This document shows, in pieces, positions 1 to 64,000 of a stretch of DNA of 64,000 nt. Made by a program: the position numbers and the translations under genes. The notes under the pieces are model-generated. The model saw only the letters and a program-made list of their open reading frames with translations. It was not told the DNA's origin and did not search any database. Numbering within the stretch: position 1 is the stretch's first letter; every line of letters starts with the position of its first letter. Origin of the DNA: an uncultured Gemmatimonadales bacterium (lineage in GTDB: Bacteria; Gemmatimonadota; Gemmatimonadetes; Gemmatimonadales; Gemmatimonadaceae); the NCBI GenBank assembly GCA_963850905.1, contig CAWKMU010000003.1, positions 1,728,001 to 1,792,000 on the forward strand, read 5' to 3'.

Positions 1-510
1 TGGGCCGAGCGGGCGCATGCGTTGCTGTTCCTCGACGTGCAGATCGGCCGGAGCACCGTCAGTGATGAAATCGCTCCCATCATGAAGTACCTGCAGCAGC
101 CGACAGTACACCTGGCGCTCGATCCGGAATTCGCGCTCCCTCCTGGCAAGGTGCCCGGACGGGTGATTGGCACGATGGACGCAGCACAGGTCAATCGAGC
201 CATCTCAGCCCTGGCCGAGCTGGTCGACACGTACCACCTACCTCCGAAGATCCTGATCGTACACCGCTTCACGCGTCCAATGCTTCGACGCGCCGACGAG
301 ATCCACCTCGACCCGCGAGTTCAGGTGGTCATCGACATGGATGGCTTCGGCCCGGATTGGATGAAGCGGGATTCGTATCGAGCGTACGTCGCGTCCGAGC
401 CCGTTCAGTACACGGGATTCAAGCTGTTCTACAAGAACGACAAGCCGCTCATGACGGCGCACGACGTGCTTGGTCTCTTTCCCTCGCCCGTCTTCGTCAT
501 GTTCCAGTAG
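1..510 (+). CDS. Conserved hypothetical protein (5' partial)
   Basis: Frame open from position 1 to TAG at 508-510; protein-like composition with motifs HLALDPEF, LIVHRF, DMDGFG, GFKLFY; function not recognised. Confidence 0.6.
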   Translation, partial: WAERAHALLFLDVQIGRSTVSDEIAPIMKYLQQPTVHLALDPEFALPPGKVPGRVIGTMDAAQVNRAISALAELVDTYHLPPKILIVHRFTRPMLRRADEIHLDPRVQVVIDMDGFGPDWMKRDSYRAYVASEPVQYTGFKLFYKNDKPLMTAHDVLGLFPSPVFVMFQ

Positions 511-612
511 GGCGGCTCGATCGCGCCGGATCGCCCGACCCGTTCTGGACACATGTTTCGAGTGTCATTACCGTTACACAGTCATTCACATTGCGGAGGA
601 GACATCCCACAC

Positions 613-1035
613 ATGTTACGTCATCTGTCGGTGCCGTTGCTCGTCGGTGCAGTCGCGGTCGCCGCTTTCGCCTGTTCCAGCGCGACGGCGCCCGCCAACC
701 TCACCGGCCCGTACGTCGGGACCTACACAATGGATAGCGTGACCGCATCAGCACTCGAGTCCGAGTTCAAACCGAACGGCACGCTCGACTCCGCCGACGG
801 GGTGCACGGCACGCTCGTGCTCAAGAGCGATTCTTTCTATATCACGCTCACTGGCACCTTCCCCGGGCGTGACAGCGGGGGGTTCAGCATCAGCAGCTCG
901 AACCAGTGGACGCTCGACGGCACGTTGTTCAGCGGCACTGGGACCGGTGCGCTGGTCGGCAATCAACTGCAGATCACGTTGACGGGAGGAGCAGCGCTCG
1001 GGAATCTGTACGGGCTGTTTACGAAGCAGCAGTAG
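613..1035 (+). CDS. Putative lipoprotein, beta-rich, unknown function
   Basis: GGAGGA RBS at 595-600, ATG 613, signal peptide ending in lipobox-like AFA-C. Confidence 0.6.
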   Translation: MLRHLSVPLLVGAVAVAAFACSSATAPANLTGPYVGTYTMDSVTASALESEFKPNGTLDSADGVHGTLVLKSDSFYITLTGTFPGRDSGGFSISSSNQWTLDGTLFSGTGTGALVGNQLQITLTGGAALGNLYGLFTKQQ

Positions 1036-1038
1036 GGT

Positions 1039-3261
1039 ATGCGGGTCGGTCGTTGCTGTGGGTGGGCTCCCAGTCGATGGGCGAGGGAGGTGCGGCGCCT
1101 GCGCCGTGTGAGTGCGGTGCTCGGGGGAGTGGTCGCGTCGCTGGTCGCTCTCGACCGGTCAAGACTCGACGCGCAGATCCCCTCGGGGACGGTCGAGGGC
1201 CGCGTAATCGACAGCGCGAGCGGCGCGCCGATCCCGGGCGCGAATGTGCTTGTTCCCGGGTCCTTCTGGCGGACGACCACCAACGACCGCGGTGTCTACC
1301 ATCTCCGCGGTGTTGTTCCCGGCCACTACACCGTTCGCATCGCCGTCATCGGATTTGAAAGCGTCACGGTGCCCGTTGACGTTCATGCCGACAGCACGAG
1401 CCACGCCGATGTTGGGCTGCGGAAGGCGGTCGTCGAGCTCGCGGAAGTCGCGGTCACGGCCGGGGCCGGAGCCGAGAAGCCGGGGGACACGCCCGCGAGC
1501 GAGGCCGTCATCTCGCGCAACGAGATCCTCAATCGCGACGTCCTGACGGTCGACCAGGCACTCGCCTACGTGCCTGGCGTCATCCTGAACAACACCGATA
1601 TCGACATTCGGGGCTCGACGGGCATCGCCGGCGGGAACGGGAGCCGGGTGATGGTGATGCTCGATGGCCACCCGGTGCTGTCTGGCGACGGCGAATCCGT
1701 GGATTTCAGCGAGCTCCCGCTGCTCGACGTCGACCGCATCGAAGTGGTGAAGGGTGGCTATTCCGCGCTCTACGGGAGCAACGCCCTCGGCGGGGTCGTC
1801 AACGTGATGACCACGCCGCTGGATCAGTCCTCGACGGCGATTGGACTCCATTACGGAAACTACGACGTGCCAGGGCAATACCGCTTTACGGATCACTCCC
1901 TTGGCTACGAGGGCATCGAGCTCGAACGCTCACAACGTATCAGCGACAATGTCGGCGCGCGCCTGTTTCTCGATCGAGAGTCCAACGCCGGCTACGAGCA
2001 GGATAATGGATCGAATCGCTGGCTCACCTACACCAAATTGGTGTTCAATCCGGATGGCCAGCACCCGGGCTCGTTCTACGGCATCTACAAGTGGGAAAAC
2101 GACGGCAATTTCCTGGGCTGGGAGGATCCGAACCACCCGTATCAGGTGCCGCCGAGCGAGGCCAACGATCACTCGATCGCCGCGCGCGTAAGCCTGGGTG
2201 CGACGCTGACACCGCTCGCGCGAGGGACGCAGCACGTCGACGTGAATCCGTACTTTGACTACAACCTCGATCGCGACAGCTTCCCGAGCGACACGATCAA
2301 TCCCAACAAGTATCACCGCTCCTCGCGGCTCGGGACGCGGCTGATCTGGTCGCTCCTCGCAGGATCGCGTCAGGCACTAACAGTCGGCACCAATGTCGCC
2401 GGGACGCTGGTCCAGAGCGATGAGCTGGCCAATCATACCCTCACCAATGCCGGCGTCTACGCGCAGGATCAGATAGCGATCGCGCCGCGCGTCTCCGGGA
2501 TCGCCGGGGTGCGGTACGACTGGCATGATGTCGCCGGTGGCGAGTCCGAAGGGAGCGTAAGCCCCAAAGTCGGTGTCGTCTACAAGCCGACGTCCGACCT
2601 GAGCACTCGGATCTCCGTCGGCCACGGGTACCGGGCGCCCAGCATCATCGAGCAATACACAACCGCCTACGAGGACGGCTTCAACGTCGTGGCCAACCCT
2701 TCCTTGCATGGCGAGTCGTCGTGGTCAGAGGAGATCGGGGCAACCGATCGCTTCACGCGCTGGCTCTGGACGGACGTCGCGCTCTATCAGACCGACTACT
2801 GGGGACTGATCGGCCCTCAGTTGATCGGGAACAACGACGTCGACTTTCAAAACGTCACGCGAGCCCGCATTCGCGGCATCGACGCGTCGACTCGTGCGAC
2901 GGCGATTCCCAACGTCATCGCGACGGAGATCAACTACACCTACCTGGACCCGCAGGACATCGTCAATCACCAGTGGCTGCCCTACCGATCCAGGCACAAC
3001 CTGACCGGATCGCTGGATCTCGTGGGGGGACTCTGCGGGATCGACCTGCACTATCGCAGCCGCATCGAACAGGTGTTGATCTACGCCGGCGACCCCCGCA
3101 GTGACATCACCGTGTTCGATGTCCGCGCCGGCTATCGCGTCTTCGGCACGCTGCTCCAGCTCAAGGTCATCAACCTCTTTCAGGACCAGTACGTCAACGT
3201 CGAGGAGCGCATCCCCGGGCAACCGCGGACGGTGTTCTTCTCGGCGCTGAAGTGGTTCTAG
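1039..3261 (+). CDS. TonB-dependent receptor with N-terminal carboxypeptidase-regulatory-like domain
   Basis: GRVIDS..PIPGANV N-domain; plug motif RIEVVKG..SALYGSNALGGVVN; C-terminal Phe; exact start uncertain. Confidence 0.9.
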   Translation: MRVGRCCGWAPSRWAREVRRLRRVSAVLGGVVASLVALDRSRLDAQIPSGTVEGRVIDSASGAPIPGANVLVPGSFWRTTTNDRGVYHLRGVVPGHYTVRIAVIGFESVTVPVDVHADSTSHADVGLRKAVVELAEVAVTAGAGAEKPGDTPASEAVISRNEILNRDVLTVDQALAYVPGVILNNTDIDIRGSTGIAGGNGSRVMVMLDGHPVLSGDGESVDFSELPLLDVDRIEVVKGGYSALYGSNALGGVVNVMTTPLDQSSTAIGLHYGNYDVPGQYRFTDHSLGYEGIELERSQRISDNVGARLFLDRESNAGYEQDNGSNRWLTYTKLVFNPDGQHPGSFYGIYKWENDGNFLGWEDPNHPYQVPPSEANDHSIAARVSLGATLTPLARGTQHVDVNPYFDYNLDRDSFPSDTINPNKYHRSSRLGTRLIWSLLAGSRQALTVGTNVAGTLVQSDELANHTLTNAGVYAQDQIAIAPRVSGIAGVRYDWHDVAGGESEGSVSPKVGVVYKPTSDLSTRISVGHGYRAPSIIEQYTTAYEDGFNVVANPSLHGESSWSEEIGATDRFTRWLWTDVALYQTDYWGLIGPQLIGNNDVDFQNVTRARIRGIDASTRATAIPNVIATEINYTYLDPQDIVNHQWLPYRSRHNLTGSLDLVGGLCGIDLHYRSRIEQVLIYAGDPRSDITVFDVRAGYRVFGTLLQLKVINLFQDQYVNVEERIPGQPRTVFFSALKWF

Positions 3262-3270
3262 GGAACGACT

Positions 3271-3383
3271 GCGGGTTTGGGGTCTGGGGTCTGGGGTAGC
3301 ACAACAACACAGAAGGCCAGTCGCGCTGCGCATTGACTGGCCCTCGCGGTTTGTTCACCCCAACCCCCCAACCCCGAACCCGC
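3271..3383. repeat. Composite palindrome: (GGGGTCT)n arm / GGCCAGTC..GACTGGCC hairpin / ACCCC-type inverted arm; probable bidirectional terminator
   Basis: Read directly; lies between convergent TBDR and mlaD genes. Confidence 0.75.
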
Positions 3384-3393
3384 TCCTTTGTCC

Positions 3394-4272
3394 CTAAAAC
3401 ACATGCACATTCACATACTTGTTCGGATGCTTCCGCAGGTCCGCGGCGAGCGAGTCGAACTGGCTCAGCACGCGATGGAGGTCGAGGGCGAATGTGGAGT
3501 CGTTGAGCAGCTTGCCAATGCTGCCGCCACCGCTGTCGACCTTCACCAGGATCCCATCGAGGTGATCGGTCGCCCGTTCGAGGTTGCTGCTCAGGGCGGA
3601 CATGTTCGCGGTCGTCGCCTTGAGGTTCTTCACGGCCGAATCGACGGACGCGGAGTCGATGGCGCTCGTCGTCCGGTTCAGGGCGTGCATCGTCTGCGCC
3701 AGCTGGGTCGATTCGTCGGATGCGATCTTGGAGAGTTGGGTGACGAGCGAGTTGGCGCCTTCGAGCGTCTTGCGCAGATCGGCGATCCCTCCGCCCTGGA
3801 CGAGCTCCACTTGCACGGCGCGGGCGACATCCTGCAGGTGGCCACTCGCCGAGTCCGCGCGCGCCATGAGCTCCTGGATACCGGGCGGCGCTTTTCCTGC
3901 CGGGACGGTGTCGCCGGGCGCGAAGTATGACAATGAAGGCCGCGCCCGGAGCGCGACCTCGGCGTCGCCGAAGATGCCGTTCGGTTCCACGATCGCTGTC
4001 GTGCCCTCGGGCACCTTGAAGTGCTTCCCGACTCGCAACGTCACGATCAGCGTGCCGTCCTGCAGGAGATCGACATCGCCGACAAACCCGACGTTCGCGC
4101 CGGCCAGCAACACCGGTTGTCCCTGTCTGATCCCGGCACCCCACGGCAGACGGACGTACAGCGGGTAGCCGGACTGGAGGCCGCCGCGCGCGAGGTAGAT
4201 CGTTCCGACGAACAACGCGATGACGGCGAGGCTCAGCACGACGCCGACAAGCACAGTGTCGCGAGTTTTCAT
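3394..4272 (-). CDS. mlaD: MlaD/MCE family lipid ABC transporter substrate-binding protein
   Basis: N-terminal TM, MCE motif GIRQGQPVLLAGANVGFV, helical C-terminus GSIGKLLND; ATGA overlap with mlaE stop. Confidence 0.85.
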   Translation of the reverse strand: MKTRDTVLVGVVLSLAVIALFVGTIYLARGGLQSGYPLYVRLPWGAGIRQGQPVLLAGANVGFVGDVDLLQDGTLIVTLRVGKHFKVPEGTTAIVEPNGIFGDAEVALRARPSLSYFAPGDTVPAGKAPPGIQELMARADSASGHLQDVARAVQVELVQGGGIADLRKTLEGANSLVTQLSKIASDESTQLAQTMHALNRTTSAIDSASVDSAVKNLKATTANMSALSSNLERATDHLDGILVKVDSGGGSIGKLLNDSTFALDLHRVLSQFDSLAADLRKHPNKYVNVHVF

Positions 4273-5124
4273 GCCTGGAGGTAAGGGGCCAAGACGGCGG
4301 CCGTGAGCGCGTCGAGCACGAGGATCCAGATGGACGAGATCACGACGGCCTTCGCGGTCGATTGCCCGACCCCTTCGGCGCCAGCTCCCGTATAGTACCC
4401 CTCGTAGCTGCAGAGGAAGGAAATCGCTCCACCAAACATGATCGCTTTGAGCAGACTGTAAAAGACCTGGAACGACTTGTAGCCCAGGCGCAGACCATCG
4501 CGGAACTCGAACGTGTGTACGCCTGTGGCGAACACCGACGTGAGGTAGGCGAAGCAGATCCCGATTCGCATCCGCGTAGATGGTCAGTACCGGTAACATG
4601 ATCAGACCGGCGATGATCCGGGGAACGACGAGATACGCAACCGGGTCGTACGCGAGTGTCTCGAGAGCGTCGATCTGCTCGGTGACCCGCATGGTCCCGA
4701 TTTCCGCTGTCATCTGCGCGCCGACGCGTCCGGCGAGGACCAGTCCGGTGAGCAGCGGCCCCAGCTCGAGGATCACCATCTGCCGCGCAATCAACCCGAC
4801 GACTGAGAGCTGGATCCCAGCGAAGAGCTGGTACCGCGTCTGGAGCGCGATGACACTGCCGATGAAGGCCGCGACGAGGGACGCCAACGGCAACGAGTCG
4901 ACGCCGATCGCTCGCATCTGCTTGAGGGTTTCAGGCAGGTACGTCTTGGGCTCGGCCAGCGCCCGCAGGATCTCGCGCGCGAAGTACCCGCGGCTCCCGA
5001 CGCCCTCGAAGACGCCGAGGATCGCGGTGGCCGCGCGCTCCCACGCGGTCGTCAGGATATTGGTTCGCTGTGGAGGATCGGTGGCGTCCCCGCGCGCGCC
5101 ACCGGGCAGCGCTGATGAGGTCAC
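4269..5124 (-). CDS. mlaE: MlaE family ABC permease (frameshifted near 4565)
   Basis: ELGPLLTGLVLAGRVGA..TAEIGTMRVTEQIDALE motif; C-terminal GAEGVGQSTAKAVV is in another frame; removing one base restores IYADAIGICF. Confidence 0.85.
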
Positions 5125-6299
5125 GTGCGGACGCGAGTCAGCAGATACACGCCCGCAATCGTGAAGATCACGTTCGGAATCCAGGCCGCGAGATATGGCG
5201 GAATGAGTCCCTTGGCTCCGACGGCCTTGGTGAGCTGGATCATCATCAGGAACAGCACTGTGGTCGCCAGGCTGATCGCGATCCCGAAGGCTGCTCCGCC
5301 GCGTTGCGTGCTGGTGGCCAGCGGTGCACCGAACAGCGCAATGATGATGCACGTCACCGGCACGGCGATCTTCTGCGCGAGCTCGACTTTGAGCTCGTCC
5401 GCGTTGCCGCCCGATCGCTCCAGGGCACCGATGAAGCGGCGCAACTCACCGAATCGCATGTCTTCCGGGTTCTTGGGTGCCGCCATCAGCTCCGGCGGGG
5501 CCTCACGCAGGTGGTTGTCGTGGGCGGAATCGAATTGTAGCGTCAAGTCGTCCACGCTGTCCGGCACGACATGCAACACGCCCTGGACGAGCGTCCAGCC
5601 ATGGCCGGCGTGCCAGTTGGCGTTCTGCGCCGACAGGATGTAGGTCGGATACGCGGGCCCAACGCCGTGGCGCTCGATCTCGACCGAATTCATCGAGCCG
5701 TGCCCCGCGTCCAGCCCTCCGACTTTGTAGACCCGCCCTTCCTCGGCGGCATACGCGAAGTTGTACCGCTGGTTCCCGCCGCGGAACTGTTGCTCCTCGA
5801 GAATCTCATCGTGCTTGGCGTTCGTCACCGGCGCCAACTCTCCGATGCCCAGACCCAAAACGGCGGCCAGACAGGCCGCGAAGAACACCGGCGCAGTCCA
5901 TCGGTAGAAGCTGATGCCCGATGCTTTGGCGGCGGTGATCTCCGAGTGGCGAGTAAAGGCGCCGATGGAGAACACCGTTGCGAAGAGCACGGCGGCGGGG
6001 AGCACCAAAAACATGGAGCCCGGTACCCAGTACAGGTAACTCAGGGCGATCCGCGGCGCCGGGATGTTACGCTGGAGATACGTCTCGAGGTGGTCGGTCA
6101 GGTCGATCACGATGACCAGCACCGGAAACCCAATGGCGGTCGTGACGAAGATCTTGACCCACTCGAGGAATACGTAGGCGTCGAGCGGGCCCACGGTCAT
6201 GCGCTTGCGGGCGCTCGTCGACCGTGTCCGGGCACGTTCGGCGCGCTCGGGTGCCGATGGCGGTACCGCCACGAGGGCGCGCTCCTCGATGGCCGTCAC
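5121..6299 (-). CDS. lptG: LptF/LptG family LPS export permease (LptG-like)
   Basis: LDAYV..., SEITAAKASGIS motif, C-terminal LAAWIPNVIF; GTGA overlap with lptF stop. Confidence 0.85.
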   Translation of the reverse strand: MTAIEERALVAVPPSAPERAERARTRSTSARKRMTVGPLDAYVFLEWVKIFVTTAIGFPVLVIVIDLTDHLETYLQRNIPAPRIALSYLYWVPGSMFLVLPAAVLFATVFSIGAFTRHSEITAAKASGISFYRWTAPVFFAACLAAVLGLGIGELAPVTNAKHDEILEEQQFRGGNQRYNFAYAAEEGRVYKVGGLDAGHGSMNSVEIERHGVGPAYPTYILSAQNANWHAGHGWTLVQGVLHVVPDSVDDLTLQFDSAHDNHLREAPPELMAAPKNPEDMRFGELRRFIGALERSGGNADELKVELAQKIAVPVTCIIIALFGAPLATSTQRGGAAFGIAISLATTVLFLMMIQLTKAVGAKGLIPPYLAAWIPNVIFTIAGVYLLTRVRT

Positions 6300-8068
6300 G
6301 ATGCGCGCTCCGCGGGTAGTGGACCCGGTCGCGCCCCGATCCGAACGTTCGACCACCATGCTTTGATCGCGTCCTTCAGTTCGCCGAGCTCGCCGCCGCG
6401 CGACGTGGCTCCGGCGCGGCCGACCCGCGCGAGCAATGCCACTCCGGCGGCCAGGAAGATCACATTGGATGCCCACATCGCCCAGAAAGGCGAGACCGTG
6501 CCGTTCTGCGCCAGCGGCTCGCCGGCGATGAGCCCGACATAGTAGAGGCCGAACACGGCGAAGCTCACGCCGATGACCAGGCCGACGCCGCCTCGGGGAA
6601 AGCGAAGCGCGACGGGCGCGCCGAGTAACACGAAGATCGCGCACGCCACCGAGATGGCGAACTTCTTTTGGATTTCCACATCGTACGTGGCGTTGGTCCG
6701 ACGATTGTCCTCGATCCGCGCGCGATCGGCATCGAAACTTGCGCTCAGCGTATTGAGCGTCGCGACGGCGCTGATCGGGATCACTTGCGAAATCGTCGTC
6801 GGTTTTGGTGGCGGACCGATCGCCGACGGGACGTTGGCTGGCAACAGCGGCTTAGCGGCAGCGCCAACCGCAGGCAGGCCAGCCGACGGCGCCCCAGATG
6901 ATGGCAAGCCCGCGGAAGGCGGCAGGCCCGCGGAAGGCGGCAGGCCCGCGGAAGGCGGCAAACCGGCCGACGGCCCAGCTCCGGCGCCACCCGCGGGAGG
7001 TGGCCCGGGGTTCGCGAACGGTGCTACGGCGGCAGGGCCACCCAGGCTCGCGCCCCCCAGCGTGGTGTCGGCGCGACTCGCCCGAGTCACTCTGGCGAGG
7101 AGGTCGCAATACAAGCGTCCGACGCTCGGTTTGGGCCGGAAGGGGTTGGTCGGCGCGCCTGGTGGCGCCGGCGGCGTCGCGCTCGTACCCGTCGCCGCAA
7201 TCCGCGCGGCGTTGACGAACTGAAAGCGAATCTGTTGGCGTGCCTCGGCGTCGGCACGCTCGGCGTCGGCGACGACCTGCTGCATCTCGCACACCGACAT
7301 CTCGCGCTCGCTCTTGTAGGTATCGTTGGTGGACCGGGTGAGCGTGTTGCCGACGCCCCGGACTCGTACGTGATTCACGATATAATAGATGCGCTGCAGC
7401 TCCGCGGGGTTCGCCTTCTGCACGTCCTGAATGACCCCGTGGAAGAGGTTGAGCTTCAGATCGCCGTCGGCCGTCAGCCCCATGGTGCCGCTGTCCGCGT
7501 AGATGGTCCGACGCCTCGACGCATCGCCCAGGTCGTAGATCACGACCTCCCGCATGCGGTCGGTGGCCTCATCGAGTTGACCCGCACGCAGATAGAGCTT
7601 GCCCGGCGAGACTTCGTTGATCACCTGGGCATGGAGGGCGAATGTCGGCTTTTTGCGGGCGATGTCTTCCATGAGCGTCCGCAGCTGGTGATTCGACCGG
7701 GGCAACACCTGGTCGTTGAAGGCGATCATGAACAGCGACAGGCCGGCGGCCGCAATGAGCGTCGGGATGAGGAGGCGGCTCAGCGAGACGCCGCTCGCCT
7801 TCATCGCGGTGATCTCGTTTTCCGCCGCAAGCCGGCTGAAGGCGTACAGAACGGCTACGAGCACGGCCATTGGCAACGTCATGGCGAACGTGAACGGCAC
7901 CGACAGCCCGACGAACTCGCCGATCACGCTCCACGGCAACCCCTTCCCGACGAGGTTGCCGATGTTCTTTGCGATATAGTTCAGTAGCAGAAGCGACGTG
8001 AGCGCCGTCAGGGAAAAGAGCAGCGGGCCCAAGTGCTCTCGGAGCGCGTATTTGCTGAGTATCTTCAC
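6296..8068 (-). CDS. lptF: LptF/LptG family LPS export permease (LptF-like) with long Pro/Ala/Gly insertion
   Basis: KILSKY start, NEITAMKASGVS, EIQKKFAIS..C motifs. Confidence 0.85.
   Translation of the reverse strand: MKILSKYALREHLGPLLFSLTALTSLLLLNYIAKNIGNLVGKGLPWSVIGEFVGLSVPFTFAMTLPMAVLVAVLYAFSRLAAENEITAMKASGVSLSRLLIPTLIAAAGLSLFMIAFNDQVLPRSNHQLRTLMEDIARKKPTFALHAQVINEVSPGKLYLRAGQLDEATDRMREVVIYDLGDASRRRTIYADSGTMGLTADGDLKLNLFHGVIQDVQKANPAELQRIYYIVNHVRVRGVGNTLTRSTNDTYKSEREMSVCEMQQVVADAERADAEARQQIRFQFVNAARIAATGTSATPPAPPGAPTNPFRPKPSVGRLYCDLLARVTRASRADTTLGGASLGGPAAVAPFANPGPPPAGGAGAGPSAGLPPSAGLPPSAGLPPSAGLPSSGAPSAGLPAVGAAAKPLLPANVPSAIGPPPKPTTISQVIPISAVATLNTLSASFDADRARIEDNRRTNATYDVEIQKKFAISVACAIFVLLGAPVALRFPRGGVGLVIGVSFAVFGLYYVGLIAGEPLAQNGTVSPFWAMWASNVIFLAAGVALLARVGRAGATSRGGELGELKDAIKAWWSNVRIGARPGPLPAERAS
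6903..6974. repeat. 18-bp coding tandem repeat (GGCAGGCCCGCGGAAGGC x3 plus degenerate copy) encoding (PSAGLP)n in lptF
   Basis: Read directly in DNA and protein. Confidence 0.85.
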
Positions 8069-8206
8069 GGTTTGAAATTCCGCCCTGTCAATCGTCAAAT
8101 TCAAGGCCGAAGGGCTCGCAGGGCGGGTAACAGAAGGGGCGCCATCGGCGTCCTCGACCGGACCGCCAGCGGCAACGGCAGACTGGTCGCACCCATTCAC
8201 CCGCCT

Positions 8207-9109
8207 GTGAAATTGTCAGTTTTCGTCGCGTGCGCTGTCCTGTCCCTCTGGGGCTGTCAGCGTAGCATCCAACCCCGCACAGCGTTCGACGGCGAGGCCG
8301 CGATGGGCTACGCCAGGACGCTGCTCGCATTTGGGCCACGCGTCCCCGGAACGCCAGGGGCCCAGCACGGCGGCGACTGGATCAACGCCCAGATGCGACT
8401 GCGGGCCGACACGGTCATGGTTCAAAGCTGGAACTACACCACCACCAACGGGACGGTCCTGCCGCTCCGCAACATTCTTGCGCGCTTCCGGCCGACGGCG
8501 ACCGATCGCGTGCTCTACGTGACGCATTGGGACACGCGTCCAATCTCGGACGAAGCCCGCGATTCGGCGCAACGGCAGATCCCCGTACCGGGTGCGAACG
8601 ATGGCGCCTCGGGCGTGGCGCTGTTTATGGCGCTCGGGGACGTGCTCAAGAAGACACCGCCGACCGTCGGCGTCGATCTGCTGTTCGTGGACGGCGAGGA
8701 TTACGGCGACTTCGCGACGATGCATGATGTGTTGCTCGGATCGACGTACTTCGCGACGCACCTGCCCGAACCGGGCTACCGCCCACTGTATGGGATCCTG
8801 TGGGACATGATCGGCGACCGCGACCTGGACATCTATGAAGAGGTCAACTCCGTGCATTTCGCCCCGGAGGTCGTGCAGCGGGTGTGGACACAGGCCGCCG
8901 ACCTCGGGTACGGCCGGTACTTTCTGTCGCAGACGAAATACACGGTGACCGATGACCATCTCCCGCTGCTCAAGGCGGGCCTCCGCGTGATCGACGTCAT
9001 CGATCTCGACTACCCGCCCCACCACACGCCGGAAGACACGATCGACAAGATCTCCGCCCGGTCGCTCCAGGTCGTGGGCGACGTCGCCACCGCGCTCGTG
9101 ACCATGTAG
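8207..9109 (+). CDS. M28-fold lipoprotein, probable glutaminyl-peptide cyclotransferase-like
   Basis: Lipobox LWG-C; HWDTRP, GANDGASG, DGEDYG, DMIGD, DDH, HHT..DT zinc-site motifs. Confidence 0.8.
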   Translation: MKLSVFVACAVLSLWGCQRSIQPRTAFDGEAAMGYARTLLAFGPRVPGTPGAQHGGDWINAQMRLRADTVMVQSWNYTTTNGTVLPLRNILARFRPTATDRVLYVTHWDTRPISDEARDSAQRQIPVPGANDGASGVALFMALGDVLKKTPPTVGVDLLFVDGEDYGDFATMHDVLLGSTYFATHLPEPGYRPLYGILWDMIGDRDLDIYEEVNSVHFAPEVVQRVWTQAADLGYGRYFLSQTKYTVTDDHLPLLKAGLRVIDVIDLDYPPHHTPEDTIDKISARSLQVVGDVATALVTM

Positions 9110-9245
9110 CTACCCGAAAGCGCCCCGAAGCACAGCGGGCCCAGCGGTGACGAAACTTTCGCTGGGCGCGTCCTCCACACGTGCCGCCTTCCCCAGTGCC
9201 GACCGCCACTCCGCGGGCGGCTTGGATCATCCTGCGAGCCGTGCC

Positions 9246-11078
9246 GTGGCCCCACCGCTGACAGCGACCCTGACGTTCGATCGCCTCGGAGATGCGCTGG
9301 TCCGGGACGGCCAGATCACGCGTGAGCAGCTTGCGACAGCCCAGCGCGAGCAGAAGCAGAACGGCGGCACCGTCAACTACCACCTCGTCAAGCTCGGCTA
9401 CGTTCAGGAAGTCGAGATGACGAAGATGCTGGCCCGGCAATACCGAATGCCGGCGGTTGACCTGTCGAAGTTCGAGGTCGACGCGAAGATCCTCAAGCTG
9501 ATCCCGACGGATCTCGCCACGAAGAGCCTCGTGCTGCCGCTCAAGCGCGACGGCCGGACGCTCACGGTCGCCATTGCGGACCCGACGAATCTGGGCGTCA
9601 TCGAAGATCTCAAGTTCATCACGCGGTACGACATTTATCCCGTGCTCGCGGGTGAGTTCACGCTCCGCAACACGATCGAGCGCCACTATGAGGCGTCCGA
9701 CAGCGCGATGCAAACGCTGCTCGACGAGATCGAAGAGGCTGAAGGCGATCTCGAAGTGCTGGAGGACAAGGACGATGAACCGACCGCCGCAGCACTTGCG
9801 GCGGCGGTCGATGACGCGCCCGTGGTCAAACTCATCAACGGCATCTTGAGTGACGCGGTACGCCGCGGCGCCTCCGACATCCACTTCGAGTGCTTCGAGC
9901 ACGAGCTGCGGGTCCGGTACCGCGTGGACGGCGCCCTGCAGGAGGTCATGAAGCCGCCGCTCAAGATGAAGCCGGCGCTCATCTCCCGCTTCAAGATCAT
10001 GTCTCAGCTCAACATCGCCGAACGTCGCGTCCCGCAGGATGGGCGCATCAAGCTGAAGATGGGGAGGCGCGTGATCGATTATCGCGTCTCCACCTTGCCG
10101 ACGCTGTTCGGTGAGAAGGTGGTCCTCCGGATCCTGGACAAGGGGAACCTCACTCTCGATCTCGAGAAGTTCGGCATCGAGCCCCGCGCCGAACGGGAGC
10201 TCATGGAGGCGATTTCGAACCCATACGGGATGGTCCTCGTGACGGGTCCCACGGGATCGGGCAAGACGACGACGCTGTATTCGGCGCTGTCGAAGATCAA
10301 CAACATCGATGTGAACATCATGACGGCTGAGGATCCTGTCGAGTACAATCTCTTCGGGATCAACCAGGTGCTGGTCCGCAACGATATCGGCATGACGTTC
10401 GCGGCCGCCCTCAAGGCGTTCCTCCGTCAGGACCCGAACATCATCATGGTCGGCGAGATCCGCGATCTCGAGACCGGCGGCATCGCCATCAAGGCGGCGC
10501 TCACGGGGCACCTCGTGCTGTCGACGTTGCACACCAACTCGGCACCGGAGACTGTCACGCGGTTGCTCGACATGGGACTCGAGCCCTTCAACGTCGCGAG
10601 CGCCCTCAATCTCGTACTGGCGCAGCGACTGGTGCGCCGGGTCTGCAAGAACTGCAAGACGCAATACCAGCCGGACGACGCCGACTTCGCCGGCATGAAG
10701 GTCAAGGCGTCGACGACGCTCCGCGAGATGCGATTCACCGATGAGGCGCTGCAGGATGCCAAAGGCCGCGCGACGCCGGAAGCCGCACCGTTTCTCGAGC
10801 GTCTCTCGCTCGACACGACCGTGGGCGAGCTCCCGTACTTCAAGGGCGGCGGATGCAACGAGTGCGCCGGCACTGGACTCAAGGGCCGCCAGGGCCTCTA
10901 CGAAGTGATGTTCCTGACTCCCCACCTGCGCAAGCTGATTCTCCAGAACGTCGGCGCCGCCGAGATTCGCGACGCGGCGATCGAAGAGGGGATGCTGACG
11001 CTGCGCATGGACGGGTGGCTGAAGATCCTGAAAGGTATCACCACGATGGAGCAAGTCGTCCGCGAGACGAGCGTATGA
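9246..11078 (+). CDS. pilB: Type IV pilus assembly ATPase
   Basis: Walker A GPTGSGKT, AERRVPQDGR, LRQDP, TGHLVLSTLH, two CxxC zinc motifs; start approximate. Confidence 0.95.
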   Translation: MAPPLTATLTFDRLGDALVRDGQITREQLATAQREQKQNGGTVNYHLVKLGYVQEVEMTKMLARQYRMPAVDLSKFEVDAKILKLIPTDLATKSLVLPLKRDGRTLTVAIADPTNLGVIEDLKFITRYDIYPVLAGEFTLRNTIERHYEASDSAMQTLLDEIEEAEGDLEVLEDKDDEPTAAALAAAVDDAPVVKLINGILSDAVRRGASDIHFECFEHELRVRYRVDGALQEVMKPPLKMKPALISRFKIMSQLNIAERRVPQDGRIKLKMGRRVIDYRVSTLPTLFGEKVVLRILDKGNLTLDLEKFGIEPRAERELMEAISNPYGMVLVTGPTGSGKTTTLYSALSKINNIDVNIMTAEDPVEYNLFGINQVLVRNDIGMTFAAALKAFLRQDPNIIMVGEIRDLETGGIAIKAALTGHLVLSTLHTNSAPETVTRLLDMGLEPFNVASALNLVLAQRLVRRVCKNCKTQYQPDDADFAGMKVKASTTLREMRFTDEALQDAKGRATPEAAPFLERLSLDTTVGELPYFKGGGCNECAGTGLKGRQGLYEVMFLTPHLRKLILQNVGAAEIRDAAIEEGMLTLRMDGWLKILKGITTMEQVVRETSV

Positions 11079-11112
11079 CTCCAGAGCTGTCGTCCCCCAC
11101 GAGCCGCCTGCC

Positions 11113-12300
11113 ATGACTGTCCCTGCCGCTGCGTCACCCGGGCCCGCGCCGGCCCCGGCGCAGCAAAGTGTCAACCTCCGCGCGCTGCTCGAGGAGATGA
11201 TCGAGCGCGATGCGTCGGACCTCCACATCACGGCCGGCGAGCGGCCGAAGTTGCGGATCGATGGCGACATCACGAACTCGCAGATCGAGTACGTGATGAC
11301 CCCCAAGGATACGCTCATGCTGGCGTATTCGGTCCTCACGGAAAATCAAAAGAAACGCTTCGAGCTCGACGACGAGCTGGATTTCTCGTTCGGTATTCAG
11401 AACCTCGCGCGATTCCGTGGCAACTGCTTCAAGCAGCGTGGCTGCGTCTCGATGGTGATCCGACAGATCCCGTTCTCGGTGAAGACCTTTCAGGACCTCG
11501 GCTTGCCCGGGGTGATCGCCAAGCTCGCCGAGAAGCCGCGCGGATTGGTGTTGGTGACCGGACCGACCGGCTCGGGCAAGTCGACGACCCTCGCCGCCAT
11601 GATCGACAAGATCAACCGGGAACGGAAAGGCCACATCATCACAGTGGAAGATCCGATCGAGTTCATCCACCGGCATCAGGGCTGCATCGTCAATCAGCGC
11701 GAGGTCGGGACCGACACCAAGTCCTTCAGCAATGCCCTGAAGTACGCGCTCCGCGAGGATCCCGATGTCATTCTGATCGGCGAAATGCGCGACCTGGATA
11801 CGATCCAGGCCGCGTTGACGATCGCGGAAACAGGGCACCTGGCCTTCGCGACGCTGCATACCAACTCGGCAGCCGAGGCCGTGAACCGCATCATCGACGT
11901 TTTCCCGTCGCACCAACAGTCGCAGGTCCGCGCCCAGCTGGCGTTCGTGCTCGAAGGGATCATCACCCAAACGCTTCTGGCGAAGGCCAAGGGGCGGGGG
12001 CGCTCGTTGGCGGCGGAGATCCTCGTTGTCACGCCCGCAATCCGCGCGCTCATCCGGGATGACAAGGTCCACCAGATCTATTCCCTGATGCAGTCCGGAA
12101 AGAAATACGGGATGCAGACGCTCAACGACGCCCTGTACAACCTGTACATGGGACGGGAGGTGGAGCTCGACGAGTGCCTCCGTGTCTCCAGCGACCCCAA
12201 CGAGTTACTGCGCATGGTGGGGCATCTGGCGCCGGAGGACTCCGACGGCAAACCGACGGGGCCTCCTCCGCAACGGGCGCCCGCCGGTGGCAAGCGGTGA
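11113..12300 (+). CDS. pilT: Type IV pilus retraction ATPase
   Basis: GPTGSGKST, ALREDPD, AETGHL, AIRALIRD (AIRNLIRE-like), GMQT. Confidence 0.95.
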   Translation: MTVPAAASPGPAPAPAQQSVNLRALLEEMIERDASDLHITAGERPKLRIDGDITNSQIEYVMTPKDTLMLAYSVLTENQKKRFELDDELDFSFGIQNLARFRGNCFKQRGCVSMVIRQIPFSVKTFQDLGLPGVIAKLAEKPRGLVLVTGPTGSGKSTTLAAMIDKINRERKGHIITVEDPIEFIHRHQGCIVNQREVGTDTKSFSNALKYALREDPDVILIGEMRDLDTIQAALTIAETGHLAFATLHTNSAAEAVNRIIDVFPSHQQSQVRAQLAFVLEGIITQTLLAKAKGRGRSLAAEILVVTPAIRALIRDDKVHQIYSLMQSGKKYGMQTLNDALYNLYMGREVELDECLRVSSDPNELLRMVGHLAPEDSDGKPTGPPPQRAPAGGKR

Positions 12301-12330
12301 GACGGGCAGGCGGGGACGGTCGTCAAGAGC

Positions 12331-12386
12331 CAGGGTTAGGGGTTAGAGGTCAGGGAACGACAACGGCCGGCTGCAACGGCCGGTTG
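12331..12386. repeat. Partial copy of heptamer repeat element (CAGGGTTAGGGGTTAGAGGTCAGGGAACGACAACGGCCG)
   Basis: Shares arm and GGGAACGRCAAC motif with copies at 38721 and 45520. Confidence 0.6.
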
Positions 12387-12420
12387 CGAGCCCGTGGCAT
12401 ATCACTCGGAAAACCATACT

Positions 12421-13620
12421 ATGCCTAGCTTCACCTACACTGCACGAGCCCTGAACGGCGAGCTCAAAACGGCGACGATCGACGCGGCTACCCGCGAGGA
12501 CGTCGTCGCCCAGCTGCGGCGCCAGCGGTTGACCGTCGTCAAGGTCGACGAGGAAGCGAAGCGCCGAAAGCCGAGCGGTGGCGGCATCAAGATGCGGGAC
12601 ATCGTCATCTTCACGCGGCAGTTCTCGACGATGATCAACTCGGGTCTCCCGCTGGTGCAGGCGCTCGACATTCTCGCCAAGCAGAGCCAGAACAAGGCGC
12701 TCCAGGATGTGACGCGCGCCGTGGTATTCGACGTCGAGTCGGGGCACACCGTGGCCGATGCGCTCCGGAAGCATCCGCGGGCCTTCAATGAGCTCTACGT
12801 CAACATGGTCGCGGCGGGCGAGGCCGGCGGTATTCTCGACACGATCCTGATGCGTCTCGCGACGTTCATGGAGAAGAACGACGCCCTCGTCCGCAAGGTG
12901 AAGGGCGCCATGATCTACCCCTGCGTCATCATGGCGGTCGCCGCGATCGCCTGCAGCGTGTTGCTGATCTTCGTCATCCCCGTGTTCGAGAACATGTTCG
13001 GGTCGGTCGGCCTCGCGCTGCCGCTGCCGACCCGCATCGTGATCGGAGTCTCAAAATTCATCCGCGGATACGGCGGGCTCGCGGCGGTCGGTGGCGCGAT
13101 TGGCGGCGGGTTCGCGGTCAAGAACTACTATGCGACGCCAGTCGGCAAGCTGCAGATCGACCGCCTGCTGCTGAGCCTCCCGGTGCTGGGTGATGTGTTG
13201 CGCAAGTCGGCCGTCTCGCGCTTCACCCGCACACTGGGCACGCTCATCAGCTCCGGTGTCAGCATTCTCGATGGTCTCGAGATCACAGCCAAGACCTCCG
13301 GCAACCGGGTCATTCAGGACGCGATCATGCAGTCGCGAGCCAGCATCGCCGGCGGTGACACGATTGCCGCGCCGTTGGCCAAGTCCGCCGTGTTTCCGCC
13401 AATGGTGATCTCGATGATCGCCGTCGGTGAGTCCACCGGTGGTCTCGACGAAATGCTGGCGAAAATCGCCGACTTCTACGACGAAGAGGTCGACGCAGCG
13501 GTCTCCGCGCTCCTCTCCCTGCTCGAGCCGGTCATGATCGTGTTTCTCGGTGTGGTCGTCGGCGGCATGGTGGTCGCCATGTACCTGCCGATCTTCGACA
13601 TGATCAATGCGGTGAAATAA
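12421..13620 (+). CDS. pilC: Type IV pilus inner-membrane platform protein (T2SS F family)
   Basis: FTRQFSTMINSGLPL, AGEAGGILD, AMIYP, GESTGGLDEML, MYLPIF. Confidence 0.95.
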   Translation: MPSFTYTARALNGELKTATIDAATREDVVAQLRRQRLTVVKVDEEAKRRKPSGGGIKMRDIVIFTRQFSTMINSGLPLVQALDILAKQSQNKALQDVTRAVVFDVESGHTVADALRKHPRAFNELYVNMVAAGEAGGILDTILMRLATFMEKNDALVRKVKGAMIYPCVIMAVAAIACSVLLIFVIPVFENMFGSVGLALPLPTRIVIGVSKFIRGYGGLAAVGGAIGGGFAVKNYYATPVGKLQIDRLLLSLPVLGDVLRKSAVSRFTRTLGTLISSGVSILDGLEITAKTSGNRVIQDAIMQSRASIAGGDTIAAPLAKSAVFPPMVISMIAVGESTGGLDEMLAKIADFYDEEVDAAVSALLSLLEPVMIVFLGVVVGGMVVAMYLPIFDMINAVK

Positions 13621-13626
13621 GGGCTG

Positions 13627-13730
13627 GACGTTAGACGTTGGACGTTGGAGACAAACCTCGAGGGCCAGCCACGGTGCACCGTAGCTGGCCCTCGAGGTTT
13701 GTTAACGTCTAACGTCTAACGTCCAACGTC
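13627..13730. repeat. Composite palindrome: (GACGTTR)3 / long AGGGCCAGC..GCTGGCCCT hairpin / (YAACGTC)4; probable bidirectional terminator
   Basis: Near-perfect ~100-bp inverted repeat between convergent pilC and tonB. Confidence 0.85.
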
Positions 13731-14413
13731 TACCGTCTAAGTTCGAACACAAACGCCTGCTCCACCAGTTGCCGCACGCGATGCCCATTCACCTCGGCCG
13801 GGTAGAACCGCATTCGCGGCAGCGCGGTCTTGACGGCGACGTCGAACAGATCGTTGTCCGTCTCCAGCACGTGCAGGCTTCCGGGCTCGACATGGCCGAG
13901 CGTATCCACAACGAACTGCTCGACGACCCGCCCAGAAATGCCGGACTCCTCGAGTATCGGCGGGTAGACTGGCTGGGCTGAGCCAGGCGCGGCTGCGGCG
14001 GCCTTCTCCACTTGATTGACAAGGTAGGGCTGATTCGTCGGCGTGCCCGGCGCGCTGTCGCCCGACCCCGTGAGTCCGGTAGCCCGCCGTCTCCAGAAAT
14101 CGGAGTCGACGACGGACTTCGTGAAGTCGATGTGCGGGAGAGACTCCGGCACCGTCAGGGGGAAATCGGGTCCCGGTCCCTTGACCGGCGGCGGCGGAGC
14201 GATCGGATTGGACGGGGGGACGGGCCGCGGTCGCTCGGGTTGGTAGGGCGTCAGCGGCTGAAAGACGTCAGTGATCGGAGGCGGCTTCGTATTCGCTCTC
14301 GCGGTCGCGTACACGGCGAACGAGATAATGACGGTGTGCGCCACGACGCTCAGCACAGTGCCGGCACGGTGACGTGGTCGTGTCCCTCTCGACTCGACGA
14401 GTGTGGTAAACAC
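13730..14413 (-). CDS. tonB: Energy transducer TonB
   Basis: GGAGGAG RBS, N-terminal TM with SVVAH, Pro-rich linker, C-terminal YP...GRV..QFVVD..G...RFYPA domain. Confidence 0.85.
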   Translation of the reverse strand: MFTTLVESRGTRPRHRAGTVLSVVAHTVIISFAVYATARANTKPPPITDVFQPLTPYQPERPRPVPPSNPIAPPPPVKGPGPDFPLTVPESLPHIDFTKSVVDSDFWRRRATGLTGSGDSAPGTPTNQPYLVNQVEKAAAAAPGSAQPVYPPILEESGISGRVVEQFVVDTLGHVEPGSLHVLETDNDLFDVAVKTALPRMRFYPAEVNGHRVRQLVEQAFVFELRR

Positions 14414-14624
14414 TGGCTCCTCCGATTGTTCGGCGAACCGACGGGGCGGCTCATTGCCGTTGCCGCTACCGAAGCCAGTGTACGCAGGCCGGATGGCGCT
14501 GCTGTTACCGAAGGATTAGAAGAACGCTCCTCGTCGATTACGGTTTGTTTAAGGAGGGATTACGGTTGGGAAGGGAGCAGAAACATGACTGGCCGCGGGC
14601 GGTGATGGGGCACGCGCGTGTGGA

Positions 14625-15029
14625 TCAACGTCCACGCCACCGCTCCAGCGTCCGACGATCCTTCTTGGTGGGACGGCCCTGCTCACGGCCCGACGGGAGC
14701 GATCGGAGCTGTAGTGCCAATGCCTCCCGGGCCGTGCGGCTGGCGGGCGTCTCTTCGTACAGTCGTGCCGCGTCGGCGGCCCGCCCCCGGTGTTCGCTCA
14801 ACACCCGCACCAGCAGGTGTGTTTCAAATGGTGGGTGTCGCACGCTCACCCGATCGCCTACCTGTAGCAGCCGCGCGGGCTTGGCCCGCTCGCCATTTAC
14901 ATCGACCTTGCCGCCACCTACCGCGTCGGCCGCGATCGACCGTGTCTTGAACAAGCGCGCGGCCCAGAGCCATTTGTCCAGTCTGACCCTGCCGAGGTCG
15001 CTTTTGCTATCCATTTGTTTGTCCATCAT
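14625..15029 (-). CDS. hslR: Ribosome-associated heat shock protein Hsp15 (S4 domain)
   Basis: RLDKWLWAARLFKTRS..GRPTKKDRR signature. Confidence 0.93.
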   Translation of the reverse strand: MMDKQMDSKSDLGRVRLDKWLWAARLFKTRSIAADAVGGGKVDVNGERAKPARLLQVGDRVSVRHPPFETHLLVRVLSEHRGRAADAARLYEETPASRTAREALALQLRSLPSGREQGRPTKKDRRTLERWRGR

Positions 15030-15246
15030 GAACTTGCGTCACGCACCGAGCATGACTGTGGCACTAAGAGATGGTGAACGAGGTACCAAAATGGGCACAA
15101 GTCCGTCACGTTGCAGTGGACCCCTGTCGCGGCATGGACTCTTGAGCACGTCGTCCGCTACGAAGCGAATAAACTACTAAACCCGGTACCGCGGCGAGGT
15201 CTGCCGACGACGTGCCAGGGCTGAGCCCTATTGATTTCTTGATGTC

Positions 15247-16513
15247 ATGATTGCCACGGCTCCTATTGAGCAACGGCTCTTTCCCGCGGCGAACCCGTCC
15301 GCACCGTTCGATCTCGCTGACGCTGATCTGCCTCCCCACGTCCGGCCGCTGGCGGAGCTCGGCGTACTCGATATCACGAAGTGGTTTGGCGAGACGAGCG
15401 GCGGCGTCAAGACATATCTCCTCCAGAAGGCCCGATATGTCGAGCAGCGGTCGACCCTGCGGCAGGTGCTCGTCATTCCCGGCGCCCGCGACTCCATCAC
15501 GACCGGTGACGGCGTGCGGTGCTACCGCCTCCGCGGCCCGCGAATTCCGACGCAGCATCCCTACCGTTTCATGCTCGCGACGCGGTCGATCCAGCGTATT
15601 GTCGAGCACGAACGACCTGACATCATCGAGGTCGGAAGTCCATTCCTCGTGCCGTGGATCACCCGCCGCGCGGCCCGCCGCTTGGACGTGCCGCTAGTGA
15701 TGTTCTTTCATAGCAACTTCCCGCGGACGATTTGCGCGTTCCCCGAGCGCGCGTCGCGCGTTCGCCAGCACGCCAGCAACGCGCTCTGGCGGTACGTGCG
15801 GCGACTCAACCAGGAGTTCGAGGCAACGATTGTCGCCTCGGACTTCATGGCGAACGACCTCCGGGCCCATGGCGCCCAGCGCGTCGTCCAGATCCCGTTG
15901 GGCGTGGATCTCGCACACTTTCATCCGCGACGACGCGCGGACGCTGCGCAGACCCGTGAGCTCATCGGACTGCCGCCCAACGCACCTGTCGTCGGATTCG
16001 TCGGGCGATTCGCGCGTGAGAAGGAAGTCGACATCCTTGTCGAGGCGTGGGAGATGATCGAGCAGCGGACCGACGCATACCTGGCGTTGGTCGGAGACGG
16101 TCCCGCCCGGCGTCGGCTCCGCGCGCACAGCCGAGGTTCGCGGGTCATCTCGGATCCCCTATCAAAACGATCGCGAACAGCTCGCGAATGTGCTCGCGGC
16201 GCTCGACATCTTCGTTTCGCCCGGATCGATCGAGACGTTCGGGCTCTCGGCACTCGAGGCCGCCGCATCGGGGACGCCTGTCATCTCGGCGAACCGGGGC
16301 GGCGTGTCCGAGCAGATCCGTCAATCAGGCGGCGGGGCCCTTTTTGCCTCCGGCGACGCCGGCGCGCTGGCTGAAGTCGCGGTCCGCATGCTGCAGACGC
16401 CGAGTGATTGGTCGCGGCTGGGTGCACTGGGACGCGCTTATGCGGAACGTGAGCACTCCTGGAGCCGCGTCTTCGATCGGATCTTTGACGTCTACCGCCG
16501 CGTCGTCGCGTAG
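15247..16513 (+). CDS. GT4 family glycosyltransferase (frameshifted near 16150)
   Basis: SGGVKTYL, VGRFAREK, ETFGLSALEAAASG; one-base repair joins the two ORFs. Confidence 0.85.
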
Positions 16514-17285
16514 TCCGCGACCGGCCGGCGCGGGCGGGGCGCCCCGGCGCGCTCTGCTCGTTTCCATTCATGACGTCGCTCCACCGCTCGAACGCCGCGT
16601 ACGCGAGCTCTGGGCGCTCTGCCAAGCTCGGGGGATCACCCCAGCGCTGCTCGTCGTACCCAACTGGCACGGGGATGCGCCGCTCGAGACGGCGCCCGCC
16701 TTCGTGCGCTGGGTAAGCGAGTGCGCCCACCGGGGCGCCGAGGTGTTTCTGCATGGCGAGCGCCATGACGAGTATGGACTCGCACGCGGGTGGCGCGATG
16801 CATGGCGCGCGTGGGGTCGCACGGCACGCGAAGGCGAGTTCCTGACGCTGGACGAACCCCGGGCCACCGAGCGGATCGAGCGCGGTCTCGGGTGTCTGCG
16901 CAGCCTCGGCCTCGAGCCGATCGGGTTCGTGCCGCCGGCGTGGCTCGCGCACCCGGCCTGCTGGCGCGCTGTGGGACGCGCCGGGCTGCGATTCAGCGAG
17001 GATGCGCAATCCGTGCGCATCCACGCGGGCGATCACCTGACGGAGATCCGGTCGCCGGTCGTGCGCTGGAGCAGTCGGACCGCGCTCCGCACACACGGAT
17101 CCGTGGCAGTGGCCGCGGCCCGTTGGCGAGCACAGCGTCGAGCCCCGTATGTGCGCATCGCGCTGCATCCCGGCGATCTCGCCGACCCGAGAACCGCGCG
17201 ATCTGTGGCGATCGCGCTCGACCACTGGCTGAGTGACAGGCCCGCGGCGCCATACGCCACCCTGCGCGCCGACGAGTGTGCGTGA
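16485..17285 (+). CDS. Polysaccharide deacetylase-like protein (DUF2334-type)
   Basis: VSIHDVAP, LHGERH, GFVPPAW, RIALHPGD motifs; start uncertain. Confidence 0.75.
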   Translation: MTSTAASSRSPRPAGAGGAPRRALLVSIHDVAPPLERRVRELWALCQARGITPALLVVPNWHGDAPLETAPAFVRWVSECAHRGAEVFLHGERHDEYGLARGWRDAWRAWGRTAREGEFLTLDEPRATERIERGLGCLRSLGLEPIGFVPPAWLAHPACWRAVGRAGLRFSEDAQSVRIHAGDHLTEIRSPVVRWSSRTALRTHGSVAVAAARWRAQRRAPYVRIALHPGDLADPRTARSVAIALDHWLSDRPAAPYATLRADECA

Positions 17286-18183
17286 TATCCGCCTGAGCAT
17301 CGTGGCCGCGCAGGCCATCTGCGCTGGATTGGTTGCAGTCGACCAACTGTCCAAGACCTGGCGGGTGCAAGCGCTTGCCCGCGGCCTTGGCTATCGGACG
17401 GCGTTCGCCCGAGTGTTCGCCTTCAATGTGACAAGCGACGCCTCGGCGTCGTTGACGCCACTCCGCGCCGGCGGCGAGCCCGTTCGGTTTGCGGGCATTC
17501 TCTACTGCGGGCTGTCCGTCCCGGACACGCTCGCGTTGATGGGCGTCGAAGGGATGCTGGAGTACACGACCGTCCTCGCGATCGCTGCCTACATCAGCTC
17601 GGCCTACCTGGGAGTGTGGTGGGCGATCACGCGCGCCCGTCTCGTGCCGGCCATGCACCGCGCGCTGCCGTGGATCGCGGCGACCGTCGTGGGCGGTCTC
17701 GCGCTGTTGGCACTCATGCACCGCATGGCGCCGGAGCGCTTCAGGAGTGTCGGCGGGACATTTCGGACAACCCTCCGCAGCGCCCGGCGGATCAAGCCGT
17801 GGACGATTGCCGTGTCGCTCCCGCTCACGGCGCTTCACGTCGTCGCACGCCTCGCGGTGCTCCCGGTGCTCGTGCTGGCGTTACCAGCCGTACCGCACTT
17901 GGGCGCGGTGTGGTTCGGGTCGTTTGCTCTGCTGTATGGGCAAATGTTCGTACCCACACCGGCCGGCGCCGGCGCGGTCGATGTCGGCTTCTTGAACGGC
18001 GCGTCGGGCTACGTCGGTGCGGATACCACGGAACTTCTCATCGTATGGCGGTTTTACACGACAGTGACCGGCATCATCCTAGGCCTGGTATTCGGCGTGC
18101 CCTACTATGGCGATGCGGTGCGACGCTGGCTCTTACGACGCCGAACGGAGCGGGACACATTGCAGCATGACCCACGGCGCTGA
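17278..18183 (+). CDS. UPF0104 / lysylphosphatidylglycerol-synthase TM-like flippase domain protein
   Basis: TPLRAGGEP, PTPAGAGAVD, LIVWRFYT; multiple TM segments. Confidence 0.8.
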   Translation: MRDIRLSIVAAQAICAGLVAVDQLSKTWRVQALARGLGYRTAFARVFAFNVTSDASASLTPLRAGGEPVRFAGILYCGLSVPDTLALMGVEGMLEYTTVLAIAAYISSAYLGVWWAITRARLVPAMHRALPWIAATVVGGLALLALMHRMAPERFRSVGGTFRTTLRSARRIKPWTIAVSLPLTALHVVARLAVLPVLVLALPAVPHLGAVWFGSFALLYGQMFVPTPAGAGAVDVGFLNGASGYVGADTTELLIVWRFYTTVTGIILGLVFGVPYYGDAVRRWLLRRRTERDTLQHDPRR

Positions 18184-18257
18184 GGTGTCGGTGACGAGCG
18201 GACGATTCGGGTTGCGCTGTGTGGCACCCGGTTGGATGCCCGGGAACCCATAGTCGC

Positions 18258-19520
18258 GTGACGAGCAGAGGCGCGGCATCGCTGATCACGCGCGACGTGA
18301 TCCCCGAAGGGATTGGCCACGGCGATGGAATCCGCCTGGCTGACGCCACTCCACTGCGGCTCGCGCTCTTCACAGATACGTATCCGCCGCAACTGAACGG
18401 CGTCTCTCGCACGCTCGAGCGGCTGGTGCGTGCGGTCAACGCGCGCGGTGGCACCGCACGGGTCTACACCACGACTGACCCGGGCATGCAGCCTGGCGAA
18501 CGGGACGATGGGCTCTGGCGTCGGCCGAGCATTCCGTTCTGGGCGTATCCGCAACTGAGAATCACGGCGCCGATTCTCGGCAGGGCGTACCGAGATCTGG
18601 GTCGCTGGCAGCCGACGCTGATCCACGCCGCCACGCCGTTCGGCATGGGCCTCGCCGGCCGGAGCTGTGCGCGCGCCCTTGGTGTGCCACTCGTGACCTC
18701 GTATCACACGAGCTTCAACGAGTACGCGAAGTTCTATCATCTCGGTGCGCTCAGCAAACCCGGCTGGGCCTTCATTCGATGGTTCCACAATGGCGGCGAG
18801 CGAACGTACGTGCCGACTCGCGCGGTGCTCGAGGAGTTGCGTTCGCTCGGCTTCGAGCGCTTGGCGCTCTGGGGCCGGGGAGTGGAACCGCATCGCTTCA
18901 ATCCAGACTTTCGGTCGCTGGCCTGGCGGGCTCGCCTCGGTGCGGACGACGACACCGTGGTCGTCGCGTATGTCGGACGGCTTGCGGCCGAGAAGGGTCT
19001 GGACACCGCGGTCGCCGCGATGCACCGAGTGTCGGCCGGCCCATTCGGCTCCGCCGTGCGGGGCGGGCGGCGCGTCGTGTTTGCCCTCGCTGGTGATGGC
19101 CCCTACGCCGCACATTGTCGGCGTGTCGCGCCGCCGCCTCCAACCACGCAATTCGTGGGGCGTCTCGAAGGGCGTGCGCTCAGCGAGTTCTACGCGTCGG
19201 CTGATCTCTTCGTGTTTCCGTCTGCCACCGACACCTTCGGCAACGTGCTCCTCGAAGCCATGGCGTCGGGTGTGCCGGTCATTGGCGCCGACGCCGGCCC
19301 CACGCGCGAGATCCTCGCGCACGGCGGTGGCATCACGGTGCCTCGCGGTGATCCAGAGGCGCTCGCCGCAGCCATCGAGACGCTCGCCGCCGATCCCGCA
19401 GGGCGCGTTGCGATCGGCGCTGCCGGCGTCGCATACGCCGCTTCACGCTCCTGGGATCGGATATTTGATGATTTGCTGGCCGATTATCGGCGCGTGATCG
19501 GATCGCGGGTGAGCAGCTGA
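18258..19520 (+). CDS. GT4 family glycosyltransferase (glycolipid synthase-like)
   Basis: FTDTYPPQLNGVS, SYHT, VGRLAAEKG, DTFGNVLLEAMASG; start uncertain. Confidence 0.9.
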   Translation: MTSRGAASLITRDVIPEGIGHGDGIRLADATPLRLALFTDTYPPQLNGVSRTLERLVRAVNARGGTARVYTTTDPGMQPGERDDGLWRRPSIPFWAYPQLRITAPILGRAYRDLGRWQPTLIHAATPFGMGLAGRSCARALGVPLVTSYHTSFNEYAKFYHLGALSKPGWAFIRWFHNGGERTYVPTRAVLEELRSLGFERLALWGRGVEPHRFNPDFRSLAWRARLGADDDTVVVAYVGRLAAEKGLDTAVAAMHRVSAGPFGSAVRGGRRVVFALAGDGPYAAHCRRVAPPPPTTQFVGRLEGRALSEFYASADLFVFPSATDTFGNVLLEAMASGVPVIGADAGPTREILAHGGGITVPRGDPEALAAAIETLAADPAGRVAIGAAGVAYAASRSWDRIFDDLLADYRRVIGSRVSS

Positions 19521-19530
19521 ACGGCGCGAC

Positions 19531-19957
19531 TCACTCCTCGGGCGCAGCGCGTCGCATGCGCTTCTTCGCCGACAATCTCCGCTTTGCCTCGAATGCGCTG
19601 ACGTTTCGACGCAGCGGTGGGGCGCGTCGGTCGGCGGCGCGCGCGCACGATGAGTGCGCGCGCCACGACTGAAGCGAGTCGGGCGGCTGCCGCGTCGCGG
19701 TTTTGACGTTGACTGCGCGAGTCGGCTGCGACCACGCGCAGATTCCCCTCACCATCGACGCGGCCGCTCAACCGAGCCATCACGTGATCGCGCCGTTCCG
19801 GGTCGAGCGCGGTCGTGCGCGCGAGGTTCCAGACGATCTCGACGCGGGTCGCCGACGTATTGACATGTTGACCACCAGGGCCGCCGGAGCGCGTTGCGCG
19901 CACGATGAGCTCGCGACCGGGAATCGTCAACGATGCGTTGACGGGCACGTCGTGCAT
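19531..19957 (-). CDS. arfB: Alternative ribosome rescue peptidyl-tRNA hydrolase ArfB (frameshifted near 19592)
   Basis: RSGGPGGQHVN (GGQ), RSQRQNR, basic tail RRPTRPT..KRRLSAKKRMR after repair. Confidence 0.9.
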
Positions 19958-20923
19958 CTAGGCTGACACCGTCGCTGGCGGCTGATGCGGCGTGAGCCCG
20001 GTCCGTGACCGCGCGCGATGCACGCGGAGCGCCGCGACCCGGCGCCCGTCGACGGCGATCACCTCGAGCTCGCCCGACGGGAACGCCACGCGATCACCCA
20101 CGCGAGGGGCGCGACCGAGCTTCGCGAACGCATATCCGCCGATCGTCGTCCAATCTCCCTCGGGGATGGAGAGATCGTGGTCGGATCGCACGTCGATGAC
20201 TGACAATGTGCCCGCGAGCTCCAGCACGCCATCGGATTCGAGCAATGTGCGGGTCGCCGGGTCATACTCATCCGCGATGTCTCCAATCACCTGCTCGACC
20301 AGATCCTCCATCGTCACGATGCCGGCGGTCCCGCCGTACTCGTCGAGCACGATGGCCATCTGCGCTCGCGTGCGACGGAGGTCGTCGAGCACGAGCTCGG
20401 CGCGGCGAGTGGCCGGCACGTAGAGTGGCTCGCGAGTGTACCGTTGAATCGAGAAGGGCGTCCCCGGCTGATGGAGCAGCAGGTCCTTGGCGAGGAAAAT
20501 TCCCACGACGTCGTCGAGGCCCTCACGATAGACCGGGTATCGGGAATACCGTTCGCTGCAGAGCGCGGCACGCACCTCGGTCTCAGTCGCATCGATTGGC
20601 AGGGCGACGATCTCGGTCCGCGGACGCATGACGTCGTGAGCGCGCTTGTCGTGGAACTCAAAGACACCACTCAGCATAGAGGCTTCGCGGGCGTCGAGCG
20701 AGCCTCCGGCGCGGGCCTGCAGCACGAGAACCCGTAACTCGTCCAGGGTGAGCGACCGGACCCATCGGGCCGCCAGGACCGTCCCGACCGGGTGTAACAG
20801 TCGACGGACCACGCGGCCCACCGTGCGACGCAGAGTGGTGACAGCGACGACGATCAGGGCAACAAACCGCGTCGTTGTCCGGCGCGCAATTGACTGAAGC
20901 GACTGCAGTTGGGACTTGCGCAT
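19958..20923 (-). CDS. CBS-pair / CorC-HlyC transporter-associated (hemolysin-family) protein
   Basis: VMRPRTEI, YSRYPVY, DEYGGTAGIVTMEDLVE, TTIGGY. Confidence 0.85.
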   Translation of the reverse strand: MRKSQLQSLQSIARRTTTRFVALIVVAVTTLRRTVGRVVRRLLHPVGTVLAARWVRSLTLDELRVLVLQARAGGSLDAREASMLSGVFEFHDKRAHDVMRPRTEIVALPIDATETEVRAALCSERYSRYPVYREGLDDVVGIFLAKDLLLHQPGTPFSIQRYTREPLYVPATRRAELVLDDLRRTRAQMAIVLDEYGGTAGIVTMEDLVEQVIGDIADEYDPATRTLLESDGVLELAGTLSVIDVRSDHDLSIPEGDWTTIGGYAFAKLGRAPRVGDRVAFPSGELEVIAVDGRRVAALRVHRARSRTGLTPHQPPATVSA

Positions 20924-20978
20924 AGTGGTGGCGCGCGGAAACCGTTTCGCGCGCAACTCGTCTGAATGATACACCATA

Positions 20979-22946
20979 ATGGCTGACGGCGCGCCCCTCT
21001 CGCTCCCTGACCGGCTCGATTCAGTACCGCCCCGTCCGCTAGCGGGGACCGCGGTGCTGCCCCCGGGTCGCCGACTGCAACAGGCGATGCTGGATCCGCG
21101 CCGGATCATTCGTTGGGTCTACGTCGGGCGCTTCTCTGTAGCGACGGCCATCTTCCTCGCCGCGCAACTGGTGTGGGCCAGCGCGCCCTCCACCGACACC
21201 CGGATTGCGTCGCTCATCTTCGCGGTGACAATGGTCGTGACCGTCATCTCGGCAGCATACACCGAGGTGTACGGTGCGCCACCCCGTCGAACCTTTCTCT
21301 ACGGTCAGACCGTCTACGACCTCCTGCTCGTCACCGCGGTCGTGCACGTCACTGGCGGTGGTGCGTCGCAGTTCACGCTGTTCTACATCCTCGTCATTGC
21401 GACGGCCGCGCTCCTGCTGCCGATGGGCGGCGGGCTACTCATCGCGCTCCTGGGGATCGTGTGTTACTTCGCCGAGGTCTTGTGGTTGAGTGACACCGCT
21501 CCCGATCTCGGCGTGTGGTTGCAACTGCTGGTGTTCGCGATGGTTGCGCTCGCCTGTGGCTACATCAGCGCGCGACTGCAGGAAGCCGAGGAAGGGACCG
21601 CCGCTGAGTTGGTATTCGTTCGACTCCAGGCCGAAGACATTCTCCGGAACATTCGCAGCGGCATCGTCACGATCGACGAAAACGGGGTGCTCCTGTACGC
21701 CAATCCGGCCGCGAGCGCTCTGCTCGGCATCCCCTTCTCCGATCTCATCGGGACGCCGATCCTGAATCGGGTGTTTGAAGTCGCACCCATCGTCGCCCGT
21801 GCGCTCCAGCGGGCCGTCACGGACCGACTACGCACGACACGGGCAGAGGACGTCGTGCAGTTCGGCGACCACGCGTTCCCGATCGGCGTCACGACCACGT
21901 TCGCTGATGGCGACACCGGCGGCCACGGTCGTACGGCTACCGCCATCTTCCAGGACATCGCAGGCCAGAAGCGCCTGGAGAGTCTGCATCTCCGGGCGGG
22001 CCGCCTGGAAGCGATCGCGGAGCTCGGCGCCTCGCTCGCCCACGAGATCAAGAACCCCCTCGCGTCGATTCGCAGCGCCGTCGAGCAACTCACGCGCATG
22101 ATCGAGCCGACCACCGGTCCGCTCGCGGGGCGCGGCCGCGAGACGGGTGACGCGCCGGCCCGTGGCCGGTCGGCGGGCCTGAACCGCACACGCGGGATGG
22201 GTGTCGGGAGACACCAGTCATCGCTGTCGCGCCGACGTCGGGTGAGCGCTTCCGTCGCGGCGCGCGATCCAAAGGAGGAGGCGGCCGCATCGACGGGCGC
22301 CGACGACGACACGCGCACGCTTGGAGCGCTGATTGTACGCGAAACGGACCGGCTGTCGCGTCTGCTCAGCGAGTTCCTCGACTTCGCGCGTGTGCGCGTC
22401 ACCCGGACGTCACCGGTCAACGTGTCGGCGCTGGCCCGCGGCGCGGCGAGCCTGGTCGCGGCCCATCCCAATGTCAAACAGGGCCTGCGGGTGAACTGTG
22501 TCACACCGGAGGGCCCAGTCGTCATCGACGGCGATGAGGACCTTCTTCACCGAGCAGTTTTCAATCTCGCGCTCAATGCGGTGCAGGCCGCGCCGCAGGG
22601 CGGAGAAGTGTGCATCGAAGTGCAGACCTTGACAGTGGATCAGGTACCGATGGGCGTCAACGACGCGGCGTTCGAGGCGGGCGCGATCGCTCTTCGCGTG
22701 TCCGATGACGGGCCGGGCATTCCCCTGGAGATTCGTGATCGGCTGTTCGAGCCATTTGCCACCACGAAGCCGGGCGGGACCGGTCTGGGGTTGTCGGTCG
22801 TCTATCGCGCCATCGAAGCGCATCGCGGGTTGGTGCTGGTCGACTCCGGTGGCGACTTCACGGGGACGCGCATCACTGTCCTGATCCCGCTCCGCCGGCC
22901 AGACGACACGACCGCGACGGCAGGCAGCGCGGAGGCCGCCGCATGA
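20979..22946 (+). CDS. pilS: PilS-like membrane sensor histidine kinase (TM, PAS, HisKA, HATPase)
   Basis: H-box LAHEIKNPL, NAVQA, DDGPG, GTGLGL; coupled to an NtrC-type regulator in a pilus locus. Confidence 0.8.
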   Translation: MADGAPLSLPDRLDSVPPRPLAGTAVLPPGRRLQQAMLDPRRIIRWVYVGRFSVATAIFLAAQLVWASAPSTDTRIASLIFAVTMVVTVISAAYTEVYGAPPRRTFLYGQTVYDLLLVTAVVHVTGGGASQFTLFYILVIATAALLLPMGGGLLIALLGIVCYFAEVLWLSDTAPDLGVWLQLLVFAMVALACGYISARLQEAEEGTAAELVFVRLQAEDILRNIRSGIVTIDENGVLLYANPAASALLGIPFSDLIGTPILNRVFEVAPIVARALQRAVTDRLRTTRAEDVVQFGDHAFPIGVTTTFADGDTGGHGRTATAIFQDIAGQKRLESLHLRAGRLEAIAELGASLAHEIKNPLASIRSAVEQLTRMIEPTTGPLAGRGRETGDAPARGRSAGLNRTRGMGVGRHQSSLSRRRRVSASVAARDPKEEAAASTGADDDTRTLGALIVRETDRLSRLLSEFLDFARVRVTRTSPVNVSALARGAASLVAAHPNVKQGLRVNCVTPEGPVVIDGDEDLLHRAVFNLALNAVQAAPQGGEVCIEVQTLTVDQVPMGVNDAAFEAGAIALRVSDDGPGIPLEIRDRLFEPFATTKPGGTGLGLSVVYRAIEAHRGLVLVDSGGDFTGTRITVLIPLRRPDDTTATAGSAEAAA

Positions 22947-24316
22947 GCGCCAACGGCCAGCCGACCGTGCTTGTCATCGACGACGAGATGGGCATTCTCG
23001 AGTCGCTCCGGATCCTCCTCAAGAACGAGGGATTCAGTCCCACGATCGCCAACGGTGGGAAGCAGGGGCTCGAGCAGATCGAAGAGCTTCGGCCGGATAT
23101 CATCTTGAGTGATGTCCGGATGCCTTCGGTGAGCGGCGTGCAGGTCCTGAGCGCCGCGCGAGCGCAAGATCCCGACGTGCCGGTCATCCTCATGACGGCG
23201 CAAGCGACCCTGCAGTCGGCAATGCAGGCGGTCAACGAAGGGGCGTTCTACTACATCCAAAAGCCGTTCCGCAACGATGAGATGCTCGCCATTCTCCGAC
23301 GGGCAGCCGAGCATCGAAAACTGCGTGTCGAGAACCGGTCCCTGCGACAGGAGATCACTCGACGGGAACGGACATCGTCCAATCGGCCTGTCGGGAGCAG
23401 CAAGTCCTGGCTCGACATCGTCCAGCTCGCGGAGACGGTTGCGCCGACCGAGTCCACCATCCTGATCCAGGGCGAGTCGGGCACCGGGAAAGAGGTCATT
23501 GCGAGGTACATCCACCAGTTGTCGCTGCGCACGGATGGTCCGTTTCTCTCCATCAACTGCGGCGCGCTCCCTGAGAGCCTGCTCGAGTCCGAGCTCTTCG
23601 GCCACGTGAAGGGCTCGTTCACCGGCGCGGTCAGGGACAAGAGCGGATTGTTCACCGCGGCGGCGGGCGGCACGTTCTTCCTGGACGAAATCGGCGAGAC
23701 CACACCGGCGACCCAGGTGAAGCTGCTGCGCGTCCTCCAACACCGTGAGGTCATTCCGGTCGGGGCGACAGAAGCCATCCCGATCGACACGCGCCTCGTC
23801 GCGGCGACGAATCGTGATCTCGAGGAAGAGATCAAACGGGGCGCGTTCCGCAGCGACCTGTTCTATCGACTCAACGTCATCGCGCTGCACCTGCCGCCGC
23901 TGCGCGAGCGACGCGATGACATCCCGCTGCTCGTCGATTTGTTCCTGCACCGGGCGTCGGAAGCTCGGGGCGAGCCGGCGAAGCAGGTCAGCACAGCGGC
24001 GCTCGATGTGCTACAGGGCTTCAACTGGCCAGGCAACGTGCGAGAGCTCGAGAATGCCCTCGAGCGCGCGGTGATTCTGACCGCTGGCCCGATCATCGAT
24101 GTCAACGTGCTACCGGAACGGATCACGGAGCGGCGCGCCGAGCCACTCGTCTCGGAGCGCATGCGGACGAATCCGACGCTCGAGGCAATCGAGCGGGCGT
24201 ACATTCTGTGGGTTCTCCAGAGCGAGGGCGGGAACAAGACCCGGGCGGCCGACGTGCTGGGTATCGACCCATCGACGCTGTATCGGAAACTGTCGCGGTT
24301 TGGGGTCGAGGCGTGA
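22943..24316 (+). CDS. pilR: Sigma-54-dependent response regulator PilR (NtrC family)
   Basis: Receiver domain, GESGTGKE, ELFGHVKGSFTGA, WPGNVRELEN, Fis-type HTH. Confidence 0.85.
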   Translation: MSANGQPTVLVIDDEMGILESLRILLKNEGFSPTIANGGKQGLEQIEELRPDIILSDVRMPSVSGVQVLSAARAQDPDVPVILMTAQATLQSAMQAVNEGAFYYIQKPFRNDEMLAILRRAAEHRKLRVENRSLRQEITRRERTSSNRPVGSSKSWLDIVQLAETVAPTESTILIQGESGTGKEVIARYIHQLSLRTDGPFLSINCGALPESLLESELFGHVKGSFTGAVRDKSGLFTAAAGGTFFLDEIGETTPATQVKLLRVLQHREVIPVGATEAIPIDTRLVAATNRDLEEEIKRGAFRSDLFYRLNVIALHLPPLRERRDDIPLLVDLFLHRASEARGEPAKQVSTAALDVLQGFNWPGNVRELENALERAVILTAGPIIDVNVLPERITERRAEPLVSERMRTNPTLEAIERAYILWVLQSEGGNKTRAADVLGIDPSTLYRKLSRFGVEA

Positions 24317-25953
24317 CACGTCGGGCGACGCCTACGTCGCCCCTACACGCCGTTCCCCGATCGCGGCTCGGCGTGCCGCGGTCATGGGCGGCCGCTGCGC
24401 TCGTCGGCGCCGTGACACTGGCAGTCGCACTGTCGACCGTCAGCCCCTATCTGGTCGGCGCATTTCAGGATGATGCGATCTACGTGATTCTGGGCCGCGC
24501 ACTCGCGACCGGCGCGGGCTACCGCTATGTGCACCTGCCCGGCGCGCCGCCGGCCGTGCACTACCCTCCCGGCTATCCCGTGTTCTTATCCCTGCTGTGG
24601 CGGGTCGCGCCCAACTTTCCCGACAACGTCGTGACCTTCGAGCGCGCCGATGCGGTGCTGCTCGCGGTGGCGGCGGTCCTGGGGTTCGAGTTGGCCAAGC
24701 GCCGCGCCGGGCTCTCGACCATGTGGAGTGCCGTCGTCGCACTCGCTGGCACGATCAGCATCCTCCCGCTCGCGTTCGCATCGATGGTGCTGTCCGAATC
24801 GCTCTTCCTGGTCGTGTTGCTCGCTGCCCTCCTGGCCGCAGAGGCGATCGCCGCCCGTCCAGCAGAAGATGCGGTTCCGTCTCCCTCCTCCTCTCTCGTC
24901 TCTCCTCTCTACGCACGCGCAGCGGCCGTCGGGTTGCTCTGCGGATCCGTCGCGCTCGTCCGCAGTATCGGCATCATGATCGTGCCAGCCGCTCTCGCCG
25001 TGTGTGCATGGCGCGGTCGATGGAAATCGGCCGCGGCGCTCGCCCTTGGTGCGGCGGTGGTGCTCGTCCCGTGGCAGGTGTGGGTGTGGTCACACACGCG
25101 TGAGCTCGCGCCGATGCTCCAGGGTGAATACGGGCCGTACGCGACGTGGGTGACGGCGGCTCTGCACCGCCGCGGCCTCGGCTTTGCAATGCGCACGGTC
25201 ACGGGTAATTCGCTGGACGCCGCACAGACACTGGGCGCCATAGTCGCGACACGCTTGCCCAACCCGATTCGGTGGGCAGCGGTCGTGACGTGGTTGGCAT
25301 TGCTGGCTGCTGGGATGGGATGGCTGGTCCGGCGGACGACCGTAACAGTGATCTTTTGCCTACTGTACGTCGGGGCCGTTTTGCTGTGGCCGTTTCCTCC
25401 TCACCGGTTCATCTCAGCCATCTGGCTCCTTATCATGATGGCACTGGTAGCAGGTGTCGTGGCGGTCGCGCAGTGGCGGCCGGAGCTCCCGCTCAGCCGC
25501 TGTATGCGCACGGTCGCCCTGGCGCTCGTCGTCTTGCTCGGTGTGGGCACCCTGAGATACAACATCATTGGATACCGACACGGTTGGTGGGGACTGATGC
25601 GGGAGAGTCTGACGACACGCGTGGCACGACCGCTCGACTGGCTGGTGGCGCATCCGGCCCTCCCGGGGCCGACGATGAGCTCGGTCGAACCGTCTCTGTA
25701 CCTCTATGCTCACCGGTCAGGCCTGCCGTGTAGCCCGTTCACCGCCGACGATTACGTGTACCCGCGGGACACCGCGCAAGACCGCGCCACGCTGGCTGCC
25801 GCGTTGCGCCGCCACCGCGTGGGATCCATCATCGCGACCGATCCCGTGTGCGCCCTCGCGGCGTCTCGCTTGGCGGCCGAGCCGGCGCCGTTGCTCACGG
25901 CGGTCGACACATCTGCCGCCGGCCTGGCCGTTTTCGTTCGTACATCACAATGA
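24313..25953 (+). CDS. Polytopic GT-C-type (ArnT/PMT-like) membrane glycosyltransferase
   Basis: TM1 followed by acidic FQDDAIY, YPPGYP, VLSE; many TM helices; GTGA overlap with pilR. Confidence 0.65.
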   Translation: MTRRATPTSPLHAVPRSRLGVPRSWAAAALVGAVTLAVALSTVSPYLVGAFQDDAIYVILGRALATGAGYRYVHLPGAPPAVHYPPGYPVFLSLLWRVAPNFPDNVVTFERADAVLLAVAAVLGFELAKRRAGLSTMWSAVVALAGTISILPLAFASMVLSESLFLVVLLAALLAAEAIAARPAEDAVPSPSSSLVSPLYARAAAVGLLCGSVALVRSIGIMIVPAALAVCAWRGRWKSAAALALGAAVVLVPWQVWVWSHTRELAPMLQGEYGPYATWVTAALHRRGLGFAMRTVTGNSLDAAQTLGAIVATRLPNPIRWAAVVTWLALLAAGMGWLVRRTTVTVIFCLLYVGAVLLWPFPPHRFISAIWLLIMMALVAGVVAVAQWRPELPLSRCMRTVALALVVLLGVGTLRYNIIGYRHGWWGLMRESLTTRVARPLDWLVAHPALPGPTMSSVEPSLYLYAHRSGLPCSPFTADDYVYPRDTAQDRATLAAALRRHRVGSIIATDPVCALAASRLAAEPAPLLTAVDTSAAGLAVFVRTSQ

Positions 25954-26771
25954 CCGACATACGCCAACCATCGACACCGACCGCCGGCGAGCCGACGATA
26001 GACGTCCGCGCGCCACTGGCGCACCGTGACTCCGGGGGCCGCATGCCGCGGCTTCGCGGGCGCACTCCACTCGCTCGTGACGAGCTCCGATTGTCCGTGC
26101 TCATCCCGGTGTACAATGAGCGCCAAACCATCGGGCTGATTCTCGATCAGGTCCACGCGGTGCCGGTGGCCAAGGAAGTGATTTGCGTCAACGATCACTC
26201 GACCGACGGGACAGCGGAGATCCTGGATCGTCTTGCCGCGGCCGGCAAGATCGACCGCCTCATCCATCACCCGGCAAACCGGGGGAAGGGAGCGGCCATC
26301 CGAACCGCACTCGCGGCCAGTACCGGCAATGTCGTTATCGTGCAGGACGCGGACCTGGAGTACGACCCCGCAGACTGGCCCGCTTTGCTCGAGCCGATCA
26401 TCGAAGGCCAAGCTGATGCGGTGTTTGGCTCCCGATTCCTCGGCGGTCCGCATCGCGTGCTGTACTTCTGGCACTCGATCGGGAATGGGGTGCTCACGAT
26501 GTTCAGCAACATGTTTACGAACCTGAACCTGACCGACATGGAGACGTGTTACAAAGCGGTTCGCGGCGAAATTGCGCGCGGACTGGCTCTCACGTCGGAT
26601 CGCTTCGGGTTCGAACCGGAGATCACGGCCCGGTTGGCCCGATCCGGCGCCCGCATCTTCGAGGTGCCCATCAGCTATTCGGGTCGCACCTACGCCGAGG
26701 GCAAGAAGATCGGTTGGCGGGACGGCCTCGCGGCCGTCTGGCACATCGTGAAGTTCAACGTGTTCGACTGA
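25950..26771 (+). CDS. GT2 polyprenol-phosphate glycosyltransferase (DPM1-like)
   Basis: IPVYNE, NDHSTDGT, NRGKGAA, QDADLEYDP, GSRF, DMETCYK, FGFEPEIT. Confidence 0.9.
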   Translation: MTDIRQPSTPTAGEPTIDVRAPLAHRDSGGRMPRLRGRTPLARDELRLSVLIPVYNERQTIGLILDQVHAVPVAKEVICVNDHSTDGTAEILDRLAAAGKIDRLIHHPANRGKGAAIRTALAASTGNVVIVQDADLEYDPADWPALLEPIIEGQADAVFGSRFLGGPHRVLYFWHSIGNGVLTMFSNMFTNLNLTDMETCYKAVRGEIARGLALTSDRFGFEPEITARLARSGARIFEVPISYSGRTYAEGKKIGWRDGLAAVWHIVKFNVFD

Positions 26772-26851
26772 CGGGTGGCGTGACCTGCGTTGGGTGGCGC
26801 AGGGCGCCACCCAACGTGTTTCGCGGGCCTCGCGACACGCGTCCCGATCGT

Positions 26852-28582
26852 GTGATCGCGAACGACCAGCCGACTGGCGGTAGGGAGGATCGCGGGGGCA
26901 CTATACCCTCTGCGGACCGGTGCGCCGCGGCGTGGCACCTCCGAGGGGCGGGGTCGATTGTCATACTTGCGGCCATCGCTGCCGCAGGCGTCTTCGCCAA
27001 CGCCTATACCGGCGATGATCACTGGATCATCGAGCACAACGCGCGGCTACATGATCTCTCGCACGCTTGGCGGCTCTTGGGCCAGTCCTACTGGCCACCA
27101 GAGAATGGTGTCGGCGACTATCGCCCGGTCACGATGCTCGGCTTCGCGCTCGAGTGGGCGATTGGTCACGGCGCGCCGTGGGCGGTGCATGCGGGTGGCC
27201 TCGTGCTCTACGTGTGTGTCGCGCTCGCGTTCTGGCGGTTGGCCACGCGCGTCCTCGATCGACATGTCGCATGGGCGGCGGCCGCGCTCTTCGCTGTGCA
27301 TCCCGTCCACGCCGATGTAACGGCGAACGGGGTCGGGCAGGCGGAGCTGTGGACCGCGTTGTGGGTGATCGTAGGCGTGACCTGGTATCTCGACTGGCGT
27401 CGCGGGCCGGCGCCAACCACGTGGTCGGCGCGTCGACTCGGCGCGTTGGCCGGCGTCTACCTCTTGCCTGCGCATCGAAGGAGCACGGCGTGGTATTCCC
27501 GCTCCTGCTCGCGGCGGCCGAAGTCACCATCATTTCGCGAAACCAGGACCGCGCGTCCCCGGCCCTGACGTGGGTGCACTTGCTCCGACCGGCCGCCACT
27601 CTCGGGCTGACGGGCGCGGGTTATATCGTCATGCGGTGGATCGTGACCGGATCGTTGCGCGGGGATTCACCCACGTTCGTCCTGGCGCACGCGCCGTTCG
27701 CAATGCGGCTGTGCACGATGCTGGGAGCCCTGCCGACGATTCTCTCGCTCCTCGTCTGGCCAGCGCACCAGGCGGTCGAGTACATGCCACAGGCCCTCGC
27801 CGTACATCACAGCTTCGATATCGCACTCCTCTGGCCCGCAGCGCTCCTCGCATCACTGATCAGCGCTGCGGTCGCTGCCCGCCGAAGCGCGCCCGTCGTG
27901 ACGTTTGGTATCATGTGGACCGCGCTCACTCGACTGCCTGCAAGCAACATCCTCATGCCGACGGGGATCGTGCTCGCGCCTCGAGTGCTGTTCCTCCCGA
28001 GCGTGGGAGCCGTTCTCGCTGCGGGAGGCGTCATCGCATGGCTTGCCGGTCGGTTGACCCGCGTTCGCTGGGGCGTACCGCTGTGGCGAGCGGTTACGGC
28101 TACCGGTCTCCCGCTACTCCTGGTCCTGGGTGTCTGGGCGAGCGAATCGCGCGTTCGCGTGTGGCGGGATGACCTGACACTCGTGTCGCGAACAGCGGTC
28201 GACGCGCCGCGAAGCTACCTGGCACGTTACCAATGGGGGCGGGCCCTGTTTCAGCTGGGGCGTTCAGCCGAGGGCGAGCGGGAGATGCGCGCGGCGATCG
28301 CTTTGTTTCCCGGCGATCCACGCCCCTACATCGACCTGGCATTCTGCGTACAGTCGAGCAAGGATATGCGCTCCGGCGATGGTCCTGTATCGGCAAGCGC
28401 TCGCAGTTTTGGCTTCGCGGCCCGATGCACACGCCGGACTCGCAGAGTGTCTCGCCCGCACCGGTGACTCCGGCGGTGCAAGATCGCAGGCCCGAATCGC
28501 GCTAGCGTATGGTGTCGATCGTGCAGCGATGCGCGCGATCGTCGCGGCGGCCGATAGCTCGGATCGAGCGACAACGCGGTAG
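26852..28582 (+). CDS. TMTC-like GT-C membrane protein with C-terminal TPR (copy 1; frameshifts near 27465 and 28342)
   Basis: YTGDD, YRP, FAVHPVHAD, SKE, LAPRVLFLPS, W..D..L, TPR-like helices; start uncertain. Confidence 0.75.
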
Positions 28583-28630
28583 GCGCCCCGCGCCGTGCCG
28601 CGGCGGCGCGCTCACGCGTCCGGTACTGGG

Positions 28631-30467
28631 ATGAGCTCTGATATGGAGGGGCAGCACCGGCCCACCGCGACGCGCAAGGCCGGGCTGCTGACACGGCGCG
28701 TCGATGTCCGTGCCGGCGCCACAATCGCGCTGCTCGCGACGATGTCGGCGGCGACCAGCGTGGCCAATGGGTTTGCGTACGACGACCGGCTGCTGATCCT
28801 CAACAATCCACGAGTCCATCATCTGGCGCGCATCGCGCGGCTGTGGGCTCAGACGTACTGGCCGCCGTGGATGGGAGCCGGATTGTACCGTCCGTTGACG
28901 ATGTCGGCGTTCGTCATGGAGTGGTCGATCGGTCGCGGCGCGCCGTGGGTGTTTCACGCCACGAACCTGGCGCTGTACATCGCGGTATGTGCCCTGGTCT
29001 ACAGTTTGGCGAAGCTCGTGCTGCCACCCGCCGGAGCATGGGTCGCGGCCGCGCTCTTCGCCGTCCACCCGGTCCACGTCGAAGCCGTGGGGAATGTCGT
29101 CGGGCAGTCGGAGTTGTGGGCGGCGTGCGGCGTCCTCGCCGCTGTCGTCGCGTTCGTCCGGTGGCGTCGGTCCGCGATGGCCCGCTGGCCTTCGGCGACG
29201 CACGTGGGGCCGGCAGGTATTGCGGAGCCTGAATCACATGGGCGAAGGGTGGCAACGGACCTGAGCCACCAGCTCGGCGCCGAGAATCTGGGCGGAGTGC
29301 GCCACCAGATCGTCCTCGTCGCCCTCGTCCTCGGCGCGTGTCTCGCCAAAGAACATGCGGTGGTCACGCCGGCCTTGCTGGTGCTCGCAGAAGTCCTGCT
29401 GGTCGAGGACCCGCGCCCGTGGCGCGAACGGTGGCGTGCGCTCAGGCCGTTCGCGCTATTGCTCGGCTTCGCCGTGCTGGCGTATGTCGTCGCCCGTGCG
29501 CATGTCATCGGGAATTGGGCGGGCGATCGTCCGAACGTCGTGCTCGAACATTCTGTCTCCAGCGGCACGTCGCTGGACAATGCTCGGTCTCGTGAGCGAC
29601 TGGATACGGCTGTTGGTCTGGCCCGCGCGCCTGGTCGTCGAATACGCGCCCCGCGACGTCGCGATCCACGAGCACTTCGACCTCTCGTTACTGCCCAACG
29701 CCGTATTGCTCGCCGTCGTCCTCGCGCTCGCCGCCATCTCGGTGCGGCGACGCACGCTGGCCGGTTTCGCACTGCTCTGGATCGCGGTGACCCTGTTGCT
29801 CGTCAGCAATCTCATCGTGCCGACAGGGATTCTGCTCGCGGAACGTACGCTGTTCCTGCCGAGCGTAGGCGCGGCACTTCTGGCGGGCGACGTCTTCACC
29901 AGGCTCGCCGCCCGTTTTGGTACGGCACCGGTTTCGGGCTCGGCGCGTGCGTACCGGCGCCATCTCGCTCTCGCGGCCGCCATCGCCGTGCTGCTCGTGG
30001 TGGGTGCGTGGCGCAGCGCCCGGCGGCAGCTCGTGTGGCGAAGCAACGCCGCGCTCTTTGCCCAAGCTCCACTGGACGCGCCCCTGAGCTACCGGGCACA
30101 CGACGTCTACGCTGGTTTGCTGTTCGATCGCGGTGACAATATCGGCGGCGAGCGCGAGGCCAGAATCGCCCTGGCGTTGTATCCACACGATCCGGTCCTG
30201 TATCGAGACCTCGCGCAAGAGTACATGCACGCGGGCTTGTGCCAGCCGGCTATCCCGCTGCTCCGGCGATCCATCGAGGAACCCGCGTCAGTGGAGACGG
30301 ACGCGCACCTCCTGTTGGCGGAGTGTCTGTTGGCGGTGCACGATCCCGCGTCTGCGCGGCTCGAGGTGCTTCGAGGCGTGGCACAGGGGCGCTACGTGTA
30401 CTATGGCGCCGGTTACCACAAGCTGTTGATGGCCATCGACAGCGCGACCCGGAGCGCGCCACGGTGA
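28631..30467 (+). CDS. TMTC-like GT-C membrane protein with C-terminal TPR (copy 2; frameshift near 29551)
   Basis: NGFAYDD, YRPL, FAVHPVHVEAV, AKE, LAERTLFLPS, TPR-like tail. Confidence 0.8.
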
Positions 30468-32350
30468 GACGACTGCGACGATCCATGGCCATCGCGGCGC
30501 GCGCATGGCAGTCGCTGGGGCACGCGCGCGTTGGGATCCTCGTTGCAATCGTGGCGGGGCTGGGTTCGATCAACGCCATCGGCAACGACTTCACGCTCGA
30601 CGATGAAGGCGTGATCGTCAAGAACGCGCTCGTTCACCACCTCTCGGGCGTCTGGCGCAGCTTCGGTCTGCCCTACTGGCCCGAGTCGACGAACGCCGGC
30701 CAGTACCGGCCGCTCGCGCTAGCGAGTTTCGCCGTCGATTGGGTCATCTCCGGCGGTTCGGCGCACTGGATGCACCTCATGAACGTGGCGTGGCACGTCG
30801 TCGTCTGCGTCCTCGTCTGGCGTCTGCTGCGGGATTTTCTCTCGCCGGAAGGTGCGCTGGCGGGTGCCTTGTATTTCGCCCTGCAGCCCGTGCACGTCGA
30901 AGCGATCGCCAACACCGTCGGCCGGTGCGACATCATGGCCGCGGCATTCGTCGTGGCAGGCGTGCTGGCACATCGGCGCGGACACTGGGTCGCCATCCCG
31001 CTGTACGCTGCCGCGCTGGCGTCCAAGGAGATCGGCGTCGTCATGCTCGGCCTGGTCGTGGCGAATGATGTGCTGCTCGGCGGGGTCGGTCGTGCATCGG
31101 CCATCAAGACGCCCGTGGGCGATGCACCCGCGGGAGAGATCCCGTTGCAGGGGGCGGCGCTCTGGCGCGCGCGCCGGCCGCTGTACGCCGGGTACGGCGC
31201 GGTCGCGATCGTCTACGCCGCGGCTCTTGCGGCGGTCTTTCATCACCGGCCTCTCGTCGAAACGGCCCCCATATGGGAGCATGCCTCCATCATCGACCGC
31301 TGGCTGACTGAAGCGCGGGTCGTTCCCGAATACGTGCGCCTGATGGTCGCACCGTTCGAACTGAGGATCGAGTACTCGCCGCGCGCCATCGACCTGGCGC
31401 GTTCAGTGAGCCCTCTCGTGGCGCTCGGCTTGTTGCTGGTAGCCCTGGGCGCCTTGTGCGCGATCTATGCTTGGCGGCGGGCTCCGGCGGTCGCGATGGG
31501 GCTCGCCTGGTTCGTCATCGCAATATCACCCGTTTCGAACCTGTTCTTCGCCTCCGGAGTCGTCCTCGCGGAGCGTACGTTGTACCTGCCGAGCGTAGGC
31601 GCAGCGATCCTGGTCGGCTGGCTCGCGAATGCATTCGCGAGCAGATTGGCGGTCGCGGCGAGCCCGGTGCGGCGACGCCGTCTGTGGGGGTGGCGGCCCG
31701 GGCGTCTGGCGCGCGCCTGGGGGGTCGTCGGGACCCTCGGCGGCCTGGGGTTGCTGGCGTTCGCGGTTCGATCGTGGACGCGGACCACGGTGTGGCACGA
31801 TGACAAGCGCCTGCTCCTCACGTCGCTGGAGTTGGAGGCCGACTCGTATCGCACGCACGCGCGCGCGGCGATCATCCTGGACCATCGACACGATTGGGCA
31901 GGGGCGGAACGCGAGCTCGCCGTCGCTCGCACACTCTATCCCGAAGACGCGAATGTCTACGAGGCGGCGGCGATGGTGGCTGACGGGCAGAACCAATTCG
32001 CGCTCGCCGATCGCCTGTACGACAGCGCCACCCTGATCCATCCTGGTCTCTTCGCCGTCTACATCAAGCAAGCGCGCCTCCGATATCGCGATGGCAACTA
32101 CGGCGGGGCTATCCGGTCGGCACGCTCCGCCTACCTCGCGGCGCACGACTCGCTCGAAGCGCTCAACATCCTGACCGGCGCAGCGCAGCGAATCGGCGAC
32201 TTCACGAGTGCGGAATGGGCGTTCCAGCACGGGCTGGCGGACCATCCGCGCGATAGCACGCTCCATCGCCAGTACTCCTGGATGCTCGCCGCGCGGGGCG
32301 ACACGGCGGCGAGTCGCCGCGAAGCGGAGCGGGCCGCGGGTTTGAGGTGA
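30464..32350 (+). CDS. TMTC-like GT-C membrane protein with C-terminal TPRs (copy 3, intact)
   Basis: NDFTLDD, YRPL, FALQPVHVEAI, SKE, LAERTLYLPS, several TPR-like repeats. Confidence 0.82.
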   Translation: MRRLRRSMAIAARAWQSLGHARVGILVAIVAGLGSINAIGNDFTLDDEGVIVKNALVHHLSGVWRSFGLPYWPESTNAGQYRPLALASFAVDWVISGGSAHWMHLMNVAWHVVVCVLVWRLLRDFLSPEGALAGALYFALQPVHVEAIANTVGRCDIMAAAFVVAGVLAHRRGHWVAIPLYAAALASKEIGVVMLGLVVANDVLLGGVGRASAIKTPVGDAPAGEIPLQGAALWRARRPLYAGYGAVAIVYAAALAAVFHHRPLVETAPIWEHASIIDRWLTEARVVPEYVRLMVAPFELRIEYSPRAIDLARSVSPLVALGLLLVALGALCAIYAWRRAPAVAMGLAWFVIAISPVSNLFFASGVVLAERTLYLPSVGAAILVGWLANAFASRLAVAASPVRRRRLWGWRPGRLARAWGVVGTLGGLGLLAFAVRSWTRTTVWHDDKRLLLTSLELEADSYRTHARAAIILDHRHDWAGAERELAVARTLYPEDANVYEAAAMVADGQNQFALADRLYDSATLIHPGLFAVYIKQARLRYRDGNYGGAIRSARSAYLAAHDSLEALNILTGAAQRIGDFTSAEWAFQHGLADHPRDSTLHRQYSWMLAARGDTAASRREAERAAGLR

Positions 32351-32494
32351 CAAGACGCAGCCTCCCCGACCTCGAAAGCAGTCTCAAGACGCTGTTTTGT
32401 CAGGCCTGGTGGCTACAGGATCGACAGGCAGCTTGCAAGCGGCCGTGCATTATGCCCCAGCCAGGGGTGTTCGAACGGGCCCCTGTTAAGACGC

Positions 32495-32519
32495 TAAGTC
32501 GATTAGGGATAACGGCTTA
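32495..32519. promoter_or_regulatory. Imperfect palindrome TAAGTCG-N11-CGGCTTA, IHF-like site upstream of pilA promoter
   Basis: AT-rich inverted motif partly matching the IHF consensus AANNNNTTR. Confidence 0.3.
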
Positions 32520-32536
32520 ATCTCGGGATCCAAAGC

Positions 32537-32551
32537 GGGCCCGACGGTTGC
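32537..32551 (+). promoter_or_regulatory. Putative sigma-54 (-24/-12) promoter of pilA
   Basis: GGGCCCGACGGTTGC vs consensus TGGCACG-N4-TTGC; GG-N10-GC spacing exact; ~74 nt before pilA ATG; PilR encoded upstream. Confidence 0.55.
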
Positions 32552-32624
32552 CCCTAAGGGGGACATGTCGACCTAGACCGCCGGCGACCTCTGGTTGCCG
32601 ACCAATCTCACTCTGGAGCAAGCA

Positions 32625-33014
32625 ATGACGCAGAACCGGAAGGGCTTTACGCTGATCGAGTTGTTGATCGTGGTCGTCATCATCGGCATTTTGGCGGCGA
32701 TCGCGATTCCGAAGTTCGCCAACACGAAGCAACAGGCCTACCTGGCGACCCTCAAGTCGGACCTGCGCAACTTGGTCACGGCCGAGGAGGCGTACTTCGC
32801 GGACAACACCACCTACACGACGTCGTTGGCGACCACGCAGTTCGACGCGTCGCAGGGTGTGACGTACAACGTGTCGAACGCGAGCGGGACAGGCTGGGAA
32901 GCGACCGCGACGCACGTCGGGTTGGTCGGTGCCACGCCGTCGGGGTGCCACATTGCAATCGGCACGTACGCGACGACTGCAAGCGAGGACGAAGGCGCGC
33001 CGTACTGCCCGTAA
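32625..33014 (+). CDS. pilA: Type IVa major pilin
   Basis: Leader MTQNRKG|FTLIELLIVVVIIGILAAIAIP; C-terminal Cys pair; GGAG RBS. Confidence 0.93.
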   Translation: MTQNRKGFTLIELLIVVVIIGILAAIAIPKFANTKQQAYLATLKSDLRNLVTAEEAYFADNTTYTTSLATTQFDASQGVTYNVSNASGTGWEATATHVGLVGATPSGCHIAIGTYATTASEDEGAPYCP

Positions 33015-33040
33015 CAGGCAGCAGCAGGAGCGCAATGGTT

Positions 33041-33076
33041 CGAGGGCCAGCCGCGGGCGACCGCGGCTGGCCCTCG
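33041..33076 (+). terminator. 16-bp stem hairpin with GCGA tetraloop after pilA (member of GGGCCAGY family)
   Basis: CGAGGGCCAGCCGCGG-GCGA-CCGCGGCTGGCCCTCG; no clear U-tract. Confidence 0.6.
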
Positions 33077-33095
33077 GTGCGTCAAGGACTTTACG

Positions 33096-33213
33096 GCGGG
33101 GTCAGTCGTCAGGGGTCAGGGGTCAGGGAACAAACGTGCATGTCTGGTCGGGCGCACGAGACCTAACCCAGAAGTGACTTGCCCGACCCCTGATCCCCGA
33201 TCCCTGACCCCGC
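33096..33213. repeat. Inverted heptamer arms (GGGGTCA)n ... (TGACCCC-like)n flanking ~48 nt
   Basis: Read directly between pilA and pilM. Confidence 0.8.
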
Positions 33214-33363
33214 TCTTCATACGGTTGGGCTCGTTACCTTGGCCCCCGGCGAGTCGTGTGTGCTGTGAATGACCGGTCGGAGTGGCAGTAATGACCGGTG
33301 CGCGGGTCGCTAATGCACTCGCGTTGTGTGCCCACGACTCACTGGCGACACGCCCAACCACAC

Positions 33364-34416
33364 ATGGCGCTTCTCGGCCGTAAGAAGACGACGATCGGAC
33401 TCGACATTGGCTCGGGTCTCGTCAAAGTAGCCGTGATTGACCACGGCCGGTCCGAACCTGAATTGACCAAGGTCGCGATCGCGCCACTGCTCGCCGACGC
33501 GATCGTCGAGGGGGAAATCATGGACCCCGCGATCGTCGCGGACGCGGTCCGGAATGCCTTCGAGCAGGCGGAAATCAAGCTCAAAGGGGTCAAGGGCGTC
33601 GTCACCGCCGTCGGTGGCCGTGACGTCATCATCAAGAAAATTCAGATCGAGCGCGTGAAAGAGCAGCAGGCGCGCGAGCTGATGCGCTGGGAAGCGGAGC
33701 AGCACGTGCCCTTCGACATGGAGTCGGTGGAGCTGGACTTCCAGATCCTCGACCCGGACGCCGAAGGGCTGGAAATGAGCGTGCTGCTCGTCGCTGCCAA
33801 GCGCGAGCTCGTCGAAGCCAAGCTGCGGCTCCTCACCGATGCCGGGATACAGACCAGCGTCGTCGACGTGGATGCCTTCGCGCTGCACAATGCGTTCGAG
33901 GTGAATCACCCGAATGCGATGTCGGGCGTCGTCGCGTTGGTGAACATCGGACACGAGGTCACCAACATCAACATCCTGGATGACGGCGTACCGATTCTCA
34001 CGCGTGATGTCACGCTGGGCACGCGCCGGCTGCGCGAGGACCTGCAGCGCGATCGCGGGCTCGGTGCCGAGGAAGCCGATGGGCTGCTGCAAGGTTACGA
34101 TCGGTCCCCACACCTCGACGCGGTGATCGAGACACGCGGCGAGGAGATCGCGGTGGGTATCGAGCGCGCGGCTGCCTTCATCGCATCCTCGTCGCGCTCA
34201 GCGGCGCAGTTGCGGGCGGTCTACACCTGCGGCGGCGGTGCGCGCATCCCGGGACTCACCGAAGCGTTGTCAGCTCGGCTCCGGTTGACGGTTCAGCAAG
34301 CCAACCCGTTGGCCAACTTGAAGGTGCGTGACGGCGCCCTCGAGTCGCTCGTCACGGACGAGGTCGCTCCGTTGCTCATGCTCCCGATCGGCCTCGCCTT
34401 GCGCAAGGTCGCCTAG
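33364..34416 (+). CDS. pilM: Type IV pilus assembly protein PilM
   Basis: IGLDIGSGLVK, LLVAAK, VNIG, GGGARIPGL, IGLALR actin-like fold motifs. Confidence 0.93.
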   Translation: MALLGRKKTTIGLDIGSGLVKVAVIDHGRSEPELTKVAIAPLLADAIVEGEIMDPAIVADAVRNAFEQAEIKLKGVKGVVTAVGGRDVIIKKIQIERVKEQQARELMRWEAEQHVPFDMESVELDFQILDPDAEGLEMSVLLVAAKRELVEAKLRLLTDAGIQTSVVDVDAFALHNAFEVNHPNAMSGVVALVNIGHEVTNINILDDGVPILTRDVTLGTRRLREDLQRDRGLGAEEADGLLQGYDRSPHLDAVIETRGEEIAVGIERAAAFIASSSRSAAQLRAVYTCGGGARIPGLTEALSARLRLTVQQANPLANLKVRDGALESLVTDEVAPLLMLPIGLALRKVA

Positions 34417-34447
34417 CTCTCCCGCAAACCGTCGAGGCACGCCTGTC

Positions 34448-35176
34448 ATGATTGAAATCAACCTGCTGCCCGGTGCGGGAAAGAAATCCCGTGGCGCGGG
34501 CGCGGGCGTCAATGTCGGCGCGTCGTTCGCGACGGCCGCCAACCGGGTCAAGGATCCGTTCATGCTCCTGGCGGCCGCGAGCATCATCGCGGCCGGCGCC
34601 GTCATTCCGATGTTGACGCTGCGGCAACAGGGTGTGTCGCAAGAGCTGGCGAGCCGCGAGCAGAAGCAGGTACAGGATTCGACCCGCTACGCAGCCGTAC
34701 TGCGTGAGAAGAAGAAAGCCGAGACGCAGCGCGACTCGGTCATGCGACAGCTCAACATCATCAAGACCATCGACAACGATCGATTCGTGTGGCCGCACGT
34801 CATGGACGAGATCAGTCGTGCGCTACCGCAATACACCTGGATCGTGTCCGTCAAGCAGACCAGCGCGCCCACAGCCGCGGGCGCCGAGGACGCGAGCAAG
34901 GACGCCAAGGACAAGAAGAAGAAGGCGAGTGAGCAGGAGGAGGCGCCGCAGCCGATGAAGTTCACGGTGGTCGGCAACACCGTCGACATTCAGGCACTGA
35001 CGCGCTTCATGAAGCTGCTCGCCGCATCGCCGTTCATTCAGAACGTGCAACTCGTGAACTCGCAGCTGGCGCAGGCGGATGGCAAGGAAGTGACCGAGTT
35101 CACGCTCGAAGCCCAATACCACCAACCGGATTCGACGGCGATCCGGACCGTTCCGCTCACGCTGTCGGTGAGGTAG
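34448..35176 (+). CDS. pilN: Type IV pilus assembly protein PilN
   Basis: MIEINLLP motif, TM, coiled coil, PilN domain; follows pilM. Confidence 0.9.
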   Translation: MIEINLLPGAGKKSRGAGAGVNVGASFATAANRVKDPFMLLAAASIIAAGAVIPMLTLRQQGVSQELASREQKQVQDSTRYAAVLREKKKAETQRDSVMRQLNIIKTIDNDRFVWPHVMDEISRALPQYTWIVSVKQTSAPTAAGAEDASKDAKDKKKKASEQEEAPQPMKFTVVGNTVDIQALTRFMKLLAASPFIQNVQLVNSQLAQADGKEVTEFTLEAQYHQPDSTAIRTVPLTLSVR

Positions 35177-35182
35177 CCGACC

Positions 35183-35824
35183 ATGGCGCTCATACCGCAT
35201 ACTCAGCGCGACAAGCTGATGCTCGTCGTGATGCTGATCTCCCTCGTGTTGGTGGTCGCGTACTGGGAGTTCGTGTACGCGCCCAAGACCAACGAGCTGG
35301 CGCAGCTGCGCACGCACGTCGAGTCGCTCCAGAGCTCGAACCAGCGCGCGAAGGCGGAGCTCGCGAAGGGCAGCGTCAACGACCTGCGACAGCAGGCGCT
35401 TCGCTACCAACAGAACCTGCAGCTCATGCGGCAGCTCGTGCCAACCAGCAACGAGGTGCCCGCCTTGCTCGAGCAGATCTCCACGGCGGCGCGTCGCGTC
35501 GACCTCGACATCAACACCGTGACGCCCGAGCCGGTGATCGAAGGCGAGCAGTTCGACACGTATCGCTACAAGCTGACGGTGATCGGTGGGTATCACCCGC
35601 TGGCGGAGTTCCTGACGAACGTCGGGTCACTCACGCGTATCGTCGCGCCGGTGAACTTGGACCTCGAGCCAGCGAGTGGTCAGGAGGCGTCGAACTCGCG
35701 CACCAAGCACGGGCAGGCCGTGCTGACGTCGAAGTTCGAGATCCAGACGTATGTGGCCAAGCAGACCAGCGCGGACGAAGACGTGCCGCATTCGCGTCTG
35801 ACGAAGCCGGGGGCGAAAACATGA
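35183..35824 (+). CDS. pilO: Type IV pilus assembly protein PilO
   Basis: TM, coiled coil, LVP..NEVPALL, G.YH.L..FL. Confidence 0.88.
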   Translation: MALIPHTQRDKLMLVVMLISLVLVVAYWEFVYAPKTNELAQLRTHVESLQSSNQRAKAELAKGSVNDLRQQALRYQQNLQLMRQLVPTSNEVPALLEQISTAARRVDLDINTVTPEPVIEGEQFDTYRYKLTVIGGYHPLAEFLTNVGSLTRIVAPVNLDLEPASGQEASNSRTKHGQAVLTSKFEIQTYVAKQTSADEDVPHSRLTKPGAKT

Positions 35825-36705
35825 CAACCATCCGTGAGAGTATCAGGACGTCTGTCGCGCGCACGGCGGGCCTCATCGCAGTGATCGGGCTCGCGTTCGC
35901 CGTTGGCGCGGTGACGCCTTCACCTGCGGCGGCGCAGTCGCAAATCCTCACCGGGCCGAAGCAGGCCGCGATGCGGGCAGCGGCTGCCGCCAATGCCCAA
36001 ACAGCGGCGATGCAGAACACGGACGCCGTCTCCCCGGCCGTCCCGTCTTCCAAGTCGGCCCCGGCACCGCAGCCGTCGCGGCGGCCCGCGGCACCGATCG
36101 TCGCGAGCACACCAGCTCCGGCCACCGCCGCGAAGCCGCTCGGCGCCGCTCGACCGGTGCCCGGTGTAGCGGGGAAGGGCGCGGTTGCGACGGCAGGTGC
36201 CGCACCCGTCGCCAGCACGGCCAAGACGACCACCCCCGCAGGGGCCAGGGCGTCGGTTCCGGGGCTCGCGAAGGCCACACCCACGGCGCCGGCCGGCGCG
36301 AGCGCGACGGCGGCGACTGCCGGTGGGGACAGCGCTGGCTCCATCTCAGTGACCGAGCGTGGCGTCAAGGGTGAGGTCTCGCTGAATCGCGAGGTCTTCT
36401 CCTACGACGCCAGCGGGCGACGCGATCCGTTCATCTCGCTGATGCGCTCGGGCGACCTGAGGCCCATGCTCTCCGATCTACGGCTCACGACGGTGCTGTA
36501 CGACGCGACTGGGCAGAATTCGATCGCGGTGATGCGGGATCAGTCCACGAAGGACCAATACCGCGTACGCGTCGGCATGACACTCGGACGGATGCGCGTC
36601 GCGCAAATCCAGCCGAAGCAGGTGGTGTTCACGATCGAGGAAGTCGGCTTCAGTCGCCAGGAGGCGCTGGCGCTGGGTGATACAACTAAAGCGAGGACGC
36701 CATGA
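35821..36705 (+). CDS. pilP: PilP-like protein with long Ala/Pro/Thr-rich linker
   Basis: FSYDASGRRDPF motif and C-terminal beta domain; position between pilO and pilQ. Confidence 0.7.
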   Translation: MTTIRESIRTSVARTAGLIAVIGLAFAVGAVTPSPAAAQSQILTGPKQAAMRAAAAANAQTAAMQNTDAVSPAVPSSKSAPAPQPSRRPAAPIVASTPAPATAAKPLGAARPVPGVAGKGAVATAGAAPVASTAKTTTPAGARASVPGLAKATPTAPAGASATAATAGGDSAGSISVTERGVKGEVSLNREVFSYDASGRRDPFISLMRSGDLRPMLSDLRLTTVLYDATGQNSIAVMRDQSTKDQYRVRVGMTLGRMRVAQIQPKQVVFTIEEVGFSRQEALALGDTTKARTP

Positions 36706-38714
36706 AGCATGTTTGGACGCTCGCCGCGGTCACGGCAGCCGCGCTAGTCGGGCGAACCCCCGCAACTGCGTTCGCTTTGCCCGGCGACGCACTGCTGCGC
36801 GGCACGCCGACAACGACTGACCGAGGGCCGGCCACGTCCGATGAGACGCCGCCGCGCGCGGCGGCGTCTGTCACCGGCCTCAGTGTCGTCCCGGGCACCG
36901 GACGCGCCGAGGTCGTGATTGCAGTCGATAGCTCGGTGCAAGCGCAGGACTTCGTTCTCGAAGCCTCGCCGTATCGTATCGTCCTCGATCTGACCGGTGC
37001 CAGGTTGGACCTCGCGCCTCGCTTCTACGACCGGGTGACGCGGGGCAGTATCACCAACGTCCGCTACGCGCAGTACCGGGCCGGGGTGGTGCGGGTCGTC
37101 GTGGAGCTGGACGGTCCACACGAGTACACGATGGTGCGTGGGGCGCACGACCTGCGTCTCGCGATCGATGGCGGCAACGCCAGCTTCGCCGCGTGGGATG
37201 CCAGCCATGCGGGTCGGTCCACTGGCGCGCGCGCGGTCGCTGCTGCCGTCGCAGAGGATGCGATGCCGCAAGCCAGTGCGTCCGTTGCAACGCCGACCAG
37301 AACGTCCGACATCGTGGTGACGGCCGCGGGTTCCCTCTCCGATTCGCCGAGCGGGCGACACCGCACCTTCCTCCAGCGGGGGAATCAGTCGAGCCAGCCG
37401 CGCATCACGGTGACCTACCAGGACTCCGACATCCGCGACGTCCTCGCCGCGTTCGCCGCGTTCTCAGGCCGCACGATCGTCGTCGGCAAGGACGTGCAGG
37501 GGACAGTGACCGCCGAGGTCCGCGACCAACCCTGGGACGTCGCGCTGCAATCGATTCTCGCGTCGCAGCAGCTCGCGGCGTCCGAGGACCAGTACGGAAT
37601 CATCACCGTCGACAGCTACAAGAACATCCAGGCCAAGCAAGCCAGCGAGCCGCTCGTCACCCAGCTCGTCACGCTGAACTACGCGAACGCCTTCGGGCTG
37701 GTGAAGACGGTGCAGTCACTGCTCGCCCGCGATTGTGGTCCCGGCCAGGGCGGCGGCGCGGCCGGCGCCGCGCCTGCTCAGAGCCAGGCGTGCCAGCCGC
37801 GCGGCAACGTGGTCGCCGATACGGGGACCAACACGCTGCTGATCACCGAGTCGCAGTCGCACATGCAGGACGTCGTCAACTACATTCGCGACCTCGACAT
37901 TCGCACGCCGCAGGTTTCGATCAAGGCCAAGATCATCTTCGTCAACCGCACGGTACTCAACTCGCTTGGGCTGGCGTATGACATCGGTGACAATGGCACC
38001 TTCTTCAACACCCTGGTGCAGCGGATCGACCCGCAGACGGGCCAGCCATACCCCAGCAACGTCACGACGGTCAATGTCGGGGGCAACGCACTTGCCGCGG
38101 TCTCCAACGCCGCACGGCCGTACCAATTGGGAGCCGCCCTCAGTCTCCTTTATACCGCTGCCGTCGGCAAGTTCTCGTTGACCTCGTTCATCGACGCGAC
38201 GGCGTCCCTCCAGCTGTCGGACGTGCAGGCGGAGCCCAGCGTCGTCACGCTCGACAATCGATTGGCGCAGATCCAGGTCGGTGAAGAGACGCCGATCCGC
38301 GTGATCGACGCGAGTGCCAGCGGGTCCGCCGGACCACCGGTTGCGACGGTCCAGTGGAAGGAATCGGGTATCATTCTGTCGGTCACGCCCCATATCACGA
38401 GAGACGGCCAGATCTTGATGCAGCTCCACGCGGAACAGTCGCAGCTGCAGCAGGTCGGTGGAGATCTCGGATACAACTTCTTCAAGCGCGCGGCGGACAC
38501 GAAGCTGCTGGTCAGCGACGGTGAGACGGCCGTTATCGGCGGTCTGACTGAGACCACGGTCACGAAGTCCAAGAACTCCATTCCGCTGCTGGGTGAGCTC
38601 CCGCTCGTCGGGTCGCTCTTCTCGCAGACGCAGACAACGGACGAGAAACAGGACCTGCTGATCCTGATCACGCCCCGCGTGATCGGCACCAACGACGCGG
38701 TGCGGATGCGGTAG
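36702..38714 (+). CDS. pilQ: Type IV pilus secretin with AMIN domain
   Basis: AMIN domain, PWD..L, QVSIKAKI, GETAVIGGL, IPLLGELP..G.LF, LLILITPRVI. Confidence 0.93.
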   Translation: MKHVWTLAAVTAAALVGRTPATAFALPGDALLRGTPTTTDRGPATSDETPPRAAASVTGLSVVPGTGRAEVVIAVDSSVQAQDFVLEASPYRIVLDLTGARLDLAPRFYDRVTRGSITNVRYAQYRAGVVRVVVELDGPHEYTMVRGAHDLRLAIDGGNASFAAWDASHAGRSTGARAVAAAVAEDAMPQASASVATPTRTSDIVVTAAGSLSDSPSGRHRTFLQRGNQSSQPRITVTYQDSDIRDVLAAFAAFSGRTIVVGKDVQGTVTAEVRDQPWDVALQSILASQQLAASEDQYGIITVDSYKNIQAKQASEPLVTQLVTLNYANAFGLVKTVQSLLARDCGPGQGGGAAGAAPAQSQACQPRGNVVADTGTNTLLITESQSHMQDVVNYIRDLDIRTPQVSIKAKIIFVNRTVLNSLGLAYDIGDNGTFFNTLVQRIDPQTGQPYPSNVTTVNVGGNALAAVSNAARPYQLGAALSLLYTAAVGKFSLTSFIDATASLQLSDVQAEPSVVTLDNRLAQIQVGEETPIRVIDASASGSAGPPVATVQWKESGIILSVTPHITRDGQILMQLHAEQSQLQQVGGDLGYNFFKRAADTKLLVSDGETAVIGGLTETTVTKSKNSIPLLGELPLVGSLFSQTQTTDEKQDLLILITPRVIGTNDAVRMR

Positions 38715-38720
38715 GGCAAC

Positions 38721-38878
38721 GGCCGGGGTCCGGGGTCCGGGGCCCGGGAACGACAACCGCAGGACGCTCGGGGCCAGTCGCAGGAGACCGCGACTGGCCC
38801 TATAGTTTTGTAGCGGGTTCCGTGTTCGCAGCTGCAGTTCCCGGACCCGACCTGTAACCCGGAACCCGGACCCCGGCC
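38721..38878. repeat. Composite palindrome: (CGGGGTC)n GGGAACGACAAC / GGGCCAGTCGC..GCGACTGGCCC hairpin / inverted arm
   Basis: Read directly between pilQ and aroC. Confidence 0.8.
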
Positions 38879-38880
38879 TT

Positions 38881-40147
38881 TTGCTCTCCTTCACCACCGC
38901 AGGCGAATCACACGGCCCCGCGCTCGTCAGCATCCTCGAAGGGATGCCCGCCGGCGTGCCGCTCCTGGCCGCCGACGTCGACGCCGAACTGGCGCGACGG
39001 CAGCAGGGCTACGGCCGCGGCCGGCGCATGCAGATCGAGCACGATACCGTGGAGTTCCTCGCCGGCGTCCGCGCCGGCGAGACGCTCGGGTCCCCGATCG
39101 CGATGTACATTCGAAACCGCGACTGGGCGAACTGGCAACACATCATGGATCCCGCGCCGCGCTCGGAAGACCAGGTGCTCGCCGAGGACACCTCGCAGGC
39201 GGACGGCCCACGCCCGGTGCAGACGGTCGGCGCGGCTCGTGCTCGGCGGGCGCCGCGCGCGCGCGCGGTGACTCGGCCGAGGCCGGGCCATGCCGATCTC
39301 GCAGGAGTACTCAAGTACGATCGCGACGACGCACGTGATATCCTCGAGCGGGCGTCCGCACGAGAGACGACGGCGCGCGTCGCGGCCGGCGCTGTGTGCC
39401 GGCGGCTGCTGCGCGAGTTCGACATCACGGTTGGCAGCCATCTCGGTGCACCTCGGTGGCATCGACGCGATGCGCCCCGATGTGCTGCCAGCGGACATCA
39501 ACGCGGCGGCGGACGCATCGCCGCTGCGCACGTTGGACCGTGAAGCCGAGCAGCGGATGATCGAGCGCATCGATGCGGTGAAGCGCGAGGGCAACACGCT
39601 CGGCGGCATCTGCGAAGTAGTGTGTGAAGGACTGCCCGTGGGATTGGGATCACATGTCGCGTGGCATCGGAAGCTGGACGGCAGGCTCGGGGCCGCGTTA
39701 CTCTCGATACCGGCCGTGAAAGGCGTGGAGATGGGGATCGGTTTCGAAGCGGCGCGCCGGACGGGAGCCGAGGTGCATGACGAAATCGAGCTCGCGCGCG
39801 ACCGTCCTAAGAGTGGCTTCGTCAGACGGCGCACCAACCGTGCAGGAGGACTCGAAGGCGGCATGACCACTGGCGAGCCGCTCGTGCTTCGTGTAGCCAT
39901 GAAGCCGATCAGTACGCTCATGCGGCCCCTGGGCACCATCGATACAGCGACCCGCGCGTCGGCGACTGCCGTCGCCGAACGCAGTGACGTCACCGCGGTG
40001 CCTGCGATGGGCGTGATCGCGGAGGCGATGGTCGCGTTCGTGATGGCGCAGGCGTTTCTCGAGAAGTTCGGGGGCGACTCCCTGGGTGAGTTACGACGGA
40101 ACTACGAGGGATACCTGGCCCAGGTGGCCGGGCGCATGGCCGACTAG
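38881..40147 (+). CDS. aroC: Chorismate synthase (frameshifted near 39444)
   Basis: [39 protein letters not shown]. Confidence 0.95.
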
Positions 40148-40151
40148 GTCA

Positions 40152-40949
40152 GATGTACAGCGGCCGGGCAACGTGTCTCTGGGCGGGCAGGGTCCGGCCG
40201 ACGCAGCGCTTCCGTCAGGCGCCGTGGCGAGTCAGGTGACTGACGCGTTGAGGCTGCGCACGCATATCGTGCTGATTGGCTTGCCCGGGGCCGGCAAGAC
40301 CACCGTGGGGTCCGCTCTTGCCAGGCTACTCGATTGTCCCTTCATCGATCTCGATGAGGACGTGGTTCGGCACGCCGGGAGACCGATCGCGACGATCTTT
40401 GCGACGGATGGTGAGGAACACTTTCGAGCCCTCGAGCGCGAGGCGACGCTCAGAGTTCAGCGCGCGCCCCCGTCCATCGTGGCGGCGGGCGGTGGGTGGG
40501 CTACCGTACCGGAGACCGTCGCGCTCTTGCGACCACCGGCCCGTCTCACCTATCTCAAGGTCGATCCAGCGTCCGCAGCGCGCCGTCTCCATCGCTCGGC
40601 GCATCTGCGGCCTCTGTTGCGGGACGGCGCGGAGGCGGCGCTCGAGCGATTATTGAATGGTCGGCAAAAGGCCTACGAAGGCGCCGATTGGGTGGTAGAT
40701 ACGCAAGTGCTTACTAGGCAAGCTGTTATGGACAGGCTGGTGGCTCTGATCAAGGACGAAGTCGTGTCCATGAGGATGGTCCAGGGGTATGGAACGGCCG
40801 GAGGATTGCAGGCCTGCGCGGGTTACTCGAACCCCGGGCGCAGGGAACCTGCCGGGCTTGCTGCCGAGCTCAGCCGTGCCGAACCATCGTTGCAGTCGTC
40901 GGATATAAGGTATGGAAGGGAGGAGTTAGATAGAGTGTTGCCGCTATGA
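40152..40949 (+). CDS. aroK: Shikimate kinase (start and true 3' end uncertain)
   Basis: GLPGAGKTTVG, DLD, GEEHFR..E, AGGG, RPLL; follows aroC. Confidence 0.85.
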   Translation, partial: DVQRPGNVSLGGQGPADAALPSGAVASQVTDALRLRTHIVLIGLPGAGKTTVGSALARLLDCPFIDLDEDVVRHAGRPIATIFATDGEEHFRALEREATLRVQRAPPSIVAAGGGWATVPETVALLRPPARLTYLKVDPASAARRLHRSAHLRPLLRDGAEAALERLLNGRQKAYEGADWVVDTQVLTRQAVMDRLVALIKDEVVSMRMVQGYGTAGGLQACAGYSNPGRREPAGLAAELSRAEPSLQSSDIRYGREELDRVLPL

Positions 40950-41179
40950 CGTTTCGCGTGTTGGGTCCCCACGAACGGGGCCGCTTTGCTCCTGAGGCGT
41001 GGGGACATCTGCTCTCGCTGAGCGGCTCGGGACTTCTCAATGCGGCAGAACTCGAGCAGTTGATCGACCGGGCAATGGCGCAGGTCGATGGGCGGATTGC
41101 GCTGGACGATTTGCGCTCGGTAATGGAAGGGGCGGGCTACGAGGACGGACCAGGGCCTGAACACCCGACAGTGCACTAG
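40946..41179 (+). CDS. Smg/DUF494-like small protein (C-terminal-type domain only)
   Basis: FRVL..E......EA.G.L..L...G.L...E.E..I.RA pattern, terminal TVH, position upstream of topA. Confidence 0.6.
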   Translation: MTFRVLGPHERGRFAPEAWGHLLSLSGSGLLNAAELEQLIDRAMAQVDGRIALDDLRSVMEGAGYEDGPGPEHPTVH

Positions 41180-41342
41180 TCTGGAGGGATGGGGGTGCGC
41201 GCTTGGGTCCGTCAGAGGCTGAGGCGGGTACACCGTTAACGCACGTTGTGCTACTATCGTCTGCCCGAGGAGGGCGACGCGGACGCGCGAATGACGGTGT
41301 GACCTGAATGTGAAGGGCACGAACGAGTTGTATTCAAAGACT

Positions 41343-43851
41343 ATGGCATCAGCGAAGAAACCAGCAGGCAAACGCGCACAAGCTGCGCAGTCGTCGACGC
41401 CGAAACGCGCCGCGACTGGGCGCGCGCGTACATCCAAAACCGGACGGCCGCAGTCGGCGCGCGGCCGCGGCGGACGTCGCAGCGCCGAAGCGATTTTGCC
41501 GCCGCCCCCGCCGGGGACGACGGCGCTCGTCATCGTCGAATCGCCGGCCAAGGCGCAAGACGATCAGCAAGTACCTGGGTCGTGGTTATCGCGTGAAGGC
41601 GACCGTCGGACACGTCCGCGACCTGCCCCAGAAGAAGCTCGGCGTCGATGTCGATCACGGGTTCAAGCCCGAGTACGTGACGATCGCCGGCAAGGAGAAG
41701 ACGCTGGCGGAGCTGCGCGACGCCGCCAAGGACTCGCGCGAGATCTACCTCGCGACCGACCCGGATCGCGAGGGCGAAGCCATCGCGTGGCACGTCGCGG
41801 GTCAGATCGCGCGGAAGTCGGGATCGGTTCCGATTCGGCGGGCGCTCTTCCACGAAGTGACGAAGGACGCTGTGCAGCGCGCGCTCGCGAACGCGGGCGA
41901 GATCGATGAGCGCAAGGTGAACGCGCAGCAGGCGCGGCGCGTGCTCGACCGACTGGTCGGATACAAGGCGAGTCCCGTGCTCTGGAAGACCGTGAAGAAG
42001 GGTCTGTCCGCGGGGCGCGTGCAGACGGTTGCGTTGCGGATGCTCGTGGAGCGCGAGCGGGAGATCCGTGCCTTCAAGGCGGTCGAGTACTGGACCGTCG
42101 GGGCCGAGCTCCAGAAGGAGGATCAGAAGTTCACCGCCCGGCTCCATCAAATCGTCGGCAAGAAGCCGGAGATTCACAACGAGCTCGAAGCCGCGCGTAT
42201 CGTCGAGGCGGTGCGCGCGACCGCGGCCGAGCTCCGTGGCTCGATGAACGGCGCGGTCGAGGACGTGGCCGATGCGATCGGCGTGTTCCCGGTGACGGAA
42301 GTCAAGCGGCGCGCGCGGCGCAAGAATCCGCAAGCGCCCTTCACGACGAGCACGCTGCAGCAGGAAGCCGCGAAGAAGCTGGGGTTCGGTTCCAAGCGCA
42401 CGATGCGGCTGGCGCAGGACCTGTATGAAGGCATTGATCTCGGCCCTGACGGAGCGGTCGGTCTCATCACGTACATGCGCACCGACTCGACCCGCGTGTC
42501 CGAGGCCGCCGCGACGCACGCCCGGGAGCATATCGAGACGATGTTCGGTGCGAGCTTTCTGGCCGAGGCGCCCCGACTGTTCAGCGACTCTGGAAAAAAC
42601 GCGCAGGACGCGCACGAGGCGGTTCGGCCCACCGATGTCACGCGCCGCCCCGAGCTCGTGCAGCCGTACTTGTCGGACGACCAGCTCAAGCTCTATCAGC
42701 TCGTGTGGCAACGCTTCATGGCGTCCCAGATGGCACCCGCGGTCTTCGACACGACGACGGTCGACTTCGACCTCGGCGACTATCAATTCCGCTCGACGGG
42801 AAGTGTGATCAAGTTCCGCGGCTTCCTCGCGGTGTATCGCGAGGGCCGGGAATCACACGAAGGTCGGACCCTCGAGGACGAGCAGGCACTGCCCGAGATC
42901 CAGCAGGGCGAGCGCATCCCGGTGCGTGCGGTCACCCCCGTGCAACACTTCACCGAGCCCCCACCGCGCTACTCCGAGGCGAGTCTGGTCAAGGAGCTCG
43001 AGCGCCTGGGCATTGGCCGCCCGTCGACGTATGCGTCGATCATCTCGACCCTGGTGGACCGGCGCTACGCTCAGCTCGAGCAGCGGCGGTTCTTCCCGAC
43101 CCCGTTGGGCGAGAGCGTCGAGAAGGTCATGGTGAAGCAGTTCCCCGACGTGTTCAACGTCAGCTTCACGTCCGAGATGGAAGGAGAGCTCGACAAGATC
43201 GAGGACGGGCAGCGCACGTGGCAGCGCGTGCTCAAAGACTTTTACGGTCCCTTCGCGATCTCGCTGGACAAGGTCGACGTCGGCCGCCTCATCGCGGCTG
43301 CGCATGACCTGTCAGCCGTGGCGAACGAGAAATGCCCGGACTGTGGCGGCAAGCTCGTGGCCAAGGGCGGCTTCTTCGGGCCGTTCCTCGCGTGCGAGAA
43401 TCATCCCAAGAAGTGCAAGCACACGCGCCCGCTCGGGCGAGACCGCAAGCCTGCCGAGCCGACCAACTACATCTGCCACGAGTGCGGCGCACCCATGCTC
43501 AAACGTGGGGGTCGCACCGGCGATTTCCTTGGCTGCAGTCGGTTCCCGAAGTGCCGCGGCACGCGCTCCATGCCCACGGGCGTCATGTGCCCCAAGGATG
43601 GCGGAGAGCTCGCGGCGCGCCGATCCAAGAAGCGCGGCAAGATCTTCTACGGATGCGCCAACTACCCGAATTGCGATTTCGTGGCGTGGGACAAACCGGT
43701 GCGCGAGCATTGCCCTGAATGCGGATACGAAGGCGCGGAGGCCAAGTCCACCAAGTCGCGGGGTGAATACCGCAAGTGCCTGAAGTGCGCCAACGAATGG
43801 GATGTGGAGACGAAGCCGGAAACCGTGGAACCGGAGCGGGTGCCGGCCTGA
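41343..43851 (+). CDS. topA: DNA topoisomerase I with C-terminal zinc ribbons (frameshifted near 41555)
   Basis: LVIVESPAKA, ATDPDREGE, SAGRVQ, LITYMRTDS, GIGRPSTY, C4 repeats. Confidence 0.96.
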
Positions 43852-43858
43852 CGGCTGG

Positions 43859-44929
43859 TTATTTCTTGCCCGTCCCCAGGAACACCTCGGGATCCAGGTG
43901 CCCGCCCATCGACGGAAGGGGAGCCGGGTCGCTCTCATCCAAGCGCCCCAAATCGATGCGGACGACGCCGGTCGGTGTCGGCTCCAGGAAGATGTTCGCG
44001 AACTTTCGACCCCAATCGACTTCCGCGGCCGTATAGGACCCGCGCGTCGTCACGGTCTGGAAAAAGGTCTCGTCGGTTCCTGACAGAAGTATCAGGAACT
44101 CCGCCTCCGATTTGAGCAACTCCTCGCGGGTCACTCCCCGGAGTGGGCTCGTCTCATCGATGGGGTGTACGATCGTCCAGGACAGCGAGAAAAACACGAC
44201 GCTGTTGCGCTCGAGCGGGAGCAGATTGAAGGTCCGCGTGCGTACGCCGTTGACGATCTCGAAGCGAGCCAGCGTGACGCTCGCCTGGATGTTGGTGATC
44301 TCGTTGCGCCCCGCGTTCACGATTCGGAACATGAAGCCCGCGCCCCCACGGTACGGGGCGATCAGCGCCTGCCGACTGAAGCGGATGCGGGGAACGGGTC
44401 GGGAGAAGCGCGCGAAGATGATGCCGGTCGCGAGACCGATGCTCGCGAGCGCGGTGAACGACTCGAGGAGTACGAGGACGTTGGCGGTCCGCGAACCCGG
44501 GACGATCACCCCGAACCCGATCGTCGCGAACGTCTGGACGCTGAAGAAGAACGCTTGTGGAAAGCTGCCGTTCGGAAAGAGAGCGTCGCTCTCGTGCAGG
44601 GTAGCGGGTCCCGCGATGTAGTACGCCACGGCGAAGAGGAAGGCTATCGTGAGCCAGGCTGCGGCGAGAACGCCCAGGAACGGTAGCCACCGGATCGTGA
44701 GCAGAGAGTGATAGGGCGCCCCGAGCACGGCTGCGAGGCGGCTCCCGCGCCGGACGTTGAACGACCCGTCGCGGTTCATCAGCCGAACACGACTCTCGGT
44801 TGCGACAACGTTACCAAAGCCGAGGTCCGTGGGCGCCTGTCCAGCGAGCGGGGACGCCGGCATACCCGGAGGATCGGCAGGATCGGGAGAACCGACGGGG
44901 TGATGCGAGGTCTTCCGGTGGAACGCCAT
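43859..44929 (-). CDS. Inward-rectifier potassium channel (KirBac-like)
   Basis: [14 protein letters not shown] filter, [18 protein letters not shown]. Confidence 0.9.
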
Positions 44930-44956
44930 GCTCAGAACATATTCGTATCTTTCAGC

Positions 44957-46427
44957 ATGCGCTCGGACCGCGTTTACATCGTTGGGGGCGGCTTGGCCGG
45001 CTGTGAGGCCGCCTGGCAACTCGCCGAACGCCAGATCCCGGTCGTTCTCTTGGAGATGCGGCCGGGTCAGCCGACACCTGCCCACCGAACAGATCGGCTC
45101 GCAGAGCTCGTTTGCTCCAACACGTTCAAGAGCACGGAGCTCACGAACGCGCACGGGTTGCTGAAAGCCGAGATGCGCGCGTTGGGCTCATTGGTGCTCG
45201 CCGCCGCCGATGCTGTGCGCGTCCCCGGTGGCACCGCGCTAGCGGTGGACCGTGAGGCGTTCGCAGCCCTGGTGACCGAACGGATCGCGACGCACCCGCA
45301 GATTCGCGTCGAACGGCGCGAGGTGGCGAGCCTCCCCACTCCCGGCATCGTCGCGACGGGGCCGCTCACATCTCGATGCACTGGCCGCGGCGCTTCGGCA
45401 GCGACTCGGCGCGGAGGCGCTCGCGTTCTACGATGCGATCGCGCCGGTTGTCGACGTCGACTCGCTGGACCGCGAGCGGGTGTTCAGGGCATCGCGCTAT
45501 GGCAAGGAGACCATGAGCTGCGGGGTCGGAGGTCAGGGGTCAGGGGTTGGGGAACGGCAACGGCCGACAGGCGACGACGGTTCGACGAGCCTCGAGTCGG
45601 ACGGCGCCGCTGCGGGCGATCAGGAGCAAGGCGCGGGTGGGGCGTACATCAACTGCCCGTTCACCCGTGAGGAATACGACGCATTCATCGACGCGCTGAG
45701 CACCGCCGACCAGCATCAGGCTCACGAGTTCGATGCCGTGCCGTACTTCGAGGGGTGTCTGCCCGTCGAGGTGATGGCGCAGCGGGGTCGGGACGTGTTG
45801 CGTTTTGGTCCGCTCAAGCCTGTGGGGCTCGTCGACCCCCGGACCGGCCGGCGACCGTATGCCGTCGTCCAGTTACGCCGCGAGGATCGTGCTGGCCGGA
45901 TGTGGAATCTCGTAGGGTTTCAAACGCGGTTGCGCATCGGCGACCAGCAGCACGTATTCCGAATGATCCCAGGGTTGAGAGAAGCGGAGTTTCTGCGTTA
46001 CGGGTCGATCCATCGCAATTCCTACGTGAACACACCGGCGGTTCTGACCCCGTACCTCTCGCTACGAGACGACCCGCACACGTTGCTCGCCGGGCAGATG
46101 ACTGGAGTTGAGGGATATACCGAGAGCGCCGCCACGGGCCTCCTCGCGGGAATCAATCTCGCCCGCCTGCTCGCCGGAGATGGGCCCATCCTCCCGCCAC
46201 CTACCACGATGCTGGGCGCGTTGTACCGCTACCTGCGCGAGGCCGATCCGCGCCATTTTCAGCCGATGAACGCGAACTTCGGGCTGCTCGATGAGCTGCC
46301 GGAAGTCGTGCGCGACAAGCGACGGAAGCGGGAATTGTTCGCGGAGCGTGCCTTGCGCGATCTGACATCCTGGCGCGATGCGGCGATGGCCAGCGGCGCA
46401 CCGATCGCGGAATCATGCGCATCGTGA
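44957..46427 (+). CDS. trmFO: Folate-dependent tRNA (uracil-54) methyltransferase (frameshifted near 45374)
   Basis: [43 protein letters not shown]. Confidence 0.95.
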
Positions 46428-46449
46428 CGCCTCCGGACTCCGGCCGCTA

Positions 46450-47380
46450 ATGCCGCTTCCCGGCGCCTTCCTCGCCGATTTTCTCGCGCACCTGGAAAAA
46501 GAGCGAGATGTGTCGCCGCGCACGGTCACGGCATACGGACGCGACCTCGACGAGTTCGGCCGATTCCTGGCTGACTATTACGGCGGATCGAGTTGGACCT
46601 GGCAGGGCGTGGACCGCCTCGCCATCCGCAGCTACATGGGGCATCTCGACGCGGCGCGGCTTGGGCAAGCGCTCCGTTGCTCGTGCACTGTCGGCGGTCC
46701 GTAGCTTCTACCGATACCTTCACCTTTCGGACCTGGTCGACGTCAACCCGGCGCGCGGGGTCGGTTCACCGCGTCGCGACCGCCATCTGCCGACCTATCT
46801 CGATCGCGCGCAAGCCACGCGGCTGTTCGAGGCCGCGGAGTCGGCAGCGGCCACAGGCCGGTTCGCTGCGGTGCGGAATCTCGCGATGCTCGAGCTTTTC
46901 TATTCCACGGGCATGCGCCTGTCGGAGCTGTGTGGGCTCAGCCGACGCGATCTCGACCTCGTCTCGCAGCAAGCCAAGGTGCGAGGGAAGGGTCGCAAGG
47001 AGCGCATTGTGCCCATCGGTGACCATGCGACTCGTGCACTGCGGGCGTACGACGCGCACCGCGAGACGCTCGTGACCTCGGTGGGCGCGCGGGCCGACCG
47101 CCTCGCCGTGTTCCTCAATCAGCGTGGACAGCGCATGAGCGCTCGAGGCGTGCAGGCCGCGATCACGCGCTGCCTCGCGGGCGTCGACGAAGCCGCTGGG
47201 CTGAGCGTCCACTCGCTTCGGCATACGGTTGCGACGCACCTCCTCGACGCGGGAGCTGATCTCCGCGCGGTGCAGGAGCTGCTCGGCCATGCCTCCGTGA
47301 GCACTACCCAGGTCTACACCCACACGAGCGTCGAGCGGCTCAAGCAGGTCTATCGCAAGGCGCATCCACGGGCGATGTGA
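46450..47380 (+). CDS. xerC: Tyrosine recombinase XerC (frameshifted near 46647)
   Basis: TGMRLSE, GKGRKER, HSLRH, VQELLGH..STTQVYTH; trmFO-xerC-hslVU context. Confidence 0.9.
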
Positions 47381-47389
47381 GCGCGCGCC

Positions 47390-48601
47390 GTGGCTAGCCA
47401 TTGGCGCGCGTCACTCCGCGCCGCCGAGCGTCGTACGAAGGCACTCATCATCAGGATCCTGGGTAGCCTCGTGCGCCCCAGTGCGTCGCCGCCTCCGGAC
47501 TGGAGCACGGGTCCGCACCGCGTGCTCTATCTTCGGTACGATCGGATCGGCGACATGGTACTGGCGACCGGCATCATCAAGGCGATCGTTTCGGCGCAGC
47601 CGACCGTCACCGTCGACGTGCTTGCGTCGGTCGCGAACGCCGCAGTGCTGCGCGGCAATCCGCATGTCGGGACAGTGCTCACCATCGACCGCAAGCGACC
47701 CCTGAGCTATCTCGCGACGCTGGCTCGCGTGCGGCGCGCACGGTATGACGCGGTCGTCGACGCGATGGTGATGGCGCCGTCGCTGACGACCATGTTGCTC
47801 ATGTGGGCGAGCGGCGCGCGCCACCGCATCGGTGTTGCGGAACGAGGGAATGACTTTGCGCTCACACTGCCGGTTGCCCGCGTCAGTGGCGCCGAGCACT
47901 ACGTCGACCACTCCGCCGCGGTACTCGCGGCGTTCGGTGTCGATCCCGTGCGGGAGGCGCGACAGCGTGCCGTGAGTCCAGTGGGCACGTCGGGTGCGGA
48001 TCCTGGATCCGGCGCCCGGATCTGTGCGTCCACCAACACGAGCTGGGGCATCTGGCAGCCGGAGCTCTTTCTGACGCCAGCGGAACTGGAGGAGGGGGAA
48101 GCGCGTTGGCACAAGGCGCGTGGCCAGGCGCCGACTGCGGCGGCCGGCGTCGGCCGACTCGTCGTGAACGTGTCAGCCGGTGCCGGGTGGCGATACTGGC
48201 CGGACGAGCGATTCATCGCGACGCTCGGCCGGATCCGGTCACGCTTTCCAGGGTGGTCGATTCTCCTGGTCGGTGCGCCGCAGGACTCGGAGCGCATGGC
48301 GCGGATCGGCGCCGCCTCGGGTGCGGCGGTGACGCACACGGCCCACTACCGCGAGATGATGGCCGTCGTCGCGACCGCGGACGTGGCGCTCACCGCCGAT
48401 ACCTCCGTGACGCACATCGCGTCGGCATTTGGCCGGCCGGCCGTGGTGATGGCCGCACGGAACCGGGGCGGGCTCTATGGCCCCTATGGGACGGCCGGCC
48501 GGGCCGTCTCGACGACGAGCCTGTCGCTCGACTCGCTGGAGGTCGGGCCAGTGGCGGAGGCGTTGGAATCAGTCGTCGCCGCGGCGCGGCCGTCCCGCTG
48601 A
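47390..48601 (+). CDS. GT9 family glycosyltransferase (heptosyltransferase-like)
   Basis: RYDRIGDMVL, WP.ERF, DTSVTHIASA. Confidence 0.85.
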   Translation: MASHWRASLRAAERRTKALIIRILGSLVRPSASPPPDWSTGPHRVLYLRYDRIGDMVLATGIIKAIVSAQPTVTVDVLASVANAAVLRGNPHVGTVLTIDRKRPLSYLATLARVRRARYDAVVDAMVMAPSLTTMLLMWASGARHRIGVAERGNDFALTLPVARVSGAEHYVDHSAAVLAAFGVDPVREARQRAVSPVGTSGADPGSGARICASTNTSWGIWQPELFLTPAELEEGEARWHKARGQAPTAAAGVGRLVVNVSAGAGWRYWPDERFIATLGRIRSRFPGWSILLVGAPQDSERMARIGAASGAAVTHTAHYREMMAVVATADVALTADTSVTHIASAFGRPAVVMAARNRGGLYGPYGTAGRAVSTTSLSLDSLEVGPVAEALESVVAAARPSR

Positions 48602-48619
48602 CTGCGTTATTCTTCGACA

Positions 48620-49177
48620 ATGTCCACGCACCCACGATTCCCGACGATCTATGCCACGACCATCCTGGCCGTACGTCGCGATGGCCAGCTCGCGCTAGGC
48701 GGTGATGGCCAGGTCACGGTCGGGGAAACGGTCATGAAGTCGAACGCGCAGAAGGTGCGCGCCCTCCGGGGAGGCAAGCTCCTGGCCGGCTTTGCAGGGG
48801 CAGCGGCCGACGCCTTTACGCTCTTCGAGAAGTTCGAGGAAAAGCTGGAGCGGTACCCTGGCAACCTGCCGCGCGCGGCCGTCGAGCTTGCCAAAGATTG
48901 GCGGAGTGATCGGGTCCTTCGCCGGCTGGAGGCGCTGCTGGCAGTCGCCGACCGGCAACACGGGTTCATCATCTCGGGGACGGGCGATATCATCGAGCCC
49001 GACGACGGCATCCTCGCGATTGGCTCGGGTGGCTCGTACGCGCTCGCCGCGGCCCGCGCACTCAAGGACAACACCACGATGCCCCCAGTCGAGATCGTGC
49101 GTCGAGCGCTCGAGATCGCCGGCGAGATCTGTATCTACACGAACGACAACATCACCGTGCTCGAACCCACGGGGTGA
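48620..49177 (+). CDS. hslV: ATP-dependent protease subunit HslV
   Basis: A|TTILAV catalytic Thr, GDGQVT, GSGG, CIYTN. Confidence 0.96.
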
Positions 49178-49228
49178 GCGCGAGCACGGTGAGTTACTGT
49201 TAATTCACCACTTCATTAGGGGTCGGGG

Positions 49229-50817
49229 TTGTCCTCTAAACGCACTCAACAGGCGCTGGCCAAGCTGGCCGATCTCACACCACGGCAGATCGTGGCGGAG
49301 CTCAATCGCTACATCGTCGGCCAGGGTGAAGCGAAGAAAGCGGTGGCCATCGCGCTGCGGAACCGGTGGCGCCGTCAGCGCGCGCCCGAGACCATCCGGG
49401 AAGAGATCTCTCCCAACAACATCATCCTCATCGGCCCGACCGGGGTCGGGAAGACGGAGATCGCGCGACGTCTGGCGAAGCTGGCAGGCGCCCCGTTCGT
49501 GAAGGTCGAGGCGTCGAAGTTCACGGAAGTCGGCTACGTCGGTCGTGATGTCGAAGGGATGGTTCGCGACCTGGTGGAGAGCGCGATCGATATGGTCAGG
49601 ACGGAGCGCGAAGCGGAAGTCGAGGACCTCGCCAACGAACGCGTCGACGATCGACTGCTCGATCTCCTGCTGCCCGTTCCGACGGATGCCAAGCCCAATG
49701 GGGCCGCACAAGCCGCGGTCCGTTCCGTCGTCCACTCCAGTCGGCGCCGCGACGGCGCACGCCGTGCCGGCAGGCCCGTCGTCGACCACCACCAGTGAGC
49801 GAGGAACGGTGTTCGTCGTATCGCCGCGCGGCGACGTCTCGGTCGGCGCCGGTGCGTCCAGTGCCAAATCCGCCGAATGAGCCGCCTGGTGACGGGGCGG
49901 GGGGCGACGAAGCTGCACAGGCCCGATATCAGCGCACGCGGGCGAAGCTACGCCAGCTGCTGCTCGACGGACAACTCGAGGGGCGCGAGGTGGAGGTCGA
50001 GGTGACGCACGCCGGCCCCCAGATGTGGGACGTCATGCTGCCGCAAGGCGCGCCTGAAGGGATGGAGAACTTCATGGAGATGCTCCAGGAGATGAGTCCG
50101 AAGCGGAAGAAACGCCGCACGGTCAAGGTCTCTGAAGCGCGCCGGATCCTCATAGAGCAGGAGTTGGACAAGCTCATCGATCACGAGGACGTGACCAGCG
50201 ATGCGTTGGAGCGCGTCGAGAAGCTGGGCATCATCTTCCTCGACGAGATCGACAAGATCGCCGGCGAGCGAGGTCCGACAGGTGGTGGCGGGCCCGATGT
50301 TTCACGCGAAGGCGTGCAGCGGGATCTCCTGCCCATCGTCGAAGGCTCCAACGTCCAGACCAAGTACGGAATGGTGAAGACCGACCACGTCCTGTTCGTT
50401 GCGGCTGGCGCGTTCCACGTTTCCAAGCCCAGCGATCTGATCCCGGAGCTGCAAGGCCGGTTTCCGATCCGGGTCGAGCTCAAGCCGCTGACTGAGGAGG
50501 ACTTCGTCCGGATCATGACCGAGCCGGAGAATGCGCTGACGAAGCAGTATGCGGCGCTCATCGAGGCTGAGGGCGCGACGCTCACCTTCACCGACGACGG
50601 CATCAGGGAGATCGCCAGCACGGCGGCACGCGTGAATCAGCGGATGGAGAATATCGGCGCCCGCCGGCTGCACACGGTGATGACGACGCTGCTCGAGGAC
50701 GTCCTCTACGAGCTGCCCGATCGCGGTACGCAGCCCATCAACATCGATGCGGCGAGTGTGCGCGACCGGCTTCGCTCGATTGCCGACGACGAGGACTTGC
50801 GGAAGTACATACTTTAA
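49229..50817 (+). CDS. hslU: ATP-dependent protease ATPase HslU (one or two frameshifts at 49700-49880)
   Basis: [41 protein letters not shown]-terminal KYIL. Confidence 0.95.
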
Positions 50818-50896
50818 TCGACGGCGCACGCCGCCAGCCGGCCGCCGGGTCTCCCGGATCGGCCGTCCCGACTCGCTGCCCGACGCACCTCAACCC

Positions 50897-51803
50897 ATGC
50901 CTCGTCACTTTCTCGCAATCCCGGACTTCAGCCGGTCCGAGCTCGGCGCCCTGCTCGCTCTGGCGGAATGCATGCGCGCGGGCGAGTACCACCACACGCC
51001 GCTCGCGGGGAAATCGCTCGCGATGATCTTCATGAAATCGTCGACGCGCACCCGCGTGTCTTTCGAGGTCGGCACCTCGCAGCTCGGCGGGCACGCGTTG
51101 TTTCTCTCGCCGCGTGACTGTCAACTCGGCCGCGACGAGTCGATCGCCGACACGGCGCGCGTGCTTTCGCGCTACGTCAATGCAATCATGATCCGAACGT
51201 ATCGCGCACGCGGATGTCGAGGAGCTCGCGCGCTATGCCTCGGTGCCGGTGATCAATGGATTGACCGATCTCCTACACCCCTGTCAGGTGCTGGCCGACG
51301 TGCTGACGATGCAGCAGAGTCTTGGCGGGTGGGAGGGCAAGCGCGTCGCATGGATTGGCGACGGCAACAACGTCGCGAATTCGTGGATCAACGCGGCGTA
51401 CCGGCTCGGGTTTCCGCTCACGCTCGCGTGTCCGGAGGGATACGAACCGGACGCCGCTGTCCTGGGGCGCGCACAAGGGGAGGGCGCGGCGGTGCGCGTC
51501 GTTCGCGATCCCGCCGAGGCGACGTCGGGCGTCGACGTCGTGACGACTGACGTGTGGGCCTCGATGGGTCAGGAAGAAGAGCACGAGCGCCGCGCACGGG
51601 CCTTGGACGGCTATCAGGTCAATGCGAAGCTGATGGCGCGCGCGGCGAAGAATGCCATCTTCCTGCACTGCCTCCCGGCTCACCGTGGTGAGGAAGTGAC
51701 CGCCGAGGTCATCGACGGCCCGCAGAGTCGCGTGTGGGACGAGGCGGAGAACCGCCTGCATGTCCAGAAGGCGCTGATGGCGATGTTGATGGCAGAGAGC
51801 TAG
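50897..51803 (+). CDS. argF: Ornithine carbamoyltransferase (frameshifted near 51203)
   Basis: SSTRT, HPCQ, GDGNN, WASMG, FLHCLP. Confidence 0.93.
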
Positions 51804-51828
51804 ACCCCAACCTGAGACCCCACCCAGC

Positions 51829-52326
51829 ATGGTTAAAGAACAGGAGCAGGCGCCCGACTTCACTGTGCAGACCGACGAGGGCAAGGATCTGCGGCTCTCT
51901 GCACTGCGAGGCCAGCCCGTCGTGCTGTACTTCTATCCCAAGGACGACACGCCCGGATGCACGGTCGAGGCGTGTGAGCTCCGGGATGCGTTTCCTCGGT
52001 TCAAGAAATCCGACGCGGTGATTCTGGGGGTGAGCCCCGATGACGTCGCTTCTCATCAGAAATTCAAGCGCAAGTTCGAGCTCCCGTTCACGTTGCTCGC
52101 CGACACGGATCACGCGATCGCCGAGCGCTACGGCGTCTGGGTGGAAAAATCCATGTACGGCAGGCACTACATGGGCGTCCAGCGAGCGACGTTCATCATC
52201 GGGGCCGACGGCACCGTCGCCAAGGTCTTTCCCAAGGTGAAGCCGGAAGGGCACGCGGCCGAAGTCGAAGCGGAGATCACACAGCTCAAGGCCAGCGGAA
52301 CGGGGACGGCGAAGCAGCGAAAGTGA
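51829..52326 (+). CDS. bcp: Thioredoxin-dependent peroxiredoxin BCP
   Basis: YFYPKDDTPGCTVEAC. Confidence 0.93.
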   Translation: MVKEQEQAPDFTVQTDEGKDLRLSALRGQPVVLYFYPKDDTPGCTVEACELRDAFPRFKKSDAVILGVSPDDVASHQKFKRKFELPFTLLADTDHAIAERYGVWVEKSMYGRHYMGVQRATFIIGADGTVAKVFPKVKPEGHAAEVEAEITQLKASGTGTAKQRK

Positions 52327-52632
52327 TAGGGGGGAGCCGATACTCCTGACCGCCCATGGCCTGGGCGGGTCCTGGCAGGGTGGTCGTCCCTGTTGGTATC
52401 TCGTTGGGGGGGCGCGTATTAGGCCGGACGCCTCTGGGCGCCATTCTGCGGTCGGGATGACCGAATTGGATGTGTTACGAACGGTGCCCGACACCGCATG
52501 GTGTGACAGTCGGGTCACTCGGCGTGACGGGCACTTTCGGCCCTCGCTCTAGTTTGGTCTGCGTCGCTGCTCGCGAACCGAGCACGCTGATTCGATGCGT
52601 GCGCCGAGCGGCCGTGCAAACGGCGAGGCCCG

Positions 52633-53298
52633 ATGTTCTCCTTCACGCGCGGGCGCTGCGCGCCCGAGAAAGCCGCGGAGCAAGACACCGAACGTAATGA
52701 CGGTCCGGCCGCGTGCGCCGGGTCGCCTCCTCGGCGCCGCGGGTTTACGGTGATCGAGATGGTGATCGTCGTCACACTGGTCGCCATCGTCACCGCGATT
52801 GCGATGCCCAAGATCAACTACACCGCGTGGCGGGTCGATGTCGGCGCGCGCGGCATTCGCGCCGCGCTCCAGAAGGCGGCGACGTTGGCCGTGGCGTCAC
52901 AGCACAACATGCTGGTCGCCGTCGACGTGCCCAACGGTCGCATGTTCATCGTCGAAGACGTGAACAACAATCTGCAGGCTGATCCGGGCGAACGTGTCAC
53001 CTCGGTCGCTCTGCAAGACGGTGTCATCTTCGCTGTCCCCGGCAGCACGTGGGCCGGCGCGCCGGCGCCGACGGGCGCCATCACTGGCACGACGCTCGCG
53101 ACCATCGGCGTCAACGGCCAGTCGCTTCCGGGGTTCGTCTTCCGCTGTGACGGCGCCGCGAGCACCGACGCGCAGATCTATGTGTCGTCGACGCGCGGGC
53201 TGGCCACGGATTTCCGTGGCGTCAACGTCACGCAGACAACCAGCCGCACGGACTGGTATCGCGACGAGGGGGCGATATGGACGCCCGGCGGGTTCTGA
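52633..53298 (+). CDS. Minor pilin, FimT/GspH-like
   Basis: RRRG|FTVIEMVIVV prepilin motif; first gene of the minor-pilin cluster; start uncertain. Confidence 0.8.
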   Translation: MFSFTRGRCAPEKAAEQDTERNDGPAACAGSPPRRRGFTVIEMVIVVTLVAIVTAIAMPKINYTAWRVDVGARGIRAALQKAATLAVASQHNMLVAVDVPNGRMFIVEDVNNNLQADPGERVTSVALQDGVIFAVPGSTWAGAPAPTGAITGTTLATIGVNGQSLPGFVFRCDGAASTDAQIYVSSTRGLATDFRGVNVTQTTSRTDWYRDEGAIWTPGGF

Positions 53299-53697
53299 TG
53301 CGCTCCGCAACGCGCACCCGCCGCACGCCGCGGGATGACGCTGATCGAGACGATGGTGGCCATCACGATCCTCGCGACCGCGCTCATTGGGCTCGGGGAT
53401 TTCATGGGTCACTTCGCTCACACCACCAAGGTGTCTGCGCTCCAGCAACGTGCGCTCGATCTCGCCTCGGACCGGATCGATTCGGTCAAGCACTGCAACA
53501 ACTACGCGTCGATCGACAGCATGGCCGGCACGCAAGCCGTCGCAGCCGACTCCGCGACGTACTCGCTGCAAACGATCGTCGACCATGTCGGCGGTGGCTC
53601 GAGCGACACGGTCGACTATCGGGTCGTCACGGTGGCCGTCACCATGCCGACCGTGCAGACGCCGGTTCGCAAGACCACCATCATTTCGGCCTTCTAG
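53298..53697 (+). CDS. Minor pilin, PilV-like (leader frameshifted)
   Basis: ARRG|MTLIETMVA; ATG at 53298 overlaps upstream TGA but is one base out of frame. Confidence 0.75.
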
Positions 53698-53709
53698 GGA
53701 CTTTCTTCC

Positions 53710-54964
53710 ATGCGTCCACGCTCTCGTTGGCCCCAAGACTCGTGGGAGAAGGCGCGGTGCGCGGGCGCTCCGGCCGGTGTGAACCGTGCCGGACGCACCG
53801 CCCACCGGAGCGATAATCGGCCGGTCCCAGGCGCACAGCTCGCCGGCGGCTTCACGCTGGTCGAGATCATGATCGCGATGACGCTCTTCACGATCCTCGG
53901 CGCGGCGGCCTTGAGCTTCATCGTGCGGCAAACGCGTGCCGTCACGCTCACGGCCGGGCGCCTCGATGCCCAGCAGAACGTGAGCTTCGCCATGGATGAG
54001 ATGGCCCATGATCTCCGGGTTGCCGGCGGGGGACTGGGCCTGCGGCAGCCAATGATCATCGAGGCGCATCCGTACGCCGTGACCTTCAACGCGGATCTCG
54101 TGACGACCGATACCGCGACCGTGACGTCCGCCAGTTACTACGATCCAAACGTTCCCAACGCGCTCGCCGTTGCGCTCACGCCCGCAAACCACATCGTGCT
54201 GCCCTACTCGCCGGTGACCTATCCGGACAGCACGTACTTGCAGGGCACAGGGCTGATCAGCAACGCCGAGACCATCTCCTATTGGGTGACCCCCGATTCG
54301 ACGACGCTGCGCCCCGACGACTATCTCTTGCTCAGGCAGGTCAACAATGCGCCGCCCACTGTCGTCGCACGGGGGCTCGTGTTCCCCACGGGCGGGCCGG
54401 CCTTCCGCTACTTCATGCCCGGAACGACCGTCAACTCGCGTGTCGAGCTGACCGCGCCGACGCTTCCCCTGTATTTCAAAGAGGGCAACATCGGACCGGA
54501 CACGATGCTCGCCAAGCTGAGCGAGGTCCGCGTCCAGCTCGATGGCGGTATATAAAGACCCCATCGAGGGGGACGTCTACCGCAGCGTGAACGAAAACGT
54601 CCCGCTGCTCAACGCAGGATTGCTCCACGCCTCTGCGTGCGGCGTGCCGCCTCAGGCACCGGTATCGATCACGCCGACCGCGTGGCCGAGCGGTGACAGC
54701 ATCGGTGTGACGTGGCCTGCGTCGAACGATGAGCTCGGCGGACAGCGCGACGTCAAGAGCTACTCCATATACCGGCGAGACACCACGGGCGGCAGTTGGG
54801 GCACTCCGATCTACACTGTGCCCGGTGCCGGTACGCCCACGTACGCGTTCGAGGACAAGACGGTCCCGCTTGGCCAGAATTACGAGTACGGTGTCGTTGC
54901 GCGCGACTGCACGCCGGCGTTGTCGACGCTGACCGCGTCCGGCACTGTCACGCCGAACCCGTGA
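53710..54964 (+). CDS. Minor pilin, PilW-like, with C-terminal fibronectin-III-like domain (frameshift near 54540)
   Basis: AGG|FTLVEIMIA; second ORF has FN3-like W..Y..Y pattern. Confidence 0.7.
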
Positions 54965-54981
54965 AACGCTGGGAGCTTTCG

Positions 54982-57126
54982 ATGCACGTCATCAGAGCGC
55001 AGTCAAGGAGTGGCATGGTCACCGGCCTCCGCGCCCGTCGCGGGTCCGCGATCTTTCTCGTGATGGTCATGACGATCGCGCTCGCTGCACTGGCCGCATC
55101 GGCCATGCTCATGGCGTCGGGCGCGGGCCTTGTGTCCAACTATCACAGCCAGGAACGCGACCTCCTGTACGGTGGAGAGGCCGCGCTCCAGGCCGGCATG
55201 AGTGACCTCAGCAACAATCCGTACGTGCTGCCCGAGAGCGGGTACGTGCAGATCGCGAGCAATGCGCAGCTCGTGGCAGCGGACGGTTCGAACGTGCCGA
55301 ACGTGGTCTACGATCTCTACGCCGGCCCGACCGGATCGGCGACGCAGCAACAGGGGCGGTTCGTCACGGTGGTGGCGATCGCGAAAGACACCGCGCGGCA
55401 GCGCGAATTCATCCGACGTGTCGAGCTCAATCAGGAGACGTTCTCGCGATTCGCCTACTTCTCGGTCTCCGAGAACGGCATCTGCTTCGGTTCCAACGAC
55501 CGCCTGAACGGGCCAGTCTTCTCCGACGATGTCATCACGACGTGTGGCGCACCGCAGAAGGCCGATTTCATGGACTCAGTGTGGACGCCACAGACGTTCG
55601 TCAACGGCGACCCCGCGCAGGATACACTCTACGATGGGTGGACCAAGGTCGCACAGCCGCTGCAACTGCCGAGCACCGCGGCGCTGGCAGGGCTGTATCC
55701 CCTGGCGGCAGCGGGCGGGACGCAGTTCACGACGCCCAATACGGCCACCGATTCGACGTCGGCGATTCTGTCGCGCCTCGAGTTCGACGCCTATGACCTG
55801 AACGGCGACGGCGACAGCATCCAGGCTGGTGAAGGGTTTGTGAAGTTCTATCAGGTCGACGTTGGGACCAAACCGCTCGTGCCATCGCCAACGGGGTCGT
55901 GGACGCCGGCGCAGCTGGACTCCGTCGCCGTTGGCTATCTGCGCTCGGGGATCACGCGCCAGCACGACAACAACAACTGTGGTGAGTGGCGCTACGTACA
56001 AGACGACAACGGCAATCTGGAGTGGGAGTTCTTCCCGATGGCCGTGCACGCGACCGCGTGGTACAAGACGATCGTCGGCAACGCGGTCGGCGGCGCCGTG
56101 CCCCCCGCCATCTCGAGCGCGAACCACACTGAGGCGACGGTTGTTGGCGCATTCGCGCCGGCAGACACGATAACGTTGACCGGGGTGACCAAGTTCCCCG
56201 CGCGCAACGGCGACTCATCTCACCCGCCACGCTGCTACCTGGGCGGTGACCCGCGGCTGGTCTCGATCGAGCGTGACACCTCCGCGGCCGCGCCGATGCG
56301 GACGGGTTCGCAGTGGGGCACCATGGGCTGGACCTACGGCCGCCGCGGCGGCACGGACACCACATTCACCGGCGGCGACCCCAGCGATGCGGCGCATCCC
56401 ACACGGATGGGGCACTGGATCCCGTGGACCGGAGCGACTCCCGCGGCCTTTACCCCGGCATTCCAGGCCTCTCACCCGGACTGGCGCTATCTCTTCCCCA
56501 TCAGCCAGACGTACAACCCGAGCTTCAGGGGCGTCATCGCAGTCCACGGGAGCGTCGGCGTGAGCGGGAACGTCCAAGGCCACGTCACGATGTATAGCGA
56601 TGGCTTCATCGCCGTCCTGGACAACCTGCGATTGACGGACGATGCCGATACGACCTGCCAACATCTCATGGGAATGGTTGCGGGCCAGGACATTCTGGCG
56701 GCCGACAACGGGGTCAATTCACCTGCGGGCGACAATGCCCTACGGCTCAACATGCGCGGCGGGTCGAGCGACCTCTGGGTCGAATCAACCATCTTTGCGC
56801 TATCGTCGTGGGGCGCCGAAGGGCTCGTGCAGGATCCCGGCGTCCTGTTCGTGCCGCTCCAGCAGGCATGCAACGCGCAAAACTACGCCCGCGGCTGCCT
56901 GCATGTGCAGGGGAGCATCATCCAGAACACGCGCCAAGGCGTGAACGGTGGTAACGGAACGACGACCGGGTACGGCTACGCGAAGCAATACAACTTTGAC
57001 AATTGCTCGGTCGAGAACCCGCTCCCGTTCTTCCCGACCACCGGCCGCTTCAGCGTGAACAACTACTATGAGAGCGATCCGGTGCACTTCAATGTCGCCG
57101 CGTTGTTTGCCGCGCTGAAACCCTGA
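54982..57126 (+). CDS. Very large PilX-like minor pilin / putative tip adhesin
   Basis: RRG|SAIFLVMV (no Glu5, typical of PilX), EAALQAG; ~714 aa. Confidence 0.7.
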   Translation: MHVIRAQSRSGMVTGLRARRGSAIFLVMVMTIALAALAASAMLMASGAGLVSNYHSQERDLLYGGEAALQAGMSDLSNNPYVLPESGYVQIASNAQLVAADGSNVPNVVYDLYAGPTGSATQQQGRFVTVVAIAKDTARQREFIRRVELNQETFSRFAYFSVSENGICFGSNDRLNGPVFSDDVITTCGAPQKADFMDSVWTPQTFVNGDPAQDTLYDGWTKVAQPLQLPSTAALAGLYPLAAAGGTQFTTPNTATDSTSAILSRLEFDAYDLNGDGDSIQAGEGFVKFYQVDVGTKPLVPSPTGSWTPAQLDSVAVGYLRSGITRQHDNNNCGEWRYVQDDNGNLEWEFFPMAVHATAWYKTIVGNAVGGAVPPAISSANHTEATVVGAFAPADTITLTGVTKFPARNGDSSHPPRCYLGGDPRLVSIERDTSAAAPMRTGSQWGTMGWTYGRRGGTDTTFTGGDPSDAAHPTRMGHWIPWTGATPAAFTPAFQASHPDWRYLFPISQTYNPSFRGVIAVHGSVGVSGNVQGHVTMYSDGFIAVLDNLRLTDDADTTCQHLMGMVAGQDILAADNGVNSPAGDNALRLNMRGGSSDLWVESTIFALSSWGAEGLVQDPGVLFVPLQQACNAQNYARGCLHVQGSIIQNTRQGVNGGNGTTTGYGYAKQYNFDNCSVENPLPFFPTTGRFSVNNYYESDPVHFNVAALFAALKP

Positions 57127-57158
57127 ATGACACGCGCCGAAAACCAAATCTCTGTCGC

Positions 57159-58031
57159 CTATGCCTTGGCCTTCCCCCCGCCGTGGCTCTCGGACGATGC
57201 CCCGCCTCCACTCTTGGGCGCGCTTCTCGGTTCACCGCGGGGTGCACGTGTGTTAGACGGGTGAGCAGCGGGTGCTGTCGCCTCGGGCTCCACTGGTGCG
57301 CGGGCGAGCTGCATCCGTTGCGAGGCCAGGGTGACGGTGGGAAGCGAACGGTCGTAGTAGGGACCCGCCCACGGCGGGAGCCAGCCCCAACTCCACGGGC
57401 CCGGCCCCCAAATGCGGGGTACTGAGATCGGCGGCGCCGCGGCGCGAGGCGGCGGAGCGCTACCACCCGACGACGGCATTGCTGAGGATGTGCGGACGGC
57501 CGCGGTGTCGATCACGAAGGCGACGATGTCATAGTCGAACCGGCCGCGCGCCACGCCTTTCACGAACGCGGTGAGCTGTGACTCGACCGCGTTTGGATTT
57601 TCTACCCGCGGGATGGCGCGATAATCCCAATGTCCGTTGGTCGCCACTTCGTCGAGCCGGAAGGGCAGGTCGGAGATTGCCGCGTACCAGGTGCCGGACC
57701 CGGACGAGTCCTCGACGGTGAACGCGGCCCGACCGCCACGGCTCAATATCTCGATGTCGGTGTCTGCACTCACCCGGTCCGACAGGCCAGGATCGATAGG
57801 CCAGGCGATGCTGACATGGCCGTCCGGGTTGGCATAGAGGACGACCAGGTATCCATCCTGCCCGACCTGCACGCGGACCTGCCCGTCCGATCCGGGCGTG
57901 TACCGTGCTTGGTCGAGGAAGAGGCGGACGGGAATACCGTCCGCAACGTGCGGTGGCACAGCCGGACGTACCGGCCTGGCATGCATCGGGACTGCAGCAG
58001 CAACAGCGGCAAGCAAGGCGGCGACACGCAT
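57159..58031 (-). CDS. Secreted DUF4384-like protein with low-complexity tail
   Basis: Signal peptide; DGYLVVL..PDG.V..WP.DP motif; Pro/Trp/Gly-rich C-terminus. Confidence 0.6.
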   Translation of the reverse strand: MRVAALLAAVAAAVPMHARPVRPAVPPHVADGIPVRLFLDQARYTPGSDGQVRVQVGQDGYLVVLYANPDGHVSIAWPIDPGLSDRVSADTDIEILSRGGRAAFTVEDSSGSGTWYAAISDLPFRLDEVATNGHWDYRAIPRVENPNAVESQLTAFVKGVARGRFDYDIVAFVIDTAAVRTSSAMPSSGGSAPPPRAAAPPISVPRIWGPGPWSWGWLPPWAGPYYDRSLPTVTLASQRMQLARAPVEPEATAPAAHPSNTRAPRGEPRSAPKSGGGASSESHGGGKAKA

Positions 58032-58187
58032 GGGTCAACTCCTGGCGGTCAGCTGAGGCAAGAGGCCGTCACCGGCACCAACGATGAATCTAGATGTTGT
58101 ACACCAATGTGCGGTCGTTGGACCGGCAGCCTGCTCCCAACGCCCCGTCAGCCCCGACGCTTCGCCCTTCTCCCCGCGTTCCGCGTC

Positions 58188-59066
58188 CTATTGTCGCAAA
58201 GGCAAAACGTAGGTCCCACCGACCTCCGGCTGCCCATCAGTGTGCACACCATTATCGTCGCGCGCAAAGATGACGCGAGTGCCGACTCGGATCGACACGT
58301 GAGGCAGCGCCGCCGCTGGCGGCAACTGAACGTCATACGTCACGCCGGGCGTCCCGTGAGCATCAACAGTGATCGTGCCATTCCCGACGATGTATGTCGG
58401 ACCGTCTGCGCTCGCAGTCACTGACACCTGCGAGGCAACCGCCGGCAAAATGCGCACCACGCTGCTCGATTCCGGGCTGCGAAAGACGAGATCAACCCTG
58501 CCGCTCCCGGGGATCGCCACGCCGCGCGGCGACGCTGGTGCCATCGCCGGTGCGGCGCTCGTGACGATAGCAGGGGCTACGGGCGCGGGCGCTGACGCAC
58601 GCGGGCGGCTGATGATGCGCGCGATGAATTGTCGCACCGGCGAATGTGGTGCGGCCGCTGCCGCCGCCGCGGCACTCAGGGCGAGGATCACAGCGCTCCG
58701 TCTGACCGCGACCGCAAGCGTCGAGCGATGCGGCTGCGCGGCGTCGGGCCCGGATGCCGCCGCGCCTCGCTGCGCGACCAGGCGCCGCCGGCCTCGCCCG
58801 AGAGCCGCCCGTTCGATCGCGCCGCCGGCGACGTGAGCTCGGTCGAAGTCGATCGTTTGCGCCTCGAGGAAGGACACGTTGAGCGCGGGGGCGGGGTGAT
58901 CCAGCAGGCGCAGCAGATCACCCACCTCGCGGTCGGCTGTTTGTGCCGTCGCGATGGCGCTCATACACTCTTCGCAGGTCGCGGCATGCGCTCGCGCATC
59001 GTGGCCGCTCGCCCCTCCTCCAGAGGGATCGAGCGCGGCGGCGAGGTCCGCATCATTGAGATGCAT
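58188..59066 (-). CDS. Zinc-binding (ZAS/zf-HC2) membrane anti-sigma factor
   Basis: MHL..., HAATCEEC (HxxxCxxC), hydrophobic segment, extracytoplasmic beta region; overlaps sigma stop. Confidence 0.75.
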   Translation of the reverse strand: MHLNDADLAAALDPSGGGASGHDARAHAATCEECMSAIATAQTADREVGDLLRLLDHPAPALNVSFLEAQTIDFDRAHVAGGAIERAALGRGRRRLVAQRGAAASGPDAAQPHRSTLAVAVRRSAVILALSAAAAAAAAPHSPVRQFIARIISRPRASAPAPVAPAIVTSAAPAMAPASPRGVAIPGSGRVDLVFRSPESSSVVRILPAVASQVSVTASADGPTYIVGNGTITVDAHGTPGVTYDVQLPPAAALPHVSIRVGTRVIFARDDNGVHTDGQPEVGGTYVLPLRQ

Positions 59067-59640
59067 GGCGTACTCCAGGGCCAATGGTCGTGCCCGTGCC
59101 AGACCGCACGTGCCGGGCGTCAACCGCGCCGCGAAACATGCGTGTGGCACGCACCAATAAGGTGCCTACACTACTTTCCGCCACGCCGACGGCTTGGGCC
59201 AGCTCCCGATAGCTGTAGCCTTCGTGGCGGAGCAACAGAAGAGCCCGATCGCGTTCGGGCAAGGCATCGAGTGCGGCGCGCACCTGCGACCGAGTCTCCC
59301 GGACCAACGCATCGGCGTCCGCTGCGGCCGGTTCGCTGGCGTGAGTCTCGGTCCCGTGCTCGAGAACGAGCTCCGCTCGCCGGCGCGCCTGGCGGCGTTG
59401 ATCACGAAAGAGGTTCGTCGCCACCGTCGCGAGCCACGCACGCGGGTCGTCCGGCATGGTGCCGCGTCGGTGTAGACGGACGAACGTGTCCTGGGCGAGG
59501 TCTTGGGCCAAGTCGGGGTCGCCGGTTAGGCGGTCGAGGTACCGAAACAACGATTGAAAACGTGCGTGATACAGCGCGGACAGCGCGTCCGCGAAGGAAT
59601 CGCCACCGGAAGGACGAACCGTCGTCATCGGAGCGAGCAC
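59053..59640 (-). CDS. ECF RNA polymerase sigma factor
   Basis: AQDLAQDTF, AWLATVATN (region 2); LPERDR..LLLR.EGYSYRELA (region 4). Confidence 0.9.
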   Translation of the reverse strand: MLAPMTTVRPSGGDSFADALSALYHARFQSLFRYLDRLTGDPDLAQDLAQDTFVRLHRRGTMPDDPRAWLATVATNLFRDQRRQARRRAELVLEHGTETHASEPAAADADALVRETRSQVRAALDALPERDRALLLLRHEGYSYRELAQAVGVAESSVGTLLVRATRMFRGAVDARHVRSGTGTTIGPGVRHASQ

Positions 59641-59695
59641 AATAGAGGAGCGGCTGAGGGCGGCGCTTTATGACAAAAGATCCCTGCCGGCACGT

Positions 59696-62167
59696 TCAGT
59701 ACGCCCAGCCAATGCCAACCAGGAGCGTACGGGGCAGGAGTGGGATGCCACGCAGTGAGCCCCCCGGCCCGGTCGGGAGCGCGTCGACCAGGTTGGCGTG
59801 GTTGAAGATGTTGGCGAGGGTGGCATACGTGGAGAGCCGACCGTTCGCGGGACCGGTACGCCAACGGTGAGCGAGTTGCAGGTCGGCTCGGAGATACGGC
59901 GGCAGTCTCAGCGTTGTCGCCCACGGCAGCCCAAAGTCGCGCTCTGCCAGTCCGAGCGTCGATGGGGCACCTCCCTCATCGGCGTGGGTCATCGACATCC
60001 CGTCCAGCCCTGGCGCGCGTTGCCCAAACGCGGCCCAACCAGCGAGGCGCACCTCCGTCAGGCGATCGAGGGCAAACCCGACGGCCGCAGACCCGGTCTC
60101 CCCAAGCTCCGAGGTGGGGTGGTAGCGTAGGCCGTCTGCGGACTCGACTGTGCGGCCGACGCCGTACCCGGCCTGCCACGTGACCGGTCCACCTCCGCCT
60201 TGCAGCAGCGCCGACATGCCGCTCACGTGTGCCGATGCGCGGGCAAAGCTCGTCGCAGCAAACACCCCGGACTGCAGAGGATTTGCGATGGCGAGTCCCG
60301 ACAGCGAACGCACGTACCCGTCGACGGACAGTTTGCCTGCGGCGCCAAGCGAGGTGGTGATGCCAGCGGTCCCGATGTCGCTCTGCGCGAGAGGTACGCC
60401 ACCAGGACTGGCTGCGACTGGGAGATCGAGCCCCAGCTCCAATCCGAGCGGCGACTCGGTGTTGCGAAGTGACTGCACGACTTCGTGCGTTCGCGCGTAG
60501 CCGGCCGTCAGCGTGATGCCGCCCAGCACACGCACGCTCGCATCAACCCTCGGCTCGAGTCGCGCAGCCATCCCGAGAACGGTCATGCCGCGCACGCCAG
60601 TCGTGACGTGCCACGTGCTGTCGCCGTCGTCCGGACCCCACCGTCGCTCCACGAACGCGGCCGCCGTGGTCGGCGCGCTCGTGAGCGCGAGGGGCGTCAA
60701 GCTCGCCAGCATCGCAGGCGGCGCGAATGGCATGGCCTGGCCAGGGGCGGCCGTCGGCAGGGCTGAAACCCGATAACTGACGCTGAGTGCGTCCATCGAG
60801 ACGCCTAGCGTCATTGCCTGCCATGCGAGTTGCGACGAAAGCTCGGTTTGTTGTACGCCGTCGCCCAGGCTGGGGCCCAAGCTGTCGGCGACCCCTGGCA
60901 CGGTCGTCACGAAGCGCGATGCGGATAGGCGTGTCTCCAACTGTGCTGCGGTGCCGAGCTGCTGTGTCCAGATCAAGCCACCGGTCGCCGTACTCCACGG
61001 GACGGCGTTCGGGGAGAGTGCGGCGGTCGGCATGCCGATGCCGTTGGGGATCGCGCGGTCGTTGCTTGCGAGCACAACCAGCTTGAGTGCCGTGGCGCCG
61101 GTCGCGAGTGACGCCGTCACGACGCCATCGGCCCATCGGTCGGGGACTGGGCCGGCATCATTCGACAGCTCCGGCAAGTCGCCGTTGCTGCGTCGCACCG
61201 CAACGAGGATCCCTCCGGACGCGTTGCCAATGGTCATGGGCTGCGCCAAGGTCGCGCGCACGGCCGAGGGGCCAATCGATGCCGCGCCGGTCCAGCCGAG
61301 AGACGGCGCGTCGCGCGTGCTCACATCGACGACACCACCCAATCGATCGCCGTAGGCGGCTTGCATCGCGCCGTCGTGCACGTCGATGCCGCTGACGGCG
61401 TCGGGACTGATGACGCTCAGCGTCCCGGATCCATGGACCGGGTTCCAGACCGGTAGCCCGTCGATCCGCACCAAGAGTTGGTCGGAGGTGCCGCCACGAT
61501 CCGCCAGACCTCCGGGCCAGTCAGGACGCATGGAGAAGTGCGGGTCACCCCCAAGTGTACTGACGAGGTCGGGCTCTCCCGTCGAGAGGTCGGAGGCGGA
61601 CGGGTCGCCGCGCCAGCTCCATGTGCTGGCGGTGCCGTCCGCGTTTGGTATCGAGGGGGCGCCGGCCGCCGCTCGCGATGCACTGACCCGGACCGAGTCG
61701 AGTACCACGAGCCTCGGTGACAGCGTGAGATCGACGCGAACTTCGCCGCGCGAAGGCAGTGTCACCGTGACAGCGAGAGGGTCGTACCCAGCTCGCACCG
61801 CGTGCACGGTGACCGCGCCGGTGGAGAGCCCGCTCAGCCGATAAGAGCCGGCACTATCGGAGCACACCGACGCGTTCAACTCGGGGATCGCCAGCCGGAC
61901 ACCGGGGAGTACGCTCCCGAAAACGCCATTGCGCACGACGCCGACAATGGTGGCCAGATGAGCGCTATCGGGCAATGTGTTGGCCGCGAGCGACGGCTGG
62001 GCACCAGGCGCGCAGTCGTCGACCGGATCAGTGAGGGCGAGCGCGGATGCCGGAACGGCCACGAGACCGGCGGTCGCACACGCAAAGAGGCGCGCGCGAA
62101 TAGCCGCCCCGCGAGGAAGCGGTCTTGCCCACCGGTGCCTGCTCGGACCACCCCGACTCAATGGCAT
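59696..62167 (-). CDS. TonB-dependent receptor-like protein with carboxypeptidase-regulatory-like domain
   Basis: Plug IDGLPVWNPVH..YGDRLGGVVDV; C-terminal LPPYLRAD..N.FN..GWAY. Confidence 0.75.
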   Translation of the reverse strand: MPLSRGGPSRHRWARPLPRGAAIRARLFACATAGLVAVPASALALTDPVDDCAPGAQPSLAANTLPDSAHLATIVGVVRNGVFGSVLPGVRLAIPELNASVCSDSAGSYRLSGLSTGAVTVHAVRAGYDPLAVTVTLPSRGEVRVDLTLSPRLVVLDSVRVSASRAAAGAPSIPNADGTASTWSWRGDPSASDLSTGEPDLVSTLGGDPHFSMRPDWPGGLADRGGTSDQLLVRIDGLPVWNPVHGSGTLSVISPDAVSGIDVHDGAMQAAYGDRLGGVVDVSTRDAPSLGWTGAASIGPSAVRATLAQPMTIGNASGGILVAVRRSNGDLPELSNDAGPVPDRWADGVVTASLATGATALKLVVLASNDRAIPNGIGMPTAALSPNAVPWSTATGGLIWTQQLGTAAQLETRLSASRFVTTVPGVADSLGPSLGDGVQQTELSSQLAWQAMTLGVSMDALSVSYRVSALPTAAPGQAMPFAPPAMLASLTPLALTSAPTTAAAFVERRWGPDDGDSTWHVTTGVRGMTVLGMAARLEPRVDASVRVLGGITLTAGYARTHEVVQSLRNTESPLGLELGLDLPVAASPGGVPLAQSDIGTAGITTSLGAAGKLSVDGYVRSLSGLAIANPLQSGVFAATSFARASAHVSGMSALLQGGGGPVTWQAGYGVGRTVESADGLRYHPTSELGETGSAAVGFALDRLTEVRLAGWAAFGQRAPGLDGMSMTHADEGGAPSTLGLAERDFGLPWATTLRLPPYLRADLQLAHRWRTGPANGRLSTYATLANIFNHANLVDALPTGPGGSLRGIPLLPRTLLVGIGWAY

Positions 62168-62649
62168 CGCGTATCGTCTTGTGTTCTTATGGTTGCAACC
62201 CCCATCGCGTTGGGTGGTTGCGCCCCCGCACCGGCAGCATCCGGGCATACACGACCACGGTTGTACCCCGCAATGCGCTGCAGGAGCCAGGAAATTTCTC
62301 GATTTCTTTACTCTGCTGTTGCGGGACTGACCAGAAACAGCTATATGGACCCTAGAGCGGGCTGGTCCGACCCTCAGCGCCCCCCGCCTCTCGCGCTCGG
62401 CCGCAGTACTCGCGCCAGGGGCGACGTGCGGGCGCGGGCGGACAGGACCGCTGTCGGGAACGCGCACGCCGGTCAGAAGTCCTCGTGTTTCCATAGGTGC
62501 GTTCGCCAGGGGCGAGCTCGGCAGCGTACCTGTAGTCTCGAGCCGTCACGGGACTGAAGCCTCGCCACGCAGTCGAGGGCGCCGCCCGAACAGGCTATTG
62601 GTCTGTTCGGCCGGCAGAGTGCGGTCGACACCCCACAGGGAGTGTTCTC

Positions 62650-64000
62650 GTGCCACACGCATCTGTCAGAGTCGGAATCGGGACACTCTGGGTCGCAGCG
62701 CTCCTCGCCGTGTCGGCGGGGCAGCTTGCCGCCCAGAGTCGCACGGTCACCGGTAAGGTGACGGACGCGGAGACCAAGGAGGCGTTGCCATCCGTCACCG
62801 TCATAATCAAGGGCACGCTCCGGGGGACCAGCACCAAAGAGAACGGCACGTACAGCATCACCGTGCCGGCCGGCGCCACGACGCTCACGTTTCGGCGCAT
62901 CGGGTACAAGGCCACGGATCATGCGATCGACGCGAGCCAAACCACGGGCGACGTCGCGCTCGACCGCGACGTGCTCCGACTCGAGGAGAGCATCGTGACT
63001 GGCCAGGCCACCGTCGTCAGCCGCCAATCGGCGGCCAACAATGTGTCGACCGTGGACGCCACGGAGATCAGTCGAGTCCCGGCCGAGACGCCCGAGCTGG
63101 CGCTCCAGGGTAAGATCGCCGGCGCGGACATCCAGGAGAACTCGGGCGCGCCCGGCGGCGGGATGCAGGTGCGGCTCCGAGGAACGTCGACGATCATCGG
63201 CAACAGCGAGCCGCTGTACGTCGTCGACGGCGTGATCATTAGCAACGAAGCCGTGTCGGCCGGCACCAACGCGATCACCGCGGCGGCAAGCGCTTCGGGC
63301 ATCGCCTCGAACGAGGACAATCCGTCGAACCGACTGGCTGACCTCGATCCCAACGACATCGAGAGCATCGAAGTGCTCAAGGGCGCATCGGCGTCTGCCA
63401 TCTACGGCTCGAAAGCGTCGAACGGGGTCGTCCTGATCACGACCAAACGAGGCCAAACTGGCACGACGAAATTCGACTTCGGTCAGAAGTTTGGGGCGAG
63501 CAGCGACTCGCGGCAGCTCGGGTCGCGGACGTTCGACTCGGCGTCCGCGGTGGCGACATGGGGCCCCAGCGCCGCCAAGTATTTCCCCAACGGACAAGGA
63601 ACAACCTACAACCACGAAACGGAGCTCGCCGGTCACTCTCCGCTCTCCTACCAGTCGACGGCGAGTCTGAGCGGCGGTACGGAGAACACACGGTACTACA
63701 GCTCGGGTATCGTCGAGCATGACGGCGGCATCATCCAGAACACCTTCTTCGACAAGCAAGCCCTGAACGTCAACCTCTCGCAAGTATTGAGTAAGACGTT
63801 TGAGGTCAACTTCGGCTCGACGTACTCGCACACAGCCGACGGGCGCGGCCTGACGAACAACGACAACACAACGACCAGCTTCTACACGGCGCTGCCCGCG
63901 ACGCCGAACTTCGTCAATCTGCAGCAGCTCCCCGACGGCACCTGGCCGAACAACCCGTTCGCGCCCAGCAACCCTTTGCAGACCGCAGCCCTCCTCGCCA
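62650..64000 (+). CDS. SusC/RagA-family TonB-linked outer membrane protein (3' partial; absent from ORF track)
   Basis: Hand translation from GTG 62650: signal peptide, VTGKVTD, LQGKIAG, SGAPGGG, PLYVVDG, DIESIEVLKGASASAIYGSKASNGVVLITTKRG. Confidence 0.92.
   Translation, partial: MPHASVRVGIGTLWVAALLAVSAGQLAAQSRTVTGKVTDAETKEALPSVTVIIKGTLRGTSTKENGTYSITVPAGATTLTFRRIGYKATDHAIDASQTTGDVALDRDVLRLEESIVTGQATVVSRQSAANNVSTVDATEISRVPAETPELALQGKIAGADIQENSGAPGGGMQVRLRGTSTIIGNSEPLYVVDGVIISNEAVSAGTNAITAAASASGIASNEDNPSNRLADLDPNDIESIEVLKGASASAIYGSKASNGVVLITTKRGQTGTTKFDFGQKFGASSDSRQLGSRTFDSASAVATWGPSAAKYFPNGQGTTYNHETELAGHSPLSYQSTASLSGGTENTRYYSSGIVEHDGGIIQNTFFDKQALNVNLSQVLSKTFEVNFGSTYSHTADGRGLTNNDNTTTSFYTALPATPNFVNLQQLPDGTWPNNPFAPSNPLQTAALLA

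What the first reader, a model, noticed from the sequence alone, without database searches (positions are those of the whole stretch)
24313..33014. Candidate lipid-linked pilin glycosylation system: GT-C + polyprenol-P GT2 + three tandem TMTC-like/TPR proteins between pilR and pilA
Seen: five co-directional genes, several translationally coupled (GTGA/ATGA overlaps), fill the gap between pilSR and the major pilin. Three are paralogs sharing the TM1-adjacent acidic DD, YRP, FAxHPVHxE, KE and ERxLY/FLPS motifs plus TPR tails. Residues 53-122 of the mature pilin contain 20 Ser/Thr in 70 aa and three N-x-S/T sequons (NTT, NVS, NAS). Known: this architecture matches TMTC-type GT-C proteins (eukaryotic TMTC1-4 O-mannosylate cadherin beta-strands using Dol-P-Man), and DPM1-like GT2s make polyprenol-P-sugar donors. 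Inference: this is a bacterial, PglL/TfpO-independent route that adds single sugars from a polyprenol-P donor to pilin, with the paralogs dividing up sites or substrates.
Basis: partly seen in the sequence, partly recalled or inferred. Interest (0 to 1): 0.82.

Follow-up and report, generated by a model that had tools for sequence, protein, structure and literature searches.

The report
TfpW-like pilin sugar-coating gene cassette
Just upstream of the main pilus-subunit gene of this soil bacterium sit genes for an enzyme predicted to load a sugar onto a membrane lipid and for membrane enzymes built like the Pseudomonas pilin glycosylase TfpW and the animal TMTC proteins, which likely attach that sugar to serines and threonines of the pilus protein, an untested variant of a known design.

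Summary
The cassette is real: pilR, a TPR-less GT-C-like gene, a DPM-synthase-like GT2, three GT-C/TPR paralogs (A, B, C), then pilA, in a Gemmatimonadota genome. Two are likely assembly errors; one in paralog A is unresolved, and A has changed two near-invariant glutamates. Paralog C has a predicted GT-C fold, and the family is homologous to eukaryotic TMTC. Linkage is conserved: a TMTC-like gene lies within 1.1 kb of pilA in 54 of 57 loci, 9 of them inverted. Pilin heads are richer in Ser+Thr with the gene (median 0.30, n=45) than without (0.22, n=26; phylogenetic p 0.001-0.05); N-sequons do not differ. The route is not new in kind: P. aeruginosa TfpW (GT-C, DDX, TPR, beside pilA, lipid-linked arabinose) already does this, and paralog C carries its YX6PFX7P motif. 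Homology to TfpW itself could not be tested. Sugar and glycosylation are unshown. The scan found this before in at least 18 genomes. New variant of a known kind.

The parts
20979..22946 (+). pilS-like sensor kinase (context)
   Evidence: ORF; conserved upstream of pilR in relatives
22943..24316 (+). pilR-like sigma-54 activator (context; cassette starts in its stop codon)
   Evidence: ORF; orthologs in 94 of 131 phylum genomes at E<=1e-165
24313..25953 (+). g1: 546-aa polytopic GT-C-like protein without TPR; conserved D53-D54 after the first membrane helix; likely elongating, branching or second transferase
   Evidence: No Pfam or NCBIfam hit; Atlas neighbours include PMT_2/GT39 clusters; two homologs in L122 hit PMT_2 below cut-off; D53 98%, D54 95% in 62 aligned homologs, 10 hydrophobic segments; fold not predicted
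25950..26771 (+). DPM1/AglJ-like GT2, predicted polyprenol-phosphate sugar synthase, no membrane segment
   Evidence: Pfam Glycos_transf_2 E 6.5e-32; best NCBIfam AglJ E 1.3e-33, under cut-off; only PDB match at E<=1e-10 is dolichol-P-mannose synthase 5mlz, E 8.4e-16; no TM
26780..28582 (+). TMTC/TfpW-like paralog A (start uncertain), degenerate; frameshifts at ~27463 (unresolved) and 28342 (likely assembly error)
   Evidence: Three-frame translation; contigs; two near-invariant Glu changed; absent from closest relative G004, sister of the first copy in G003
28631..30467 (+). TMTC/TfpW-like paralog B (alternative GTG start 28595); frameshift at 29551 likely an assembly error
   Evidence: ortholog in G004 is one open frame, 91% identical; all core motifs intact
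30464..32350 (+). TMTC/TfpW-like paralog C, intact (621 aa from ATG 30485): GT-C membrane domain ~1-450 with D39-D40, Y74-R-P, H137-x-E139, K181-E182, Y283-X6-P-F-X7-P299, E363-R364; TPR tail ~451-621
   Evidence: AlphaFold2 model pLDDT 93; VIA matches AglB, Pmt2, ArnT, ALG12, STT3, Pmt4, PglB at Z 16-19; motifs
32537..32551 (+). sigma-54-like -24/-12 site upstream of pilA (predicted PilR-activated promoter)
   Evidence: 9 of 11 consensus positions; 56 of 71 pilA upstream regions score >=9 against 3.9% of base-shuffled controls
32625..33014 (+). pilA, type IVa major pilin (mature from 32646, 122 aa), likely acceptor; head 29% Ser+Thr
   Evidence: N_methyl motif, PilA model; composition
33042..33075 (+). 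15-bp perfect hairpin after pilA, possible terminator or RNA-stabilising stem
   Evidence: Seen in the sequence; not listed by the terminator scan, which needs a T tail

Best explanation
This is likely a TfpW-type pilin O-glycosylation cassette: the GT2 is predicted to load a monosaccharide from a nucleotide sugar onto polyprenol phosphate, and the GT-C/TPR proteins B and C would transfer it, on the periplasmic side, to Ser/Thr residues in the head of PilA. Shown: gene order, fold prediction, motif conservation, linkage, and the Ser/Thr covariation. Inferred: donor synthesis, flipping of the donor (no flippase found), acceptor recognition by the TPR tail, and catalysis by the DD motif. g1 likely extends or decorates the first sugar, or is a second transferase. 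Paralog A is likely a decaying or inactive extra copy. The sugar is not determined; a hexose or amino sugar is more likely than arabinofuranose. The probable benefit, by analogy with Pseudomonas, is masking the pilus from phages or stabilising it.
For: GT-C fold with protein-glycosylating GT-C enzymes among the matches: 3waj Z 19.2 (rmsd 4.9, 325 aligned), 6p2r_B Z 18.4 (4.4, 344), 5f15 Z 18.1 (4.6, 331). Catalytic-type residues near-invariant in 216 aligned domains. Profile aligns with a dinoflagellate protein named TMTC4 over 335 columns, probability 99.95%; 20 of 103 members hit DUF1736 at E<=0.01. TMTC-like domain within 1.1 kb of pilA in 54 of 57 loci with both, divergent in 9; 52 of 72 loci of a separate, partly overlapping scan. 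Close GT2 ortholog in 37 of 45 TMTC-bearing and 2 of 26 TMTC-free intervals. Pilin head Ser+Thr 0.30 vs 0.216, Mann-Whitney p 2e-6; PGLS p 0.002 (PilR tree, ML lambda), 0.046 (lambda 1), 0.0014 (pilin tree); 11 of 13 non-tied edge-disjoint pairs, p 0.022; no difference in PilR or pilin residues 1-52. TfpW has the same described architecture, position and YX6PFX7P motif.
Against: No glycan has been observed. No TfpW sequence was on hand, so homology to TfpW is not tested. The exact YX6PFX7P motif is in only 4 of 213 domains plus paralog C; only the P-X8-P spacing is general. The binary pair test on starred branches was not significant (6 pairs, median p 0.5); Thr alone is not significant under PGLS (p 0.15), and Ala and Tyr differ as strongly as Ser+Thr. 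Distributions overlap: TMTC-free G125 and G160 have 0.31, TMTC-bearing G203 and G149 0.15-0.16. G000 has three more TMTC-like genes away from any pilin, and the family has about 123,000 clusters, so many members serve other acceptors. No GtrA flippase found in G000 (82% complete). Two Wzy_C proteins elsewhere leave a PglL/TfpO-like route open. The pilR-pilA gap also takes up unrelated genes.
Confidence: 0.72

Rival explanations
1. The enzymes are general periplasmic protein O-glycosyltransferases (many acceptors, or other pilus parts such as minor pilins or PilY1), and PilA is only one target or none.
For: Unlinked paralogs in G000 beside bipA/pilT-like and permease genes; very large family; eukaryotic TMTCs serve many cadherin domains and some other proteins (PMC11292533, passages).
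Against: The TMTC-like gene is within 1.1 kb of pilA in 54 of 57 loci, also after inversion; 50 of 58 TMTC-positive genomes with a fetched pilR stretch have a copy there; pilin-head Ser/Thr tracks it.
Confidence: 0.14
2. The interval is a variable cell-envelope island (lipid A, glycolipid or polysaccharide decoration in the manner of ArnC/ArnT or GtrB/Gtr) that uses the pilR-pilA gap as an insertion site; the TPR tails serve pilus assembly or nothing pilin-related.
For: ArnT is among the tied fold matches; related intervals hold extra GT-C, GT2, DegT aminotransferase, epimerase, methyltransferase, UbiA and flippase-like genes, and also unrelated inserts. This may well be true of g1.
Against: Homology to TMTC protein O-mannosyltransferases with a TPR tail; fixed adjacency of the TPR-bearing gene, not of the other island genes, to pilA; Ser/Thr covariation.
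Confidence: 0.1
3. The enzymes N-glycosylate the pilin at its N-x-S/T sequons, like AglB/PglB.
For: Three sequons in this pilin; AglB, STT3 and PglB are among the fold matches.
Against: Sequon number (1.38 vs 1.15, p 0.34) and Asn content do not differ with the cassette, and 9 of 45 TMTC-linked pilins have no sequon; the C-terminal domain is TPR, not the oligosaccharyltransferase soluble domain.
Confidence: 0.04

Closest known systems
TfpW of Pseudomonas aeruginosa group IV strains (Pa5196, PA7), pilin D-arabinofuranosyltransferase (bioRxiv 10.1101/2020.04.19.049825; abstract, introduction and first part of results read)
   Same: About 620-650 aa, GT-C membrane domain with DD in the first outer loop, proline motif before a C-terminal TPR domain (exact YX6PFX7P in paralog C), gene adjacent to pilA, lipid-linked monosaccharide donor, Ser/Thr-rich pilin, independent of TfpO/PglL.
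   Different: Upstream of pilA and coupled to pilSR rather than downstream and co-transcribed; one to three paralogs; a DPM-like GT2 as predicted donor synthase and no DprE1-type domain found in G000; an extra TPR-less GT-C; no TfpX-like gene recognised (not searched); sequence homology untested.
Eukaryotic TMTC1-4 (CAZy GT105), cadherin O-mannosyltransferases (PMC7801869 and PMC11292533, passages)
   Same: Homologous membrane domain; DD, YRP, HPxH-E, KE and ERxxY motifs; TPR tail; several paralogs per genome; DPM-synthase-like donor enzyme.
   Different: The HKS residues before YRP, modelled as mannose contacts in TMTC, are not conserved here (consensus G-L-Y-R-P); KET(Q)xxT is KE-x-A/G; DW is D/E-Y; shorter TPR tail; donor sugar unknown; acceptor a pilin, not a cadherin domain.
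TfpO/PilO and PglL O-oligosaccharyltransferases (as described)
   Same: Pilin O-glycosylation from a lipid-linked donor; tfpO lies beside pilA.
   Different: They move whole Und-PP-linked glycans; no Wzy_C match in the cassette proteins scanned; no TPR/TMTC motifs.
ArnC/ArnT and GtrB/Gtr three-component systems (own knowledge; ArnT fold match)
   Same: GT2 polyprenol-P-sugar synthase paired with a GT-C transferase.
   Different: Acceptors are lipid A or polysaccharide; no TPR; they include a flippase, not found here.

Membership tests
GT-C superfamily (paralog C) | GT-C membrane fold | tested here: met
   Model pLDDT 93, pTM 0.91; Z 16-19 over 320-345 residues to AglB, Pmt2, ArnT, ALG12, STT3, Pmt4, PglB
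GT-C superfamily (paralogs A-C, g1) | Acidic motif after first membrane helix | tested here: met
   DD 100%/98% in 216 domains, present in A, B, C; D53/D54 98%/95% in 62 g1 homologs
GT-C superfamily (g1) | GT-C membrane fold | tested here: inconclusive
   No fold predicted (both jobs spent on C); Atlas feature neighbours and sub-cut-off PMT_2 hits in homologs only
TMTC / GT105 | Homologous membrane domain with DUF1736 loop | tested here: met
   hhalign 99.95%, 335 columns, 30% identity to P0121; DUF1736 at E<=0.01 in 20 of 103 members, best 1e-5; paralog C itself only E 0.094
TMTC / GT105 | C-terminal TPR domain | tested here: met
   Pfam TPR hits in A, B, C, mostly under cut-off; TPR fold matches over 451-621
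TMTC / GT105 | SHKSYRP and KET(Q)xxT motifs in full | tested here: not met
   Only YRP and KE cores are kept against the motifs given in PMC7801869
TMTC / GT105 | Transfers mannose from polyprenol-P-Man to Ser/Thr | not testable with these tools
   Needs assay; GT2 is closest to DPM synthase among PDB chains; a partial GMP_PMI match exists in G000, under cut-off
TfpW | Sequence homology to TfpW | not testable with these tools
   No TfpW sequence or model reached: no NCBIfam model matched, no plasmid hit, nothing in one supplement
TfpW | YX6PFX7P motif before the TPR domain | tested here: inconclusive
   Exact in paralog C, not in A or B, 4 of 213 relatives; both prolines conserved at 100% and 97%
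TfpW | 11 membrane helices plus TPR, DDX in loop 1 | tested here: inconclusive
   DD and TPR met; model helices are compatible with 11 spans by my reading, a hydropathy scan found 6
TfpW | Gene adjacent to pilA | tested here: met
   54 of 57 loci; upstream rather than downstream
TfpW | D-Araf donor pathway (DprE1/DprE2, DPPR synthase, GtrA) | tested here: inconclusive
   No ALO (DprE1-type) or GtrA match in G000, but the genome is 82% complete; DprE2 and DPPR synthase not searched
Polyprenol-phosphate sugar synthase (DPM1/AglJ/GtrB-like GT2) | GT2 domain closest to lipid-phosphate glycosyltransferases | tested here: met
   all specific NCBIfam models under their cut-offs, so no sugar assignment
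PglL/TfpO | Wzy_C domain | tested here: not met
   No Wzy_C hit at E<=0.1 in the cassette pieces scanned; two such genes lie elsewhere in G000

The most novel reading that the evidence does not exclude
TfpW, these proteins and eukaryotic TMTC1-4 are one family of TPR-guided GT-C enzymes that put single sugars on beta-strand Ser/Thr; in Gemmatimonadota two anciently diverged paralogs (B and C types) split the sites on the pilin and use a polyprenol-P-hexose, possibly mannose, making this a bacterial counterpart and simple test system for cadherin O-mannosylation, with pilin Ser/Thr content evolving with gain and loss of the cassette.
Probability: 0.3. Interest if true: 0.72.

Novelty: new variant of a known kind. 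Interest (0 to 1): 0.47.

Why it matters
If right, pilin glycosylation of the TfpW type is not a Pseudomonas oddity but common in a major soil phylum (TMTC-like gene in 69 of 131 sampled genomes), with a different donor sugar and paralog arrays. It gives a candidate acceptor for part of a very large, uncharacterised bacterial family (about 123,000 clusters) that automatic annotation already calls 'protein O-mannosyl-transferase' or 'PilF'. It also offers a small bacterial system to study TMTC-type catalysis; no PDB chain matched the membrane-domain profile by sequence. The presence/absence comparison of pilin Ser/Thr is the part I did not find in print or in the scan's notes.

Tried and rejected
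Single-sequence fold of paralog C: pLDDT 46.5, discarded. Foldseek and the full-length profile against PDB returned only TPR proteins in the rows shown; the membrane-domain profile matched no PDB sequence below E 0.35; no TMTC chain was listed among the 50 VIA rows. Complex prediction of paralog C with PilA: no verdict, score 0.00, no controls folded; not used as evidence. No RNA holder listed. Search for close relatives of paralog A in metagenome contigs found none, so whether its lesions are shared is open. TfpW sequence not reached. DUF1736 search of 61 Myxococcota genomes: 12 matched, 6 over cut-off; the loci were too short to test pilin linkage and I did not analyse them. First Ser/Thr filter (64 of 106 loci; 0.298 vs 0.199) dropped valid TMTC-free pilins and kept one frameshifted pilin, so I replaced it with looser stated criteria (71 of 106; dropped: 13 cut by contig end, 13 with no pilin in the stretch, 6 minor-type including two at 54% identity, 3 frameshifted tails); the gap shrank slightly. 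The ~1040-aa genes between pilR and pilA in TMTC-free genomes were tested as possible replacement transferases; they hit spermidine synthase, not GT-C. N-glycosylation rejected as main reading. Sigma-70 promoter scan: none. Literature searches for a TfpW-TMTC link or a Gemmatimonadota pilin glycan gave nothing relevant; the library lacks most subscription papers, and bioRxiv supplements were closed, so the TfpW preprint's alignments were not seen.


Full report
Observation. The window lies in a 4.49-Mb, 82% complete assembly; record titles of loci with related genes are Gemmatimonadota, apart from one Myxococcota and one unclassified record among 72. Between pilR (22943-24316) and pilA (32625-33014) lie g1 (24313-25953), a GT2 (25950-26771) and three paralogs A (about 26780-28582), B (28631-30467) and C (30464-32350). 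Stop/start overlaps join pilR-g1, g1-GT2 and B-C. The pilin counts are exact: 20 Ser/Thr in residues 53-122 and three sequons. Short-read contigs lack one base at 28342 and at 29551, two runs each, and B's ortholog in the closest relative is one open frame, so these are likely assembly errors; 6 of 35 genes tested in this assembly change frame, a rough figure that includes B and one tandem-paralog case. The break near 27463 is unresolved. A also has Asp for a 99% conserved Glu and Pro for a 98% conserved Glu, both covered by matching contigs, and is missing from the closest relative. I read A as a degenerate extra copy. The runs belong to one or two studies and may include the source sample.

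What the proteins are. An AlphaFold2 model of C from 123 sequences has pLDDT 93. Its membrane part matches AglB (Z 19.2, rmsd 4.9, 325 aligned), Pmt2 (18.4, 4.4, 344), ArnT (18.1, 4.6, 331), ALG12, STT3, Pmt4 and PglB, and its tail matches TPR proteins; these Z values are close, so the fold shows GT-C but not the acceptor. In 213 related membrane domains plus the three window copies, DD, RP, H-x-E, KE, P-X8-P and ER are 97-100% conserved. The profile aligns with a dinoflagellate protein named TMTC4 over 335 columns at 99.95% and 20 of 103 members hit Pfam DUF1736 at E<=0.01. PMC7801869 (passages) lists these motifs for human TMTCs and notes prokaryotic homologues; the HKS residues it models as mannose contacts are not kept here, so mannose is not implied. 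The family has 123,057 representatives at 50% identity. The GT2 is closest to dolichol-P-mannose synthase among solved chains and to AglJ among NCBIfam models, under cut-off. g1 has no family hit but conserved DD after its first helix and GT-C-like neighbours; its fold was not predicted.

Linkage. A TMTC-like gene was found in 69 of 131 phylum genomes. Of the 68 besides G000, 58 had a fetched pilR stretch and 50 of these carry a copy there; of the 8 others, 5 end at a contig edge before any pilin. Where both a TMTC-like gene and a PilA-type pilin are in the stretch, they are within 1.1 kb in 54 of 57 loci, and in 9 the transferase is inverted yet still next to pilA. The separate scan gave 52 of 72, with no PilA in 16 loci, many of them short; it overlaps the first set in part. 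Copy number in 77 complete intervals was 0 in 21, 1 in 21, 2 in 30, 3 in 5. A close GT2 ortholog accompanies 37 of 45 TMTC-bearing and 2 of 26 TMTC-free intervals, g1 32 of 45 and 1 of 26; 7 of 10 TMTC intervals without the close ortholog hold another GT2. B- and C-type copies fall on opposite sides of the midpoint root of a fast tree, A beside B. pilA has a sigma-54-like site about 110 bp upstream of the mature start in 56 of 71 loci against 3.9% of shuffles, so it is probably transcribed on its own. Against a strict pilin role: the gap also holds unrelated inserts and other envelope enzymes in some genomes, and G000 has three more paralogs away from pilins.

Natural experiment. Of 106 pilR loci, 71 had a complete PilA-type pilin (35 dropped: 13 cut, 13 none in the stretch, 6 minor-type, 3 frameshifted). 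Ser+Thr in residues 53 to the end has median 0.30 with a TMTC-like gene (n=45, range 0.15-0.38) and 0.216 without (n=26, 0.10-0.31), p 2e-6. The state changes at least 14 times on a PilR tree. PGLS gives +0.039 (p 0.002; p 0.046 at lambda 1) and 11 of 13 non-tied independent pairs agree (p 0.022); on a pilin tree +0.046, p 0.0014; PilR and pilin residues 1-52 show no difference. Weak points: a binary pair test on starred branches was not significant, Thr alone is not significant under PGLS, Ala and Tyr shift as strongly, the filter was revised once, and the trees are quick single-gene trees. Asn and sequons do not differ, and 9 of 45 linked pilins have none, which favours O- over N-linkage.

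Mechanism. Most likely the GT2 makes polyprenol-P-sugar at the cytoplasmic face (inferred from family), an unidentified flippase or the transferase itself moves it (inferred; no GtrA found), and B and C transfer it to Ser/Thr of the pilin head using the DD loop, with the TPR tail holding the acceptor (inferred from TfpW and TMTC). g1 likely extends or decorates the glycan; G024, with GT2 and two g1 copies, no TMTC-like gene and 0.31 Ser+Thr, hints that g1 may reach the pilin too. Pilin glycans block pilus-specific phages in P. aeruginosa (10.1101/150227, abstract), a plausible benefit here. No glycan is shown. Confidence 0.72.

Comparison. TfpW (10.1101/2020.04.19.049825; abstract, introduction, first part of results) is a 646-aa GT-C with 11 predicted helices, DDX, YX6PFX7P and a TPR tail, encoded beside pilA, that O-links lipid-derived arabinofuranose to several Ser/Thr. 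The window cassette works like it by every feature I could compare, and C has the exact proline motif, though only 4 of 213 relatives do. Membership by sequence could not be tested. Differences are position, paralog number, the GT2 donor gene, g1 and no DprE1-type match. PMC11841053 (passages) confirms TfpO and TfpW as unrelated pilin transferases; Kus 2008 and Harvey 2011 I saw only as references. PMC11292533 (passages) gives the TMTC substrate facts. Searches for a printed TfpW-TMTC link or for Gemmatimonadota pilin glycosylation found nothing relevant. I reached the TfpW reading before opening the scan's notes (note); they list 18 findings with these words in at least 18 genomes, two of the eight shown in this phylum, with the same reading; they are not independent support.

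Verdict. Real and conserved, probably pilin O-glycosylation, a new variant of the TfpW kind with a TMTC connection. Interest 0.47. G016 is an unpublished genome and enters only the tallies, on which no conclusion rests.

Noticed in passing
G000 C3:3054562-3054948 and C4:252460-252846 (L228, L229): Two more unlinked copies of pilA, 99% and 81% identical in protein; several same-genus genomes have the same set.
   Followed up: partly
G000 C3:77.8-81.2 kb and C3:917.5-919.4 kb (L226, L227): Three further TMTC-like genes with no pilin motif in 20 kb: a pair between bipA/typA and a PilT-like ATPase, and a single copy beside an amino-acid permease.
   Followed up: partly
L123:6367-9489, L125:9907-13014, L173:3331-6534, L212:7037-10186: A ~1040-aa protein with a spermidine-synthase domain sits between pilR and pilA in several relatives, with or without the cassette; its role there is unexplained.
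   Followed up: partly
L122 (G024):8809-13563: GT2 plus two g1-type GT-C genes before pilA, no TMTC-like gene found in the genome, yet a Ser/Thr-rich pilin (0.31).
   Followed up: partly
L202, L205, L207, L221 intervals: Expanded islands between pilR and pilA with DegT aminotransferase, epimerase, methyltransferases, UbiA, HAD phosphatase, GT4 and flippase-like genes, suggesting varied donor sugars.
   Followed up: partly
pilin heads, 71 loci: Tyr is higher (0.043 vs 0.026) and Ala lower (0.13 vs 0.17) in pilins linked to the cassette; not explained by Ser/Thr glycosylation alone.
   Followed up: no
window 38881-40147: aroC is split by a frameshift, as are other genes of this assembly; likely sequencing error, not checked with reads.
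   Followed up: no
window 17233-19520: A lysylphosphatidylglycerol-synthase-type membrane protein and a GT4 glycosyltransferase lie upstream of pilS; the GT4 is kept in same-genus loci.
   Followed up: no
window 33085-33215: Short repeated GGGGTCA / TGACCCC words between pilA and pilM, forming an imperfect inverted repeat.
   Followed up: no
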